Part shown: piece after piece, positions 1-49,189 of the stretch
How positions within the stretch are numbered: the first letter of the stretch is position 1
Layout of the letters: each line of letters begins with the position of its first letter
Assembly: GCA_048882385.1 (NCBI GenBank)
Contig: JBHLRQ010000013.1
Location: 1-49,189 of the forward strand
Direction: 5' to 3'
Length of the DNA: 49,189 bases
From: Candidatus Thorarchaeota archaeon
GTDB lineage: Archaea; Asgardarchaeota; Thorarchaeia; Thorarchaeales; Thorarchaeaceae
Position numbers and translations under genes: made by a program
Notes under the pieces: generated by a model
The model's database searches: none
Seen by the model: only the letters and a program-made list of their open reading frames with translations
What the model was told of the DNA's origin: nothing

Positions 1-2882
1 AGGACTGAATCGCTCATCATGTGGTCGCCTGCGTCATATACAAGTAGAAGATACGAGTAGAGACCTGGAGTAAGCCCATCCACGTAAACCACAATCTGTT
101 CCGAGCTACTGTTCCACTGACCCTCCCTGACTGTAACGCTATCGCGGACCACCTGATAGGCTCGTGGATTGTCATCCGTAGCTTGCCACATGATTGAGTT
201 GCCCACTTCTCCCTCAGTGTAGGTTATGTCGTCTGGATGATTGATTGTGGGCACAGTCGCATCAAGAACGACTATTACGGTGTCAGCAGAGCAGTAGTGT
301 CCGTAGCTGTCATATGCTCTGACCTCAAGCGGAATCTCCGCGCATGGAAGTGGAACAATGCTTGTAACTGCTCCGTTCGTGTCTACACTGAAACGGGTTG
401 TATCATTGACCCAGTAATGATCGATACCAGATTGGTCCTGGGCTTGAATTAGAAGGATGGCATCCTCTCCATAATTGACGTAGACCACCTCCGGGACGAG
501 TACCCAGACAGGAGCCTGCGTGTCAACCACCTCAATGCGAATTGTTCCTGTAAGGACCTGACCAAGGGTATCATTTACAGAAACCCTGATTTGGTAGACC
601 CCAACAGGCAAGAGAATGTTTGCCGTCACAATGCCCTCAGAGCTGACAGAGAATCGACCCGTGTCATTCAGCCACCATGTATGCAGACCCGAGTAGTCAG
701 TTGCATTTAGATCATAGTAGAATGAATCGCCAGCCTCCACAGTCTGATCCGTGAGTTCCTGAGTCCAATATGGAATGTCGGTATCTATGACGGACAACAT
801 GAATACAGCAGAGCAATAGTGGCCATAGTGGTCAAGCCCCCTCACCTCAAGAGCATACATTCCAGCTGGAATCTCAGTAGTGTTTGTCAGCACACCGTAT
901 TCGTCTATAGTCACAATGGCTGTGTTGTTCACCCAGTACCCTGCGACCTCACTGTAACCAACAACCTCTAGGTCCATATAGAGTGGCTCGTAGTATTGAA
1001 TGGTAACATCGGTCGGGGCTATCGACCAGGTGATGTAGAGGCCCTTTATGGGCAGAATCAATGGGCGGAGGTCCTCTGAGCCAGCAGAACCAAGTAAGGA
1101 GTACGGTGTATCACCAAAACCATCATAGTCGTTATCAGGACCACTATAGTCATTGTAGTAATTCTCGCTGATGGTGTTCAGAACACCATCGTCCTGAACA
1201 TTGTTCGTGTTGTTGAAGTCGTTCCAAGATACAGTCACATTATTGGACAGACTGCCCAACATTAGCCCCCAAGTATTGTCCTTGAGGGTGTTGTTTGTGA
1301 CAACAGTTTGCTCCGCTGAGAACAGGTCCATGGCGACTGTGGTGCCAGTCAGGAGATTTTGTGTAATAGTCAAATCAGTTGACTCCTCGACAATAATGGC
1401 TTCTGAATACTGTGTGAACGAATTATTAGAGAGGCTAAACAAACTACAGTTCTGAATATAGGCTCCGTACAACCCCAAAGGGAATGTGTTGTTCGCTATG
1501 ACTCCATTCGTGACATTCCAGAGATCTATCCCGGTCCCATCAACCGTATCATCCAAATCAACAATTGTACAGTTGCGGATTATGAAGTGTGCTCTTGTGT
1601 CACGAATGGTTATACCGATAGGCATAGCATAGAAAGCCATGATGTGTAGACCCTCTATCACAAAGGGCTCCTCAAAGGTACCTTCGCCTGGCCATCCTTG
1701 TGATATGAAATCGTCATCACTGAGAATCTCTATAGTGTAGTCAACGACTTGACATAGAAATGTGTGCTGATTGTCTTCAGTTCTAGTTTCTCCAGCAGCC
1801 GCTTCGACGACCACCGTAAAATTGTAGATTCCACTAAAACTCGGTGTCCACCCAAAGTCGTATGTATAGAGAATACTCCTATTCAGAACCGGGAAGAGGT
1901 CAACGAACACCTGCTGACCATCTTGATACAGCCTGACGATGACATAATTCTCTGCAGATGTGCCTGTGTTCAGCACAGTGAGTGTGATGGGCATCTCATA
2001 ACCAGGCTGGGTTGGTGTAAACGAGTTGACATATGCCCACAAGTCGTGCTCATGAGTGGCCTCAGCCAACCAGAGGAATGAATTCACACCTAAGCCAAGA
2101 TTGTCATCCCCATAGGTGCTGGAAACCATATCATTGTCGCTCATGCAGACTACTTTGCCAAGCCCAGTCTGCGAAGCAGCCAGCACGTTATATCCACTGT
2201 AGGTTGCCTTGAGACTTATCGCGGGCCATGTGATATTCAATCTGGCGTCAGCATCATTACAACTGAAGGACTTGAGTCCTTTTGTCACTGGATGATGAAT
2301 ATCGTAAGGCCCCCACATACCAATATTTGCGTCGAGCCATTCAATACCAGCAAAGTCAGTCAGGGTGCTGAGGATGCTCTCGTTCAGGTCTCCCGACACA
2401 AGCAGCCCTCCACCCCCAAGAACGAAGTCATGAATTGAATCAGTTTCATTTGTGGAGTAAGACAGGGTTGGCTGAACAATCACAAGTATGTTATATCCCT
2501 GCAGCGTAGAAGCGTTAATTGATCCAGAAGAGAGCGTATCAGTGATAAAACCATATGACACTATCTCTGCTATGAGATTAGAGAATTGAGATTGAGCCTG
2601 ATTGCCGTGGACCATGTCCCAGAGGACGTATATTTGATCATTAGCCCAGATAGGATTAGACTGGAGGTTATTCTTTATGGATGATTCTCCAGAAGGTGAT
2701 CTTAGTTCCCCTACTGAGTTGTATGCTTCGTAGCTAGGTCTCAAAATAGGAGTAAAAAGCAGCAGAGCAACACAGATTGCTGCCAAGACAGAAACAGGTC
2801 GACTAAGATCAGGATTTAGGACGTAGTGATGCCTGTTCTTCCTGGATTTCCAATTTCCACATTTTTCTGCAATACTCTCCAT
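1..2882 (-). CDS. Large secreted/cell-surface protein, truncated by the window edge: GATase-like/DUF4350-like domain, NosD-like parallel beta-helix, Ig-like repeats
   Basis: Not in the ORF track. Hand translation from ATG 2882 gives MESIAEKCGNWKSRKNRHHYVLNPDLSRPVSVLAAICVALLLFTP (hydrophobic signal), then VLWDMVHGN..., DDDFISQGWPGEGT..., APTDVTIQYYEPL..., EQIVVYVDGLTPGLYSYLLLVYDAGDHMMSDSV. All spot-checked segments are in the same frame. Confidence 0.85.
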   Translation of the reverse strand, partial: MESIAEKCGNWKSRKNRHHYVLNPDLSRPVSVLAAICVALLLFTPILRPSYEAYNSVGELRSPSGESSIKNNLQSNPIWANDQIYVLWDMVHGNQAQSQFSNLIAEIVSYGFITDTLSSGSINASTLQGYNILVIVQPTLSYSTNETDSIHDFVLGGGGLLVSGDLNESILSTLTDFAGIEWLDANIGMWGPYDIHHPVTKGLKSFSCNDADARLNITWPAISLKATYSGYNVLAASQTGLGKVVCMSDNDMVSSTYGDDNLGLGVNSFLWLAEATHEHDLWAYVNSFTPTQPGYEMPITLTVLNTGTSAENYVIVRLYQDGQQVFVDLFPVLNRSILYTYDFGWTPSFSGIYNFTVVVEAAAGETRTEDNQHTFLCQVVDYTIEILSDDDFISQGWPGEGTFEEPFVIEGLHIMAFYAMPIGITIRDTRAHFIIRNCTIVDLDDTVDGTGIDLWNVTNGVIANNTFPLGLYGAYIQNCSLFSLSNNSFTQYSEAIIVEESTDLTITQNLLTGTTVAMDLFSAEQTVVTNNTLKDNTWGLMLGSLSNNVTVSWNDFNNTNNVQDDGVLNTISENYYNDYSGPDNDYDGFGDTPYSLLGSAGSEDLRPLILPIKGLYITWSIAPTDVTIQYYEPLYMDLEVVGYSEVAGYWVNNTAIVTIDEYGVLTNTTEIPAGMYALEVRGLDHYGHYCSAVFMLSVIDTDIPYWTQELTDQTVEAGDSFYYDLNATDYSGLHTWWLNDTGRFSVSSEGIVTANILLPVGVYQIRVSVNDTLGQVLTGTIRIEVVDTQAPVWVLVPEVVYVNYGEDAILLIQAQDQSGIDHYWVNDTTRFSVDTNGAVTSIVPLPCAEIPLEVRAYDSYGHYCSADTVIVVLDATVPTINHPDDITYTEGEVGNSIMWQATDDNPRAYQVVRDSVTVREGQWNSSSEQIVVYVDGLTPGLYSYLLLVYDAGDHMMSDSV

Positions 2883-3389
2883 CACGCAAACCCCTTTCCC
2901 TTGTTACTTCTGTGCCCTTTGACTTAAGCTTTGCTTTCAGAAAGAATCTTTTTGCAGAATATTCTCTCTTGAAAAGATTAAGGACAGCCATACCATGGGT
3001 CAACCAAATGGTGGAGGCAATGGATAGAAACTGGGTGAGAAAGGCGTGTGAAATTGGGGCTCTTTATAGGGGTTTACTATCAGCTATTGGAATTTATGTA
3101 GTACCCGGACCAAACGACGGAGGCACCTTGTAAAATGTGCTTGGCATTGTTCATATGATTTTCCAGATATTCTGGATATCATCTTCCTTCTATGCAGATC
3201 CTACCAAGACAGAGAAAAATTAGTCCCACGGAAAATCAAATTCAAATCCTCCTATTGTTCAGGTATTTTTGTTCATAGTTCCTTCTTTTGCGGAGTATAA
3301 TGCGCTCACGTGTACACAAGACAGTTTTTCGTAAGAAAGATAAGGAACTTAAATGAATAAAAGATTATTATCAAAGAACGTGATCAAAA

Positions 3390-3776
3390 ATGAGCGGGGA
3401 AATCCCCAGCTATGCAAGGTATATCTTTCTACTCGGTTGTATCGTTTCACTGATATTCGGAGCCTGGTTTTTCATCTCTCCGGAATCATGGAGTGACATC
3501 ACTGGTTGGCCCCCTGAGCCCAGTACTGCACGTGTCTTAGGTGCTATTCTTCTAAGCTACGTGCTGGGAGCGTTTTTGGCATTTCGTGCTGAATCATGGA
3601 AGGAGATCGAAATATACGTCCTGATGTCGATAATATGGACGTTGCTTGGGACAATAGGAATGGTTTGGAACATGGCAGTCATGACCCTACCGATTGCTAG
3701 TTTGTTGACCACTGGTCTGCTCGTGATGTTTCTAATATTGTATCTGTATTTATACATGCAGTTAAGAAGAAGCTGA
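3390..3776 (+). CDS. Small 4-TM membrane protein, unknown function
   Basis: 128 aa with four hydrophobic segments; AT-rich promoter-like sequence upstream. Confidence 0.8.
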   Translation: MSGEIPSYARYIFLLGCIVSLIFGAWFFISPESWSDITGWPPEPSTARVLGAILLSYVLGAFLAFRAESWKEIEIYVLMSIIWTLLGTIGMVWNMAVMTLPIASLLTTGLLVMFLILYLYLYMQLRRS

Positions 3777-3857
3777 AAGATAAACTGGAAAGAGCTTGGC
3801 AAAGGCATCTTGGAGATTGTGTGACTAACTCCATGTTTAGAGTTGACGCTATATTCT

Positions 3858-3904
3858 CTGAGTATAGTTCCTATGTATGAGGCTCATCACGGATCTATAC
3901 TCAG
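3858..3904. repeat. Intergenic inverted repeat / hairpin
   Basis: Perfect 10-bp arms CTGAGTATAG (3858-3867) and CTATACTCAG (3895-3904), extended inward by TCC/GGA. Confidence 0.6.
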
Positions 3905-3970
3905 TTTCCTGCGTTGAGAGGAATAATAATAGGAGTATTAATTGTTAGATGAGAAGGAGGGGTTAGTAGA

Positions 3971-4795
3971 TTGAAGTGTCGTATTAGAAACTCTGAAGTT
4001 TACTATGAATCATATGGAGAAGGCAGACCGATTATCAGCTTACATGGGTTCACGTTAGATCATCGTTCTATGATTGGAAGCTTAGAGCCTATCTTCGAGC
4101 GTAGAGATGGATGGAAACGGATCTACCTAGACTTGCCTGGACATGGTCAAACCTCAGGTCAGGAATGGATGAAAAATTCAAATGATATGCTACAGGTTGT
4201 AATCGACTTCATTGACAATGTGATTCCTGATACGAACTTTGTAATTGCAGGCCTGTCTTACGGTGGATACTTGGCACGAGGTCTGGTTCATCACAGACCA
4301 GAGCAGGTACTTGGACTATTGTTAATCGTTCCCATGATTATCAGCCGATCCGAAGATAGGATACTTCCTGAGAAAGCCATACTGGAGCAAGACGATGAGT
4401 TTCTTAATAGTCTTAGAACAGAGGAACATGAAGGTTTTGTAGATGTGGCAGTAATCCAAACTGGAAAACTTTGGCCTCGCTATGCAGAAGAAATTACACC
4501 TGCTGTCCAGATATCAGACACACAATTTCTCGAACGGTTGCAATCTGGTGATGATGAATTCAGCTTTGAAGTTGATTCTCTCTCCGTGAAATTCGATGGT
4601 CCCACCCTCATTATGGTTGGAAGACAAGATCATTGGGTGGGATATCAAGACGCCTGGAGAATCTTAGAGAAATATCCTCATGCAACATTTGCAGTCTTGG
4701 ATAGAGCAGGTCATGCTTTGCAGTTGGAGCAGACTGAATTGTTCAATGTGCTTGTTTCTGAGTGGCTTGACAGAGTAGAAAAAGCTGAGAAGTAG
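3971..4795 (+). CDS. Alpha/beta fold hydrolase
   Basis: HGF oxyanion motif, DLPGHG, nucleophile elbow GLSYGG, GRQD acid, AGH His; RBS GGAGG upstream of TTG. Confidence 0.92.
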   Translation: MKCRIRNSEVYYESYGEGRPIISLHGFTLDHRSMIGSLEPIFERRDGWKRIYLDLPGHGQTSGQEWMKNSNDMLQVVIDFIDNVIPDTNFVIAGLSYGGYLARGLVHHRPEQVLGLLLIVPMIISRSEDRILPEKAILEQDDEFLNSLRTEEHEGFVDVAVIQTGKLWPRYAEEITPAVQISDTQFLERLQSGDDEFSFEVDSLSVKFDGPTLIMVGRQDHWVGYQDAWRILEKYPHATFAVLDRAGHALQLEQTELFNVLVSEWLDRVEKAEK

Positions 4796-4827
4796 CGGGA
4801 ATCCAACTTCCAGCATTTCACATTAGA

Positions 4828-4862
4828 CTAGAACTTGATTTCTCAGAAATCCTGACTTCTAG
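4828..4862. terminator. Possible hairpin between convergent genes
   Basis: GATTTCT-C-AGAAATC palindrome flanked by CTAGAA/TTCTAG. Confidence 0.35.
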
Positions 4863-4872
4863 AACCACATGT

Positions 4873-5691
4873 TTAATATCCAAGGTCTGAACTTCTAGCT
4901 TCCCACTTTCGAAGTTTGGGCCACACAGCCGCCCAGATGATTGCCAATAGTAGGACTAGAGTTGAAGGACCTATTGATGAAACAAACAGGGATGTAGGCG
5001 CATTACCTAGAGCATGAACACCCATGACAAAGAAGAGGTTTTCAGTCCTCAGATAGAGAATACCATAGATTAGTCCATTCATGAACACACTGAAGATCAG
5101 GTCGAAGAAGACAGTCACAGTCCATCCTTGATTCATGACTTTCCAGGGTATGTGGACCAGCGTGAAGAGTGCCTGTGAGAATACCAGGGCTAGTGCCATT
5201 CGGAAATACTTGTTCGAAGTAACGTCCGTCATCTTCACGTCGAATTGAACCAGAAGAAATCCTCTGAATCCTACCTCCTCATAGAGAGCTGTTCCAAAAA
5301 GCATTCCAATCAGCAAGCCCACCAAAACAGGAGATTCCGTATTCCATCTTGGGTCAAATTGTGCAGAACCTGCGGCAACGAAACCTGCCACGCCTTCCAT
5401 GATCTGAACAAGAATCCAAGTGAGTAAACACGCAACAAACGCAAGTGGGAGTTTCCTGCCAATCAACCCTAAGTCATTCGCATGCAGCCCTCCATACACA
5501 ACTAAAACTAGTACGATTGCTCCAATCAATAGGGGCACATTCAATACCAATGTGCGATGAACGAGTCCTCCGCTTACTGTTTCAATTGATTGAACAATCT
5601 CGAAAAACCAGATGTATGTCAGGATGATGACAAGACTGACTGCCAGGAACAAGACAATTGTTCTGTAATCTGATTCCTTCGACTCAATCAT
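4873..5691 (-). CDS. CPBP (Abi/CAAX type II) intramembrane metalloprotease
   Basis: EEVGFRG, FTLVH and HALGN motifs; multiple TM helices. Confidence 0.9.
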   Translation of the reverse strand: MIESKESDYRTIVLFLAVSLVIILTYIWFFEIVQSIETVSGGLVHRTLVLNVPLLIGAIVLVLVVYGGLHANDLGLIGRKLPLAFVACLLTWILVQIMEGVAGFVAAGSAQFDPRWNTESPVLVGLLIGMLFGTALYEEVGFRGFLLVQFDVKMTDVTSNKYFRMALALVFSQALFTLVHIPWKVMNQGWTVTVFFDLIFSVFMNGLIYGILYLRTENLFFVMGVHALGNAPTSLFVSSIGPSTLVLLLAIIWAAVWPKLRKWEARSSDLGY

Positions 5692-6389
5692 TACTCGGTC
5701 CCCCCAACAGTACTCCTCCTATTATCCAACCACCATGCTGTCAGAACAAAAACTGCATACAATAGTTCTGATGTTATTACGACAGTCAATACATCCGGAA
5801 ATGTTGTGAATGGTGTTACTACGGTGATGATTGCTAGCGCAATCATAAAGATATACATTCCATAATATCCCACCAAGCCTGTCCCCTGTGTTGTTGATCG
5901 GATGTATATCCAACAACCTACCAAAAGAATGGCAAGTTCAACTGCAACAGTGCCTATGATGCTATTCCATAGTCCTAGTCCAATCATTGTGTCAAATCCA
6001 GGAATCAACAATAAATCCGGAGTATGGACAATGATGTCCAAGAGAAAGTGAGAAAATACAGCTGCACTCAGGACAAGTGCAATTTTCTGTCTATAAGCGG
6101 CATCAATCGAGCTTCGCAGAGGAATGAACCGAACTACGAGAAAAATTCCAATAGCCCATGCAAAGGATCCAAGAAGACTATGAGTTATTGGATAATCGTA
6201 GAGATCGAATGAACTGGCTTCAGTAAAACCAGGGATTATTCGCATGTGCTCAATTCCTAGTGAAACAAGGATAAAGAACGCGATATCCACCAATTGGACT
6301 GCAATGAACAGGATGCCAAGCGATGTCTTGGTTGCATATTTCTTTAGAGCGAAAGCTATGCCATAATGTCCAATAAACATAGAACTCAC
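5691..6389 (-). CDS. Membrane-bound metal-dependent hydrolase (YdjM-like)
   Basis: GH, QLVD, THSL and SHFLLD motifs; stop overlaps the next gene's start. Confidence 0.8.
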   Translation of the reverse strand: MSSMFIGHYGIAFALKKYATKTSLGILFIAVQLVDIAFFILVSLGIEHMRIIPGFTEASSFDLYDYPITHSLLGSFAWAIGIFLVVRFIPLRSSIDAAYRQKIALVLSAAVFSHFLLDIIVHTPDLLLIPGFDTMIGLGLWNSIIGTVAVELAILLVGCWIYIRSTTQGTGLVGYYGMYIFMIALAIITVVTPFTTFPDVLTVVITSELLYAVFVLTAWWLDNRRSTVGGTE

Positions 6390-6466
6390 ACCTCAGAAAT
6401 GTCTGAGCAAGTTGTCAGTATGATGGAATCTGAAATTTTAACCTTCTTGTTTACTCCTGAGAATAT

Positions 6467-7285
6467 CTAAGCAAGAATCTTAGCAAGTTTATCAACCTCT
6501 TCTGGGAAATTGGATGCAAGTCGCTTCTTCTTGAGATTCTCTTTGACAATCCATTTTATGTCAGCATCGTCAATCTTGATTTGCTCTTCAAGAGTCCGGA
6601 ACCCTGTTGAAGGAGTAGCCTTCACTACAACGCTAAGGGTGTAACCTAATGCCTTGCGCAAAATTCTGAACTCATCTGACTCGCGATCTGATGAAGCTCT
6701 TATTTTGTCAAGGACCTTCGTATGTGCATCAAGTGCCCACTCTGTAAAACCGGTATCCATCAATAGACTGGGTTCTGCAACACCTGCCATGACTCCGCGA
6801 ATTACCAACCAATCATCCTGTTCAATCCAATCTTCCAAATCTTTTCGAATCTTGATATCGCAGCTAGAAAGCAGCTTTTGTAGAGCCATCGCAACTGCCT
6901 CGCGCATACGCCATCGAGAGTCCTGCGCTAGTGTTCGGAGGCGAAAGAGTGCTCTTTCTTGATACTCTGGCATTGACGCACCGACTGCACCCAATCCTCT
7001 GGTTCCGCAGAAAGCTATGAACTCCTTTGGATCATTTACAGGTGCTTCCAATGTTGAGATATCAGACATTGATGAGCATAGTTCCCAGAGTTCCTCAACA
7101 GAATTTCCTGAGGTTCGATTAGTAATAATCTCTTCAAATGCTGATGCTAATTCTAAGTTTCCTCTAGGTCCTGGTAGGTTGCTGTTAGCAATTATATATC
7201 TGAACAATTCATCTTGGACTTTTCTCTTGGGTGTGTTTTCAAGAATCTTATCCAAGTCTACGATATGCTTCTGTTTCTTACTCAT
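6467..7285 (-). CDS. HEAT-repeat / AlkD-like protein
   Basis: SNLPGPRGNLELA; DSRWRMREAVAMALQ HEAT-like repeat; WIVKENLKKKRL end. Confidence 0.65.
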   Translation of the reverse strand: MSKKQKHIVDLDKILENTPKRKVQDELFRYIIANSNLPGPRGNLELASAFEEIITNRTSGNSVEELWELCSSMSDISTLEAPVNDPKEFIAFCGTRGLGAVGASMPEYQERALFRLRTLAQDSRWRMREAVAMALQKLLSSCDIKIRKDLEDWIEQDDWLVIRGVMAGVAEPSLLMDTGFTEWALDAHTKVLDKIRASSDRESDEFRILRKALGYTLSVVVKATPSTGFRTLEEQIKIDDADIKWIVKENLKKKRLASNFPEEVDKLAKILA

Positions 7286-7355
7286 TGCTGACTGTTTTGT
7301 TCAATACATCTCGATTTACTTCTTTCGGGAAGTGTTCCTAACTCTCTTTGTTGAT

Positions 7356-8069
7356 TCAGCGGGAACGCCGCGTGAATAAAACAACTGCTACAATGACAAT
7401 TCCTACTCCAGTTACAACAATGATGATTACCAGATTGATAGAGCCGCTATCATATCTCTCAAGGTTGACATCGAGAGATTCATTTGGATACATTCTTTCG
7501 CTTATGCCATTAACTAGGTTGACACTAAGTAATGATCCGTCAGACTTTGACCAACGTTCAGTACTTGTCATGTTGAGATCTGGATAGTTGTATATATACC
7601 CCCACGATGTTGAATCCTCAACAATCTCATAACTTGCGTTGTTTGGAAGTCCATCATTCTTCTCTAGGACTAGATTGCTTGCAGTGTTCCAATCGCCGAT
7701 TGGCATTGCTCCCATATGGGGGAAGTTCCAAATTCCACTACTTATGTGAACGAAAAGACCTGAGTCGGGTAAATCGGAACCATCCTGAAGATACATCTGC
7801 GACCTGCACATCGAATAATCAAATGTGGGAACCCAACTTGATGTATTGGTGATTTCTTGAAGTTCACTGATTTCGATATAGACAATCTCCTCTTCAGCCA
7901 TTGTTCTCTCGCTGAGTTCTACGTCACGAGGCCAATATCCAATCTGTATGCGGAAATGGAATCTGTCTCCCTCCTCTACCTGCCATTGGGGAAGGGTATC
8001 ATCAGCAATAACATTCGTAGCTACAAGAAGTATTAACAAAATCAAGATTGAGAAGTTCTTTAGCCCCAT
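7356..8069 (-). CDS. Secreted, C-terminally membrane-anchored hypothetical protein
   Basis: N-terminal signal peptide; C-terminal TM helix followed by RRSR. Confidence 0.8.
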   Translation of the reverse strand: MGLKNFSILILLILLVATNVIADDTLPQWQVEEGDRFHFRIQIGYWPRDVELSERTMAEEEIVYIEISELQEITNTSSWVPTFDYSMCRSQMYLQDGSDLPDSGLFVHISSGIWNFPHMGAMPIGDWNTASNLVLEKNDGLPNNASYEIVEDSTSWGYIYNYPDLNMTSTERWSKSDGSLLSVNLVNGISERMYPNESLDVNLERYDSGSINLVIIIVVTGVGIVIVAVVLFTRRSR

Positions 8070-8175
8070 CCAAACTCACCCTAGAATATGAATCCTGATT
8101 ACCACTTTAATATTTCTCAATTGATGCTAGCGTTTTTATTCAAACAATCCACTTGTGTTAGGAGGACTGATTTCC

Positions 8176-8646
8176 ATGGAAGAGAAAGCAATCCAAGACA
8201 GATGGCATGAACTCGGGAGTTATTGTTGGGGCTGCGGTAGAAACAATGAGCATGGTCTCCAACTGAAGAGCTACTGGCAGGGTGATGAATTGGTTGCCAC
8301 ATGGCAACCTAAAGAGTATCACATGGCTTTTCCCGGTGTTCTCGCTGGTGGCATCATTGCGACACTCATCGACTGTCACTGCGTGAACGCAGCCAACTCT
8401 GCATCATGTGAAGCTGAGGGACGGGAGTATGACGCAGATCCACTCAGCGGGTTTGTCGGTGGTACAACCACTGTCAAATATCTCAAACCGACTCCCACCG
8501 ATGAGCCGGTCACCTTGCGTGCTAGGATCAAAGAGATGAAAGAACGCAAGATTACTGTCACATGTTTGTTATACTCGGGAGAAACCATGTGCGCCACCGG
8601 AGAAGTGATTGCAGTTAGAATCGGTCAGAGCAAGTTACTAGGTTAG
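8176..8646 (+). CDS. PaaI-family (hotdog) thioesterase
   Basis: CWGCG...GL, GGIIATLIDCH, VKYLKPTP; GGAGG RBS favours ATG 8176. Confidence 0.88.
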   Translation: MEEKAIQDRWHELGSYCWGCGRNNEHGLQLKSYWQGDELVATWQPKEYHMAFPGVLAGGIIATLIDCHCVNAANSASCEAEGREYDADPLSGFVGGTTTVKYLKPTPTDEPVTLRARIKEMKERKITVTCLLYSGETMCATGEVIAVRIGQSKLLG

Positions 8647-8913
8647 CCAGAAAGATTAGAATTAATGATGAGATGACTCAAGGCTCCTTAGGCTTTTTCT
8701 TTTACTTCTTCATTACAACCTACAGTTTCTTCAATGGCTCCATTGTAATCTTCAGACTATGCTTTAATCCCGTAATCAAGTCCCTAGCACACCTCTTGCA
8801 TGTTTGAGTCCTGCCTTATAGGTGGTACAAGCTGAGAATCTGTAATAGTTCTTTCATGTGAGAAGATCAAATTCTCTCTTTGACAACTGAAATGTTAGTC
8901 TTAATATTGAACT

Positions 8914-9282
8914 ATGAGAATAATCAAAAGGAGTTTCAAGTTGTTTGTAAGCGCACAGCCTTTCATTGGATTTATACTAATCGAATGCGTTTTACTTGTG
9001 CTCTTTGTTGATATACTGCTGAAGCGCGGTACTCGCAAAGGTAGTTAAACTCTCTTCAGAATTTTTGCATTAATCTCAATTCTCACCGTTGTATCAATAG
9101 CCAATTCGCTATTCGTGATCTTAAATCCCCTACCACCACCTCCACTTGACGACCTTCCAAGTGAGATTTATTCAGATGAGCTATTTATCCGCTCATTGCA
9201 ACTAGGTGTCGGAGCAATCAGTGCTCTTATTCTGTTTGTATCCATCATTGCGTATCTCTGGGTACAATCTGGAGAAGAATGA
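8914..9282 (+). pseudogene. 3-TM membrane protein ORF with one in-frame TAA (9046-9048)
   Basis: MRIIKRSFKLFVSAQPFIGFILIECVLLVLFVDILLKRGTRKGS*TLFRIFALISILTVVSIANSLFVILNPLPPPPLDDLPSEIYSDELFIRSLQLGVGAISALILFVSIIAYLWVQSGEE*. Confidence 0.55.
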
Positions 9283-9322
9283 AGGACCAGTTTCTCCAAA
9301 GATTTCAGCATAGCCCATTGTC

Positions 9323-10483
9323 TTAGTCGTACTTGCATACCACTGAATTCAATCTCTCCAAGGTTGCTATTGCCATCTCTGGACCATGCTTCCAGTCCCA
9401 TGGTCCGAAACCGCACTCGGGACCAGCAAATGGAATCCGTTCCACTCCGTAAAGGTCGACTGTTTGATGAAGGTTTTTCTCCATCTCAGAGGTTGGCTGC
9501 AAATAAGGTTCATAATTGCCTGAGAAAATCTCCTGCCAGCTTGCCTTGACATCAGAATCATCGTCAAATGTAGGACCATCCGTCCTGACAACTGCAGCTC
9601 TGACGAACTTATCATAGTTCTCTAGCCATTGACGTTTGACATAGACACCGACATGAGCTTCTATCAGGTTCCACTTTGCCTGAAACAACGCCTCAAACGG
9701 TGACCGATGTAAATGAATTCCTTTGTAGATGCTCGATGGTATTTCACTGTATATTCTATTCCAGCATGAAATCATATGATTCAAATTACGGTCAGAGGCA
9801 GAATCAGTAAAGAAATCTCCCAACCCCTCAAAACCAATTGTAGGTTCATCCAGTGTAACAATTTCTATTGAAAGATGTTTTGAGTTGACGATTGCACTCT
9901 GAGCATAACCTTTCACGACTTCAGTGAAGAACTCCATTAGCTTCTCATCATATGTTCGTGGAAAGTCTGCAAGTCGTTGTAAGTTCAGTGACAATTCTAG
10001 TGGTCCTGTAATGCAAGCTTTGTAAGAAATTCTCTCCACTCCAAGCTCTTCACAGATTTGTTTTGCATCATGCTGCAAAGCAGAAACTTCTGCAAATACA
10101 ACTCCCTCACGTGAGAGGGGAACTTTCCCAATGGCGATAGCAGCTGCAAGAGTTTGGCTATCTGTCTTTGAAATTTCATTGAAACTAATTTTCTCATCAG
10201 ACTCGAACTCTGTAACTCCTTTGGCACGGTGTGTTTCCGGTAGCAGGAATTGAGAAATCATTCCTCTGCACTGTGCATAACTTGTGACTGCATTTTGAGG
10301 TCCAAGGGCTCTTGCTTTACTTAGGAACGTTTCATTGTGTTTAGTGATAAAATACTGAGTATCTTCAGTTGCGATGTTTCCAGAGTTCATTTCTAGCTCG
10401 TGAGCACCTTTTAGATACCTATCGAGATTAGCATCTAATGGGAAGCTGCCTACATCTGTTAATCTAATAGAATCTGCTTTCAT
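9323..10483 (-). CDS. Cobalamin-independent methionine synthase (MetE) catalytic-domain-like / URO-D fold methyltransferase
   Basis: VGSFP, TGPLEL, LDEP, IHLH and GPECG motifs. Confidence 0.7.
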   Translation of the reverse strand: MKADSIRLTDVGSFPLDANLDRYLKGAHELEMNSGNIATEDTQYFITKHNETFLSKARALGPQNAVTSYAQCRGMISQFLLPETHRAKGVTEFESDEKISFNEISKTDSQTLAAAIAIGKVPLSREGVVFAEVSALQHDAKQICEELGVERISYKACITGPLELSLNLQRLADFPRTYDEKLMEFFTEVVKGYAQSAIVNSKHLSIEIVTLDEPTIGFEGLGDFFTDSASDRNLNHMISCWNRIYSEIPSSIYKGIHLHRSPFEALFQAKWNLIEAHVGVYVKRQWLENYDKFVRAAVVRTDGPTFDDDSDVKASWQEIFSGNYEPYLQPTSEMEKNLHQTVDLYGVERIPFAGPECGFGPWDWKHGPEMAIATLERLNSVVCKYD

Positions 10484-10543
10484 AGGATAGTTCTATTAGT
10501 TAGTCTATTGCTTGAAAAGAATTTACTATTGGTCAATTCTGTT

Positions 10544-11152
10544 TCACGGGCTTCTTTTTACCTTCTTTGGAAAGAACATCCCTACTCTTTCACGGTACTC
10601 TTTGTAGGCATCACCATATCTGAGGATCAGATCACGTTCCTCAACCACTACCATATAGTAGAAGACTGGAAACCAGACAAACGCGAAGAGAAACAGGAAC
10701 GTGCGATTCAGAATCAATGCAAGGATGTGACCAACCCAGACTTCTCCGAGTGACTGCGGATGTCGTACTGTGTTGTATATCCCCCCGTACATCTTGTGCT
10801 CTTTCTTCGGTCTGAAGGTTTCTTCTCCCGCATCCCTTACACCGATAGCCATGAAGGCAAACGATGGAACTGCAATGATAATTGCTAGAATCAAGGATAT
10901 TGAATAATCCCAGGGCAACTCATTCGGAATCGGAAGAGGTAGTGGATAGAAGACATAGACCACATATGAGATGAAGAAGATACCGAAAGGTATGGATGCG
11001 TAGAGGCGATATCTCTCACATTTCTCGTAGGCAATCTCCCCAATCTTTTGTTCCAATTTGGCAGGTTGTACACTCTTGATATAGAAGTATAGACTCGTTA
11101 TCGTGCTTATTATTAGTAGGAGTAAATTCAACCACTCAATCAATTGGTTCAC
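10544..11152 (-). CDS. Isoprenylcysteine carboxyl methyltransferase / PEMT family membrane protein
   Basis: GIYNTVRHPQ and EERDLILRYGDAYKEYRERV motifs. Confidence 0.85.
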   Translation of the reverse strand: MNQLIEWLNLLLLIISTITSLYFYIKSVQPAKLEQKIGEIAYEKCERYRLYASIPFGIFFISYVVYVFYPLPLPIPNELPWDYSISLILAIIIAVPSFAFMAIGVRDAGEETFRPKKEHKMYGGIYNTVRHPQSLGEVWVGHILALILNRTFLFLFAFVWFPVFYYMVVVEERDLILRYGDAYKEYRERVGMFFPKKVKRSP

Positions 11153-11314
11153 CCCTTGAATTGGTTAGATTGAAGAATATAGGTCAAACGGTCCAAAAAA
11201 CCATATCATCCAAGTATTGAGAAATCCACTAAACAAAGCAATTGCTTATTTGAAAATTATACATAATCTACTGGGATGCATTCATGTATCCCGTCGTTGA
11301 AGGTAAGGATTCAC

Positions 11315-11563
11315 ATGGAGATAAGGAAGAGAAGTGGTTCGACTGAGGTTTTCATGCCCGAGAAGGTTGTCGTCAGCGCTGTGAAGTGTGGCTGTTCCTA
11401 TGATACAGCTCGTGAGATTGCTAGTTCTCTGTCTGCAAGATCCGAGAGTGTTTTGGAGAGCTCAGAAGTCCGTGAATACGTTCTTTCAGAGCTTCGTTCG
11501 AGAGGTGAAACAGCAGCCGCTGATTCTTGGGAGTCATATGACAAAGAGAAGAAAGGCCGATAA
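11315..11563 (+). CDS. Stand-alone ATP-cone domain protein
   Basis: MEIRKRSGSTEVFMPEKV...SSEVREYVLSEL matches the ATP-cone pattern; start placed at ATG 11315. Confidence 0.8.
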   Translation: MEIRKRSGSTEVFMPEKVVVSAVKCGCSYDTAREIASSLSARSESVLESSEVREYVLSELRSRGETAAADSWESYDKEKKGR

Positions 11564-11690
11564 ATCATTGTCAATAGATATGTACTACCTATGAAGTGAA
11601 ACGAGAACAAGAGTCAGTCACTTGGCATTTGCCAATCAGTAAGTATAGATGATAGACCGTTTCTCAAAAAGACTCTGCTGCTGTGGTATT

Positions 11691-12431
11691 ATGAATGAGA
11701 AGTCAATTGATTACGACAAGGTGTCAAGGGTCTACGACAATGTGCGAGTGGGGGATCCTGAGATGGTTCATCAGATTCTACAAGGTGTCCACCTTGATGA
11801 TAGTTCACTGGTCCTAGATGTAGGATGTGGCACAGGGAACAACACATTGCTTCTTGGACAAGCAACGCAAGCTAGAATTGTTGGTCTTGACATATCTTAT
11901 GGAATGCTTGAGAAAGCTCGCGAGAAGATGAAACACGTTCCATTGGTTCAAGCACCTGCTGATTGTCTCCCCTTTAGAAACAATGTCTTTCACTTTACAT
12001 ACATGACTGAGGTTATACATCACATTTCTACTCCCCGCACTTCAATCCAGGATATATATAGAGTTCTTACTACAGATGGAGCGCTTTGTATAGTCACACA
12101 GTCTCACGAACAAATAGATGGTCGAATGACATCAAGATTTTTTCCAGCCTCAGCAAAGGTGGATAAGGAACGCTACCCTGATATCGATGTTATTGAGAAA
12201 TATATGAGCTCTGCGGGTTTCAGCAGAGTTACTATACAGGATTACAAGTTCAGACCAACTCAACTTGGTGAGGACTATTTGGAAACAGTTCAAAATCGTG
12301 GGTATTCTATGCTTCACAAAATCAGCAATGAGGACTATGAAAGAGGACTCCAAGAATTACAAATTGCTTTTGCTCGCGGTGAGAAACTCGCCTATTCTGC
12401 AGGCTACTCCTTTGTATGGGGTTTCAAGTAG
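11691..12431 (+). CDS. Class I SAM-dependent methyltransferase
   Basis: VLDVGCGTG, GLDIS..ML and LPF motifs. Confidence 0.92.
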   Translation: MNEKSIDYDKVSRVYDNVRVGDPEMVHQILQGVHLDDSSLVLDVGCGTGNNTLLLGQATQARIVGLDISYGMLEKAREKMKHVPLVQAPADCLPFRNNVFHFTYMTEVIHHISTPRTSIQDIYRVLTTDGALCIVTQSHEQIDGRMTSRFFPASAKVDKERYPDIDVIEKYMSSAGFSRVTIQDYKFRPTQLGEDYLETVQNRGYSMLHKISNEDYERGLQELQIAFARGEKLAYSAGYSFVWGFK

Positions 12432-12433
12432 TA

Positions 12434-12778
12434 TCATTCAACAACAATCTTGACAGTACACTCGCTCTCAACCTCAAAGCGGAGGAGAACACGTACTGTC
12501 AATCGTGTGGAACCTAGTCTGAGTGCTTTGAAGAACCACTTTCCTCTCTCTGCATCTCCGCCTGTCCACTCTGGTTTCTTCATTTTTTCAATGTGAATGT
12601 ACTCGGTTTCGGTTCTCTCGTGTGTGATGACTTCTTTATTTTCTATCTCAAACTCAGCATCCTCACCCACGGATCCGTGACGATGAAATGCGTAATAGAC
12701 AGTTTCACCAACAGACAGTCTCTCGGTACTATCTTCTCCTTCACATTTTATCTGCCTAATGTCCATAGAATTTTCCAT
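12434..12778 (-). CDS. Small Ig-like protein, possibly chagasin/I42-like
   Basis: L.VGE start and GG...WFFKA...G.T.L pattern; lacks the canonical NPTTG. Confidence 0.45.
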   Translation of the reverse strand: MENSMDIRQIKCEGEDSTERLSVGETVYYAFHRHGSVGEDAEFEIENKEVITHERTETEYIHIEKMKKPEWTGGDAERGKWFFKALRLGSTRLTVRVLLRFEVESECTVKIVVE

Positions 12779-12780
12779 TC

Positions 12781-13548
12781 TTACTCACCTAGTTTCTGTG
12801 CAATTGTCTTCTTACCTTTTATGCTTCTATAGACGATGAATGCCACGATCAATCCAATGACTCCACCTGTCGCAATTATGAGAAGAGTGGTCAGCTGAAT
12901 GTCCCCTCCTATTATTGTGGGCATTCCTGGATACCAATGAACAAAGACAACATCGATTATGTCCGTTCCCAAAGTTGTGTATCTGTGCCTGAGATAGGTT
13001 AGAGTACCGTTCTCCTTCTCATATCGCATTTCTAGTCGTACTTCAACTGTACTACCATCTCCACCACCAAAATATCCTACACCAATTGTTCCCCACTCCT
13101 CATCCGTATCTACTAGTGTAAGGCTTGGAGTTTCTGTCACATTGTTGATTTCTGTTAGGAAGTCCCAGTCTCCTATTGGAAGAACCAGATTCGGTATGTC
13201 AGATATTATGAGTGATGAATCATTGTAATTTCTTAGGTTGCAGTATGAATATGGAAGATCTGTTGTTTCATTTATTGTGCTAATAATTGGACCTATAGAT
13301 GAAATCTCTAGAATCACCTTTTCTCCTGGTTCAACGTCAGCTAGGAATGGGATCTGGGATTCCATTAACACTCTATTGTTTGCATCAGAGTAGTACTCAC
13401 GCTGAAGTACATAGGTGAACTCTTCTCCGACACTTACTCCCCACACAAGTGAATGATTTGTTTGTGCAATTACAGGGGTCAGTATTGGAACATAGAGAAT
13501 CGCAATGACTAACATCAGGGCGGAGAGTCTTGATTTCATCACAACCAT
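12781..13548 (-). CDS. Secreted, C-terminally membrane-anchored hypothetical protein (paralogue of 7356-8069)
   Basis: Signal peptide, WGVSVGEEFTY, LPIGDW, C-terminal TM plus basic tail. Confidence 0.8.
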   Translation of the reverse strand: MVVMKSRLSALMLVIAILYVPILTPVIAQTNHSLVWGVSVGEEFTYVLQREYYSDANNRVLMESQIPFLADVEPGEKVILEISSIGPIISTINETTDLPYSYCNLRNYNDSSLIISDIPNLVLPIGDWDFLTEINNVTETPSLTLVDTDEEWGTIGVGYFGGGDGSTVEVRLEMRYEKENGTLTYLRHRYTTLGTDIIDVVFVHWYPGMPTIIGGDIQLTTLLIIATGGVIGLIVAFIVYRSIKGKKTIAQKLGE

Positions 13549-13593
13549 CGTTCATGCCCTTGAGTGTAATGAAGGTATTCATCTATGATGTTT

Positions 13594-14322
13594 CTAGAAT
13601 ATCTCCAAGAGGTCCTCTATATGCTCAATCACTATTGCATCTGAATTAACTAGATCTACTTCTTGTGTGTCAATCCATGTCAAGAGTACCGGGAGCATTC
13701 CAGCTCTACTGGCAGCCTCAATATCATACTTCACAACATTCCCGACATATGCACACTTGTGAGGATTAATACCCAGCTGTTGGGAGATTCGAACAAGCAT
13801 GTATGGGGATGGTTTTCGATATCCTGGTACATTAGTATATTCTATCGAATCGAAAAAGTGGTAGATTGAACTCTTTTTCAGCACTTCAGCAGGGTCTCCA
13901 AATCTGTTTGAAGCCACACCTAGTCTGAAACCGCGTTCATCAAGCTTCTGAAGACATTCTTTACATCCTTCCATTAGTTCGGGAACTGCCGTTGATTGAA
14001 ACTCATCCCATTTTGCTTGGTACTTCTTCACTACTTCTATATCATGGACTCCAAGTTCAGCGAGAAGCAGTTTGTCGTATTCAATCCATTCGTCGTAACT
14101 TGGGACCCAGTGTGGACCTACCTGTTTCTCAATCATATAGTTTGAGAGCCACTCATCGGGTCCTTTTGTTGCTTCGATAATCTCCAAATCCGGAAAGTCA
14201 CGTCTTTCGTCGATATCAATCTCTGTTAGAAAATCCCGAGTGAGCCCACACATGTCAGAAACCGGTCTGAAGAGAGTTCCCCCAAGATCAAAGATCAATG
14301 CCTCGATGCCTTCAATCTTCAT
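13594..14322 (-). CDS. HAD-superfamily hydrolase
   Basis: FDLGGTL, ASN, KPSP and YVGN...DI motifs. Confidence 0.9.
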   Translation of the reverse strand: MKIEGIEALIFDLGGTLFRPVSDMCGLTRDFLTEIDIDERRDFPDLEIIEATKGPDEWLSNYMIEKQVGPHWVPSYDEWIEYDKLLLAELGVHDIEVVKKYQAKWDEFQSTAVPELMEGCKECLQKLDERGFRLGVASNRFGDPAEVLKKSSIYHFFDSIEYTNVPGYRKPSPYMLVRISQQLGINPHKCAYVGNVVKYDIEAASRAGMLPVLLTWIDTQEVDLVNSDAIVIEHIEDLLEIF

Positions 14323-14390
14323 TAAACTCGACTTCCTGCGTAATAGTCAGTCATCTCAACTCTTTTCAATGTATAACATTGTGAATCACT

Positions 14391-15545
14391 ATGGACCCAG
14401 TTGATGAATCTCTAAGAGCAGTGGATAAACATCTTAAGAGTAATCCTGACGACCCTTCTGCATGGAATGCAAAAGGCGTTTTTCTAGCTCAGAAACGTGA
14501 GTTTGGAGAAGCGATCAGATGTTTAGACCGTGCCCTAAGTCTTCAACCAGATTTTGGTCAAGCTCATGCAAATCGGGGTAGAGTACTTTTAGCTCTAGGA
14601 CCAGGAAAAGCTGGTGATGCCCTTCAGTCAATCGAGAACGCATTGAAACAGACACCAGATGATATTGAGATACTTCGTGACAAAGCTGCAGCATTGCATG
14701 TTCTTGGAAGAACAGAAGACGAGCTTGCATCCTATCGAAGGATGAGTGAGCTTGCGCCGAATGAATGGGGTGTTTGGGTCCGAATTGGTGATATTGAGCT
14801 CGAACTTGGTAACTTCGATATTTCCATTGCTAGCTATGACAAAGCAATTGCACTCAAGGATGATCTTGTTCCAGCATTCATCCGTCGCTCAATTGCTCTA
14901 GTGATGGTCGAACGCTGGAACGATGCCATACGATCTGCTGAAGCCGCTACAAAACTAGACCCTGAAAACTCTGAAGCTTGGCTCATTCGCGGAGATGTAA
15001 ATCTCCGAGCAGGAAAACACAAGTCTGCTATGAAAGCTCTGAAAAAAGCATCTGAACTCGATCCTGAAGATGCTGCTGTGGAGAACACCATGGGAATGGT
15101 AGCATACAAAGATGGGAATCTGAGGGACGCGGTCAAGCATCTTAGGAGAGCTCTCATCAGGAAGAGGAATTATCCTGCAGCAATCAGAAATTTGGGTCTA
15201 ATTCTGATGGAGTTGGAGGATTGGGATGAGGCAGCTAAGGCATTTTCAGAATATACTCTTCTTGTCAAGAACGATCCTGATATGTTCGACGCGAAAGCAA
15301 CAGCGTATGCGCGACTTGACGATTTCTGTAGCGCAGAAGAAGCTTGGAAACAAGCACGGAAACTATACAAGAAATCTGGAAACACCGCTGAAGTGGACCG
15401 TGTCACTGCTCTCGGACGTGCTGCTCGGATTAACTGCTCAAGACAGAAGAAAGCTGCAAAAGAACAGCGCGAACAGGAAAAATCACAACGGCGTTTCACA
15501 GACAGACATGAACTCAGAAGGAAGAAGACACGTAGTAAGAAGTGA
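14391..15545 (+). CDS. Tetratricopeptide repeat protein
   Basis: About 9 TPR-like repeats (AW..KG...A..L.P); basic C-terminal tail. Confidence 0.9.
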   Translation: MDPVDESLRAVDKHLKSNPDDPSAWNAKGVFLAQKREFGEAIRCLDRALSLQPDFGQAHANRGRVLLALGPGKAGDALQSIENALKQTPDDIEILRDKAAALHVLGRTEDELASYRRMSELAPNEWGVWVRIGDIELELGNFDISIASYDKAIALKDDLVPAFIRRSIALVMVERWNDAIRSAEAATKLDPENSEAWLIRGDVNLRAGKHKSAMKALKKASELDPEDAAVENTMGMVAYKDGNLRDAVKHLRRALIRKRNYPAAIRNLGLILMELEDWDEAAKAFSEYTLLVKNDPDMFDAKATAYARLDDFCSAEEAWKQARKLYKKSGNTAEVDRVTALGRAARINCSRQKKAAKEQREQEKSQRRFTDRHELRRKKTRSKK

Positions 15546-15546
15546 T

Positions 15547-15876
15547 TCAGTAATCTGCGAATCTAAAAGCCTCATCAGCTCCAGCGAAGTCTCCGAGTTT
15601 TGTAAGAACGTTTCCAAGCTTTCTCCACGCTTCTCTATGAACTGGTAGTAGCTTGATTGCAGCACGATATGCCGCAGCGGCAGCCTGGTCGTATCCTTTC
15701 CGCTCTAACAAACTGCCATAGTATACCCATCCATCAATATCATCAGGTCTTGCGATCAAAAACTGCCCCATCATATCGAGGACCAGTGATGGAATTAGGG
15801 GAACCACAATTGCAAGGAATATCATTACTCCAATTATTACTACAATATGAACCATAGCATGAATGTATTCTATCAA
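15547..15876 (-). CDS. Small membrane-anchored TPR protein
   Basis: N-terminal TM helix plus two TPR motifs. Confidence 0.75.
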   Translation of the reverse strand: MIEYIHAMVHIVVIIGVMIFLAIVVPLIPSLVLDMMGQFLIARPDDIDGWVYYGSLLERKGYDQAAAAAYRAAIKLLPVHREAWRKLGNVLTKLGDFAGADEAFRFADY

Positions 15877-16689
15877 TCACTTTTCTGCTTTGTCAAACAG
15901 CACTGAATTCAGGAAAATGTCAATTCCAAATCTTCCCGTTGTGTGTTCGAGATACCACGGTCCTTCCAACCCTAGTGACTTTTGAATCTCCGGAATTGCT
16001 TTGCCCTCTTCGTGTAGTTTCTTGATCTTCACCTGAATGTCTTTGAGAAAATCAATTCTAGCTTGGACATGTTCCTTTGGTGATGTGATTGGTCCTCTGT
16101 GAGCGTCGAAGAGTATCTCAATGTCCATTTTTGCAATCTTCTCCAAGGTTTCTACCATTAGAGGAATATTCTCATCAGGCATTCCAATTACTTTTCTTGA
16201 AGGAACTGGGACGGCATCGGCTGAAAACAACCATTTACGATTAGGTTCATAGAATCCAACCATTTGCTGTCCGTGACCAGGGAGTGGTACTACATCAAAC
16301 TCAAAGTTTCCAACCGTGAAATGTAGAGGCATTTTCTCCACATCCGCAATTGGTTTTGGCTGTCCCCAAACAAAGTCAAAGAACTCTGGAATCTTCGGAG
16401 GATTCTTGATGATTTCAATGTCTGACTCTATAGCGTATATCTTTGAGTGTGACACGAATGCAGAACATCCTCCATAATGGTCCTCATGTGCATGACTGAC
16501 ATAGATTCTGTTGACCTCCGTTTCTGCTGCAAATTTCTCAATGTCATCGAGAGCGTTTGCACATCCTGCATCAAAGAGAGTGTCTTCAATTAGATACGCA
16601 ATAGCCCACATGATCGGATGTCCGTCTTCCATCGCAGTCGAGGTCTTAATAAGAGTCACTTCATCGTTGTAAGGTTCCACTTCAAACAT
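15877..16689 (-). CDS. MBL-fold metallo-hydrolase
   Basis: SHAHEDHYGG, PGH, FSAD and AH motifs. Confidence 0.9.
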   Translation of the reverse strand: MFEVEPYNDEVTLIKTSTAMEDGHPIMWAIAYLIEDTLFDAGCANALDDIEKFAAETEVNRIYVSHAHEDHYGGCSAFVSHSKIYAIESDIEIIKNPPKIPEFFDFVWGQPKPIADVEKMPLHFTVGNFEFDVVPLPGHGQQMVGFYEPNRKWLFSADAVPVPSRKVIGMPDENIPLMVETLEKIAKMDIEILFDAHRGPITSPKEHVQARIDFLKDIQVKIKKLHEEGKAIPEIQKSLGLEGPWYLEHTTGRFGIDIFLNSVLFDKAEK

Positions 16690-16732
16690 GAATCAACTCG
16701 AAACATTACACAACTTGTTTCCTTCGGTATAG

Positions 16733-17863
16733 CTATGCCTTGGCTTCATCCTCTACAAGTATCGGAGGTGCGAAATTCCTGAGTCGTTTCAACGCCAGAA
16801 CCTTGTCTTGTCTTCCCACCTTGGAATCTCTCAGTGCTTGCTCCATGAAATCAATTGCGACATCATACTCTTTACGTGGAACTGGGAATGGTACTCCGTC
16901 TTTTCCACCAAATGCAAAGCACATTCTGACTGGGTCCGCCCATGAAGGAGCAGAACCAAAGATCATTTCGGATATAAGAGAGAGTCCCCGTACAGTGGCT
17001 GGACCAATTCCATCCATGAAGAGGAGGCTTTCATAATCTTCGGGTTGGGTTTCATATGCTCTTCGTACAGCATTCCAGTCCATTCTATTCGGGACCACCT
17101 TGTAAGCTGGAAGCCCTTGAGAAGAATCATTTTCTTCTATCCAAGGTAGCAATGTTGACTCCCCATATGATTTGATATTTTCAAAATACCTTCGAACCCT
17201 TACTGGATCTTCCTTAACAATATCAACAGATGTCTTGCGACAATCTTGAGAATCCTTTGAAGTCATGTCGAGTGTTGAGTCTTTCACACGCCCTGAGATG
17301 AGACCTGAATGAGGCTCATCTATGAAACTGTCAATCTCAAATGAAGTCCAATGATATCGCCTTGCATCATTACTTTTGAAGTCCATTCCCTGTTGAACAA
17401 CTGTCCAGTTCTCATCTGAATCTACAAAGAAAACGTGCTGGTATAGCTGGTATCCATCCTGCACTCCTGCATTGTCTACCTTTGCCACAGCTTTACTGAT
17501 TTCAATAAGACCCGTCCCATCAATCCCATAATCCTCAAGGGCTCTTAGCTTTTCAGGCACCTTTCTAGAAGCAGCTCCTTTCCCACCAACTCCCACCATG
17601 CTATGATTTTCAAATGTAAGGGCTGATTTCAAAACACCACATGTCACAGTAGTGGATCCAGAGCTATCCCAATCGTATCCTAGTACATTTGAAAGGGCTT
17701 GAAACCAGACTGGATCTGAGAGCCTTCTCAAAAGCTCTGCAGTTCCGAACTCATCTACGATGAACTCACAGAGCGCACTGGCCATCGGAATCATCCGCTT
17801 CACTAGCCAATGTGGGGCTTTTCCTGGATGCAGCTTAAGATCTGCAACACCACCTCTCTTCAC
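16733..17863 (-). CDS. DUF763 family protein
   Basis: G.ADL.LH.G.AP.WL, DWDSSGSTT, VQQGM and FAFGGKDGVPFPV motifs. Confidence 0.88.
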   Translation of the reverse strand: MKRGGVADLKLHPGKAPHWLVKRMIPMASALCEFIVDEFGTAELLRRLSDPVWFQALSNVLGYDWDSSGSTTVTCGVLKSALTFENHSMVGVGGKGAASRKVPEKLRALEDYGIDGTGLIEISKAVAKVDNAGVQDGYQLYQHVFFVDSDENWTVVQQGMDFKSNDARRYHWTSFEIDSFIDEPHSGLISGRVKDSTLDMTSKDSQDCRKTSVDIVKEDPVRVRRYFENIKSYGESTLLPWIEENDSSQGLPAYKVVPNRMDWNAVRRAYETQPEDYESLLFMDGIGPATVRGLSLISEMIFGSAPSWADPVRMCFAFGGKDGVPFPVPRKEYDVAIDFMEQALRDSKVGRQDKVLALKRLRNFAPPILVEDEAKA

Positions 17864-17919
17864 TTAGACAGCTCCAAAATTAAGTTCAACACTTGCATAG
17901 ATAAAGGACCCAAAATTAG

Positions 17920-18267
17920 CTACAGTGCTGCTCTCATCTTTTCAAGCCTCTGTCTTTGCTCATCTCCCATTTGCGCAAGCCACTCTTCGAGAGTATCACA
18001 TCCATAGTCATCACAGTGGGCACAGGTTTCTTCCCCACGTTTGCTTGCGCATGCTTTGACGCAACAAGATCCACAGAATTTTAACTTAGGCTCTCCATCA
18101 GTCTTGCATCCAACACAGTTGATGTCTTCTGCAGAAAGGGGATATTCGGGACTACTCCACTCTCTAGCCTGCTTCTCTCTAAGTTTGTCATCATCATTCT
18201 TCCATGCCAGATACGCTGGACACTCTGCACAGTCTAAGCCGCAATACGCTATCATGCTCTCGGTCAT
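17920..18267 (-). CDS. DUF3795 Cys-rich protein
   Basis: IAYCGLDCAECP...C.GC...CAHCDDY.C. Confidence 0.85.
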   Translation of the reverse strand: MTESMIAYCGLDCAECPAYLAWKNDDDKLREKQAREWSSPEYPLSAEDINCVGCKTDGEPKLKFCGSCCVKACASKRGEETCAHCDDYGCDTLEEWLAQMGDEQRQRLEKMRAAL

Positions 18268-18412
18268 GACTATCTATATGGACTAGTTGGAATAAAAGCT
18301 AAACAGATGTCCGAAACTATTCCAACAATTCCTATTTCGACAAATCTTTTATTCTCCGATAACTTAGATTATCTGTTGGTTCAATCCAGCGGCGTTTTAC
18401 AAACATATAGAG

Positions 18413-18961
18413 ATGATACTGGTGTCTGAGAATACTGAATGGGACAATGCAGTGGATTACAAGAAATTCCTGAAGAGTGCACGTGAGAATGTCGAACTCA
18501 TGAAGGCAAGATACGATGGGTTCCAAGTGACTGAACACGACGCAGACCTTCTTAGAAGTATTAAGAATAGCATTCGGATTCTCGTCATAGGTACAGACAG
18601 ATGCGATGACACTGCTGGGAACCTACCCCTCCTCGCAAAGATGGTTGAGTTCACACCAAAACTCGAGCTTAGAATTCTTGATAGTGACTCAAATGCTCGC
18701 TATCATCAAAACTTCAAGGTGAATGGTAAACGAAAGACGCCCGTAGTTCTCTTCCTAAACTCCAAATTAGAGGAGCTCTGTAGATGGGTTGAACGACCAA
18801 ATGCAGCTTACAAGATTATTAATGAAGGCACGAATCCATCACTGAATGGTCGAAAGAGTGGCTTGAAGAAGCTCTATAGTGATCCGGAGATTCAACAACG
18901 GAGCATGGGCGAATTCCTGGATCTCGTTCTACGTGCTGACTTCATACTAGGAAGAGCATGA
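18413..18961 (+). CDS. Thioredoxin-fold protein (Thioredoxin_9-like), single-Cys active site
   Basis: RCDDT at the CxxC position, cis-Pro TPV, RWVERP. Confidence 0.75.
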   Translation: MILVSENTEWDNAVDYKKFLKSARENVELMKARYDGFQVTEHDADLLRSIKNSIRILVIGTDRCDDTAGNLPLLAKMVEFTPKLELRILDSDSNARYHQNFKVNGKRKTPVVLFLNSKLEELCRWVERPNAAYKIINEGTNPSLNGRKSGLKKLYSDPEIQQRSMGEFLDLVLRADFILGRA

Positions 18962-19617
18962 AAATGGCCAATCACAGTAAGGCAGACTGGACTGATGAGG
19001 AACGAGTCCAGCGAATGGCAAAGACATATTCTGCGAGGTATGATGAGAAGTTCTGGAATGCAATGGGTGCGTTAGTTGGTTCTAGAACATGTGAAGTAGT
19101 GGCTGATTTTGGTTGTGGGCCGGGACTTCTTCTTGTAGATATTGCGAATAGGTATAAAGCAATCTTGGCGATAGGTCTTGACGAAAGCAATGAAATGCTT
19201 GCTCAAGCCGAGATATTTCTCAAAGAACGTGCAAATCTTGATTCATTCGAACTTGTGCAAGTAAACTTCGATACAGACGAAATCCCCCTAGACTCTGAAA
19301 TTATCGACTTCGGTTTTTCTGGTTTTATGTTGCATGAAGTCGCTAATCCTACACATTTTGTATCACAGGTTTATCAGCATATCACTCTAAATGGATTCTA
19401 CGTGGTCTATGATTTTGTTTCAGGAAACGAAGAAGCGTTTGTAAAGATAGTAAGCCAGCATGGTATGAGTGAAGAGAATGCTAGGAAGCGGTACCCACAT
19501 ATGTGTAAACACTCTGCAAATGACATCGTAGAACTCCTATCTACTGGTGGATTCAAAGATTGCCGCATGATTGTGATGGATGAAATGCGTGCAATTGTAG
19601 TAGGACTAAAGAGGTAA
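18958..19617 (+). CDS. Class I SAM-dependent methyltransferase
   Basis: DFGCGPG, GLD.S.EML and LHE motifs; ATGA overlap with the upstream gene. Confidence 0.9.
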   Translation: MKMANHSKADWTDEERVQRMAKTYSARYDEKFWNAMGALVGSRTCEVVADFGCGPGLLLVDIANRYKAILAIGLDESNEMLAQAEIFLKERANLDSFELVQVNFDTDEIPLDSEIIDFGFSGFMLHEVANPTHFVSQVYQHITLNGFYVVYDFVSGNEEAFVKIVSQHGMSEENARKRYPHMCKHSANDIVELLSTGGFKDCRMIVMDEMRAIVVGLKR

Positions 19618-19651
19618 CCTGACATACAGACAAATTAGGACGTAGAATTTG

Positions 19652-19855
19652 ATGTCAAGGATTCGGAGTAAATCATCGCCATGGGCACATGATAATTCCC
19701 AGCTATCCTGTCCAAGATGCAACGGTAGACGAGTAATTCGTATATTAGATAGCTGGGGCCGAAATCGTGGCGTTCAGATGTACAAATGTGCGTCATGCAA
19801 TAAGAAGTTCTACGAACGAGGTCTAGATGATTACAGACCAACTTTCATCCGATAA
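19652..19855 (+). CDS. Small Zn-ribbon protein (IS1/InsA-like zinc finger pattern)
   Basis: CPRC...GRNRGVQMYKCASCNKKF. Confidence 0.7.
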   Translation: MSRIRSKSSPWAHDNSQLSCPRCNGRRVIRILDSWGRNRGVQMYKCASCNKKFYERGLDDYRPTFIR

Positions 19856-19866
19856 CTACTAATGGT

Positions 19867-21012
19867 GTGTACAAAGTGTCTCGAAGACTTCAGCAATTGA
19901 AATACCCTTTCTCAGCTGAAGCCAGACAAGCATCACAAAAGATGGCTAGAGACCTTGGTGCGCTTGTAGATCTTCTTGAAGACCCGGAGAACAATTACAT
20001 CGTGGAAGAAGCTGAGGCTAGGGTCTTTGCAGCTCTGACTCAATCTGAGATTCGATATCCTGAGATGGAAAATGAAAAAGATGTTCTGATCTATCCCACA
20101 GCTCGTCTTATTGTCGAAGAGCTTGGTCTTCCACGCTTGAGATCACTACAAGCTGAAGCTGAATCGAAGGAAGCAAATAGACAACTTGGAAAAGAAGAGA
20201 ACGGTTTTGTGATGGATCTCTGTACAGGGTCTTTTGGATGGGGTGTAGAATCTCTTGGAGACCTAGGCAAACGCGCAAGTCTTCCTCTAATGCTTCGCAC
20301 CTACGAGATTAAAATCCGTTTTGAGAACTACCTTGAAGTGGCACCCTCATTTCATAGCGATGAATGGAGTCTAATCAATCGATACATGGACAAAGGATGG
20401 ATTCCAATTCGTCGATCTGAATTGGATCGACTCATTTCTGGCAAGTTCAGGCAACTTATCATGCAGGGTCGATTTGATATTCCAAGAATGTCTCAAAGGT
20501 TAATTGAGGCTGTTCATCGGATTGAATCCGAAACAAAGGGCAGGATTCGTCAGGTAGAGCATGTGAAAATAACAGAAACTCTCTCTAATGCATTTCCGCC
20601 ATGCATGGAGAAGATGTACAACGACTCGATGGCAGGCGAGGTCAATCTCTCTCATGACGCTAGGTTTGCACTTGCTGCATTTCTTCTTCGTATAGGAATG
20701 GAGGAAACTGATGTTCAGCGAGTGTTTAGTGGGTCTCCTGACAAACACACTAGTATTATCGAATACCAAGTTCGTCATATTGCTACAAAAAGATCAGTTG
20801 GTGAAGAACAGGGGGGTTATGTGCCTCCTGGTTGCAAAAAATTAAGAGTCAATAACCTATGTCCAGTCTATCTAGGAGCAACCTTCGACCCGTTGTGTGA
20901 GTATATATTGAATCCTCTTGCATTCTATCAGACAAGAGCCTGGGAGCTCACAAAGGGAATAACAGACCACTCTTGGTATGGGAAGAAGAAAAAGAAGAAA
21001 CAGGATTTTTAG
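19867..21012 (+). CDS. priL: DNA primase large subunit
   Basis: FPPCM, LSHDARF.LA.FL..IG, YQVRHI, and Y.PPGC..L....LCP...C Fe-S cysteines. Confidence 0.9.
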   Translation: MYKVSRRLQQLKYPFSAEARQASQKMARDLGALVDLLEDPENNYIVEEAEARVFAALTQSEIRYPEMENEKDVLIYPTARLIVEELGLPRLRSLQAEAESKEANRQLGKEENGFVMDLCTGSFGWGVESLGDLGKRASLPLMLRTYEIKIRFENYLEVAPSFHSDEWSLINRYMDKGWIPIRRSELDRLISGKFRQLIMQGRFDIPRMSQRLIEAVHRIESETKGRIRQVEHVKITETLSNAFPPCMEKMYNDSMAGEVNLSHDARFALAAFLLRIGMEETDVQRVFSGSPDKHTSIIEYQVRHIATKRSVGEEQGGYVPPGCKKLRVNNLCPVYLGATFDPLCEYILNPLAFYQTRAWELTKGITDHSWYGKKKKKKQDF

Positions 21013-21860
21013 CTCTTAGCTGAACATCGAGAATAATGATAGAGATACTCCTGAGCATAACCTGCGAATCTTCCAAAGTATCTACGAGCAGCTTCTGACT
21101 TTCTCAAGTAAGATTTTCCTGCTTCTGAGAACACCCCGTAGTTTTCTTGTATCACACGTTCAATCCACACATCGATTGGGAATGCTTCAAGAAATCCTAA
21201 GGAGAATAAACAGATACAATCCGCCACCTTATTGCCCACACCATGAAGAGTTTTGAGATTCTTATGAGCATCAATGTATTTCATTGACTTCAGAGAATCC
21301 TCCGAGACCTTTCCCTCTATGATTGATCTAGTTGACTCTACGATGAATCCAGCTCTCCATGCCAGCCCCAATTTCTTCAGATCATTGGTTGTTACTATTG
21401 ACAGTTGCTCAGGTGCTGGCATTCCGTAATACTTCTTACCACGAAACTCGTATGATGGTCCCCACTCTCGTCTGATAGCATTAGTCATCCCTCGGATTGC
21501 TGGCACATTTTTCCAAACTGAGCAAAGAAATGAAACAAGACAAGGAAAGAAAGGATCATTGACTATACGGAGGTCTGGGGCAAACTCAATGCTCGCCTTC
21601 ATGATTCCATCTCTAGATATCTCTCTCTGTATCTCTTCCAATGGGTCGTCCAATCTGAGAAGTTCTCGTAGATTCACATCATCACTAGAGGTATCATAAT
21701 AGAGAGCGCTCTCCTTTTGTTCGACATACACTACTTGACCGATATCTGCGTTGATGTATCCGTTTCCCTCTCTCACCCAACTGAATGTTTGACCGCATTC
21801 AAGTGTGTCAGAGAGACTGAACCTCTCAACCTCTATGTTTCTCATTATGCCCTCAATCAC
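21009..21860 (-). CDS. 8-oxoguanine DNA glycosylase (OGG1-like, HhH-GPD)
   Basis: TLECGQTF.W, HhH LHGVGNKVADC, FPIDVW, AGYAQEYLY. Confidence 0.9.
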   Translation of the reverse strand: MIEGIMRNIEVERFSLSDTLECGQTFSWVREGNGYINADIGQVVYVEQKESALYYDTSSDDVNLRELLRLDDPLEEIQREISRDGIMKASIEFAPDLRIVNDPFFPCLVSFLCSVWKNVPAIRGMTNAIRREWGPSYEFRGKKYYGMPAPEQLSIVTTNDLKKLGLAWRAGFIVESTRSIIEGKVSEDSLKSMKYIDAHKNLKTLHGVGNKVADCICLFSLGFLEAFPIDVWIERVIQENYGVFSEAGKSYLRKSEAARRYFGRFAGYAQEYLYHYSRCSAKS

Positions 21861-21974
21861 CGTCCATGAAATGAGTATTGTGCTCTGTTTGTTTTTTCCC
21901 CTGGATTAGAATCATCTTGCGAAGCGTTTCTGTTGAATGACAAAACTAAAACATAATCTCATTGAATTAGACAG

Positions 21975-22040
21975 GCGGCAGTGATGATTTCCTTACTGAG
22001 ATTGTGAACAAATGATCGACCTTAGGGGTATCTGAGCCGC
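21975..22040 (+). ncRNA. Box C/D guide sRNA candidate
   Basis: Stem GCGGC, A, C box GTGATGA (21981-87), 16-nt guide, D' GTGA (22004-07), C' ATGATCG (22012-18), 13-nt guide, D box CTGA (22032-35), stem GCCGC; fully intergenic. Confidence 0.85.
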
Positions 22041-22045
22041 ACCAA

Positions 22046-22537
22046 TCATTCCAGCTCTGAAAATTCCCTAGCGTTTCTTATTACAATATCAGTCAGTTGT
22101 CCTACATCATCATTTGTTATCACAGGAATGTCTGATATCAGATTCGGCCTTTCTGACCATGTTATGATTGCCTGAGTGTTTGGTGGCACATCATCAAGAA
22201 TAAGGTCGTTTTCTCCAATACACCACAATCTTGGTATATCAACTGACTTCATTCCTTCAATAATCAGAAAATCGTGTTCCACTAATTTGGTCAGATCCTC
22301 ACTGCGAATGATATCCCTGAAATTGAGGTTTTCTCTGTCTGATTTGTGGAACAATGTCACAGTTGCTCCTGCTTGTTTATGCCGCCAGGTATCTGTTCCA
22401 TGTTCCGGACCGGGGTCGTGTTTCGAGCTCTTTATAGTTGCAACAGAATATCCAGAATCAACTAGGGATCTTACTATTGCTTCTACAAGTGTTGTCTTCC
22501 CTGTTCTGGAGTATCCAGATATTGCAAATACACGCAT
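22046..22537 (-). CDS. mobB: Molybdopterin-guanine dinucleotide biosynthesis protein B
   Basis: GYSRTGKTT P-loop, IK..KH, GTDTWRH..AGA, IIEG.K. Confidence 0.88.
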   Translation of the reverse strand: MRVFAISGYSRTGKTTLVEAIVRSLVDSGYSVATIKSSKHDPGPEHGTDTWRHKQAGATVTLFHKSDRENLNFRDIIRSEDLTKLVEHDFLIIEGMKSVDIPRLWCIGENDLILDDVPPNTQAIITWSERPNLISDIPVITNDDVGQLTDIVIRNAREFSELE

Positions 22538-22662
22538 CCTGAAAAGAGCAAACAATCATGCATATGGGAATTTCGTTTCGTTAGAAGGTAAAAAAAATCA
22601 CTGCTCGAAGGGCGAGGCTTAAAACGGAGTCATAACAGACTCGAAGCTGGTGAATTCACACT

Positions 22663-23424
22663 TTGGCTGGCGAGAATCAAGTGGCAGTGGACTGCATCGA
22701 TGTACATCGTGAATTCCAAGACGGATCACGAGTCATCAAAGTCCTACAGGGCACTAATCTAAGCGTTGATCGTGGTGAGTTTGTAGCGATAGTTGGAGCC
22801 TCTGGTTCAGGGAAGACCACTTTGCTCAATCTCATTGGTGGACTTGACCAGCCTACATCTGGAACAATACTCATCGATGGACAAGACATCACACTTCTTG
22901 ATGATGAGGAGATGTCTAAGGTTCGACGACATAAAATTGGAGTGCTTTTCCAGGATCAACATCTCTTACCCATCTTTACTGCTCTTGAGAATGTTGAGGT
23001 TCCTATGCTTCTTGATGATATTCCAGCCGAAGAACGCCATAAGCGAGCAATGAAGCTTTTAGAAACAGTCTTTGTAGACCACAGAGCTCAGCATATGCCA
23101 CATGAACTATCAGGGGGTATGCGATCCCGAGTAGCTTTAGCAAGAGCACTGGCTAATGACCCAGCTGTGTTATTGTGTGATGAGCCAACAGGTGACTTGG
23201 ATCACAAGACTGGCGGAGAGATCATTCAGCTAATGCGTGACCTTGCCAAGAATCAGAATCGCGCAGTAATTGCAGCCACTCATGACCCTGAAACCGCAAG
23301 GATGGCGGACCGAATACTACTCCTCCGTGATGGAGTACTAGTCGATGAGCTTGTTGGTGACTTCTTCAAAGCCAGTAGGATTGATGTTGGAACAAAAAAG
23401 AATGGCACAAAACGAGAATCATAG
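22663..23424 (+). CDS. ABC transporter ATP-binding protein (LolD/MacB type)
   Basis: GASGSGKTT, LSGG, LCDEPTGDLD and THD motifs. Confidence 0.95.
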   Translation: MAGENQVAVDCIDVHREFQDGSRVIKVLQGTNLSVDRGEFVAIVGASGSGKTTLLNLIGGLDQPTSGTILIDGQDITLLDDEEMSKVRRHKIGVLFQDQHLLPIFTALENVEVPMLLDDIPAEERHKRAMKLLETVFVDHRAQHMPHELSGGMRSRVALARALANDPAVLLCDEPTGDLDHKTGGEIIQLMRDLAKNQNRAVIAATHDPETARMADRILLLRDGVLVDELVGDFFKASRIDVGTKKNGTKRES

Positions 23425-23441
23425 TCCTTGGAGTGATCTGA

Positions 23442-26333
23442 TTGGGTGAAGTAAGAAAGACTAGGAAAATCCAGAAGCAGGGCAATAACGCCTATGGGCT
23501 TTCCTATGCGATAAGCTCCATTAGAGCTAATCCCTTCAGAGCAATCAGTCTTGCCTTAACACTAAGTCTTGGTATCAGTCTCTTTGCCTCTACAATGGTC
23601 TGGGGTGATACCGGAGTCTATGTAAGTATCTACGAAAATCTAGAATCCAACGCATTCCAGCTGCAAATTACAGCTGACTCTGGTGATTTTGGAGCACTGA
23701 GTCTCACTGAAGATTACCTTCACCAAGATCCTTTGGTTGAACAGACATATAGACTGAATTCAACTTTAGGAATAGTATGGGGAACGGAGCTTGACAACAG
23801 CACACTCTATGACATAGATGGTCACGTTTACAGTGATGGTATGAAGGATTGTAGAGTGATCTTTGTCGATAATGACTTTCTTCAATTGACGGAAGCTGAA
23901 TTCTGGATTCAAGGAAGTTTTCAACTTGATGAGGGAGAAATTGTTGTTTCGAGTAATTTCCTGTGGTACATCAATGCGCTCTATGGCTTTGAACCACAAC
24001 TCAATGATACAATCGATATTGAACTTCTCACGGAAGTGACATCAACTCAGGCAGAGCCAATTGGTGATCTTGGAAGAATGAGTCTAACTGAGTTGAAAAT
24101 TGTTGGCATATACAACCCCAAAACCCCTGACTCCTTACTGGAACAAGCACTTCCCACCATGGACAGAACCCAATTTAACACCACGAACATTCGTTATCCT
24201 GTTCTTGGATTGCGAGACAGTGTGATGATTCTCAATGACGCAATTCCCCAAAACTCTCTTCCAGAGGACAGTTACTTTGAACCATCGACACTTGTCAGGT
24301 TTTCAGCTAGTGCTCTGGCAGCAGCTGGTCCTGAGAACATTGCATCTAACTTGTACAGTATCGCTGACCAAGTAGAGGAACGTTTCAACATTGAATGGAA
24401 TGGAGTAGCGAAAATTCAACAACTCCAAATGTCTGTTAACACCTATGTGTCTACACTCTCCCTATCTATCCTAGCTCTACCAATCATATTACTTGCCCTC
24501 TTCTTCTCGGTCTTTGCTGCAGATACATTCATGGCTCCGCGAACAGTGGAAGTTGGTATCATCAGATCCAAAGGTGCAACCTATTCTCAGGTTTCAAGTA
24601 TCTTCTTGTGGGAAACAGCAATAATTGGGTCCTTGGCTATTGTTTTTGGTATTATATTCAGTATCTTCTTTGCACCCCTGATCCCATCAAGTCTGAACTT
24701 CATGTCCTTTGACATCAATATCTACACTTACTATTTATCACAGACAGTAGTTTCTCTCAGCACCCTACTCAGATCAATTGGATTGACAGTCCTACCCAGT
24801 ATGCTGTTCATACTCTATCTTGCTCGGAAAGCCGCTTCTGCGGAGATTGGACTAACTTTAATGGAATTCACTGAAGATCCGACTGAGCATGTAGAGTCAC
24901 ATGGTTTTACAATAGGTGCTTCAGTTCTGCTTCTGATAATTGTCATCATCATGATGTACATACTTCCAAAGAATCCCTTACTCTTCCTGTTAGAGATTAC
25001 ACTCGGTACTGCTGCATGGTTCTTTATCGCATATAATGGATCTAGGATTTCGCGGAAAGGGCTTGCTAGTGTTTCACAACGACTCTCGTTCATTCTTGGT
25101 CAGAAAAACCTCATTTCAGCAGGATATCTCAGAATGCGAAAAGGAAGAATCATCCCACTCATGGTCGTTCTCGCTCTTACAATGTCATCCACAATAGCAT
25201 TCGCTGTCCAATCTGACAGTCTCAGGGTTGACCTCAACAGAGAGGTCGATTATGCTTTAGGCTCAGATATTCGAATTGAATGCACAGCTCGAGAACTTGA
25301 TTTCAATGATACTCTCATTTCAATCGATGGTGTAGAGCGAGTCACACCTGTTCTCAGAACTTGGGCCCGATTAGGTTCTGATGAAATATCGATAGAAGCT
25401 TTGTATCCGGATGAATATGCTGAGATAGGACACTTTGACACATCCAGTTTTCCAGATTCGAGTCCAGAAACTGTTCTCGCAGCACTTGACTCTGTACCAG
25501 ATGGCATCATCATTAGCGATTTCCTCGCATTGCGCTTGAACAAAGTTGTTGGTGATAGTCTGGTCCTCGAAATGCGAGATGTAGGTGCGACTCAACAAGT
25601 TTCCTTCACAATTGTTGGAATTGTATTTAGTGCACCTGGCTTTGGATATGCATCTTTGACAGACATGCCCTATTCTGCTATCGGGTCTGGATTTGGGTTT
25701 CAGGCTCAGTACTCTGGTTTTGCCATCACAAATTTGGAGTATGTTTCATTTGAAACAAGCATCGAAACCGTCGATCTATTTCTCGGAGATATCTCTGACT
25801 CCGCTAATAAAACACGAATTCTTGAAGATATGACGACAATACCCGATGTTTATGCCTATATGTCATCGGAGTTCGACCTAAAAGCTCATTCGCTTTCCAC
25901 AGCTCTTTTCCTAAACACTGTAGAGGGCTTATTCTCACTTGGATTTGTCATGTCGTTAACTCTCAGCATATTTGCGCTATCGATTTCGCTTGGCTCAGTA
26001 GTTCGAGAACGTCGAAAAGAGTATGCTGTGATGCGTGCAATTGGTGGGTCTAAGCGGCAAGTAGTAAGTATGGTCTTCTCTGAGTTCTCTGGTGTTGTCT
26101 TGGCATCATTAGCTTTGAGTCTAATTCTTGGAGCTGTCTTTGGATTTGTTATGGGTTTCCTACTCAATAACATGAGTCCATTCTCTAGGGTATTATCAGC
26201 CACAATATCATTTCCATTTGAATTTCTCTCGATTGTTCTATTCCTTGAAATCCTCACGATGGTGATTGGAGCATATCTACCAGCGCGAGAAGCGGCAAAC
26301 ACAGATCCAGCTGTGGTTCTTCGAAATATGTGA
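23442..26333 (+). CDS. Large FtsX/MacB-like ABC permease with two FtsX domains
   Basis: EVGIIRSKGAT and ERRKEYAVMRAIGGS motifs, two large extracellular domains, PAREAA..DP end. Confidence 0.9.
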   Translation: MGEVRKTRKIQKQGNNAYGLSYAISSIRANPFRAISLALTLSLGISLFASTMVWGDTGVYVSIYENLESNAFQLQITADSGDFGALSLTEDYLHQDPLVEQTYRLNSTLGIVWGTELDNSTLYDIDGHVYSDGMKDCRVIFVDNDFLQLTEAEFWIQGSFQLDEGEIVVSSNFLWYINALYGFEPQLNDTIDIELLTEVTSTQAEPIGDLGRMSLTELKIVGIYNPKTPDSLLEQALPTMDRTQFNTTNIRYPVLGLRDSVMILNDAIPQNSLPEDSYFEPSTLVRFSASALAAAGPENIASNLYSIADQVEERFNIEWNGVAKIQQLQMSVNTYVSTLSLSILALPIILLALFFSVFAADTFMAPRTVEVGIIRSKGATYSQVSSIFLWETAIIGSLAIVFGIIFSIFFAPLIPSSLNFMSFDINIYTYYLSQTVVSLSTLLRSIGLTVLPSMLFILYLARKAASAEIGLTLMEFTEDPTEHVESHGFTIGASVLLLIIVIIMMYILPKNPLLFLLEITLGTAAWFFIAYNGSRISRKGLASVSQRLSFILGQKNLISAGYLRMRKGRIIPLMVVLALTMSSTIAFAVQSDSLRVDLNREVDYALGSDIRIECTARELDFNDTLISIDGVERVTPVLRTWARLGSDEISIEALYPDEYAEIGHFDTSSFPDSSPETVLAALDSVPDGIIISDFLALRLNKVVGDSLVLEMRDVGATQQVSFTIVGIVFSAPGFGYASLTDMPYSAIGSGFGFQAQYSGFAITNLEYVSFETSIETVDLFLGDISDSANKTRILEDMTTIPDVYAYMSSEFDLKAHSLSTALFLNTVEGLFSLGFVMSLTLSIFALSISLGSVVRERRKEYAVMRAIGGSKRQVVSMVFSEFSGVVLASLALSLILGAVFGFVMGFLLNNMSPFSRVLSATISFPFEFLSIVLFLEILTMVIGAYLPAREAANTDPAVVLRNM

Positions 26334-26342
26334 GGTGAGTGT

Positions 26343-29252
26343 GTGGCGAAAAAGAAACAGAAAGGCATTCTGAAGGGTAGTCGGTTTTGGGCTATGAGCC
26401 ACGCTGTTTCATCACTAAGAACTCAAAAAGTTCGAAACATAGGAATCGCACTCATCCTTGCAATTTGTGTGGCAATACCAACTACAGTGTTCGCTTGGAC
26501 AAATACTGGTACCAGACTTGCAGTTGAAGATTTCCTTGGTAAAAATCCATATCAACTAAGTGTAATCGATCTGGCATCGGATCGTAATTATGATGACCTT
26601 CTTGCCATAGAAGATTGGATGGTGGCAAGTCCATTCATCGAGCAGGCTCGAATAACTCCAAGTACTGTTGGAATTCTTAGAATTGCTGGTGTGACTACGG
26701 AGTGGGATGAGTATAGGCCCAACGATAGAGTCTATGCGTCCGGGATAAAGGACATGCGTGTGATAGTAGTCACACAAGAGATTCTAAATGAATGGTCCAC
26801 AGAGCTAGTATGGTCTGGAAACACCACAATCGATTCAGATCAAATCCTTGTTTCACAGCAGTTTATTACTAGCGCTGAAGAAGTAACAAACTATACACTT
26901 GAGATTGGATCTGAAATCAGCATTGATATTCTGCGAAATTATTATAATCCAGATCCCAGAGTTCCCTTTGACCCTCTTCCTCTTGATCGCCTCATACTTG
27001 GAAATCTCACAATTGCTGGAATATATGATGTTACATCTTTATCCGTAGTAAGTCAGTCTTATCCATCTATTAGCAGACAGAATTGGGATGCTCTTGAATC
27101 CCCAAGTAGCGTTTTGGGGTTGGATGATTCGGTTCTTATTCTTGACGAATCTCTTGACCAAGAATCGATTGAGAAGATTACTGCCGATGGATACTTTTCC
27201 CCTGTGGAGTTCTTTCGTGGGTCTACAAATGGACTAGTTTCAGCTGGACCTAGTAACGCAGCATTCAATCTGTTGTCTTTGAAGACTCAAATTCAAGAGT
27301 ATAATATTGAACTGCATGTGATAGGAGAAGCCCTCATTGAAGATCTTCAGACTTACATCTCCACCTATCTTGCCAGTCAAGTCCTTATCATTCTGGCAAT
27401 ACCTATCATGATTATGAGTCTGATGCTGACTCTTTTCACATCTGAAACATCTGTTTCTCAAAAGAAGGGCGAAGTCAGTGCATTGAGAGCCAAAGGTGCC
27501 TCGTTCAATCAGATCTTCTCATCCTTCATTTATGAATCGCTTATACTTACTGGGATAGGTTATGTCCTTGGATTGATTTTGACTATCTTCATGGCTCCAT
27601 TGGTCGGGTCTTCTACTGGTTTGTTGTCATTTGATCCAGCTCTATATAGCGTGTATTTTGCCAAACTGTTGATACCTGAACAGTCGTTAGCACTTGCAGT
27701 AGCCATAGCCATGTTTCTACCGGCAACGTATCTGGTGCATGTCGCAAGAAGGATCGATGTCACAGAGATTGGTCAACCCACAACAAGAATGACATATGAG
27801 ATACCAGAAGAAGCGAATATCTGGTATTATGTAGTTGCATTAGGTGGTACTCTCTTAATTTTGCTTGTCATGCCAATGCTGATCAACCCTATTGGACAAA
27901 TTGCGCTCATTCAGATACTCGTGTCTGCACTGTTACTATTCACAGCATCATATCTTGGGTCAAGAGCAATGCGACTTGTAACTGCAATTGCCTCAGAGCG
28001 AGTTGGTGGACTAATTGGCGAAAAGAAGCTGTACATGACTCAGAGTCTGAGGAGGCGAAAGAGTCAGTTCATACCGCTACTTGTGATTCTGACTTTGACA
28101 TTGACAACAACATCAATGATGCTGATTCAGACAGCGAGCTTTCAAGATACTCTTCAGAATGAAGCAGTATACGCATTAGGTTGCGATGTGAGAATTGAAA
28201 AACATGACCAGTCTTTTGATTGGATTGATACCCTGACTAGCTATTCTGGAGTTGAATCAGCAACACCAGTACTAGAACTGCTATCTTATGTTGGATGGGA
28301 AGGATTCTATCTGGAAGGAATAGATGCTGCTGCATATTTAGAAATCGGGCTGTTCAAAGAGTCAAGTTTCGTAGGTGCATCCCCGGAAACTGCCCTGAAC
28401 GCCCTAGAATCCACACCCAATGGAATCATCATTAGTCAATATTATGCAATGGATTGGAATTTGACAACTGGTGATATATTGACCATCGAAGTTCCGAGAT
28501 CAGTTGGCGGCGACACCTCTGAACTCTTTCAGGTTGTTGGTGTGATGGTGAGCGCACCTTGTTTTGGTATGGCATCAACCCGTGATCTTCAGGGTGTGCC
28601 TTTTGGTACTTACTTTGGCTTTCAACCTGGAAGTGGAGGGTTTGCCTTTGTCAACATCGATTATCTATCGATTCAGTCTGGATATGACACAGCCGACTTG
28701 TTTCTGGTTGATGCCACATCAATAGACGAAATCCAATCAATGCTTGACTTTCTACAGACCGATCAGTACACAGAATTCTACACTCCTGAAAATTTGGAGT
28801 TCGGTTCTAACACTGTGACAGGGCTCTTCATAGCAGGAATTGAGGGTCTCACCATGATTAGTTTCATCATGTGTGCTAGTATGGGTATCGCCGCCATAGT
28901 GTTGTTCTTAGGCTCAGCTGTTCTTGAACGAGAACCTGAATATGCATTATTCCGTGCAATTGGTGGTACAAAACGACAAGTGATATCTCTGGTGTTTGGT
29001 GAATTTGCTGGTAGTGTTATAGCGGCTGTTCTCATTAGTCTAGGTTTAGGTGTACTGTTTGGCTACTCGATGACATTACTTACATTTGGAATCTCATCAG
29101 TGTGGCCAATCCTTCCCAAGGTGTTTACATACCCTCTAACAGTGATGTTCTTGACTGTAGCTTTGGAGTGTATCGCAATGATAGCTGCGTGCTACTTCCC
29201 AGCACGTAGAGCAGGCAATACTGACCCTGCAGATGTACTTAGAAATATGTGA
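26343..29252 (+). CDS. Large FtsX/MacB-like ABC permease (paralogue of the upstream gene)
   Basis: EVSALRAKGAS and EREPEYALFRAIGG motifs, PARRA...DP end. Confidence 0.9.
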   Translation: MAKKKQKGILKGSRFWAMSHAVSSLRTQKVRNIGIALILAICVAIPTTVFAWTNTGTRLAVEDFLGKNPYQLSVIDLASDRNYDDLLAIEDWMVASPFIEQARITPSTVGILRIAGVTTEWDEYRPNDRVYASGIKDMRVIVVTQEILNEWSTELVWSGNTTIDSDQILVSQQFITSAEEVTNYTLEIGSEISIDILRNYYNPDPRVPFDPLPLDRLILGNLTIAGIYDVTSLSVVSQSYPSISRQNWDALESPSSVLGLDDSVLILDESLDQESIEKITADGYFSPVEFFRGSTNGLVSAGPSNAAFNLLSLKTQIQEYNIELHVIGEALIEDLQTYISTYLASQVLIILAIPIMIMSLMLTLFTSETSVSQKKGEVSALRAKGASFNQIFSSFIYESLILTGIGYVLGLILTIFMAPLVGSSTGLLSFDPALYSVYFAKLLIPEQSLALAVAIAMFLPATYLVHVARRIDVTEIGQPTTRMTYEIPEEANIWYYVVALGGTLLILLVMPMLINPIGQIALIQILVSALLLFTASYLGSRAMRLVTAIASERVGGLIGEKKLYMTQSLRRRKSQFIPLLVILTLTLTTTSMMLIQTASFQDTLQNEAVYALGCDVRIEKHDQSFDWIDTLTSYSGVESATPVLELLSYVGWEGFYLEGIDAAAYLEIGLFKESSFVGASPETALNALESTPNGIIISQYYAMDWNLTTGDILTIEVPRSVGGDTSELFQVVGVMVSAPCFGMASTRDLQGVPFGTYFGFQPGSGGFAFVNIDYLSIQSGYDTADLFLVDATSIDEIQSMLDFLQTDQYTEFYTPENLEFGSNTVTGLFIAGIEGLTMISFIMCASMGIAAIVLFLGSAVLEREPEYALFRAIGGTKRQVISLVFGEFAGSVIAAVLISLGLGVLFGYSMTLLTFGISSVWPILPKVFTYPLTVMFLTVALECIAMIAACYFPARRAGNTDPADVLRNM

Positions 29253-29262
29253 GGTAGTAAAA

Positions 29263-30294
29263 ATGAACTCAACAATGGAAATAGAAGAAGAACTTGATCT
29301 ATTCAGTGAATTGCCTGAAGATGTTGTGGTTAGTGTCAATGACTGCTACAAGATCTACAAAGCACAGGAGCTTGAGGTCGTAGCTCTTAGTGGTGTATCC
29401 CTACAGATTCTTGAAGGCAAAATAATGGCTGTTGTCGGACCAAGTGGGTCTGGAAAAACCACTCTGATTAATGTCATTGGCGGTATCACTAAAGCTACAG
29501 TTGGGAAGGTCTACTGGGCTAATCTGAAGACCGACATCACGAAGCTGAATGAGAGGGTCCTAACCGAAGCAAGACGGAACTTCATTGGATTTCACTTTCA
29601 ACTTAACAATCTACTACCTCATCTCAACGCTTGGCAAAACGTGGAGTTAGCCGCCAGAATCGCAGGTGTTCCTCGAAAAATCCGAAAAGAACGTGTTGAC
29701 AAACTAATCAAACTCGTGGGTCTTGAGGAACGAAAACGAAATAGTGCAACTACTCTTAGCGGCGGCGAGAAATCACGGGTCGCAATTGCGAGTGCTCTTG
29801 TCAACCTCATCGATACTGAAGGAAAGGGACTAGTACTCTGTGATGAGCCTACCGGAGACCTTGATCCTGAAACCGGAGAGAGAATCTTGGATTTGTTTCA
29901 GGAATTGAATGAGACCATTGGTACTTCGTTCTTCATTGTTACACACAGTCAGCAGGTGGCTTCAAAAGCTGACATAACAGTCGAGCTTCGCGATGGTGTG
30001 ATCTCAGGGTTTCACCAGTCTGGTATCGATCTTGACATGCTTGACACTACGCGTATTGTTAGGCTGGATGATAAGCATCGTCTGCCACTGCCTACAGACC
30101 TTCTAAATCTAGCCGGAGACCCTAGAGAATTCAGGCTGTCCTACGCTGACAACAAATTCATACTCGTTCCACAGACAGGAGAAGTTGTGGATGCAATGCG
30201 TGAGAAGAAAGCCCGAATCTGCAGGGTTTGTGGTTACGAAATCCCCGGTGGAAAGTTCATCTGTTCAAACTGCGGAAGTCAAGTGACGGTATAG
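29263..30294 (+). CDS. ABC ATP-binding protein with C-terminal AbrB-like segment and Zn ribbon
   Basis: GPSGSGKTT, LSGGE, CDEPTGDLD, VTH; tail VRLDDKHRLPLP and CRVCG...CSNCG; RBS GAGGT before ATG 29263. Confidence 0.9.
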   Translation: MNSTMEIEEELDLFSELPEDVVVSVNDCYKIYKAQELEVVALSGVSLQILEGKIMAVVGPSGSGKTTLINVIGGITKATVGKVYWANLKTDITKLNERVLTEARRNFIGFHFQLNNLLPHLNAWQNVELAARIAGVPRKIRKERVDKLIKLVGLEERKRNSATTLSGGEKSRVAIASALVNLIDTEGKGLVLCDEPTGDLDPETGERILDLFQELNETIGTSFFIVTHSQQVASKADITVELRDGVISGFHQSGIDLDMLDTTRIVRLDDKHRLPLPTDLLNLAGDPREFRLSYADNKFILVPQTGEVVDAMREKKARICRVCGYEIPGGKFICSNCGSQVTV

Positions 30295-30296
30295 CC

Positions 30297-30803
30297 TCAA
30301 AGTTGTGGATCTATCACCTCAGGAGAGTCACTTCTCTTAAACAACGAAACTAGCTGCTCTATACAAATCCAGGTGTCCATATATTTGCGAACCATCCTTC
30401 GCTCACGCTTCAGAACCTTGGTCTTACTCAGCTCAAGTTCTTTCTCTATGAACTTGTGCATTTCTTTCCCTTTCTGGTCAAAATCAGTTAGAATCAGAAC
30501 CTGACCGTCTGCTCCGACTTTTACTCTGATTCTTTCAATCAACTGAGGCCTAGGCAAATGAGTCTGAGTTTTGATGATTTGAGCCTTCAAGCCAAGATTT
30601 CGAAGAACGGTAACATCTCTTTTGCCTTCAACAACCACGAGGAGATCATCATACTTCGAATCAAGTGATTGGATAAGTTCAATGAGAGCACGTTCATTGT
30701 CATTAAGTCGCCTGTTGCGCCTTTGATCAATAGCCTTGGTTCTGTATAATTTCCCTTTTCCTCCCAATGTGTCTTCGTTCTTCTTCTTCAAGGGTTGCAC
30801 CAA
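30297..30803 (-). CDS. Small toprim-domain protein (RNase M5/primase-like)
   Basis: VVVEGKRD...L..LG and ILTDFD.KG motifs; true start uncertain. Confidence 0.85.
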   Translation of the reverse strand: MVQPLKKKNEDTLGGKGKLYRTKAIDQRRNRRLNDNERALIELIQSLDSKYDDLLVVVEGKRDVTVLRNLGLKAQIIKTQTHLPRPQLIERIRVKVGADGQVLILTDFDQKGKEMHKFIEKELELSKTKVLKRERRMVRKYMDTWICIEQLVSLFKRSDSPEVIDPQL

Positions 30804-30809
30804 GACTGG

Positions 30810-31853
30810 TTACAGAGTGAATGAGATTTTCATGGTTTCTCCTGCGCCCATCATTTCCAACGCCTCACCTATCTTTTCCACAGGCATTTCATGAGAAATC
30901 AAGAGGTCCGGATCTATGTCACCTGCAATAATGAGTTTCAATGCTTGTTCAACATGTCTCGGTTTGAGATGAAAAACGCCCTTAATGGTGAGTTGCCCAT
31001 AGTGGAATCTTCCTGTGTCCAATTCGAATTTTGTTCCGGATGCAGCTCCGCCAAATAGAACTGTTGTGCCTGCATCCCTTGTCATATCTACTGCTTGTTC
31101 CCATGTCTGACGAATTCCTACTGCTTCAATGACAACGTCAGCTCCTCGACCTGCAGTTTCTTTTTTCACTCGTTCAACAGGATCTTCTTTTGATGGATCA
31201 ATTACGATGTCCGCACCTGCTTTTAGAGCAGTTTCTCGTCTCAATTCCGCAAGATCTGAAGCAATTACAGTTGAAGCTCCGCTTTTCTTTGCTAACATTA
31301 TCAACATCAGACCAATTGGTCCCGCTCCAATTACAACAACAGTGTCACCAAGTTTGATGTTGGATTCTTCGATTCCGTGGACCACACATGCAAGGGGTTC
31401 AGTGAGTGCTGCATCTCTGAAAGATAGTGAGTCTGGGATTTCATGTGTATTCCAACGAACGACTGCCTTTGGAACTCTGATGTACTCAGCAAATGCTCCG
31501 TTGACTAGACTGTCTTTCAATTTTGAACATAGATTGGGCATGTCTTTCTTACAGTAGAAGCAATCTCCACAAGGTGCTGAGTTAGTCGCAACAACTCTCA
31601 TTCCAACCTTGAAGTTTTCTACGCCCTCTCCAACAGCTTCAATCGTTCCTGCATACTCATGACCAAAGAGAGCTGGTGTGTGCTTGATCAACAATGGGTG
31701 GCCACGTTTGTAGGTCTTAACATCAGTCCCACACGTTAGTGCTGTCCCCACCTTGATTAAAAGTTCACCAGGTCCAATCTCAGGAATATCGGTTTCTTCA
31801 TACCTGACATCACCGACACCGTAGTACATTGCAGCTTTCATTTTTCGAGACAT
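30810..31853 (-). CDS. Zn-dependent alcohol dehydrogenase (sorbitol/threonine DH-like)
   Basis: CGTD, GHE, CxxCxxC...C and GAGPIG motifs; start placed at ATG 31853. Confidence 0.92.
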   Translation of the reverse strand: MSRKMKAAMYYGVGDVRYEETDIPEIGPGELLIKVGTALTCGTDVKTYKRGHPLLIKHTPALFGHEYAGTIEAVGEGVENFKVGMRVVATNSAPCGDCFYCKKDMPNLCSKLKDSLVNGAFAEYIRVPKAVVRWNTHEIPDSLSFRDAALTEPLACVVHGIEESNIKLGDTVVVIGAGPIGLMLIMLAKKSGASTVIASDLAELRRETALKAGADIVIDPSKEDPVERVKKETAGRGADVVIEAVGIRQTWEQAVDMTRDAGTTVLFGGAASGTKFELDTGRFHYGQLTIKGVFHLKPRHVEQALKLIIAGDIDPDLLISHEMPVEKIGEALEMMGAGETMKISFTL

Positions 31854-31957
31854 GAGCATCCCAGAGCATGCTCTCATAGACTGTTTAAATGACTTCCTGA
31901 CTGTCTGTGTCTTTACCACAAGGCTTAATGAAAGTTCGATAGGAGGTCGAACTGCTG

Positions 31958-32416
31958 ATGAGAATGCACCTAAAGCCAAAATATCCGGAATATGTCGAGT
32001 ACCATGCCCAAAGCAAATGGGACGGTCAGACTGGCGGAATCAGTATAGTTTCAGACGATCGCCAGATTGCGTATGATACACCTACGACCTATGGAGGACA
32101 AGGTAAAGGAATTTGCCCAGATGAGCTCTTTGTCTCAGCAGTTCTCGGATGTTTGAACAATACTTTCCTTGACTTCCAGCGCCGCTTTGAGTTGGAACTG
32201 ATTTCTCTTGACCTAAAAGGTAAAGCGACTGCAAAGTTTGATGGTCAAGGATACAAGATTGAAAGTCTTTCAGTTTCTTGTGAAGTGGTTGTTGGAAAAG
32301 ATGAACTAGAAACAGGTCAGAGATGTGTCGAGCTCATGAGGGAGTATTGTCATCTAACTCGTTCAATAAAAGCTTGTATTCCTATCATCTATGAAACAAC
32401 TGTTAGAGAGGACTAG
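31958..32416 (+). CDS. OsmC family protein
   Basis: GG.G.GICPDELF..A..GC and YCHLTRSI motifs. Confidence 0.85.
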   Translation: MRMHLKPKYPEYVEYHAQSKWDGQTGGISIVSDDRQIAYDTPTTYGGQGKGICPDELFVSAVLGCLNNTFLDFQRRFELELISLDLKGKATAKFDGQGYKIESLSVSCEVVVGKDELETGQRCVELMREYCHLTRSIKACIPIIYETTVRED

Positions 32417-32904
32417 ACTATCCTCTGCATTAGATCTGAGATTCTCTTCATGTATAATTCGATGTTCTTCCAGTGACCTCCCCTAAAGAAGACACTTCTA
32501 CACTTCTCACATAACCAGAACTCTTCATAATAATCGAATGTCTGCTCAAAAACGAGTCCTCTTACTTGCTCTTTGTCTGCTTCCCTTATTGTAATTAGAC
32601 TACCATTGCACTTACTACAACGTGCTTTTGCAGGATCTATTTCAGGAGATATGTTGTACTCAACAAAGACCTGCGCCACACCCTCATCCACAGAACCTCT
32701 AAGAAGTAGGGACTCAAGATTCTCACTCTTTGCACGTTCATAGAGCTCTGCATCTGACGTGATGAGAACACGACCCTCATCAATCGATACTTGAAGCAAC
32801 TCATCATCATGCATCTCTGTGTCAAATCGCGTATCATGGCCAGTCAGTCTTAGCCATAGTGCTAGTTTTCCCAACATGGCATCCACACTGAAGGATTTCA
32901 TCAC
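32413..32904 (-). CDS. Mut7-C RNase (PIN-like plus Zn ribbon) domain protein
   Basis: DAMLGKLA.WLRL.G.D, RC.KCN, C.KC..VFF.GGHW. Confidence 0.9.
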   Translation of the reverse strand: MMKSFSVDAMLGKLALWLRLTGHDTRFDTEMHDDELLQVSIDEGRVLITSDAELYERAKSENLESLLLRGSVDEGVAQVFVEYNISPEIDPAKARCSKCNGSLITIREADKEQVRGLVFEQTFDYYEEFWLCEKCRSVFFRGGHWKNIELYMKRISDLMQRIV

Positions 32905-33803
32905 TTCTCACCAAAGATGATTCGTGCGGCATTCTTCCACATTAACTGTTCAATTTCCTCCTCTTTAATTTGGGAGTAGCCCTTGTCCATCAGTTCAGAG
33001 GGCATTTGAAGTTCCTTACAGAAATCCACCCATTCTTTGAGAGGTAAAATGTCTTCAAAGAATGGATAGTCACTTCCAAACAACATTCGATTTGGAAAAA
33101 CCCTCATGAATTTTGCTTCCCCAATCATCTCATACATCCTGTAGGGTCTTGTGGCAGCAGAGATTTGCCATCCAGAGATATCGATGAATACATTCGGATT
33201 CTTGTGTGACACCGTAAGAGTTTCACTGACCCATGGATATCCAACATGAGCTAGTATAATCTTCAAACTTGGAAAGTCTACAGCTACTCTGTCAACATAG
33301 ACTGGTCTACCATACTTCAGATAGTTGAACCTAGGAGTCACTCCTTGGTGAATCAATACTGGAATACCTAGGTTGATACAAAGCTCATAGTACGGATCAA
33401 AATCCCTATCATCTGGATAGAATCCTAGAGGCGGATACATTTTCCACCCCAGACATCCTTTTTCTTTAACTGCACGTTCAAGTTCCCTTAATCCATTTTC
33501 ACCTCTTCTTGGATCAATTCCTACAAATGTGGAGATACTTGGGATGTCTTTCACCTCATTCACGTGATGGTCAGTCTTTTCCGAAAGAGAAAGAGGAACT
33601 TTCTTACTCATTCCACTATCAATTGGAAGGACTACAGCTCTTTCCACACCACTTGTTTTCATCATGCTCTCTAGTTTATCAATAGTGGAATCTAGACGTG
33701 GTTCAACTCCCAACCTTGCAGCAGCTATCCTCCGAGCTTCAAGATCTTTCTCACTGATTATGTCTTGAGTCCATGTGTGTGTATGCACATCAATTACTTT
33801 CAT
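32901..33803 (-). CDS. Amidohydrolase_2 family protein
   Basis: IDVHTH, K.YP, IH.G, AH.G.PW and FGSDYP motifs. Confidence 0.9.
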   Translation of the reverse strand: MKVIDVHTHTWTQDIISEKDLEARRIAAARLGVEPRLDSTIDKLESMMKTSGVERAVVLPIDSGMSKKVPLSLSEKTDHHVNEVKDIPSISTFVGIDPRRGENGLRELERAVKEKGCLGWKMYPPLGFYPDDRDFDPYYELCINLGIPVLIHQGVTPRFNYLKYGRPVYVDRVAVDFPSLKIILAHVGYPWVSETLTVSHKNPNVFIDISGWQISAATRPYRMYEMIGEAKFMRVFPNRMLFGSDYPFFEDILPLKEWVDFCKELQMPSELMDKGYSQIKEEEIEQLMWKNAARIIFGEK

Positions 33804-34642
33804 TTTTTCACCTTCGCCTGCAGTTCATCTATGACTTCGACCGGTACAGAAATACTCCCAAGCTCTGTGAAATGGACAGTTCCATGATAGTCACTACCTC
33901 CAGTCAGAACGAGATCCAAATCCTCAACAGTTTTTCTCACATCAATTGGTGGAATATTCATCACGATGTGACCGTAGTCATATTCAACCTCGATTCCTAC
34001 AAGCCCCTCTTTCATCAAATAGTCGATGACTACCCGAAGATTTGGTACTTTTATCGTGAGAGGATGTGCCAAAACAGGAGCTGCTCCAACTGAACTAAGT
34101 AATCTTACAGCCTCACCAGCTTCCATTCGTTCTTTCTTCACGTAGGCTGGTTTGTCAGCAGCGAGGTATTTCTGAAAAGCCTCCCTAGTTGTCTTAACGA
34201 CTCCTTTTTCAACCAATAGTTGCGCGACATGAGGTCGACCTGGACTAGCTACTCCGTCAAGATTTTCATAGAGTTCCTCGATTGTGACATCAACCTCAAG
34301 TTCTTGGAGTTTCTGAATCATTTTGGGTAATCGCTTATGTCTTGCATCCCTTAGAAACTGTAGTTTTTCATTGAGAGGTTTGGAATCCAGTGGTACAAAG
34401 TATCCTAGGATGTGTATCTCTTTGTTTCGATATTCTGCACTAATCTCCAATCCAGGCACAACTATAAGTTCGTCAGAAACACCTGCATTCATGAACTCTT
34501 GCAGTCCATCTAGCGAGTCATGATCTGTAAGTGCAACTCCTCCCAACCCAATCCTGTCTGCTTTTCTGGCTATAACGGACGGGGAATCACTGCCATCTGA
34601 CCCTGATGAATGGGTATGTAAATCAGCACGGGCTCTCACCAT
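33800..34642 (-). CDS. PHP-domain phosphoesterase (TrpH/YciV-like)
   Basis: DLHTHS..SDG, TDHD, HILGY, GRPH.A, AHP and GGSDYHG motifs. Confidence 0.92.
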   Translation of the reverse strand: MVRARADLHTHSSGSDGSDSPSVIARKADRIGLGGVALTDHDSLDGLQEFMNAGVSDELIVVPGLEISAEYRNKEIHILGYFVPLDSKPLNEKLQFLRDARHKRLPKMIQKLQELEVDVTIEELYENLDGVASPGRPHVAQLLVEKGVVKTTREAFQKYLAADKPAYVKKERMEAGEAVRLLSSVGAAPVLAHPLTIKVPNLRVVIDYLMKEGLVGIEVEYDYGHIVMNIPPIDVRKTVEDLDLVLTGGSDYHGTVHFTELGSISVPVEVIDELQAKVKK

Positions 34643-35039
34643 GTGCCGCCTCCTGTCTGAGAGTGTCTACAAGTTTTCGAACTTTGTGACACACCTTGCG
34701 TACTTCCTCTCGAGTCACTGTTTCCCCTGATGGACAGTCTCTATCTATGATACATTTCTTTCTTCTTGCATCGTAGATGATAGGATAATATCTACAACCC
34801 TCAGGTCGATGTTCATATATGCGACATTCCTTTGTTTCTGTATCATAGAAATAACAAACACCCTCTATGTTCTTTAGTTCGCAGAATCCTGCCATGACGC
34901 GAACAAGAAACTCATTCCTGTCATAACCTAGTTCTTCAATCCTTTCTGCATCTTCTCGTGTCAAAGTCATCTCAGTTCCAGTACAACAAAGACGAATCTC
35001 TTCACATGAGCCATCATGGTTGCAGACAAAGGGAGTCAA
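34623..35039 (-). CDS. YkgJ family cysteine-cluster protein
   Basis: C...C...CC, C.FYD....C.IYE.RP.GCR.YP. Confidence 0.88.
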   Translation of the reverse strand: MTPFVCNHDGSCEEIRLCCTGTEMTLTREDAERIEELGYDRNEFLVRVMAGFCELKNIEGVCYFYDTETKECRIYEHRPEGCRYYPIIYDARRKKCIIDRDCPSGETVTREEVRKVCHKVRKLVDTLRQEAAHGESPC

Positions 35040-35068
35040 AGTATCATTTTCTCCTGCCAGGTTGGCGC

Positions 35069-35144
35069 ATCGGTCAGATTGCGGTTTAGAGGTTCATCAC
35101 GCTGATGAGGTCGTTCACCATCCCTACTTCATCATCATCCCGAC
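35069..35144 (-). ncRNA. Box C/D guide sRNA candidate
   Basis: Minus strand: stem GTCGG, G, C box ATGATGA, guide TGAAGTAGGGATG, D' GTGA, spacer, C' GTGATGA, guide ACCTCTAAACCGCAAT, D box CTGA, stem CCGAT; TATTTA about 24 nt upstream. Confidence 0.82.
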
Positions 35145-35180
35145 AAGAGAACTGATACGACTCAAGGCTAAATATGCTTT

Positions 35181-35783
35181 CTAAATGCCACTTGCCCTAG
35201 ACCGTCTATACTCAAGAATCACCAATATTATCGAAACCTGCGTAAGAATTCCAGATATCAACACCCCATCCATTGTCACAAATACCGCATCGAATGAATC
35301 GAAATTTTCAGATGTGAGCGAATACTGGTCATTTTCGGTCCACATCTGCATGAACCCCGTGGATCCTGTCTGATACCAACTACTCTGTGTAAAAATGCCC
35401 AACTCTTTGTCATAAAACACAGCTGTATCCTCGTCTAGTTCTACCTTCCAGCAATCATAGCTATAAAGGGATAATTCGCCCACTACAATACCTTCAGTTG
35501 ACCCTATGTTAACAGCATCATTCACGTCCCATGTGCTGACATTCAACCAGAGAGGATATCCTCCAAATGATTCTCCGCTCAATACATCAGATACGTTATT
35601 CAAACTAACAGAATACGTAAGCACTGTCAGTTCCTCTGTGGAAGACCATCCTGATTGACTAGTATATGATGACTGGTAATGTTTGTAGGTTAGCGAAAGG
35701 TCGACACATCGATCATCACTCGGAAAGTCTAGGAAGAAAATGAAAGGTGTACTTATTGCAGCTGCAATTAGAATGACCGCCAC
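35181..35783 (-). CDS. Secreted/membrane-anchored hypothetical protein
   Basis: Hydrophobic N- and C-termini, YPLWLNVS.W, basic tail; start uncertain. Confidence 0.7.
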   Translation of the reverse strand: MAVILIAAAISTPFIFFLDFPSDDRCVDLSLTYKHYQSSYTSQSGWSSTEELTVLTYSVSLNNVSDVLSGESFGGYPLWLNVSTWDVNDAVNIGSTEGIVVGELSLYSYDCWKVELDEDTAVFYDKELGIFTQSSWYQTGSTGFMQMWTENDQYSLTSENFDSFDAVFVTMDGVLISGILTQVSIILVILEYRRSRASGI

Positions 35784-35876
35784 AAATCCGACAGTTTTTC
35801 TGAAAATTACAATCCCCGCATTGGTTTTTTCGTGTGAGGCTATAAGGTTGATGATGAACGGATAATTAAATTCAGT

Positions 35877-36110
35877 TCAAAGACCTCTTCTAGCGAGTCG
35901 TCGTGAAGGTGAAAGATCCTTTGCCATGTCGTCAACACTATTTCCACTTGGCAACTCTTGTACTGGTAGTTTCTTTCCAGTGATTTTGAAATAGGCATTT
36001 GCACGGACTACTCTGATCAAAGCCAACAAATCATTTGGCTGTGATGTGGCACCCAAGAGTAGCTGCCGACGCCTACCAAATACATCAAGAAGTCTTTCAA
36101 GGATTTTCAT
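35877..36110 (-). CDS. Small hypothetical protein
   Basis: ORF fills the gap divergent from ABCE1; ATG 36110 is the likely start. Confidence 0.5.
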   Translation of the reverse strand: MKILERLLDVFGRRRQLLLGATSQPNDLLALIRVVRANAYFKITGKKLPVQELPSGNSVDDMAKDLSPSRRLARRGL

Positions 36111-36252
36111 AGTATTTTCACTAAATAACTCTCCTGCTTTCCTCAAAAGGATTTGCAATTACACGTTTTCAAATTCTTTTCACTCAGCCAAAGCGCTAAA
36201 TAGTCAGCAAAATCATCCTCGGACAGACCCTAAGTAGGTGTTGAAAACATAG

Positions 36253-38073
36253 ATGCGTATTGCCATTGTCGACAAATATCGATGCAGACCAAAAGACTGC
36301 ACTCATGAGTGTCAGAGATTCTGTCCGAGAGTCAGAACTGGAGACGAAACCGTCATCTTCCCTGATGGTCCGGACAAACCTCCCGTCATAGTGGAGGCTC
36401 TATGCTCAGGAGAAGCAATATGTGTCAAGAAATGTCCATACAATGTAATCAAGATAGTCAACCTACCTGAGGAGCTAGAAACAGATACTAGCCATAGATA
36501 CAGCATAAATGGGTTCAAGTTATTCCGACTACCTACTCCAAAAGACGGGCAGGTGCTTGGCTTAATTGGCCCGAATGGTGTTGGAAAAACAACGGCGGTA
36601 CAGATCCTTGCTGGTGAGATGCTTCCTAACCTTGGGCGTGTTGAAGATCCACCTGAGTGGGATGAAATTATCAGGGAGTTTAGAGGTTCTGAGCTACAAC
36701 CATTCTTCGAGAGGATACAGGCTGGAACATTAGTCCCGATACTGAAACCTCAGAATATAACGGATTTGCCTAAAGTCAAAGACTTGGCTGACAGACCAAT
36801 CAGCGAACTACTTGAATCATCAGACTCCTCGGGGCGCTTGAAAGATCTCAAAGAAGACATGAGCTTAACTGAAATCTGGGACCGTCCAATCAAATTCCTT
36901 AGCGGTGGTGAATTACAAAGGGTAGCAGTTACAGCTGCAATAGTCCGTGAAGGTGACATTTACTTTTTTGATGAGCCAACAGCATATCTGGATGTCAGAG
37001 AAAGGCTCAGAATGGCTCGTGCAATTAGAAACCTATCTGCACTTGGAAAGACAGTCGTGGTAGTCGAGCACGACCTTTCAATCCTAGACTACGTTTCAGA
37101 CCTTGTCTGTATGTTCTACGGGAATCCTGGAGTCTATGGCATAGTTTCGCATCCACATGGGACCCGAGTCGGTGTCAACATCTTCCTCGACGGATTCATT
37201 CCTGATGAGAACATGCGTTTTCGCGACACATCAATATCGTTCAAAGGAATGTCTGCTGAGGATGAAGAATACAGATCTTCTGAAACACTGTTAGAATATG
37301 GTGACATGAAGAAGAACTTCGAAGACTTCTCACTGGAAGTCAAGGGTGGCCGCGTGTCCAAGGGTCAAATCGTTGGAATACTTGGTGCTAACGGAATCGG
37401 CAAAACGACATTCGTCCGAATGCTTGCAGGAGAACTCGATCCTGATGAGGGAGAAGCTCCCAAAAAGACTGTCACCGGTTTGGACCTCAAGATTAGCTAC
37501 AAACCTCAGTACATACCTTCAGATTTCGATGGGAACCTTCGTATGTACCTGAGAGCTGCTGGAGGAAATACAATCGACTCTGCTGACTTCAAGACCTCTG
37601 TGATAAAGAAGTTGGAATTGGAGCATCTTCTGGAACATCATGTTCCAGACCTCAGTGGTGGAGAACTACAGAGAGCTGCCATCGCTGCATGTCTAGCCCG
37701 AGAGGCTGATATCTATCTCTTTGACGAACCATCAGCGTTCTTGGACATCGAACAGCGCCTTGCGACCTCTGGTGCAATCAGACGACTTGTCAGAAACAAC
37801 ATGAAGACAGCATTCATTGTCGAGCACTCCATCCTGATGGCTGACTACCTCAGTGATAGTCTGGTTGTCTTCGGGGGAGTTCCTGGTCGTTCAGGTGTTG
37901 CATCATCTGTCAGGACACTCCGTAACGGAATGAACACATTTCTGAAAGTAATGGGAGTGACATTCAGAAGGGATCCTCAGACTGGCCGTCCAAGAGTGAA
38001 CAAGGAAGGCTCTCAAATGGACTCTCAACAAAAAGCATCAGGTGAGTACTACTACGTAGGGAAGGGCAAGTAA
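36253..38073 (+). CDS. rli: Ribosome recycling ATPase ABCE1/RLI
   Basis: N-terminal Fe-S domain, two NBDs (GPNGVGKTT and GANGIGKTT; LSGGELQR twice), TFRRDP..GRPRVNK hinge. Confidence 0.97.
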   Translation: MRIAIVDKYRCRPKDCTHECQRFCPRVRTGDETVIFPDGPDKPPVIVEALCSGEAICVKKCPYNVIKIVNLPEELETDTSHRYSINGFKLFRLPTPKDGQVLGLIGPNGVGKTTAVQILAGEMLPNLGRVEDPPEWDEIIREFRGSELQPFFERIQAGTLVPILKPQNITDLPKVKDLADRPISELLESSDSSGRLKDLKEDMSLTEIWDRPIKFLSGGELQRVAVTAAIVREGDIYFFDEPTAYLDVRERLRMARAIRNLSALGKTVVVVEHDLSILDYVSDLVCMFYGNPGVYGIVSHPHGTRVGVNIFLDGFIPDENMRFRDTSISFKGMSAEDEEYRSSETLLEYGDMKKNFEDFSLEVKGGRVSKGQIVGILGANGIGKTTFVRMLAGELDPDEGEAPKKTVTGLDLKISYKPQYIPSDFDGNLRMYLRAAGGNTIDSADFKTSVIKKLELEHLLEHHVPDLSGGELQRAAIAACLAREADIYLFDEPSAFLDIEQRLATSGAIRRLVRNNMKTAFIVEHSILMADYLSDSLVVFGGVPGRSGVASSVRTLRNGMNTFLKVMGVTFRRDPQTGRPRVNKEGSQMDSQQKASGEYYYVGKGK

Positions 38074-38075
38074 GT

Positions 38076-38897
38076 TCAGGTCAGTTTCTCATAGAATTCT
38101 TCATTGGGATGCTTTCCACTACCAAATCTTGTATCATGCCAGCAAAAGTCACAATATTTGTTGCCTTGCATAATAGTCTTTTTTCTCGTAAGTACAAAGT
38201 TCTCATTGTAGTGTTTTGCTGCATTGAAATCAAAATGACATGCTACAGCATATGCAATCTCAGGGTCAAACTCTTTTAGAATCTCACTCCACAGACAACT
38301 TGTCACCTTCGCATATAATACTCCATCTTTTCCCAAGTAAAATGACCACTCTAGAGGGCTCTCAGCGGACGACTTCATATAGTTGAAAAATTCCTCTAGG
38401 TTTTCCTTTGGTTGAATGCTTTTTTCACGATCAGTTCTGTAGTCGACATAGTTGCGATAGAGCTCCAAACCTTCGCCCTTTGGAAGCAATGATGCTATAG
38501 TTTCTGCAATATTGGCTGCAGGAATGAGGTATGAATGAAGGACGTCTTTGAACACAAAGATAGCTTTTCCATCAGTCACTTCTGATGCATATCTTTCGTA
38601 ACCCAATAGTTGTAAAACTGCTTTCTTGAACACCTCTTCAAGGTCCGGATAGTCCCTTAGATTGTTTGGTTTAAACTCGAAGATATCCGTTTCAATCTTC
38701 GTGTCTTTAGTGATTTTCCTCAGTTTTGAACAGAGTGTATTGTAGAAAGAGTCAGTTAGTTCGGGATGGTGATCATTGAGATATCCAATAAATAGATCAA
38801 TATCATTGAGTGGACGGCTCAAAACTAATTGAAGAGGCATCCCATAGGATATATGCGGATTATGGACTGATTTGAATTTCTCAACTATCTCGAACAT
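38076..38897 (-). CDS. L-2-amino-thiazoline-4-carboxylic acid hydrolase family protein
   Basis: VTSCLW.E, C..DF, L.R.KTIMQG..YCDFCW; GGAG RBS before ATG 38897. Confidence 0.8.
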   Translation of the reverse strand: MFEIVEKFKSVHNPHISYGMPLQLVLSRPLNDIDLFIGYLNDHHPELTDSFYNTLCSKLRKITKDTKIETDIFEFKPNNLRDYPDLEEVFKKAVLQLLGYERYASEVTDGKAIFVFKDVLHSYLIPAANIAETIASLLPKGEGLELYRNYVDYRTDREKSIQPKENLEEFFNYMKSSAESPLEWSFYLGKDGVLYAKVTSCLWSEILKEFDPEIAYAVACHFDFNAAKHYNENFVLTRKKTIMQGNKYCDFCWHDTRFGSGKHPNEEFYEKLT

Positions 38898-38913
38898 GAT
38901 TCTCCTCTCCCAG

Positions 38914-39741
38914 CTAACTGTGAAGATTCCTCTGCCAGTACTTCTTTTCAGCTTTCTCTTCATCTAGTTCCGCTAAGATTTTGATAGCTTCATTTCCACA
39001 CCTGATGACATCATTTTCTCCTTTCACTGCGAATTCGTCTCGGACTCTGTTTGCATAGACTGCGCAAGCGGCACCTGTTCTGAATCCGTAGATGTTGCCA
39101 AGTGTGAATAGTGTTGCAGCCTCCATCTCGAAGTTAGTGACGTTGGCTTTGGTCAAATCCTGAATCAGAGTTTCGCTCATACTCTGGGTATAACCACCAA
39201 AGCCTGGTCGTGACTGTCCCAGATAGAATGAGTCTGTTGAAGCAGAGATTCCTAAATGGTAAGTAAGATTAAGAGATTCTGCCGCCTCCACAAATGCAAG
39301 TACAACTTCATAGGAGGCGGAGGCAGGATACTCCGGCCTTACGTACTGCTTACTCGTACCTTCCAAACGAACAGCAGCTGTGGATATGATTATATCCCCA
39401 ATCTCAATTTCTTTCTTCAGAGTTGCACAGGATCCCACCCTAAGAAAAGATTCCGCCCCGACATTGGCAAGTTCTTCTATGACGATGGCTGTTCCAGGAC
39501 CTCCAATCCCTGTAGAACATGCTGAGATCTCTACACCCTTGTATCTTCCTGTATGAGTCACAAACTGTCTGTGCATTGCAACTTCTCTCGCTTCATCCCA
39601 AAGGGCGCTTATTCTCTTCACTCTCTGAGGGTCTCCAGGAATCAAGACAGACTTTGCCACATCTCCTTTCTTCACTTCGAGATGGTATTGTTCTCTATCT
39701 TCTGTGACAGGTCGGGTTGCAGAAATCTTCTTGTCGGTCAT
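38914..39741 (-). CDS. udp: Uridine phosphorylase
   Basis: QYHL, PGDPQR, STGIGGP, RVGSC, RLEGTS..Y, DSFY.GQ.R, NFEME. Confidence 0.92.
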   Translation of the reverse strand: MTDKKISATRPVTEDREQYHLEVKKGDVAKSVLIPGDPQRVKRISALWDEAREVAMHRQFVTHTGRYKGVEISACSTGIGGPGTAIVIEELANVGAESFLRVGSCATLKKEIEIGDIIISTAAVRLEGTSKQYVRPEYPASASYEVVLAFVEAAESLNLTYHLGISASTDSFYLGQSRPGFGGYTQSMSETLIQDLTKANVTNFEMEAATLFTLGNIYGFRTGAACAVYANRVRDEFAVKGENDVIRCGNEAIKILAELDEEKAEKKYWQRNLHS

Positions 39742-39851
39742 TCAAAACCACATGTAATGGGCATGAACACAATGATTTGTTACTTTCGTATCACTCGCTA
39801 AGCATATAGGGGGACACGCCTTCTACTGGAAACTGTCTGAGGTCAACTCAT

Positions 39852-40739
39852 ATGACGAAGTTTGATGATTTACAGCATCTGAACCTAGGAAAAAGGACTC
39901 GTCTTCATCGCTTGATGTACGAACATGGGCCTGGAAATGGAAAAATGATAATTCTGCCAATTGACCAAGGCATGGAACATGGACCTGTTGATTTCTTTAC
40001 CGACCATGATTGTTTGAATCCAGAGTATCAGTTTAGGCTTGCAGTAGAGGGAGGATATTCCGCGATTGCTCTTCATCTCGGCCTCGCTGAGAAATATGGA
40101 CCCAAATTTGCTGGGAAAATTCCTATCGTGTTGAAGATCAATGGAAAGACTCGCATTCCACCAGCAGATGAGCCGGTTTCTCCCATGACTGGCTCCGTTG
40201 AAGATGCAGTTCGAATTGGTGCTGATGCAATTGGATATACCCTCTATGTAGGGAGCCCGAATCAGCATACAGACTTTACACAGTTCAGAAAGGTAAAGGA
40301 GGATGCAGAGCGTTATGGTATACCAATCATTGTCTGGGCATATCCTCGGGGAAGTGCAGTCGATATGAAAGGGGGTCGAGACTCACTCTTTGCTATTGAC
40401 TATGCTGCAAGAGTTTCAGATGAGCTTGGAGCAGATGTTGTCAAGTTGAATGTGCCAATGACAAGCGAAAAAGGCAGAGCCATGCAGAGACCGCCCTATA
40501 ATGAACTTGATCTCTCCACTGAAGAGATGGTTGCAAAAGTGGTGAAATCCGCAGGCAAGACCTTGGTCCTCTTCTCTGGTGGCGGAATGGCAACAGATGA
40601 AGATGTCATTGAAAGAGCAAGAATTTGCATGGAACAAGGGGCTACAGGGCTCATTTTTGGGCGCAATCTTTGGCAAAGAAACTGGGACGACGCACTCAAA
40701 ATGACCAAGACTCTCAAAGATATCATTTTGAAGGTTTAA
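39852..40739 (+). CDS. fbaB: Class I (DhnA-type) fructose-bisphosphate aldolase
   Basis: LPIDQGMEHGP, WAYPRG, ELGADVVK (Schiff-base Lys), SGG, GRN.WQR. Confidence 0.9.
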   Translation: MTKFDDLQHLNLGKRTRLHRLMYEHGPGNGKMIILPIDQGMEHGPVDFFTDHDCLNPEYQFRLAVEGGYSAIALHLGLAEKYGPKFAGKIPIVLKINGKTRIPPADEPVSPMTGSVEDAVRIGADAIGYTLYVGSPNQHTDFTQFRKVKEDAERYGIPIIVWAYPRGSAVDMKGGRDSLFAIDYAARVSDELGADVVKLNVPMTSEKGRAMQRPPYNELDLSTEEMVAKVVKSAGKTLVLFSGGGMATDEDVIERARICMEQGATGLIFGRNLWQRNWDDALKMTKTLKDIILKV

Positions 40740-40761
40740 GATTCGCATTTCTCATCCCGCT

Positions 40762-40783
40762 TTCTCATTTCACCGAATGAGAA
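40762..40783. promoter_or_regulatory. Palindrome immediately upstream of the TATA-like box of fbp
   Basis: TTCTCATT-N6-AATGAGAA followed by TATTATAT. Confidence 0.4.
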
Positions 40784-40867
40784 CTATTATATGTGTAAAG
40801 AATAGCCCAAGGCATCAGAGGGTTCACGTTTCCGGAGCCCGATTGAATCATCAAATAATGGAGTGAT

Positions 40868-42022
40868 ATGCGTATGGTCGAAACCACCATTAGCGTGATC
40901 AAAGCAGACATTGGTTCATTGGCTGGTCACGTTATTGTACCTGACTTTCTCTTTGAGCTAGCAAGGAAGGAGTTGAAAGAGGCAGTCAACAAGAAGATAA
41001 TTAATGACTTTCACGTTGCCAATGCTGGCGATGACCTTGAACTTATCATGACCCACAATAAAGGTGAAGGGGCTGAGGACGTTCACAAGCTTGCTTGGGA
41101 CACTTTCATGAAGGGTACTGAGCTTGCTCGTGAGAAGAAGATCTATGCTGCTGGACAGGATATGCTAGCTGACACATTTAGCGGTAATGTGAAGGGTATG
41201 GGTCCCGGTTCTGCTGAGATGGTTATTGAAGAACGTAAGTCGGAACCAATCGCAATCTTCATGGCTGATAAGACCGAACCAGGTGCATTCAACCTCCCTT
41301 TGTACAAGATTTATGCAGATCCCTTTAACACAGCTGGTCTTGTTATTGATCCAAACTTGCATGATGGATTTAACTTCGTTATTCAAGACATCATGAAGGA
41401 TGTTCCATGCTTCATCAACATGAAGACACCAGAGGAGTCGTACGATGTTCTTGCACTTCTGGGTAGCACCGGTCGCTATACAATCAAGAAGGTCTATCGT
41501 CATGACGGAATGGTCACAGCTTCAGTGAGCACTGACAAACTCCATGCAGTCGCAGGAAAATACGTTGGAAAGGATGACCCTGTAGCAATAATCAGGGCAC
41601 ATTCAGGACTTCCAGCTATGGGTGAAGTACTTGAAGCATTCACTTTACCACACCTGGTTGCAGGATGGATGCGCGGGTCCCATGCAGGTCCTCTTCTTCC
41701 TGTAGGACTGAAGGACTCTCGATGTACAAGATTCGATGGTCCTCCACGAGTTGTTGGACTAGGTTTTCAAGTCTCGAATGGTATGCTCATTGGTCCTGTC
41801 GATCTTTTCGATGATGTGGCTTTTGACATTACCCGTCAGAGAGGCATGGAAATAGCTGACTATTTGCGGCGGACTGGAACGTTCCAACCTCATCGACTTG
41901 GAGAGCATGAGATGGAATATACAACATTGCCTAAGGTTCTCACACGCTGTGAAAATCGATTCGTAGAAGAAGAGATTGTACCTAGTGGGCAGAAAAAGGA
42001 TACATCCGATTCTGCGGAATAA
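40868..42022 (+). CDS. fbp: Bifunctional fructose-1,6-bisphosphate aldolase/phosphatase (FBPase class V)
   Basis: IKADIGS..GH, GDD, GQD, FSGNVKGMGPG, YVGKDDP, GWMRGSH, EYTT. Confidence 0.96.
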   Translation: MRMVETTISVIKADIGSLAGHVIVPDFLFELARKELKEAVNKKIINDFHVANAGDDLELIMTHNKGEGAEDVHKLAWDTFMKGTELAREKKIYAAGQDMLADTFSGNVKGMGPGSAEMVIEERKSEPIAIFMADKTEPGAFNLPLYKIYADPFNTAGLVIDPNLHDGFNFVIQDIMKDVPCFINMKTPEESYDVLALLGSTGRYTIKKVYRHDGMVTASVSTDKLHAVAGKYVGKDDPVAIIRAHSGLPAMGEVLEAFTLPHLVAGWMRGSHAGPLLPVGLKDSRCTRFDGPPRVVGLGFQVSNGMLIGPVDLFDDVAFDITRQRGMEIADYLRRTGTFQPHRLGEHEMEYTTLPKVLTRCENRFVEEEIVPSGQKKDTSDSAE

Positions 42023-42031
42023 GTTGAGATG

Positions 42032-42047
42032 GGGACCCATGGGTCCC
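42032..42047. terminator. Perfect 16-bp palindrome between convergent genes
   Basis: GGGACCCATGGGTCCC followed by TTT and a pyrimidine-rich tract, starting 10 nt after the fbp stop. Confidence 0.55.
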
Positions 42048-42066
42048 TTTCACTCTACTTACCTCT

Positions 42067-43701
42067 TTAGTTGTATATACCACAACTGGACCAGCGAGCT
42101 GATTGGTTCCAGTTCAGAGAGAATACTGACATCTCAGGTCCTGCACAGATGACATTATCCGTCAACATAATTCTGAATAGTTCTGTGTATCTCAGATCTA
42201 GGACAAATAATGCTGTTACTCGGAACCACTGACTCCAAGCGACAATATAGTTACAAGAGTGGTTTTGAAGCCATTCAAATGTTTCAGTTACTGAAAAATT
42301 GCCATGAGCCAGTTCGGGCGTGACGAGAAGCGCTATGTCGAATACTGTTCTGTTACCAAAGAACCTGATGGCTCCTGCATCAAAGATTGCGAAACTGGCA
42401 TTTGGAGGAGTGTTCTCATAGATCCAATGACCAATTGTCACCTGCATCTCATTGATGTTTTTAACACTGTTTCCATAGAAATCTGCTTGCCAAACAAAAA
42501 ATGGCGTTGTTGGGATAATGAGAAGGAGAATCAGTGTCACAGATACAATAGTGTACGATAGCTCGTTCTTCAAAGTTTGAAGTCTTGATTGAAGTCGATT
42601 TGTAATCAAACCGATAAAGGCAAGACTGAGAATTGTCAGAACAGAAATCAGGGGGGTCATATATCTTGCATTGTTAACGAGTACCGAATACGGGACTGTT
42701 TGAAAATAAACAAACATCATTGCGATGACAAACGCCCATGGATATAGTCTACCTTTGATTACAAAAACAATTCCGCCAAATAAACCAAGTATTAGACACG
42801 GAAAATTCGAGAGGGTTCTAATCCAAAACTCAATCCATATCGTAACCGACGATTGTGTAATTTCTCCACTCTTTGTATAGAATGTGTCAGAGAGTGGAAA
42901 GCCTGTTACAGACAGACAGTGGAATATCCAAGGAAAAGCTATGATACAAGTAGCAAGAGCCGCGGCTCCAAAACTTACCAGTCGTTTCTTATTCAATTCT
43001 CGTTGCTTAACAATGAAGAGAAATCTAATTGGTAACCCAACTACCATAAAGAGCATGCCTTCTGGACGTGTGAGAAACAATAATCCCCCTATCACACCCA
43101 TCATTATATCATATTTCCATCCTGGCTTATCTGCAAAGTATATCCCAAGAAATATCAAGAAAATGAATAGCGGGCTTTCCATACCTGAAAGCATAAGCCA
43201 CGTACCACGAGGAATCAAAACAAATCCAATCACTGATATGAAAGCAAAAGGAATATTCTCGGTATAATCTCGGACGATGAGACCTGCAAGGAAAGCTGAA
43301 CTGATGTAGAAGATAATTGACACGGTGTAGATTTGGAGAATCAAGGTTTCAGGATTTGATGTCGTGAAAAACAAAGGTGAAAGCACTATTGCCCACAACG
43401 GACTAGTAGATCCTGTAGATGGCCATCCTGGAGAATACTCCCAAGGTCGACCTTCAAAGATGCTACGAGCGAACTCTACGTGAATCCAAGAATCATCCAA
43501 TGGAAATCCTGTAGTTGTCCATCGTAACATAGTTTGCAGATAAAACAACGAAGCTAGTATCACTGTTATTGTTGATGTTACAAATAGAGCTAAACTGATT
43601 CTATTCCGAACTATGAATGTACGAACAAAGCTTTGGATATTCTTCCAACTATCTGCTTTGATCTTTTTCTCCTCTAGAATTCCTTTTTCTAGAGACACCA
43701 A
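42067..43701 (-). CDS. GT-C fold membrane glycosyltransferase-like protein
   Basis: DDSWIH, GSTSPLW, SGME..L, TRPEG, RY..P and DAGAI.FF motifs; many TM helices. Confidence 0.8.
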   Translation of the reverse strand: MVSLEKGILEEKKIKADSWKNIQSFVRTFIVRNRISLALFVTSTITVILASLFYLQTMLRWTTTGFPLDDSWIHVEFARSIFEGRPWEYSPGWPSTGSTSPLWAIVLSPLFFTTSNPETLILQIYTVSIIFYISSAFLAGLIVRDYTENIPFAFISVIGFVLIPRGTWLMLSGMESPLFIFLIFLGIYFADKPGWKYDIMMGVIGGLLFLTRPEGMLFMVVGLPIRFLFIVKQRELNKKRLVSFGAAALATCIIAFPWIFHCLSVTGFPLSDTFYTKSGEITQSSVTIWIEFWIRTLSNFPCLILGLFGGIVFVIKGRLYPWAFVIAMMFVYFQTVPYSVLVNNARYMTPLISVLTILSLAFIGLITNRLQSRLQTLKNELSYTIVSVTLILLLIIPTTPFFVWQADFYGNSVKNINEMQVTIGHWIYENTPPNASFAIFDAGAIRFFGNRTVFDIALLVTPELAHGNFSVTETFEWLQNHSCNYIVAWSQWFRVTALFVLDLRYTELFRIMLTDNVICAGPEMSVFSLNWNQSARWSSCGIYN

Positions 43702-43840
43702 TAAACTCCATCCTCACGATTTCTACACTCCAATAGATAGGATTTTTCTATATCATTCTAATCATTGAACTAATACCTACTCCTTACCTAGGATTTGGAA
43801 AAGAAACCCACGATGTTCCCATCGAGCATCGATCATATGT

Positions 43841-44131
43841 TCAGCCTGTTCGTTTGATAATGTGGTAACCGAATTTAGTCTTGACTGGCTCCGTTGTCAT
43901 GGCTCCTACACTAAGATTGAATGCAGCCCGCTCAAATTCTGGAACCATCTGGCCCTTTGTGAACCAGCCCAGGTCTCCGCCTTTCTTCTTTGAAGGACAT
44001 GTACTATACTGCTTTGCAACCTTCCCAAAATCCTCCCCTTCTCTGATTTTATTAATCAGAGCAAGAGCCTGACTGTGCTTATCTACCAGGATATGGCTTG
44101 CACGAACTTTACCAGCCTTTCCTTTTGCCAT
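43841..44131 (-). CDS. Parvulin-type peptidyl-prolyl isomerase
   Basis: VRASHILV, S.CPS.K.GGDLGWF..GQMV.EFE, TKFGYHII. Confidence 0.95.
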   Translation of the reverse strand: MAKGKAGKVRASHILVDKHSQALALINKIREGEDFGKVAKQYSTCPSKKKGGDLGWFTKGQMVPEFERAAFNLSVGAMTTEPVKTKFGYHIIKRTG

Positions 44132-44243
44132 ATAAATCACCAAGATTCACCTCAGCTGTTTGTGGTGCGGTCTTAAACTTGTCCTATGCGTCACTATACG
44201 AGGTTTTATGACAAGAGAAGCAGCATTTGAAGGAGGATGTGCC

Positions 44244-45284
44244 ATGAAAGCAGTTGTATTCCATGAACATGGTTCTTCAGATGTATTAAGGTATGAAGAT
44301 TTTCCAGACCCAGTATTGAGAGATGATCAAGTACTTGTTGATGTAAAAGCCGTGGCTCTCAATCACTTGGATCTCTTCGTGCGAGGAGGAATCCCGGGAC
44401 TCCAGCTTGAGCTGCCTCATATCCTTGGAAGTGATATTTCAGGAACGATTAAGGAAACTGGACGTAATGTTGCAAAAGAACTTCAGCCTGGTCAAAGAAT
44501 TATTGTCGATCCTGGAAAATCCTGTGGTGTGTGTGAATATTGCATCCGTGGTGAGGAATCACTATGTGCCAATTATGGAATAATTGGAGAGCACTATCCC
44601 GGTGGATATTCAGATCTAATGGCTGTAGATAAACAGAATGTCATTCCCGTTCCTGATCATGTTAAACTTGGTTTTGAAGAGCTGGCAGCTACCCCGCTCA
44701 CATTCATGACAGCATGGCGTATGCTCGTCCAAAAAGCAAGAGTGCGTCCTGGTGATGATGTTTTAGTCATAGGGATTGGCGGAGGCGTTGCTATTGCTGC
44801 ACTTCAAATCGCTAAGGTTGCTGGTGCTCGAGTTTTTGTGACCAGCTCTTCTAACGTAAAATTGGAGAAAGCGTTTAAACTTGGTGCAACAATCGGTATC
44901 AATTACAAATCGAATCCTGATTTTCACAAAGAGGTGTGGACACTCACAAACAGGAGAGGTGTTGACATTGTTGTGGACTCAGTCGGAGAAGCGACTTGGG
45001 AGAAAAGTCTTCGAAGCCTGACAAAAGGTGGGAGATTAGTGACCTGTGGTGCTACTTCTGGTCCAAACGTAATTACAAACTTGAATCTTGTTTTTTGGAA
45101 ACAGCTTGAAATTCTTGGTTCAACAATGGCAAGTCGTTCGGAGTTACGTGAAGTTCTCAAGCTTGTGTGGGATGACAAACTAACGCCAGTCGTAGACAGT
45201 GTTCTTCCACTTTCAAAGGCAAAAGAAGCTCATGAACGACTAGCAAAAGGTGAACAATTCGGAAAGATTGTTCTAAAACCCTAA
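44244..45284 (+). CDS. Zn-binding dehydrogenase / quinone oxidoreductase family protein
   Basis: LNHLD, ILGSD, CGVCEYC...C, GGVA, QFGKIVL; GGAGG RBS before ATG 44244. Confidence 0.9.
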   Translation: MKAVVFHEHGSSDVLRYEDFPDPVLRDDQVLVDVKAVALNHLDLFVRGGIPGLQLELPHILGSDISGTIKETGRNVAKELQPGQRIIVDPGKSCGVCEYCIRGEESLCANYGIIGEHYPGGYSDLMAVDKQNVIPVPDHVKLGFEELAATPLTFMTAWRMLVQKARVRPGDDVLVIGIGGGVAIAALQIAKVAGARVFVTSSSNVKLEKAFKLGATIGINYKSNPDFHKEVWTLTNRRGVDIVVDSVGEATWEKSLRSLTKGGRLVTCGATSGPNVITNLNLVFWKQLEILGSTMASRSELREVLKLVWDDKLTPVVDSVLPLSKAKEAHERLAKGEQFGKIVLKP

Positions 45285-45365
45285 TCAACCCTGTAATACC
45301 CCGATACGCACCTGAATCAGACACCCTTTCATTATGTACTTTGTAATGGAATCTCTTGGTGTAGA

Positions 45366-45596
45366 ATGAGAGTCGTCACGATTTGTCTACCAGAGTCCTA
45401 CGTTGAAGGCATTGATGAGCTGATTGAACAGAACAAGTATCCCAACCGATCAGAAGTCATCAGAATTTCTATACGTGACCTACTTGTTGATGAACTCTGG
45501 GGAGAACGGAAACCATCCAATAGCTTACCTCTCGTTGCACAATTAGAGAAACTTGCAATGATGCAAGATATCCCTACTAAACCCGTGCCAAAGTAG
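45366..45596 (+). CDS. Ribbon-helix-helix (CopG/CdrS-like) transcription regulator
   Basis: MRVVTI.LP......IDELI....YPNRSEVIR..IRDLL. Confidence 0.88.
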   Translation: MRVVTICLPESYVEGIDELIEQNKYPNRSEVIRISIRDLLVDELWGERKPSNSLPLVAQLEKLAMMQDIPTKPVPK

Positions 45597-45694
45597 ATAC
45601 AACTGAGCTATCTTTTTCTAGGTCCAATTACTTTACGTGCAGGAGCAAGACGGGGACTAGTATTGCTCTTTCTCGATCAGGAGCGAATTCGAAT

Positions 45695-46276
45695 ATGTCA
45701 CGATTCTTCCGACGAAAGAAAAAAGATGAAGAAAAGGCTGATCCAGAACCTGTTGAAGAACCTGCAGCTGAAATAGAGGTTGAAGCTTCACCTGAAACTG
45801 ACTTACCTACAGAAGAGCCAACAGTTACCGAAACTGCAGAGCCAGCACCAGAACCCATACCCGAAGGAAGAGGTGATACTATACCCTATCATGATTCCAT
45901 CATGGACAGATTAGTGTACATGCTTCATGATTCAGTAATGGCTGACGGTCTAGAGGGTACGCATGAGTTCATGCTTGAGTTCATGGCAATGGGTGAACGG
46001 TTTTGGATAGGAAAAGTGCCACTTGGTGAAATTGAAAGCAAGGTTGGAAAAGCTGCTGATGAAGATGCTCACATTAGGATATCCAATGATTCTGTAAGTG
46101 ACCTTCTCAGTGCATCTACCTTTTCTGAGTTCTCAAAGATCTACTTGCAGCACTACAAAACCTCTGAAGCTGGTAAGTTCATTAAAATTGAAATTCGGAA
46201 GCCCATAATCGACTTGAACCGAAAAGGGTTCGCCAGAGTTCCAGTTTTGAAACTACTTATTGGTGCCGCCAGATAA
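45695..46276 (+). CDS. Hypothetical protein: basic N-terminus, acidic/Pro-rich linker, possible SCP2-like domain
   Basis: MSRFFRRKKK, then E/P-rich region, then a globular domain. Confidence 0.7.
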   Translation: MSRFFRRKKKDEEKADPEPVEEPAAEIEVEASPETDLPTEEPTVTETAEPAPEPIPEGRGDTIPYHDSIMDRLVYMLHDSVMADGLEGTHEFMLEFMAMGERFWIGKVPLGEIESKVGKAADEDAHIRISNDSVSDLLSASTFSEFSKIYLQHYKTSEAGKFIKIEIRKPIIDLNRKGFARVPVLKLLIGAAR

Positions 46277-46297
46277 TTAACAGCTAGCAATAGTTAA

Positions 46298-47023
<726 letters not shown>

Positions 47024-47078
47024 ACCATTCCGGTTGATTTTTCACGGATTATGAAGCGCCTCGAATAGGCGAAAGACA

Positions 47079-47972
47079 GTGAAAGTGACTTTGGAATGTG
47101 CTCACTGCTTACTAGAAAGGGCAATTAACCAGATCCGGTTAGCTACCGATGATCACGCTCTTCAGATGCAAGTAGTCGAGGCTATGACGAAGTTCCTTGG
47201 TGAGAACTTCAGTGGAGATGCAGTCCCTAGTCACATTGGAACTGAAAGAGACCTGATTGTACAAAAGATGACAGGGAAGGACCCCTACGAGTCGTTGAAG
47301 CACATGTCCAACGAGATGGCTCTCAGCATTCTACCCGAGCTTCAAGAACTTATAGAGGAAAAGGGAAGCTCTAACGAGCGATTTCGAACAGCAGCCCTCA
47401 TCGCTGCAGCTGCTAATGCAATAGAGTTTGATGTAACAGGTCGTGAGTTCAGTCTGTCAGAACTCAGAGAAATAGTTGAAAATGTCGAAGCAGACCTCTA
47501 TATTGACCATGTCGACGAATTTAGAGACCTATGTAATAATGCAAATGAAGTCCTCTACCTGATGGACAATGCAGGTGAGATTGTTCTTGATATGATTCTG
47601 ATTAGAGAGATAAAACGCCTAGGACCTAGGGTCATTGCTGTTGTGAAAGGGGGTCCTGTTCTAAATGATGCGACAATGATTGACGCAGAGGAAGTGGTAC
47701 TGACTGACTGTGCAGATGAGGTTCGTGAAACCGGAGCATCAGCCATTGGTGTAAATCTGGATCGTAGTTCTGAAGAATTCAAGAAGCTATTTCACTCAGC
47801 CGAATTGATTGTTGCAAAGGGAATGGGTAATTTTGAGTCTCTAACTGAGTTCGAACCAGCATGTCCAACCATTCACATTATGAGAACAAAATGTAATCCT
47901 GTCGCTCAACATGTAGGAGTTCCAAGGAACAAGAATGTCATTTTGATACGAATGCCGCCTGAGTCGACATGA
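47079..47972 (+). CDS. DUF89/ARMT1-like damage-control phosphatase
   Basis: EC..C, DPY, AN..EF, DNAGE, NDAT, KGMGNFESL, KC. Confidence 0.9.
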   Translation: MKVTLECAHCLLERAINQIRLATDDHALQMQVVEAMTKFLGENFSGDAVPSHIGTERDLIVQKMTGKDPYESLKHMSNEMALSILPELQELIEEKGSSNERFRTAALIAAAANAIEFDVTGREFSLSELREIVENVEADLYIDHVDEFRDLCNNANEVLYLMDNAGEIVLDMILIREIKRLGPRVIAVVKGGPVLNDATMIDAEEVVLTDCADEVRETGASAIGVNLDRSSEEFKKLFHSAELIVAKGMGNFESLTEFEPACPTIHIMRTKCNPVAQHVGVPRNKNVILIRMPPEST

Positions 47973-47975
47973 AAA

Positions 47976-48806
47976 CTATGCCATATCGTCTTTGTAGGAT
48001 CTCAATGCTCTTGTTAGATTACTTGAGTCTGCAAATTCAACCTTCAACTCAGGAAATTCCAAACTAATGACATCCCTGAGTCGTTTCATTCCTGGTTCTT
48101 CTGTTGAGAATGAGCCTAGTTCGAGTGTGTTAATGCCCTCCTCGTACGCGAGTAGTCTGATTTCTGGCGAGAGTTCTCCTGTGACTAATGTTTCTAGGTC
48201 TTGATTCTTCGCGTTGATTATCTCAGGCATGTCAATACTGTTCCCTGCTATGACCAACACGTCACTAACCTCATCATCCAAGTCTCCGGAAAACAACACA
48301 TTGTCTAGGTTCAACTTACTTGCAATGTAATTGACAAAACCTGAATGGTTTTTGACTCCTGGTGGTCTACATGCACGGCCAATTGCTACTAAATCACCAA
48401 AGTCTCCATCAGTCGTGAAATCTCCAATCCTAGAAAGACCCAGAGTTTCAATGAGGGCATCGTTTAGACCATCCTTATTACACAACCAACCACTGCCAAT
48501 CACATATGATGAGATGTAGTTCTTTGTGAGCAATCTTACTCTCACAAGATCGAGCCCTGAGAGACGGTCTATCGCAAATGGAAACAACGGACGATATGTG
48601 ACCAGTAGATTTGCTTTGTCTTGTGTAGCCTTCGTTATTACACGTGCAGAGGGGTAAGTAGCAATCAGTATTTTGTTGATAGTTGTATTTGCCTGTTCTG
48701 TTTCAGTCTGTGGACCTATTTCCACTCGACTCTCAAGTCCACGAACAGTAAGCTCTCTCGGAGCCAACTCCTGAAGGCGTTTCACAATATCTAGAAGACT
48801 GGTCAT
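47976..48806 (-). CDS. Nif3-like (GTP cyclohydrolase I type 2) protein, divergent
   Basis: L..LAP, LLVTYRPLF, GLNDAL...LGL, IGR, VTGE, TEEPGM pattern. Confidence 0.75.
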   Translation of the reverse strand: MTSLLDIVKRLQELAPRELTVRGLESRVEIGPQTETEQANTTINKILIATYPSARVITKATQDKANLLVTYRPLFPFAIDRLSGLDLVRVRLLTKNYISSYVIGSGWLCNKDGLNDALIETLGLSRIGDFTTDGDFGDLVAIGRACRPPGVKNHSGFVNYIASKLNLDNVLFSGDLDDEVSDVLVIAGNSIDMPEIINAKNQDLETLVTGELSPEIRLLAYEEGINTLELGSFSTEEPGMKRLRDVISLEFPELKVEFADSSNLTRALRSYKDDMA

Positions 48807-48874
48807 GACATCACTCTGCCTAGTGACGACTGAAGTCAATAACAGTCTTATTCTTTTTCATATTCAAAGACGAG

Positions 48875-49189
48875 CTATTCTACATCCTCTTCGTCAATGT
48901 CTTCATCATAGGAGTAGAGATCTTCGAGCTCCAAGTCTTCTCCAGTTTCTTCCAACTCTGGTTCTTCCTCAATGACCTCAAGCTCAGGCTCTTTCTTCTT
49001 CTTTTTAGGCTTAGCTTCTTCCTCTTCGATGACCTCTATTTCCGGTTCTTTCTCTTTCTTCTTTCTCTTTTTCTCAGTCTTGGCCTTCTCTTTTGCTGCC
49101 TCACGCTCAGCAATGAGCTCTTTCTCAATAGCTTCAAGCTCATCCATAAATTCAAGTTCAGCCTCGTCATCGATCAACTCAAGCTCTGG
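48875..49189 (-). CDS. C-terminal acidic/Lys-rich low-complexity tail of a gene starting outside the window
   Basis: Frame is open to the window edge (PELELIDDEAELEF...); KKKKEPE-I/L-EVIEEE occurs twice. Confidence 0.75.
   Translation of the reverse strand, partial: PELELIDDEAELEFMDELEAIEKELIAEREAAKEKAKTEKKRKKKEKEPEIEVIEEEEAKPKKKKKEPELEVIEEEPELEETGEDLELEDLYSYDEDIDEEDVE

Follow-up and report, generated by a model that had tools for sequence, protein, structure and literature searches.

In the 49,189-nucleotide window, by which we mean the whole stretch of Thorarchaeota DNA that was analysed, a 66-nt element on the plus strand lies between a gene for 8-oxoguanine DNA glycosylase and a mobB gene, and it is almost certainly a real box C/D sRNA gene. 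The kind is a known one: the sRNA is a further example of the archaeal box C/D guides, here from Thorarchaeota. The site between these two genes, as proposed in the initial annotation, agrees with the protein families of the neighbors, and the features of the locus are as follows.

21009–21860, minus strand: 8-oxoguanine DNA glycosylase gene (PF07934), divergent from the sRNA
21946–21951, plus strand: TATA-like motif CTAAAA, a putative promoter of the sRNA itself, 28 nt upstream of the stem
21975–22040, plus strand: box C/D sRNA gene, 66 nt (covariance model R1; conservation well above that of the flanks)
21975–21979, plus strand: terminal stem, 5′ arm GCGGC (97% of cells paired)
21980, plus strand: A between stem and box C (from the sequence)
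21981–21987, plus strand: box C, GUGAUGA (GTGATGA in DNA); RUGAUGA in 48 of 48 parsed homologues, a count built in by the parse, of which RUGAUGA was a precondition
21988–21997, plus strand: D′ spacer, 10 nt, variable (parse of 48 homologues; loose pairing with the D guide)
21998–22001, plus strand: box D′, GAGA, with GUGA in other genera (homologue parse; see below)
22002–22011, plus strand: D′–C′ loop, 10 nt, rich in purines (10 nt in 45 of 48 homologues, 9 nt in 3 of 48)
22012–22018, plus strand: box C′, the variant AUGAUCG (homologue parse)
22019–22031, plus strand: D guide of 13 nt; predicted partner 23S rRNA 2438–2449, with G22027 (position −5) opposite C2441
22032–22035, plus strand: box D, CUGA (CTGA in DNA; from the sequence)
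22036–22040, plus strand: terminal stem, 3′ arm GCCGC (from the sequence; pairing in homologues)
22046–22555, minus strand: mobB gene (PF03205), convergent, ending 5 nt past the sRNA

Boxes C and D and the five-base-pair GC stem, on the plus strand, are as the initial annotation had drawn them in its K-turn layout. Its D′ box, GUGA at 22004–22007, is wrong: a G1–C′6 pair followed by GA is found there in 12 of 48 homologues and at 21998–22001 in 46 of 48, a figure partly built in by the preference of the parse for D′ boxes starting with G, the constant 9–10-nt loop being independent of it. With D′ at GAGA 21998–22001, the D′ spacer and the D′–C′ loop are each 10 nt long, and the 16-nt first guide that had been read here (TTTCCTTACTGAGATT) falls away, the true D′ box lying inside it. 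All seven homologues with A at C′5 carry U at D′2, and the internal D′/C′ boxes are capable of forming a K-loop. At one closing pair of the terminal stem, C–G is replaced by U–A in 3/20 sequences. Among the 48 homologues the D′ spacer measures 9–13 nt and the D spacer 12–14 nt, the window's own being 10 and 13 nt; the RNA is thus compact (66 nt), with spacers near the ≈12 nt given as typical of archaea (PMC7229835).

Boxes and stem alone are not beyond chance expectation: one of 462 C–D pairs in the genome has a Watson–Crick stem of at least five pairs, with about 0.55 expected by chance. The minimum free energy z-score of the element is −2.2. What decides for a real gene is conservation. Homologues of the same genus share on average 87.5% identity with the window copy across the element, compared with 51.5% in the 60 nt before it (25 homologues) and 45.7% in the 60 nt after it (24 homologues). 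In a BLAST search of 61 genomes with a 601-nt query, the element is ≈85–91% identical in same-genus relatives, the coding flanks ≈70%. Covariance model R1, built from 20 homologues that match by construction, finds the sRNA in 44 of 86 family genomes and 8 of 16 genera; conservation in relatives had been named beforehand as a check, and both the model and the flank comparison bear the boxes out. An exact pattern of the 3′ half recovers 29 stretches from the GTDB collection, 21 labelled as Thorarchaeota, one as Promethearchaeota and seven simply as archaea. The sole Rfam match over the window at E ≤ 10 is RF01172 (sn2343; 19.2 bits, E 7.7, gathering score 60), which resembles the element in its generic C/D ends; the score is below the gathering threshold, so the element is not a member. 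Elsewhere, contig G093:C552 (L125) carries two diverged copies of the sRNA ≈765 nt apart, one of them altered at guide position −3, and a further box C…box D candidate with a four-pair stem, not matched by R1, lies at 35084–35138 on the minus strand of the window.

Upstream of the element, the pattern [CG]T[AC]A[AT]A occurs 24–33 nt away in 37 of 48 homologues and in 7 of 288 control windows, a count inflated because the pattern was derived from those very sequences. A scan for bacterial-type promoters and terminators found none. The head-to-head order of glycosylase gene and sRNA is kept in most genera, and mobB as a neighbor is mostly confined to the genus. On the minus strand, a motif upstream of the glycosylase gene (CACAATACTCA, 21872–21882) may be the divergent glycosylase promoter; 18 of 48 homologues have it no more than 150 nt from the sRNA, and the transcript would then start, nearly leaderless, at about 21845. 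The genome encodes Nop5 and fibrillarin, adjacent on contig C29, as well as L7Ae-family genes, so that all three protein partners of an archaeal box C/D sRNA are present at gene level; together with the conservation, these partners uphold the proposal of a box C/D guide RNA in an Asgard archaeon.

In every structural feature that could be tested, the predicted sRNA fits the archaeal box C/D class, sharing with it a length of ≈60–70 nt, the C/D K-turn, the C′/D′ K-loop and the N+5 rule, as described in PMC6009581, PMC7229835 and PMC7994747; its target fits loosely and its activity is predicted. It differs from the class in a duplex weaker than the usual prediction threshold and in its Asgard host. 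Our literature search found no catalogue of Asgard C/D RNAs, PMC9932318 and PMC7994747 included, the latter making no mention of Asgard archaea in the part consulted.

The main role of the sRNA is probably the methylation of 23S C2441 (E. coli numbering), as predicted from its D guide. A 23S target had been claimed for this guide from the outset and is supported; the site then proposed, ACCCCUAAGG, is not, since CCTAAGG occurs in none of three complete same-genus 23S genes and none of five 16S genes examined, and the only own-genome occurrence of the 10-mer is the opposite strand of the element. The invariant guide positions led instead to UACCCC-A-GGGGU in domain V of 23S rRNA, and the best D-guide site is UACCCCAGGGGU in helix 74, in an imperfect duplex. 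Aligned to the E. coli 23S rRNA, with numbering offset by one so that U2552 and G2251 of PMC4644070 agree, the target covers 2438–2449 and guide position −5 lies opposite C2441. This residue is ten nucleotides before A2451, beside the catalytic peptidyl-transferase centre. Position 2070, with which we take 2441 to pair in helix 74, is G in Thorarchaeota 23S rRNA, in keeping with that pair. In the genome itself, Rfam models match no 16S or 23S gene and BLAST gives a 220-nt 3′ fragment of 23S only; targets were read from relatives because the genome's own rRNA, including the 23S target region, is almost wholly unassembled.

The duplex in the window has six continuous Watson–Crick pairs at −2 to −7, an A·A mismatch at −8, two G·U pairs and three further Watson–Crick pairs, so that 11 of 12 positions pair. 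Guides of this C2441 type number 43, and five homologues carry a different D guide. Conservation of the 43 guides tracks the duplex: positions −2, −4 and −6 pair in all of them, −3, −5 (the N+5 pair) and −11 are Watson–Crick in 42, −10 is either U (G·U, 30 guides) or C (G–C, 12 guides), and −1 is unpaired. The target 12-mer is unchanged in 23 of 27 family 23S loci, and in three further loci; the remaining four of the 27 have an insertion within it (three) or a single change (one). C2441 is the top 23S site for 33 of 43 guides, a reference 23S being used where the cognate was lacking, and in the six genomes with full 16S and 23S genes of their own it is outright best in three, tied in one, second in one and outside the top four in one. 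As 63 of 500 shuffled D guides score equally well somewhere in 16S and 23S rRNA, the match alone is insignificant, and the case for C2441 therefore rests on conservation and precedent. A mismatch is present at −7 to −9 in all 43 guides. Lui et al. (2018) generally ask for nine continuous pairs (PMC6009581), against six here, and with another guide, methylation in vitro fell sharply when position 3 formed a G·G mismatch (PMC9670817).

The precedent consists of three C/D sRNAs identified by RNA-seq (Dennis et al., 2015; PMC4644070), Methanopyrus kandleri sR16, Sulfolobus acidocaldarius sR128 and Ignicoccus hospitalis sR425, for which the target given is alignment position C2715, a prediction rather than a mapped methyl group. 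By our own column count, C2715 is E. coli 2441. The D guides of all three likewise end in GGGGUAN in the same register, and the D spacer of sR16 is also 13 nt and nearly identical in sequence (PMC4644070). Unlike the Thorarchaeota guide with its central mismatch, however, the three guides pair without mismatch at −7 to −9, and each RNA carries a further guide for which a target close by is predicted (G2697, C2772, C2698), whereas the Thorarchaeota sRNA has no conserved D′ target, the variant boxes D′ GAGA and C′ AUGAUCG, and a 10-nt loop. A pattern search of 151 genomes of the phylum gave 18 matches, outside the family 5 of 124, and three of those five (G129, G121 and G046, from two other Asgard families) can be recognized clearly as C/D RNAs, in which the guide is uninterrupted. 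By inspection, the D′ guide of G129 and G121 has an 8-nt complement in the same-genus 23S rRNA of G053, a short way upstream of the D target, resembling sR128, whose second guide is likewise predicted to act near its D target. At the level of search listings, we found no mapped archaeal methyl sites at 2441.

Several rRNA genes of relatives are interrupted around this site. The 23S genes of G073, G062 and G031 (L163, L164, L162) have an insertion of 32–33 nt right before C2441 and a second one after ≈2450, leaving a mini-exon of ≈10 nt; as the target is split, the guide retained in G073 could act only after splicing. Five others (G009, G033, G004, G093 and G061; L145, L161, L221, L222, L159) have insertions of ≈150–800 nt near 2450, just after the target, which are probably rRNA introns. 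The 16S gene of G014 (L042) has an insertion of ≈900 nt, seemingly protein-coding, and a short 3′ insertion, both probably introns as well.

It seems rather unlikely that the D guide instead methylates 16S rRNA near C115 (Thorarchaeota numbering, UACCCU core), alone or besides 23S C2441. The core UACCC is common to both sites, and the imperfect guide would then be a compromise between them. Over −2 to −11, the summed score of the 16 distinct guides is tied between the two sites at 12.31; A at −9 (19/43 guides) and A at −7 (6/43) form A–U pairs with the 16S site and are mispaired on 23S, and the 16S site is top for G064 and tied for G074. The targets predicted for M. kandleri sR39 and sR119 are also only one nucleotide on, at 16S C122 of the alignment in PMC4644070. 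Duplex energy, on the other hand, favors 23S for 13 of 16 guides at full length and, when only −2 to −11 is considered, for 15 of 16; 16S prevails in three of the 16, the window's guide not among them, which reaches −15.1 kcal/mol on 23S and −10.7 kcal/mol on 16S, where two adjacent mismatches interrupt the duplex. Moreover, A at −8 mispairs with both sites alike, and the conserved positions −12 and −13 pair, in most guides, with 23S only.

The central mismatch found in all 43 guides could conceivably, though this is doubtful, have been selected rather than left by drift: one guide would serve two look-alike sites, 23S C2441 and 16S near C115, or be deliberately detuned, with the D′ spacer as a guard strand. 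Detuning is proposed because the perfect antisense of a palindromic target would pair with itself: the self-dimer energy is −20.1 kcal/mol for the perfect antisense and −12.4 kcal/mol for the window's guide, and the palindromic target also accounts for a hairpin seen within the D guide. When D′ spacers are paired with the D guides of their own RNAs, 38 out of 40 distinct combinations do better than shuffled spacers, though each effect is weak (median p ≈ 0.17), and the own-type D guide does better than the other type in only 29 of 40, which is a hint of guard-strand pairing. For rRNA, in both parses, no 16S or 23S site recurs in more than five of 35 distinct D′ spacers; comparison with 37 tRNA genes gave no notable site, and for the 48 nt that precede the D target (19 cognate pairs) the median window p was 0.5, G064 alone (1/19) pairing fully with that stretch, 10 of 10. 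Helix 88 was null overall, with no covariation except in G064. We find no conserved D′ guide directed to a second rRNA target within ≈100 nt of the first.

The five homologues with another D guide fit the 23S A-loop, with U2555 at −5 in all five. In G025 a U2555-type guide occupies the same glycosylase–mobB locus, G065 has C2441-type and U2555-type forms in tandem, and in three genomes of another genus the U2555 type is found at unlinked loci. The genome studied here has, at ≈1040–1240 of contig C38 (L225), a tandem pair of C/D-like RNAs whose C boxes are variant; on our own reading 23S G2446 fits the D′ guide of each, and U2555 fits the D guide of the second. Their targets overlap that of the sRNA at 21975–22040. 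If true, one scaffold swapping its D guides would be a natural series for guide retargeting in Asgard archaea.

The overlap bears on another unlikely reading, that the RNA is a folding chaperone for helix 74 or a guide in decay, the interrupted duplex allowing scarcely any methylation or none. That every one of the 43 guides is mismatched at −7 to −9 would suit it, as would the loss of the −5 pair in one homologue (G032), the better match that one of the C38 RNAs has to an overlapping stretch, and the failure of R1 to match in 8 of 16 genera, one of which gave 0 matches among 17 genomes, despite an unchanged target. Non-matches in draft genomes under strict filters do not, however, amount to absence; the boxes are intact, and −5 is Watson–Crick in 42 of 43 guides. 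A loose distal duplex need not do harm either, because extensive pairing can inhibit methylation (PMC7229835).

For methylation of C2441, the gene and its boxes, their conservation, the partner genes and the complementarity to the rRNA of relatives are directly demonstrated. The steps from transcription of the sRNA through RNP assembly to methylation are those that we infer from sequence. In archaeal RNAs of this class, L7Ae binds the C/D K-turn and the C′/D′ K-loop, and Nop5 and fibrillarin then assemble. Here the sRNA would be transcribed independently and have one working guide; L7Ae would bind the C/D K-turn and the GAGA/AUGAUCG K-loop, the RNP would form on them, the D guide would pair with 2438–2449 of the pre-23S rRNA, that is, the 3′ strand of helix 74, and fibrillarin would methylate the ribose of C2441. 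The D′ spacer would be a guide that has degenerated or is an orphan; sRNAs with one orphan guide are common, and 28% of Pyrobaculum guides are orphans (PMC6009581).

The sRNA adds an entry to the Asgard rRNA modification set, together with a precise prediction, Cm2441, by the peptidyl-transferase centre, a result that will hardly surprise specialists. Because guides of Sulfolobus, Ignicoccus and Methanopyrus are predicted at C2441 too, our analysis suggests an old archaeal site rather than a step toward eukaryotic snoRNAs. The tie to snoRNA origins raised in the initial annotation is weak, the predicted site being common to non-Asgard archaea. The site of eukaryotic snR38/SNORD1, presumably the equivalent of E. 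coli G2446, is in the same helix but five nucleotides off and at a different nucleotide, and we know of no 2′-O-methyl group at the equivalent of 2441 in yeast or human. How far mismatches are tolerated and how guides are retargeted could be studied here on a small scale, given a mismatch that is conserved and a single locus at which C2441 and U2555 guides are exchanged.

Highly improbable, and largely refuted by the sequence comparisons, is a reading in which the central block GAGAUURUGA guides methylation of the anticodon loop of elongator tRNA-Met, in the manner of Haloferax sR-tMet or human SNORD97: such guides exist (sR-tMet, Joardar 2011, as cited in PMC6601510) and the block has, by inspection, 10 nt of complementarity to the anticodon arm of the genome's own tRNA-Met(CAT), but it is box D′ plus loop rather than a guide, it has no D-type box five nucleotides from C34, and in other genera it varies so as to break the pairing while the arm is constant over its first nine positions in 14 of 14 parsed copies (30 loci) and in two more.

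Other candidate targets were rejected in turn. The 16S 790 loop gives only six guide pairs, the longer match extending into box D; 23S helix 69 (10 pairs, two of them G·U, with −5 on a wobble) is broken in half of the homologues; and the 3′ strand of 16S helix 44, tried for the D′ side, is good in G017 and G012 and not in others. A 10-pair match of the D guide to a tRNA intron (C1:113055–113161) is private to this genome, scoring 14 here and at most 10 in the 22 relatives having both sequences. ARAGORN labels that tRNA gene Arg(ccg), but it appears to be Thr(UGU) with a D-loop intron; of 25 same-genus copies, 15 have the intron and 10 lack it. The tRNA calls include a tRNA-Sec gene at C4:5427–5517. 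The intron of elongator tRNA-Met (C1:110644–110786; L062) is conserved across the family, with GGGGUCA invariant in 14 of 14 parsed copies.
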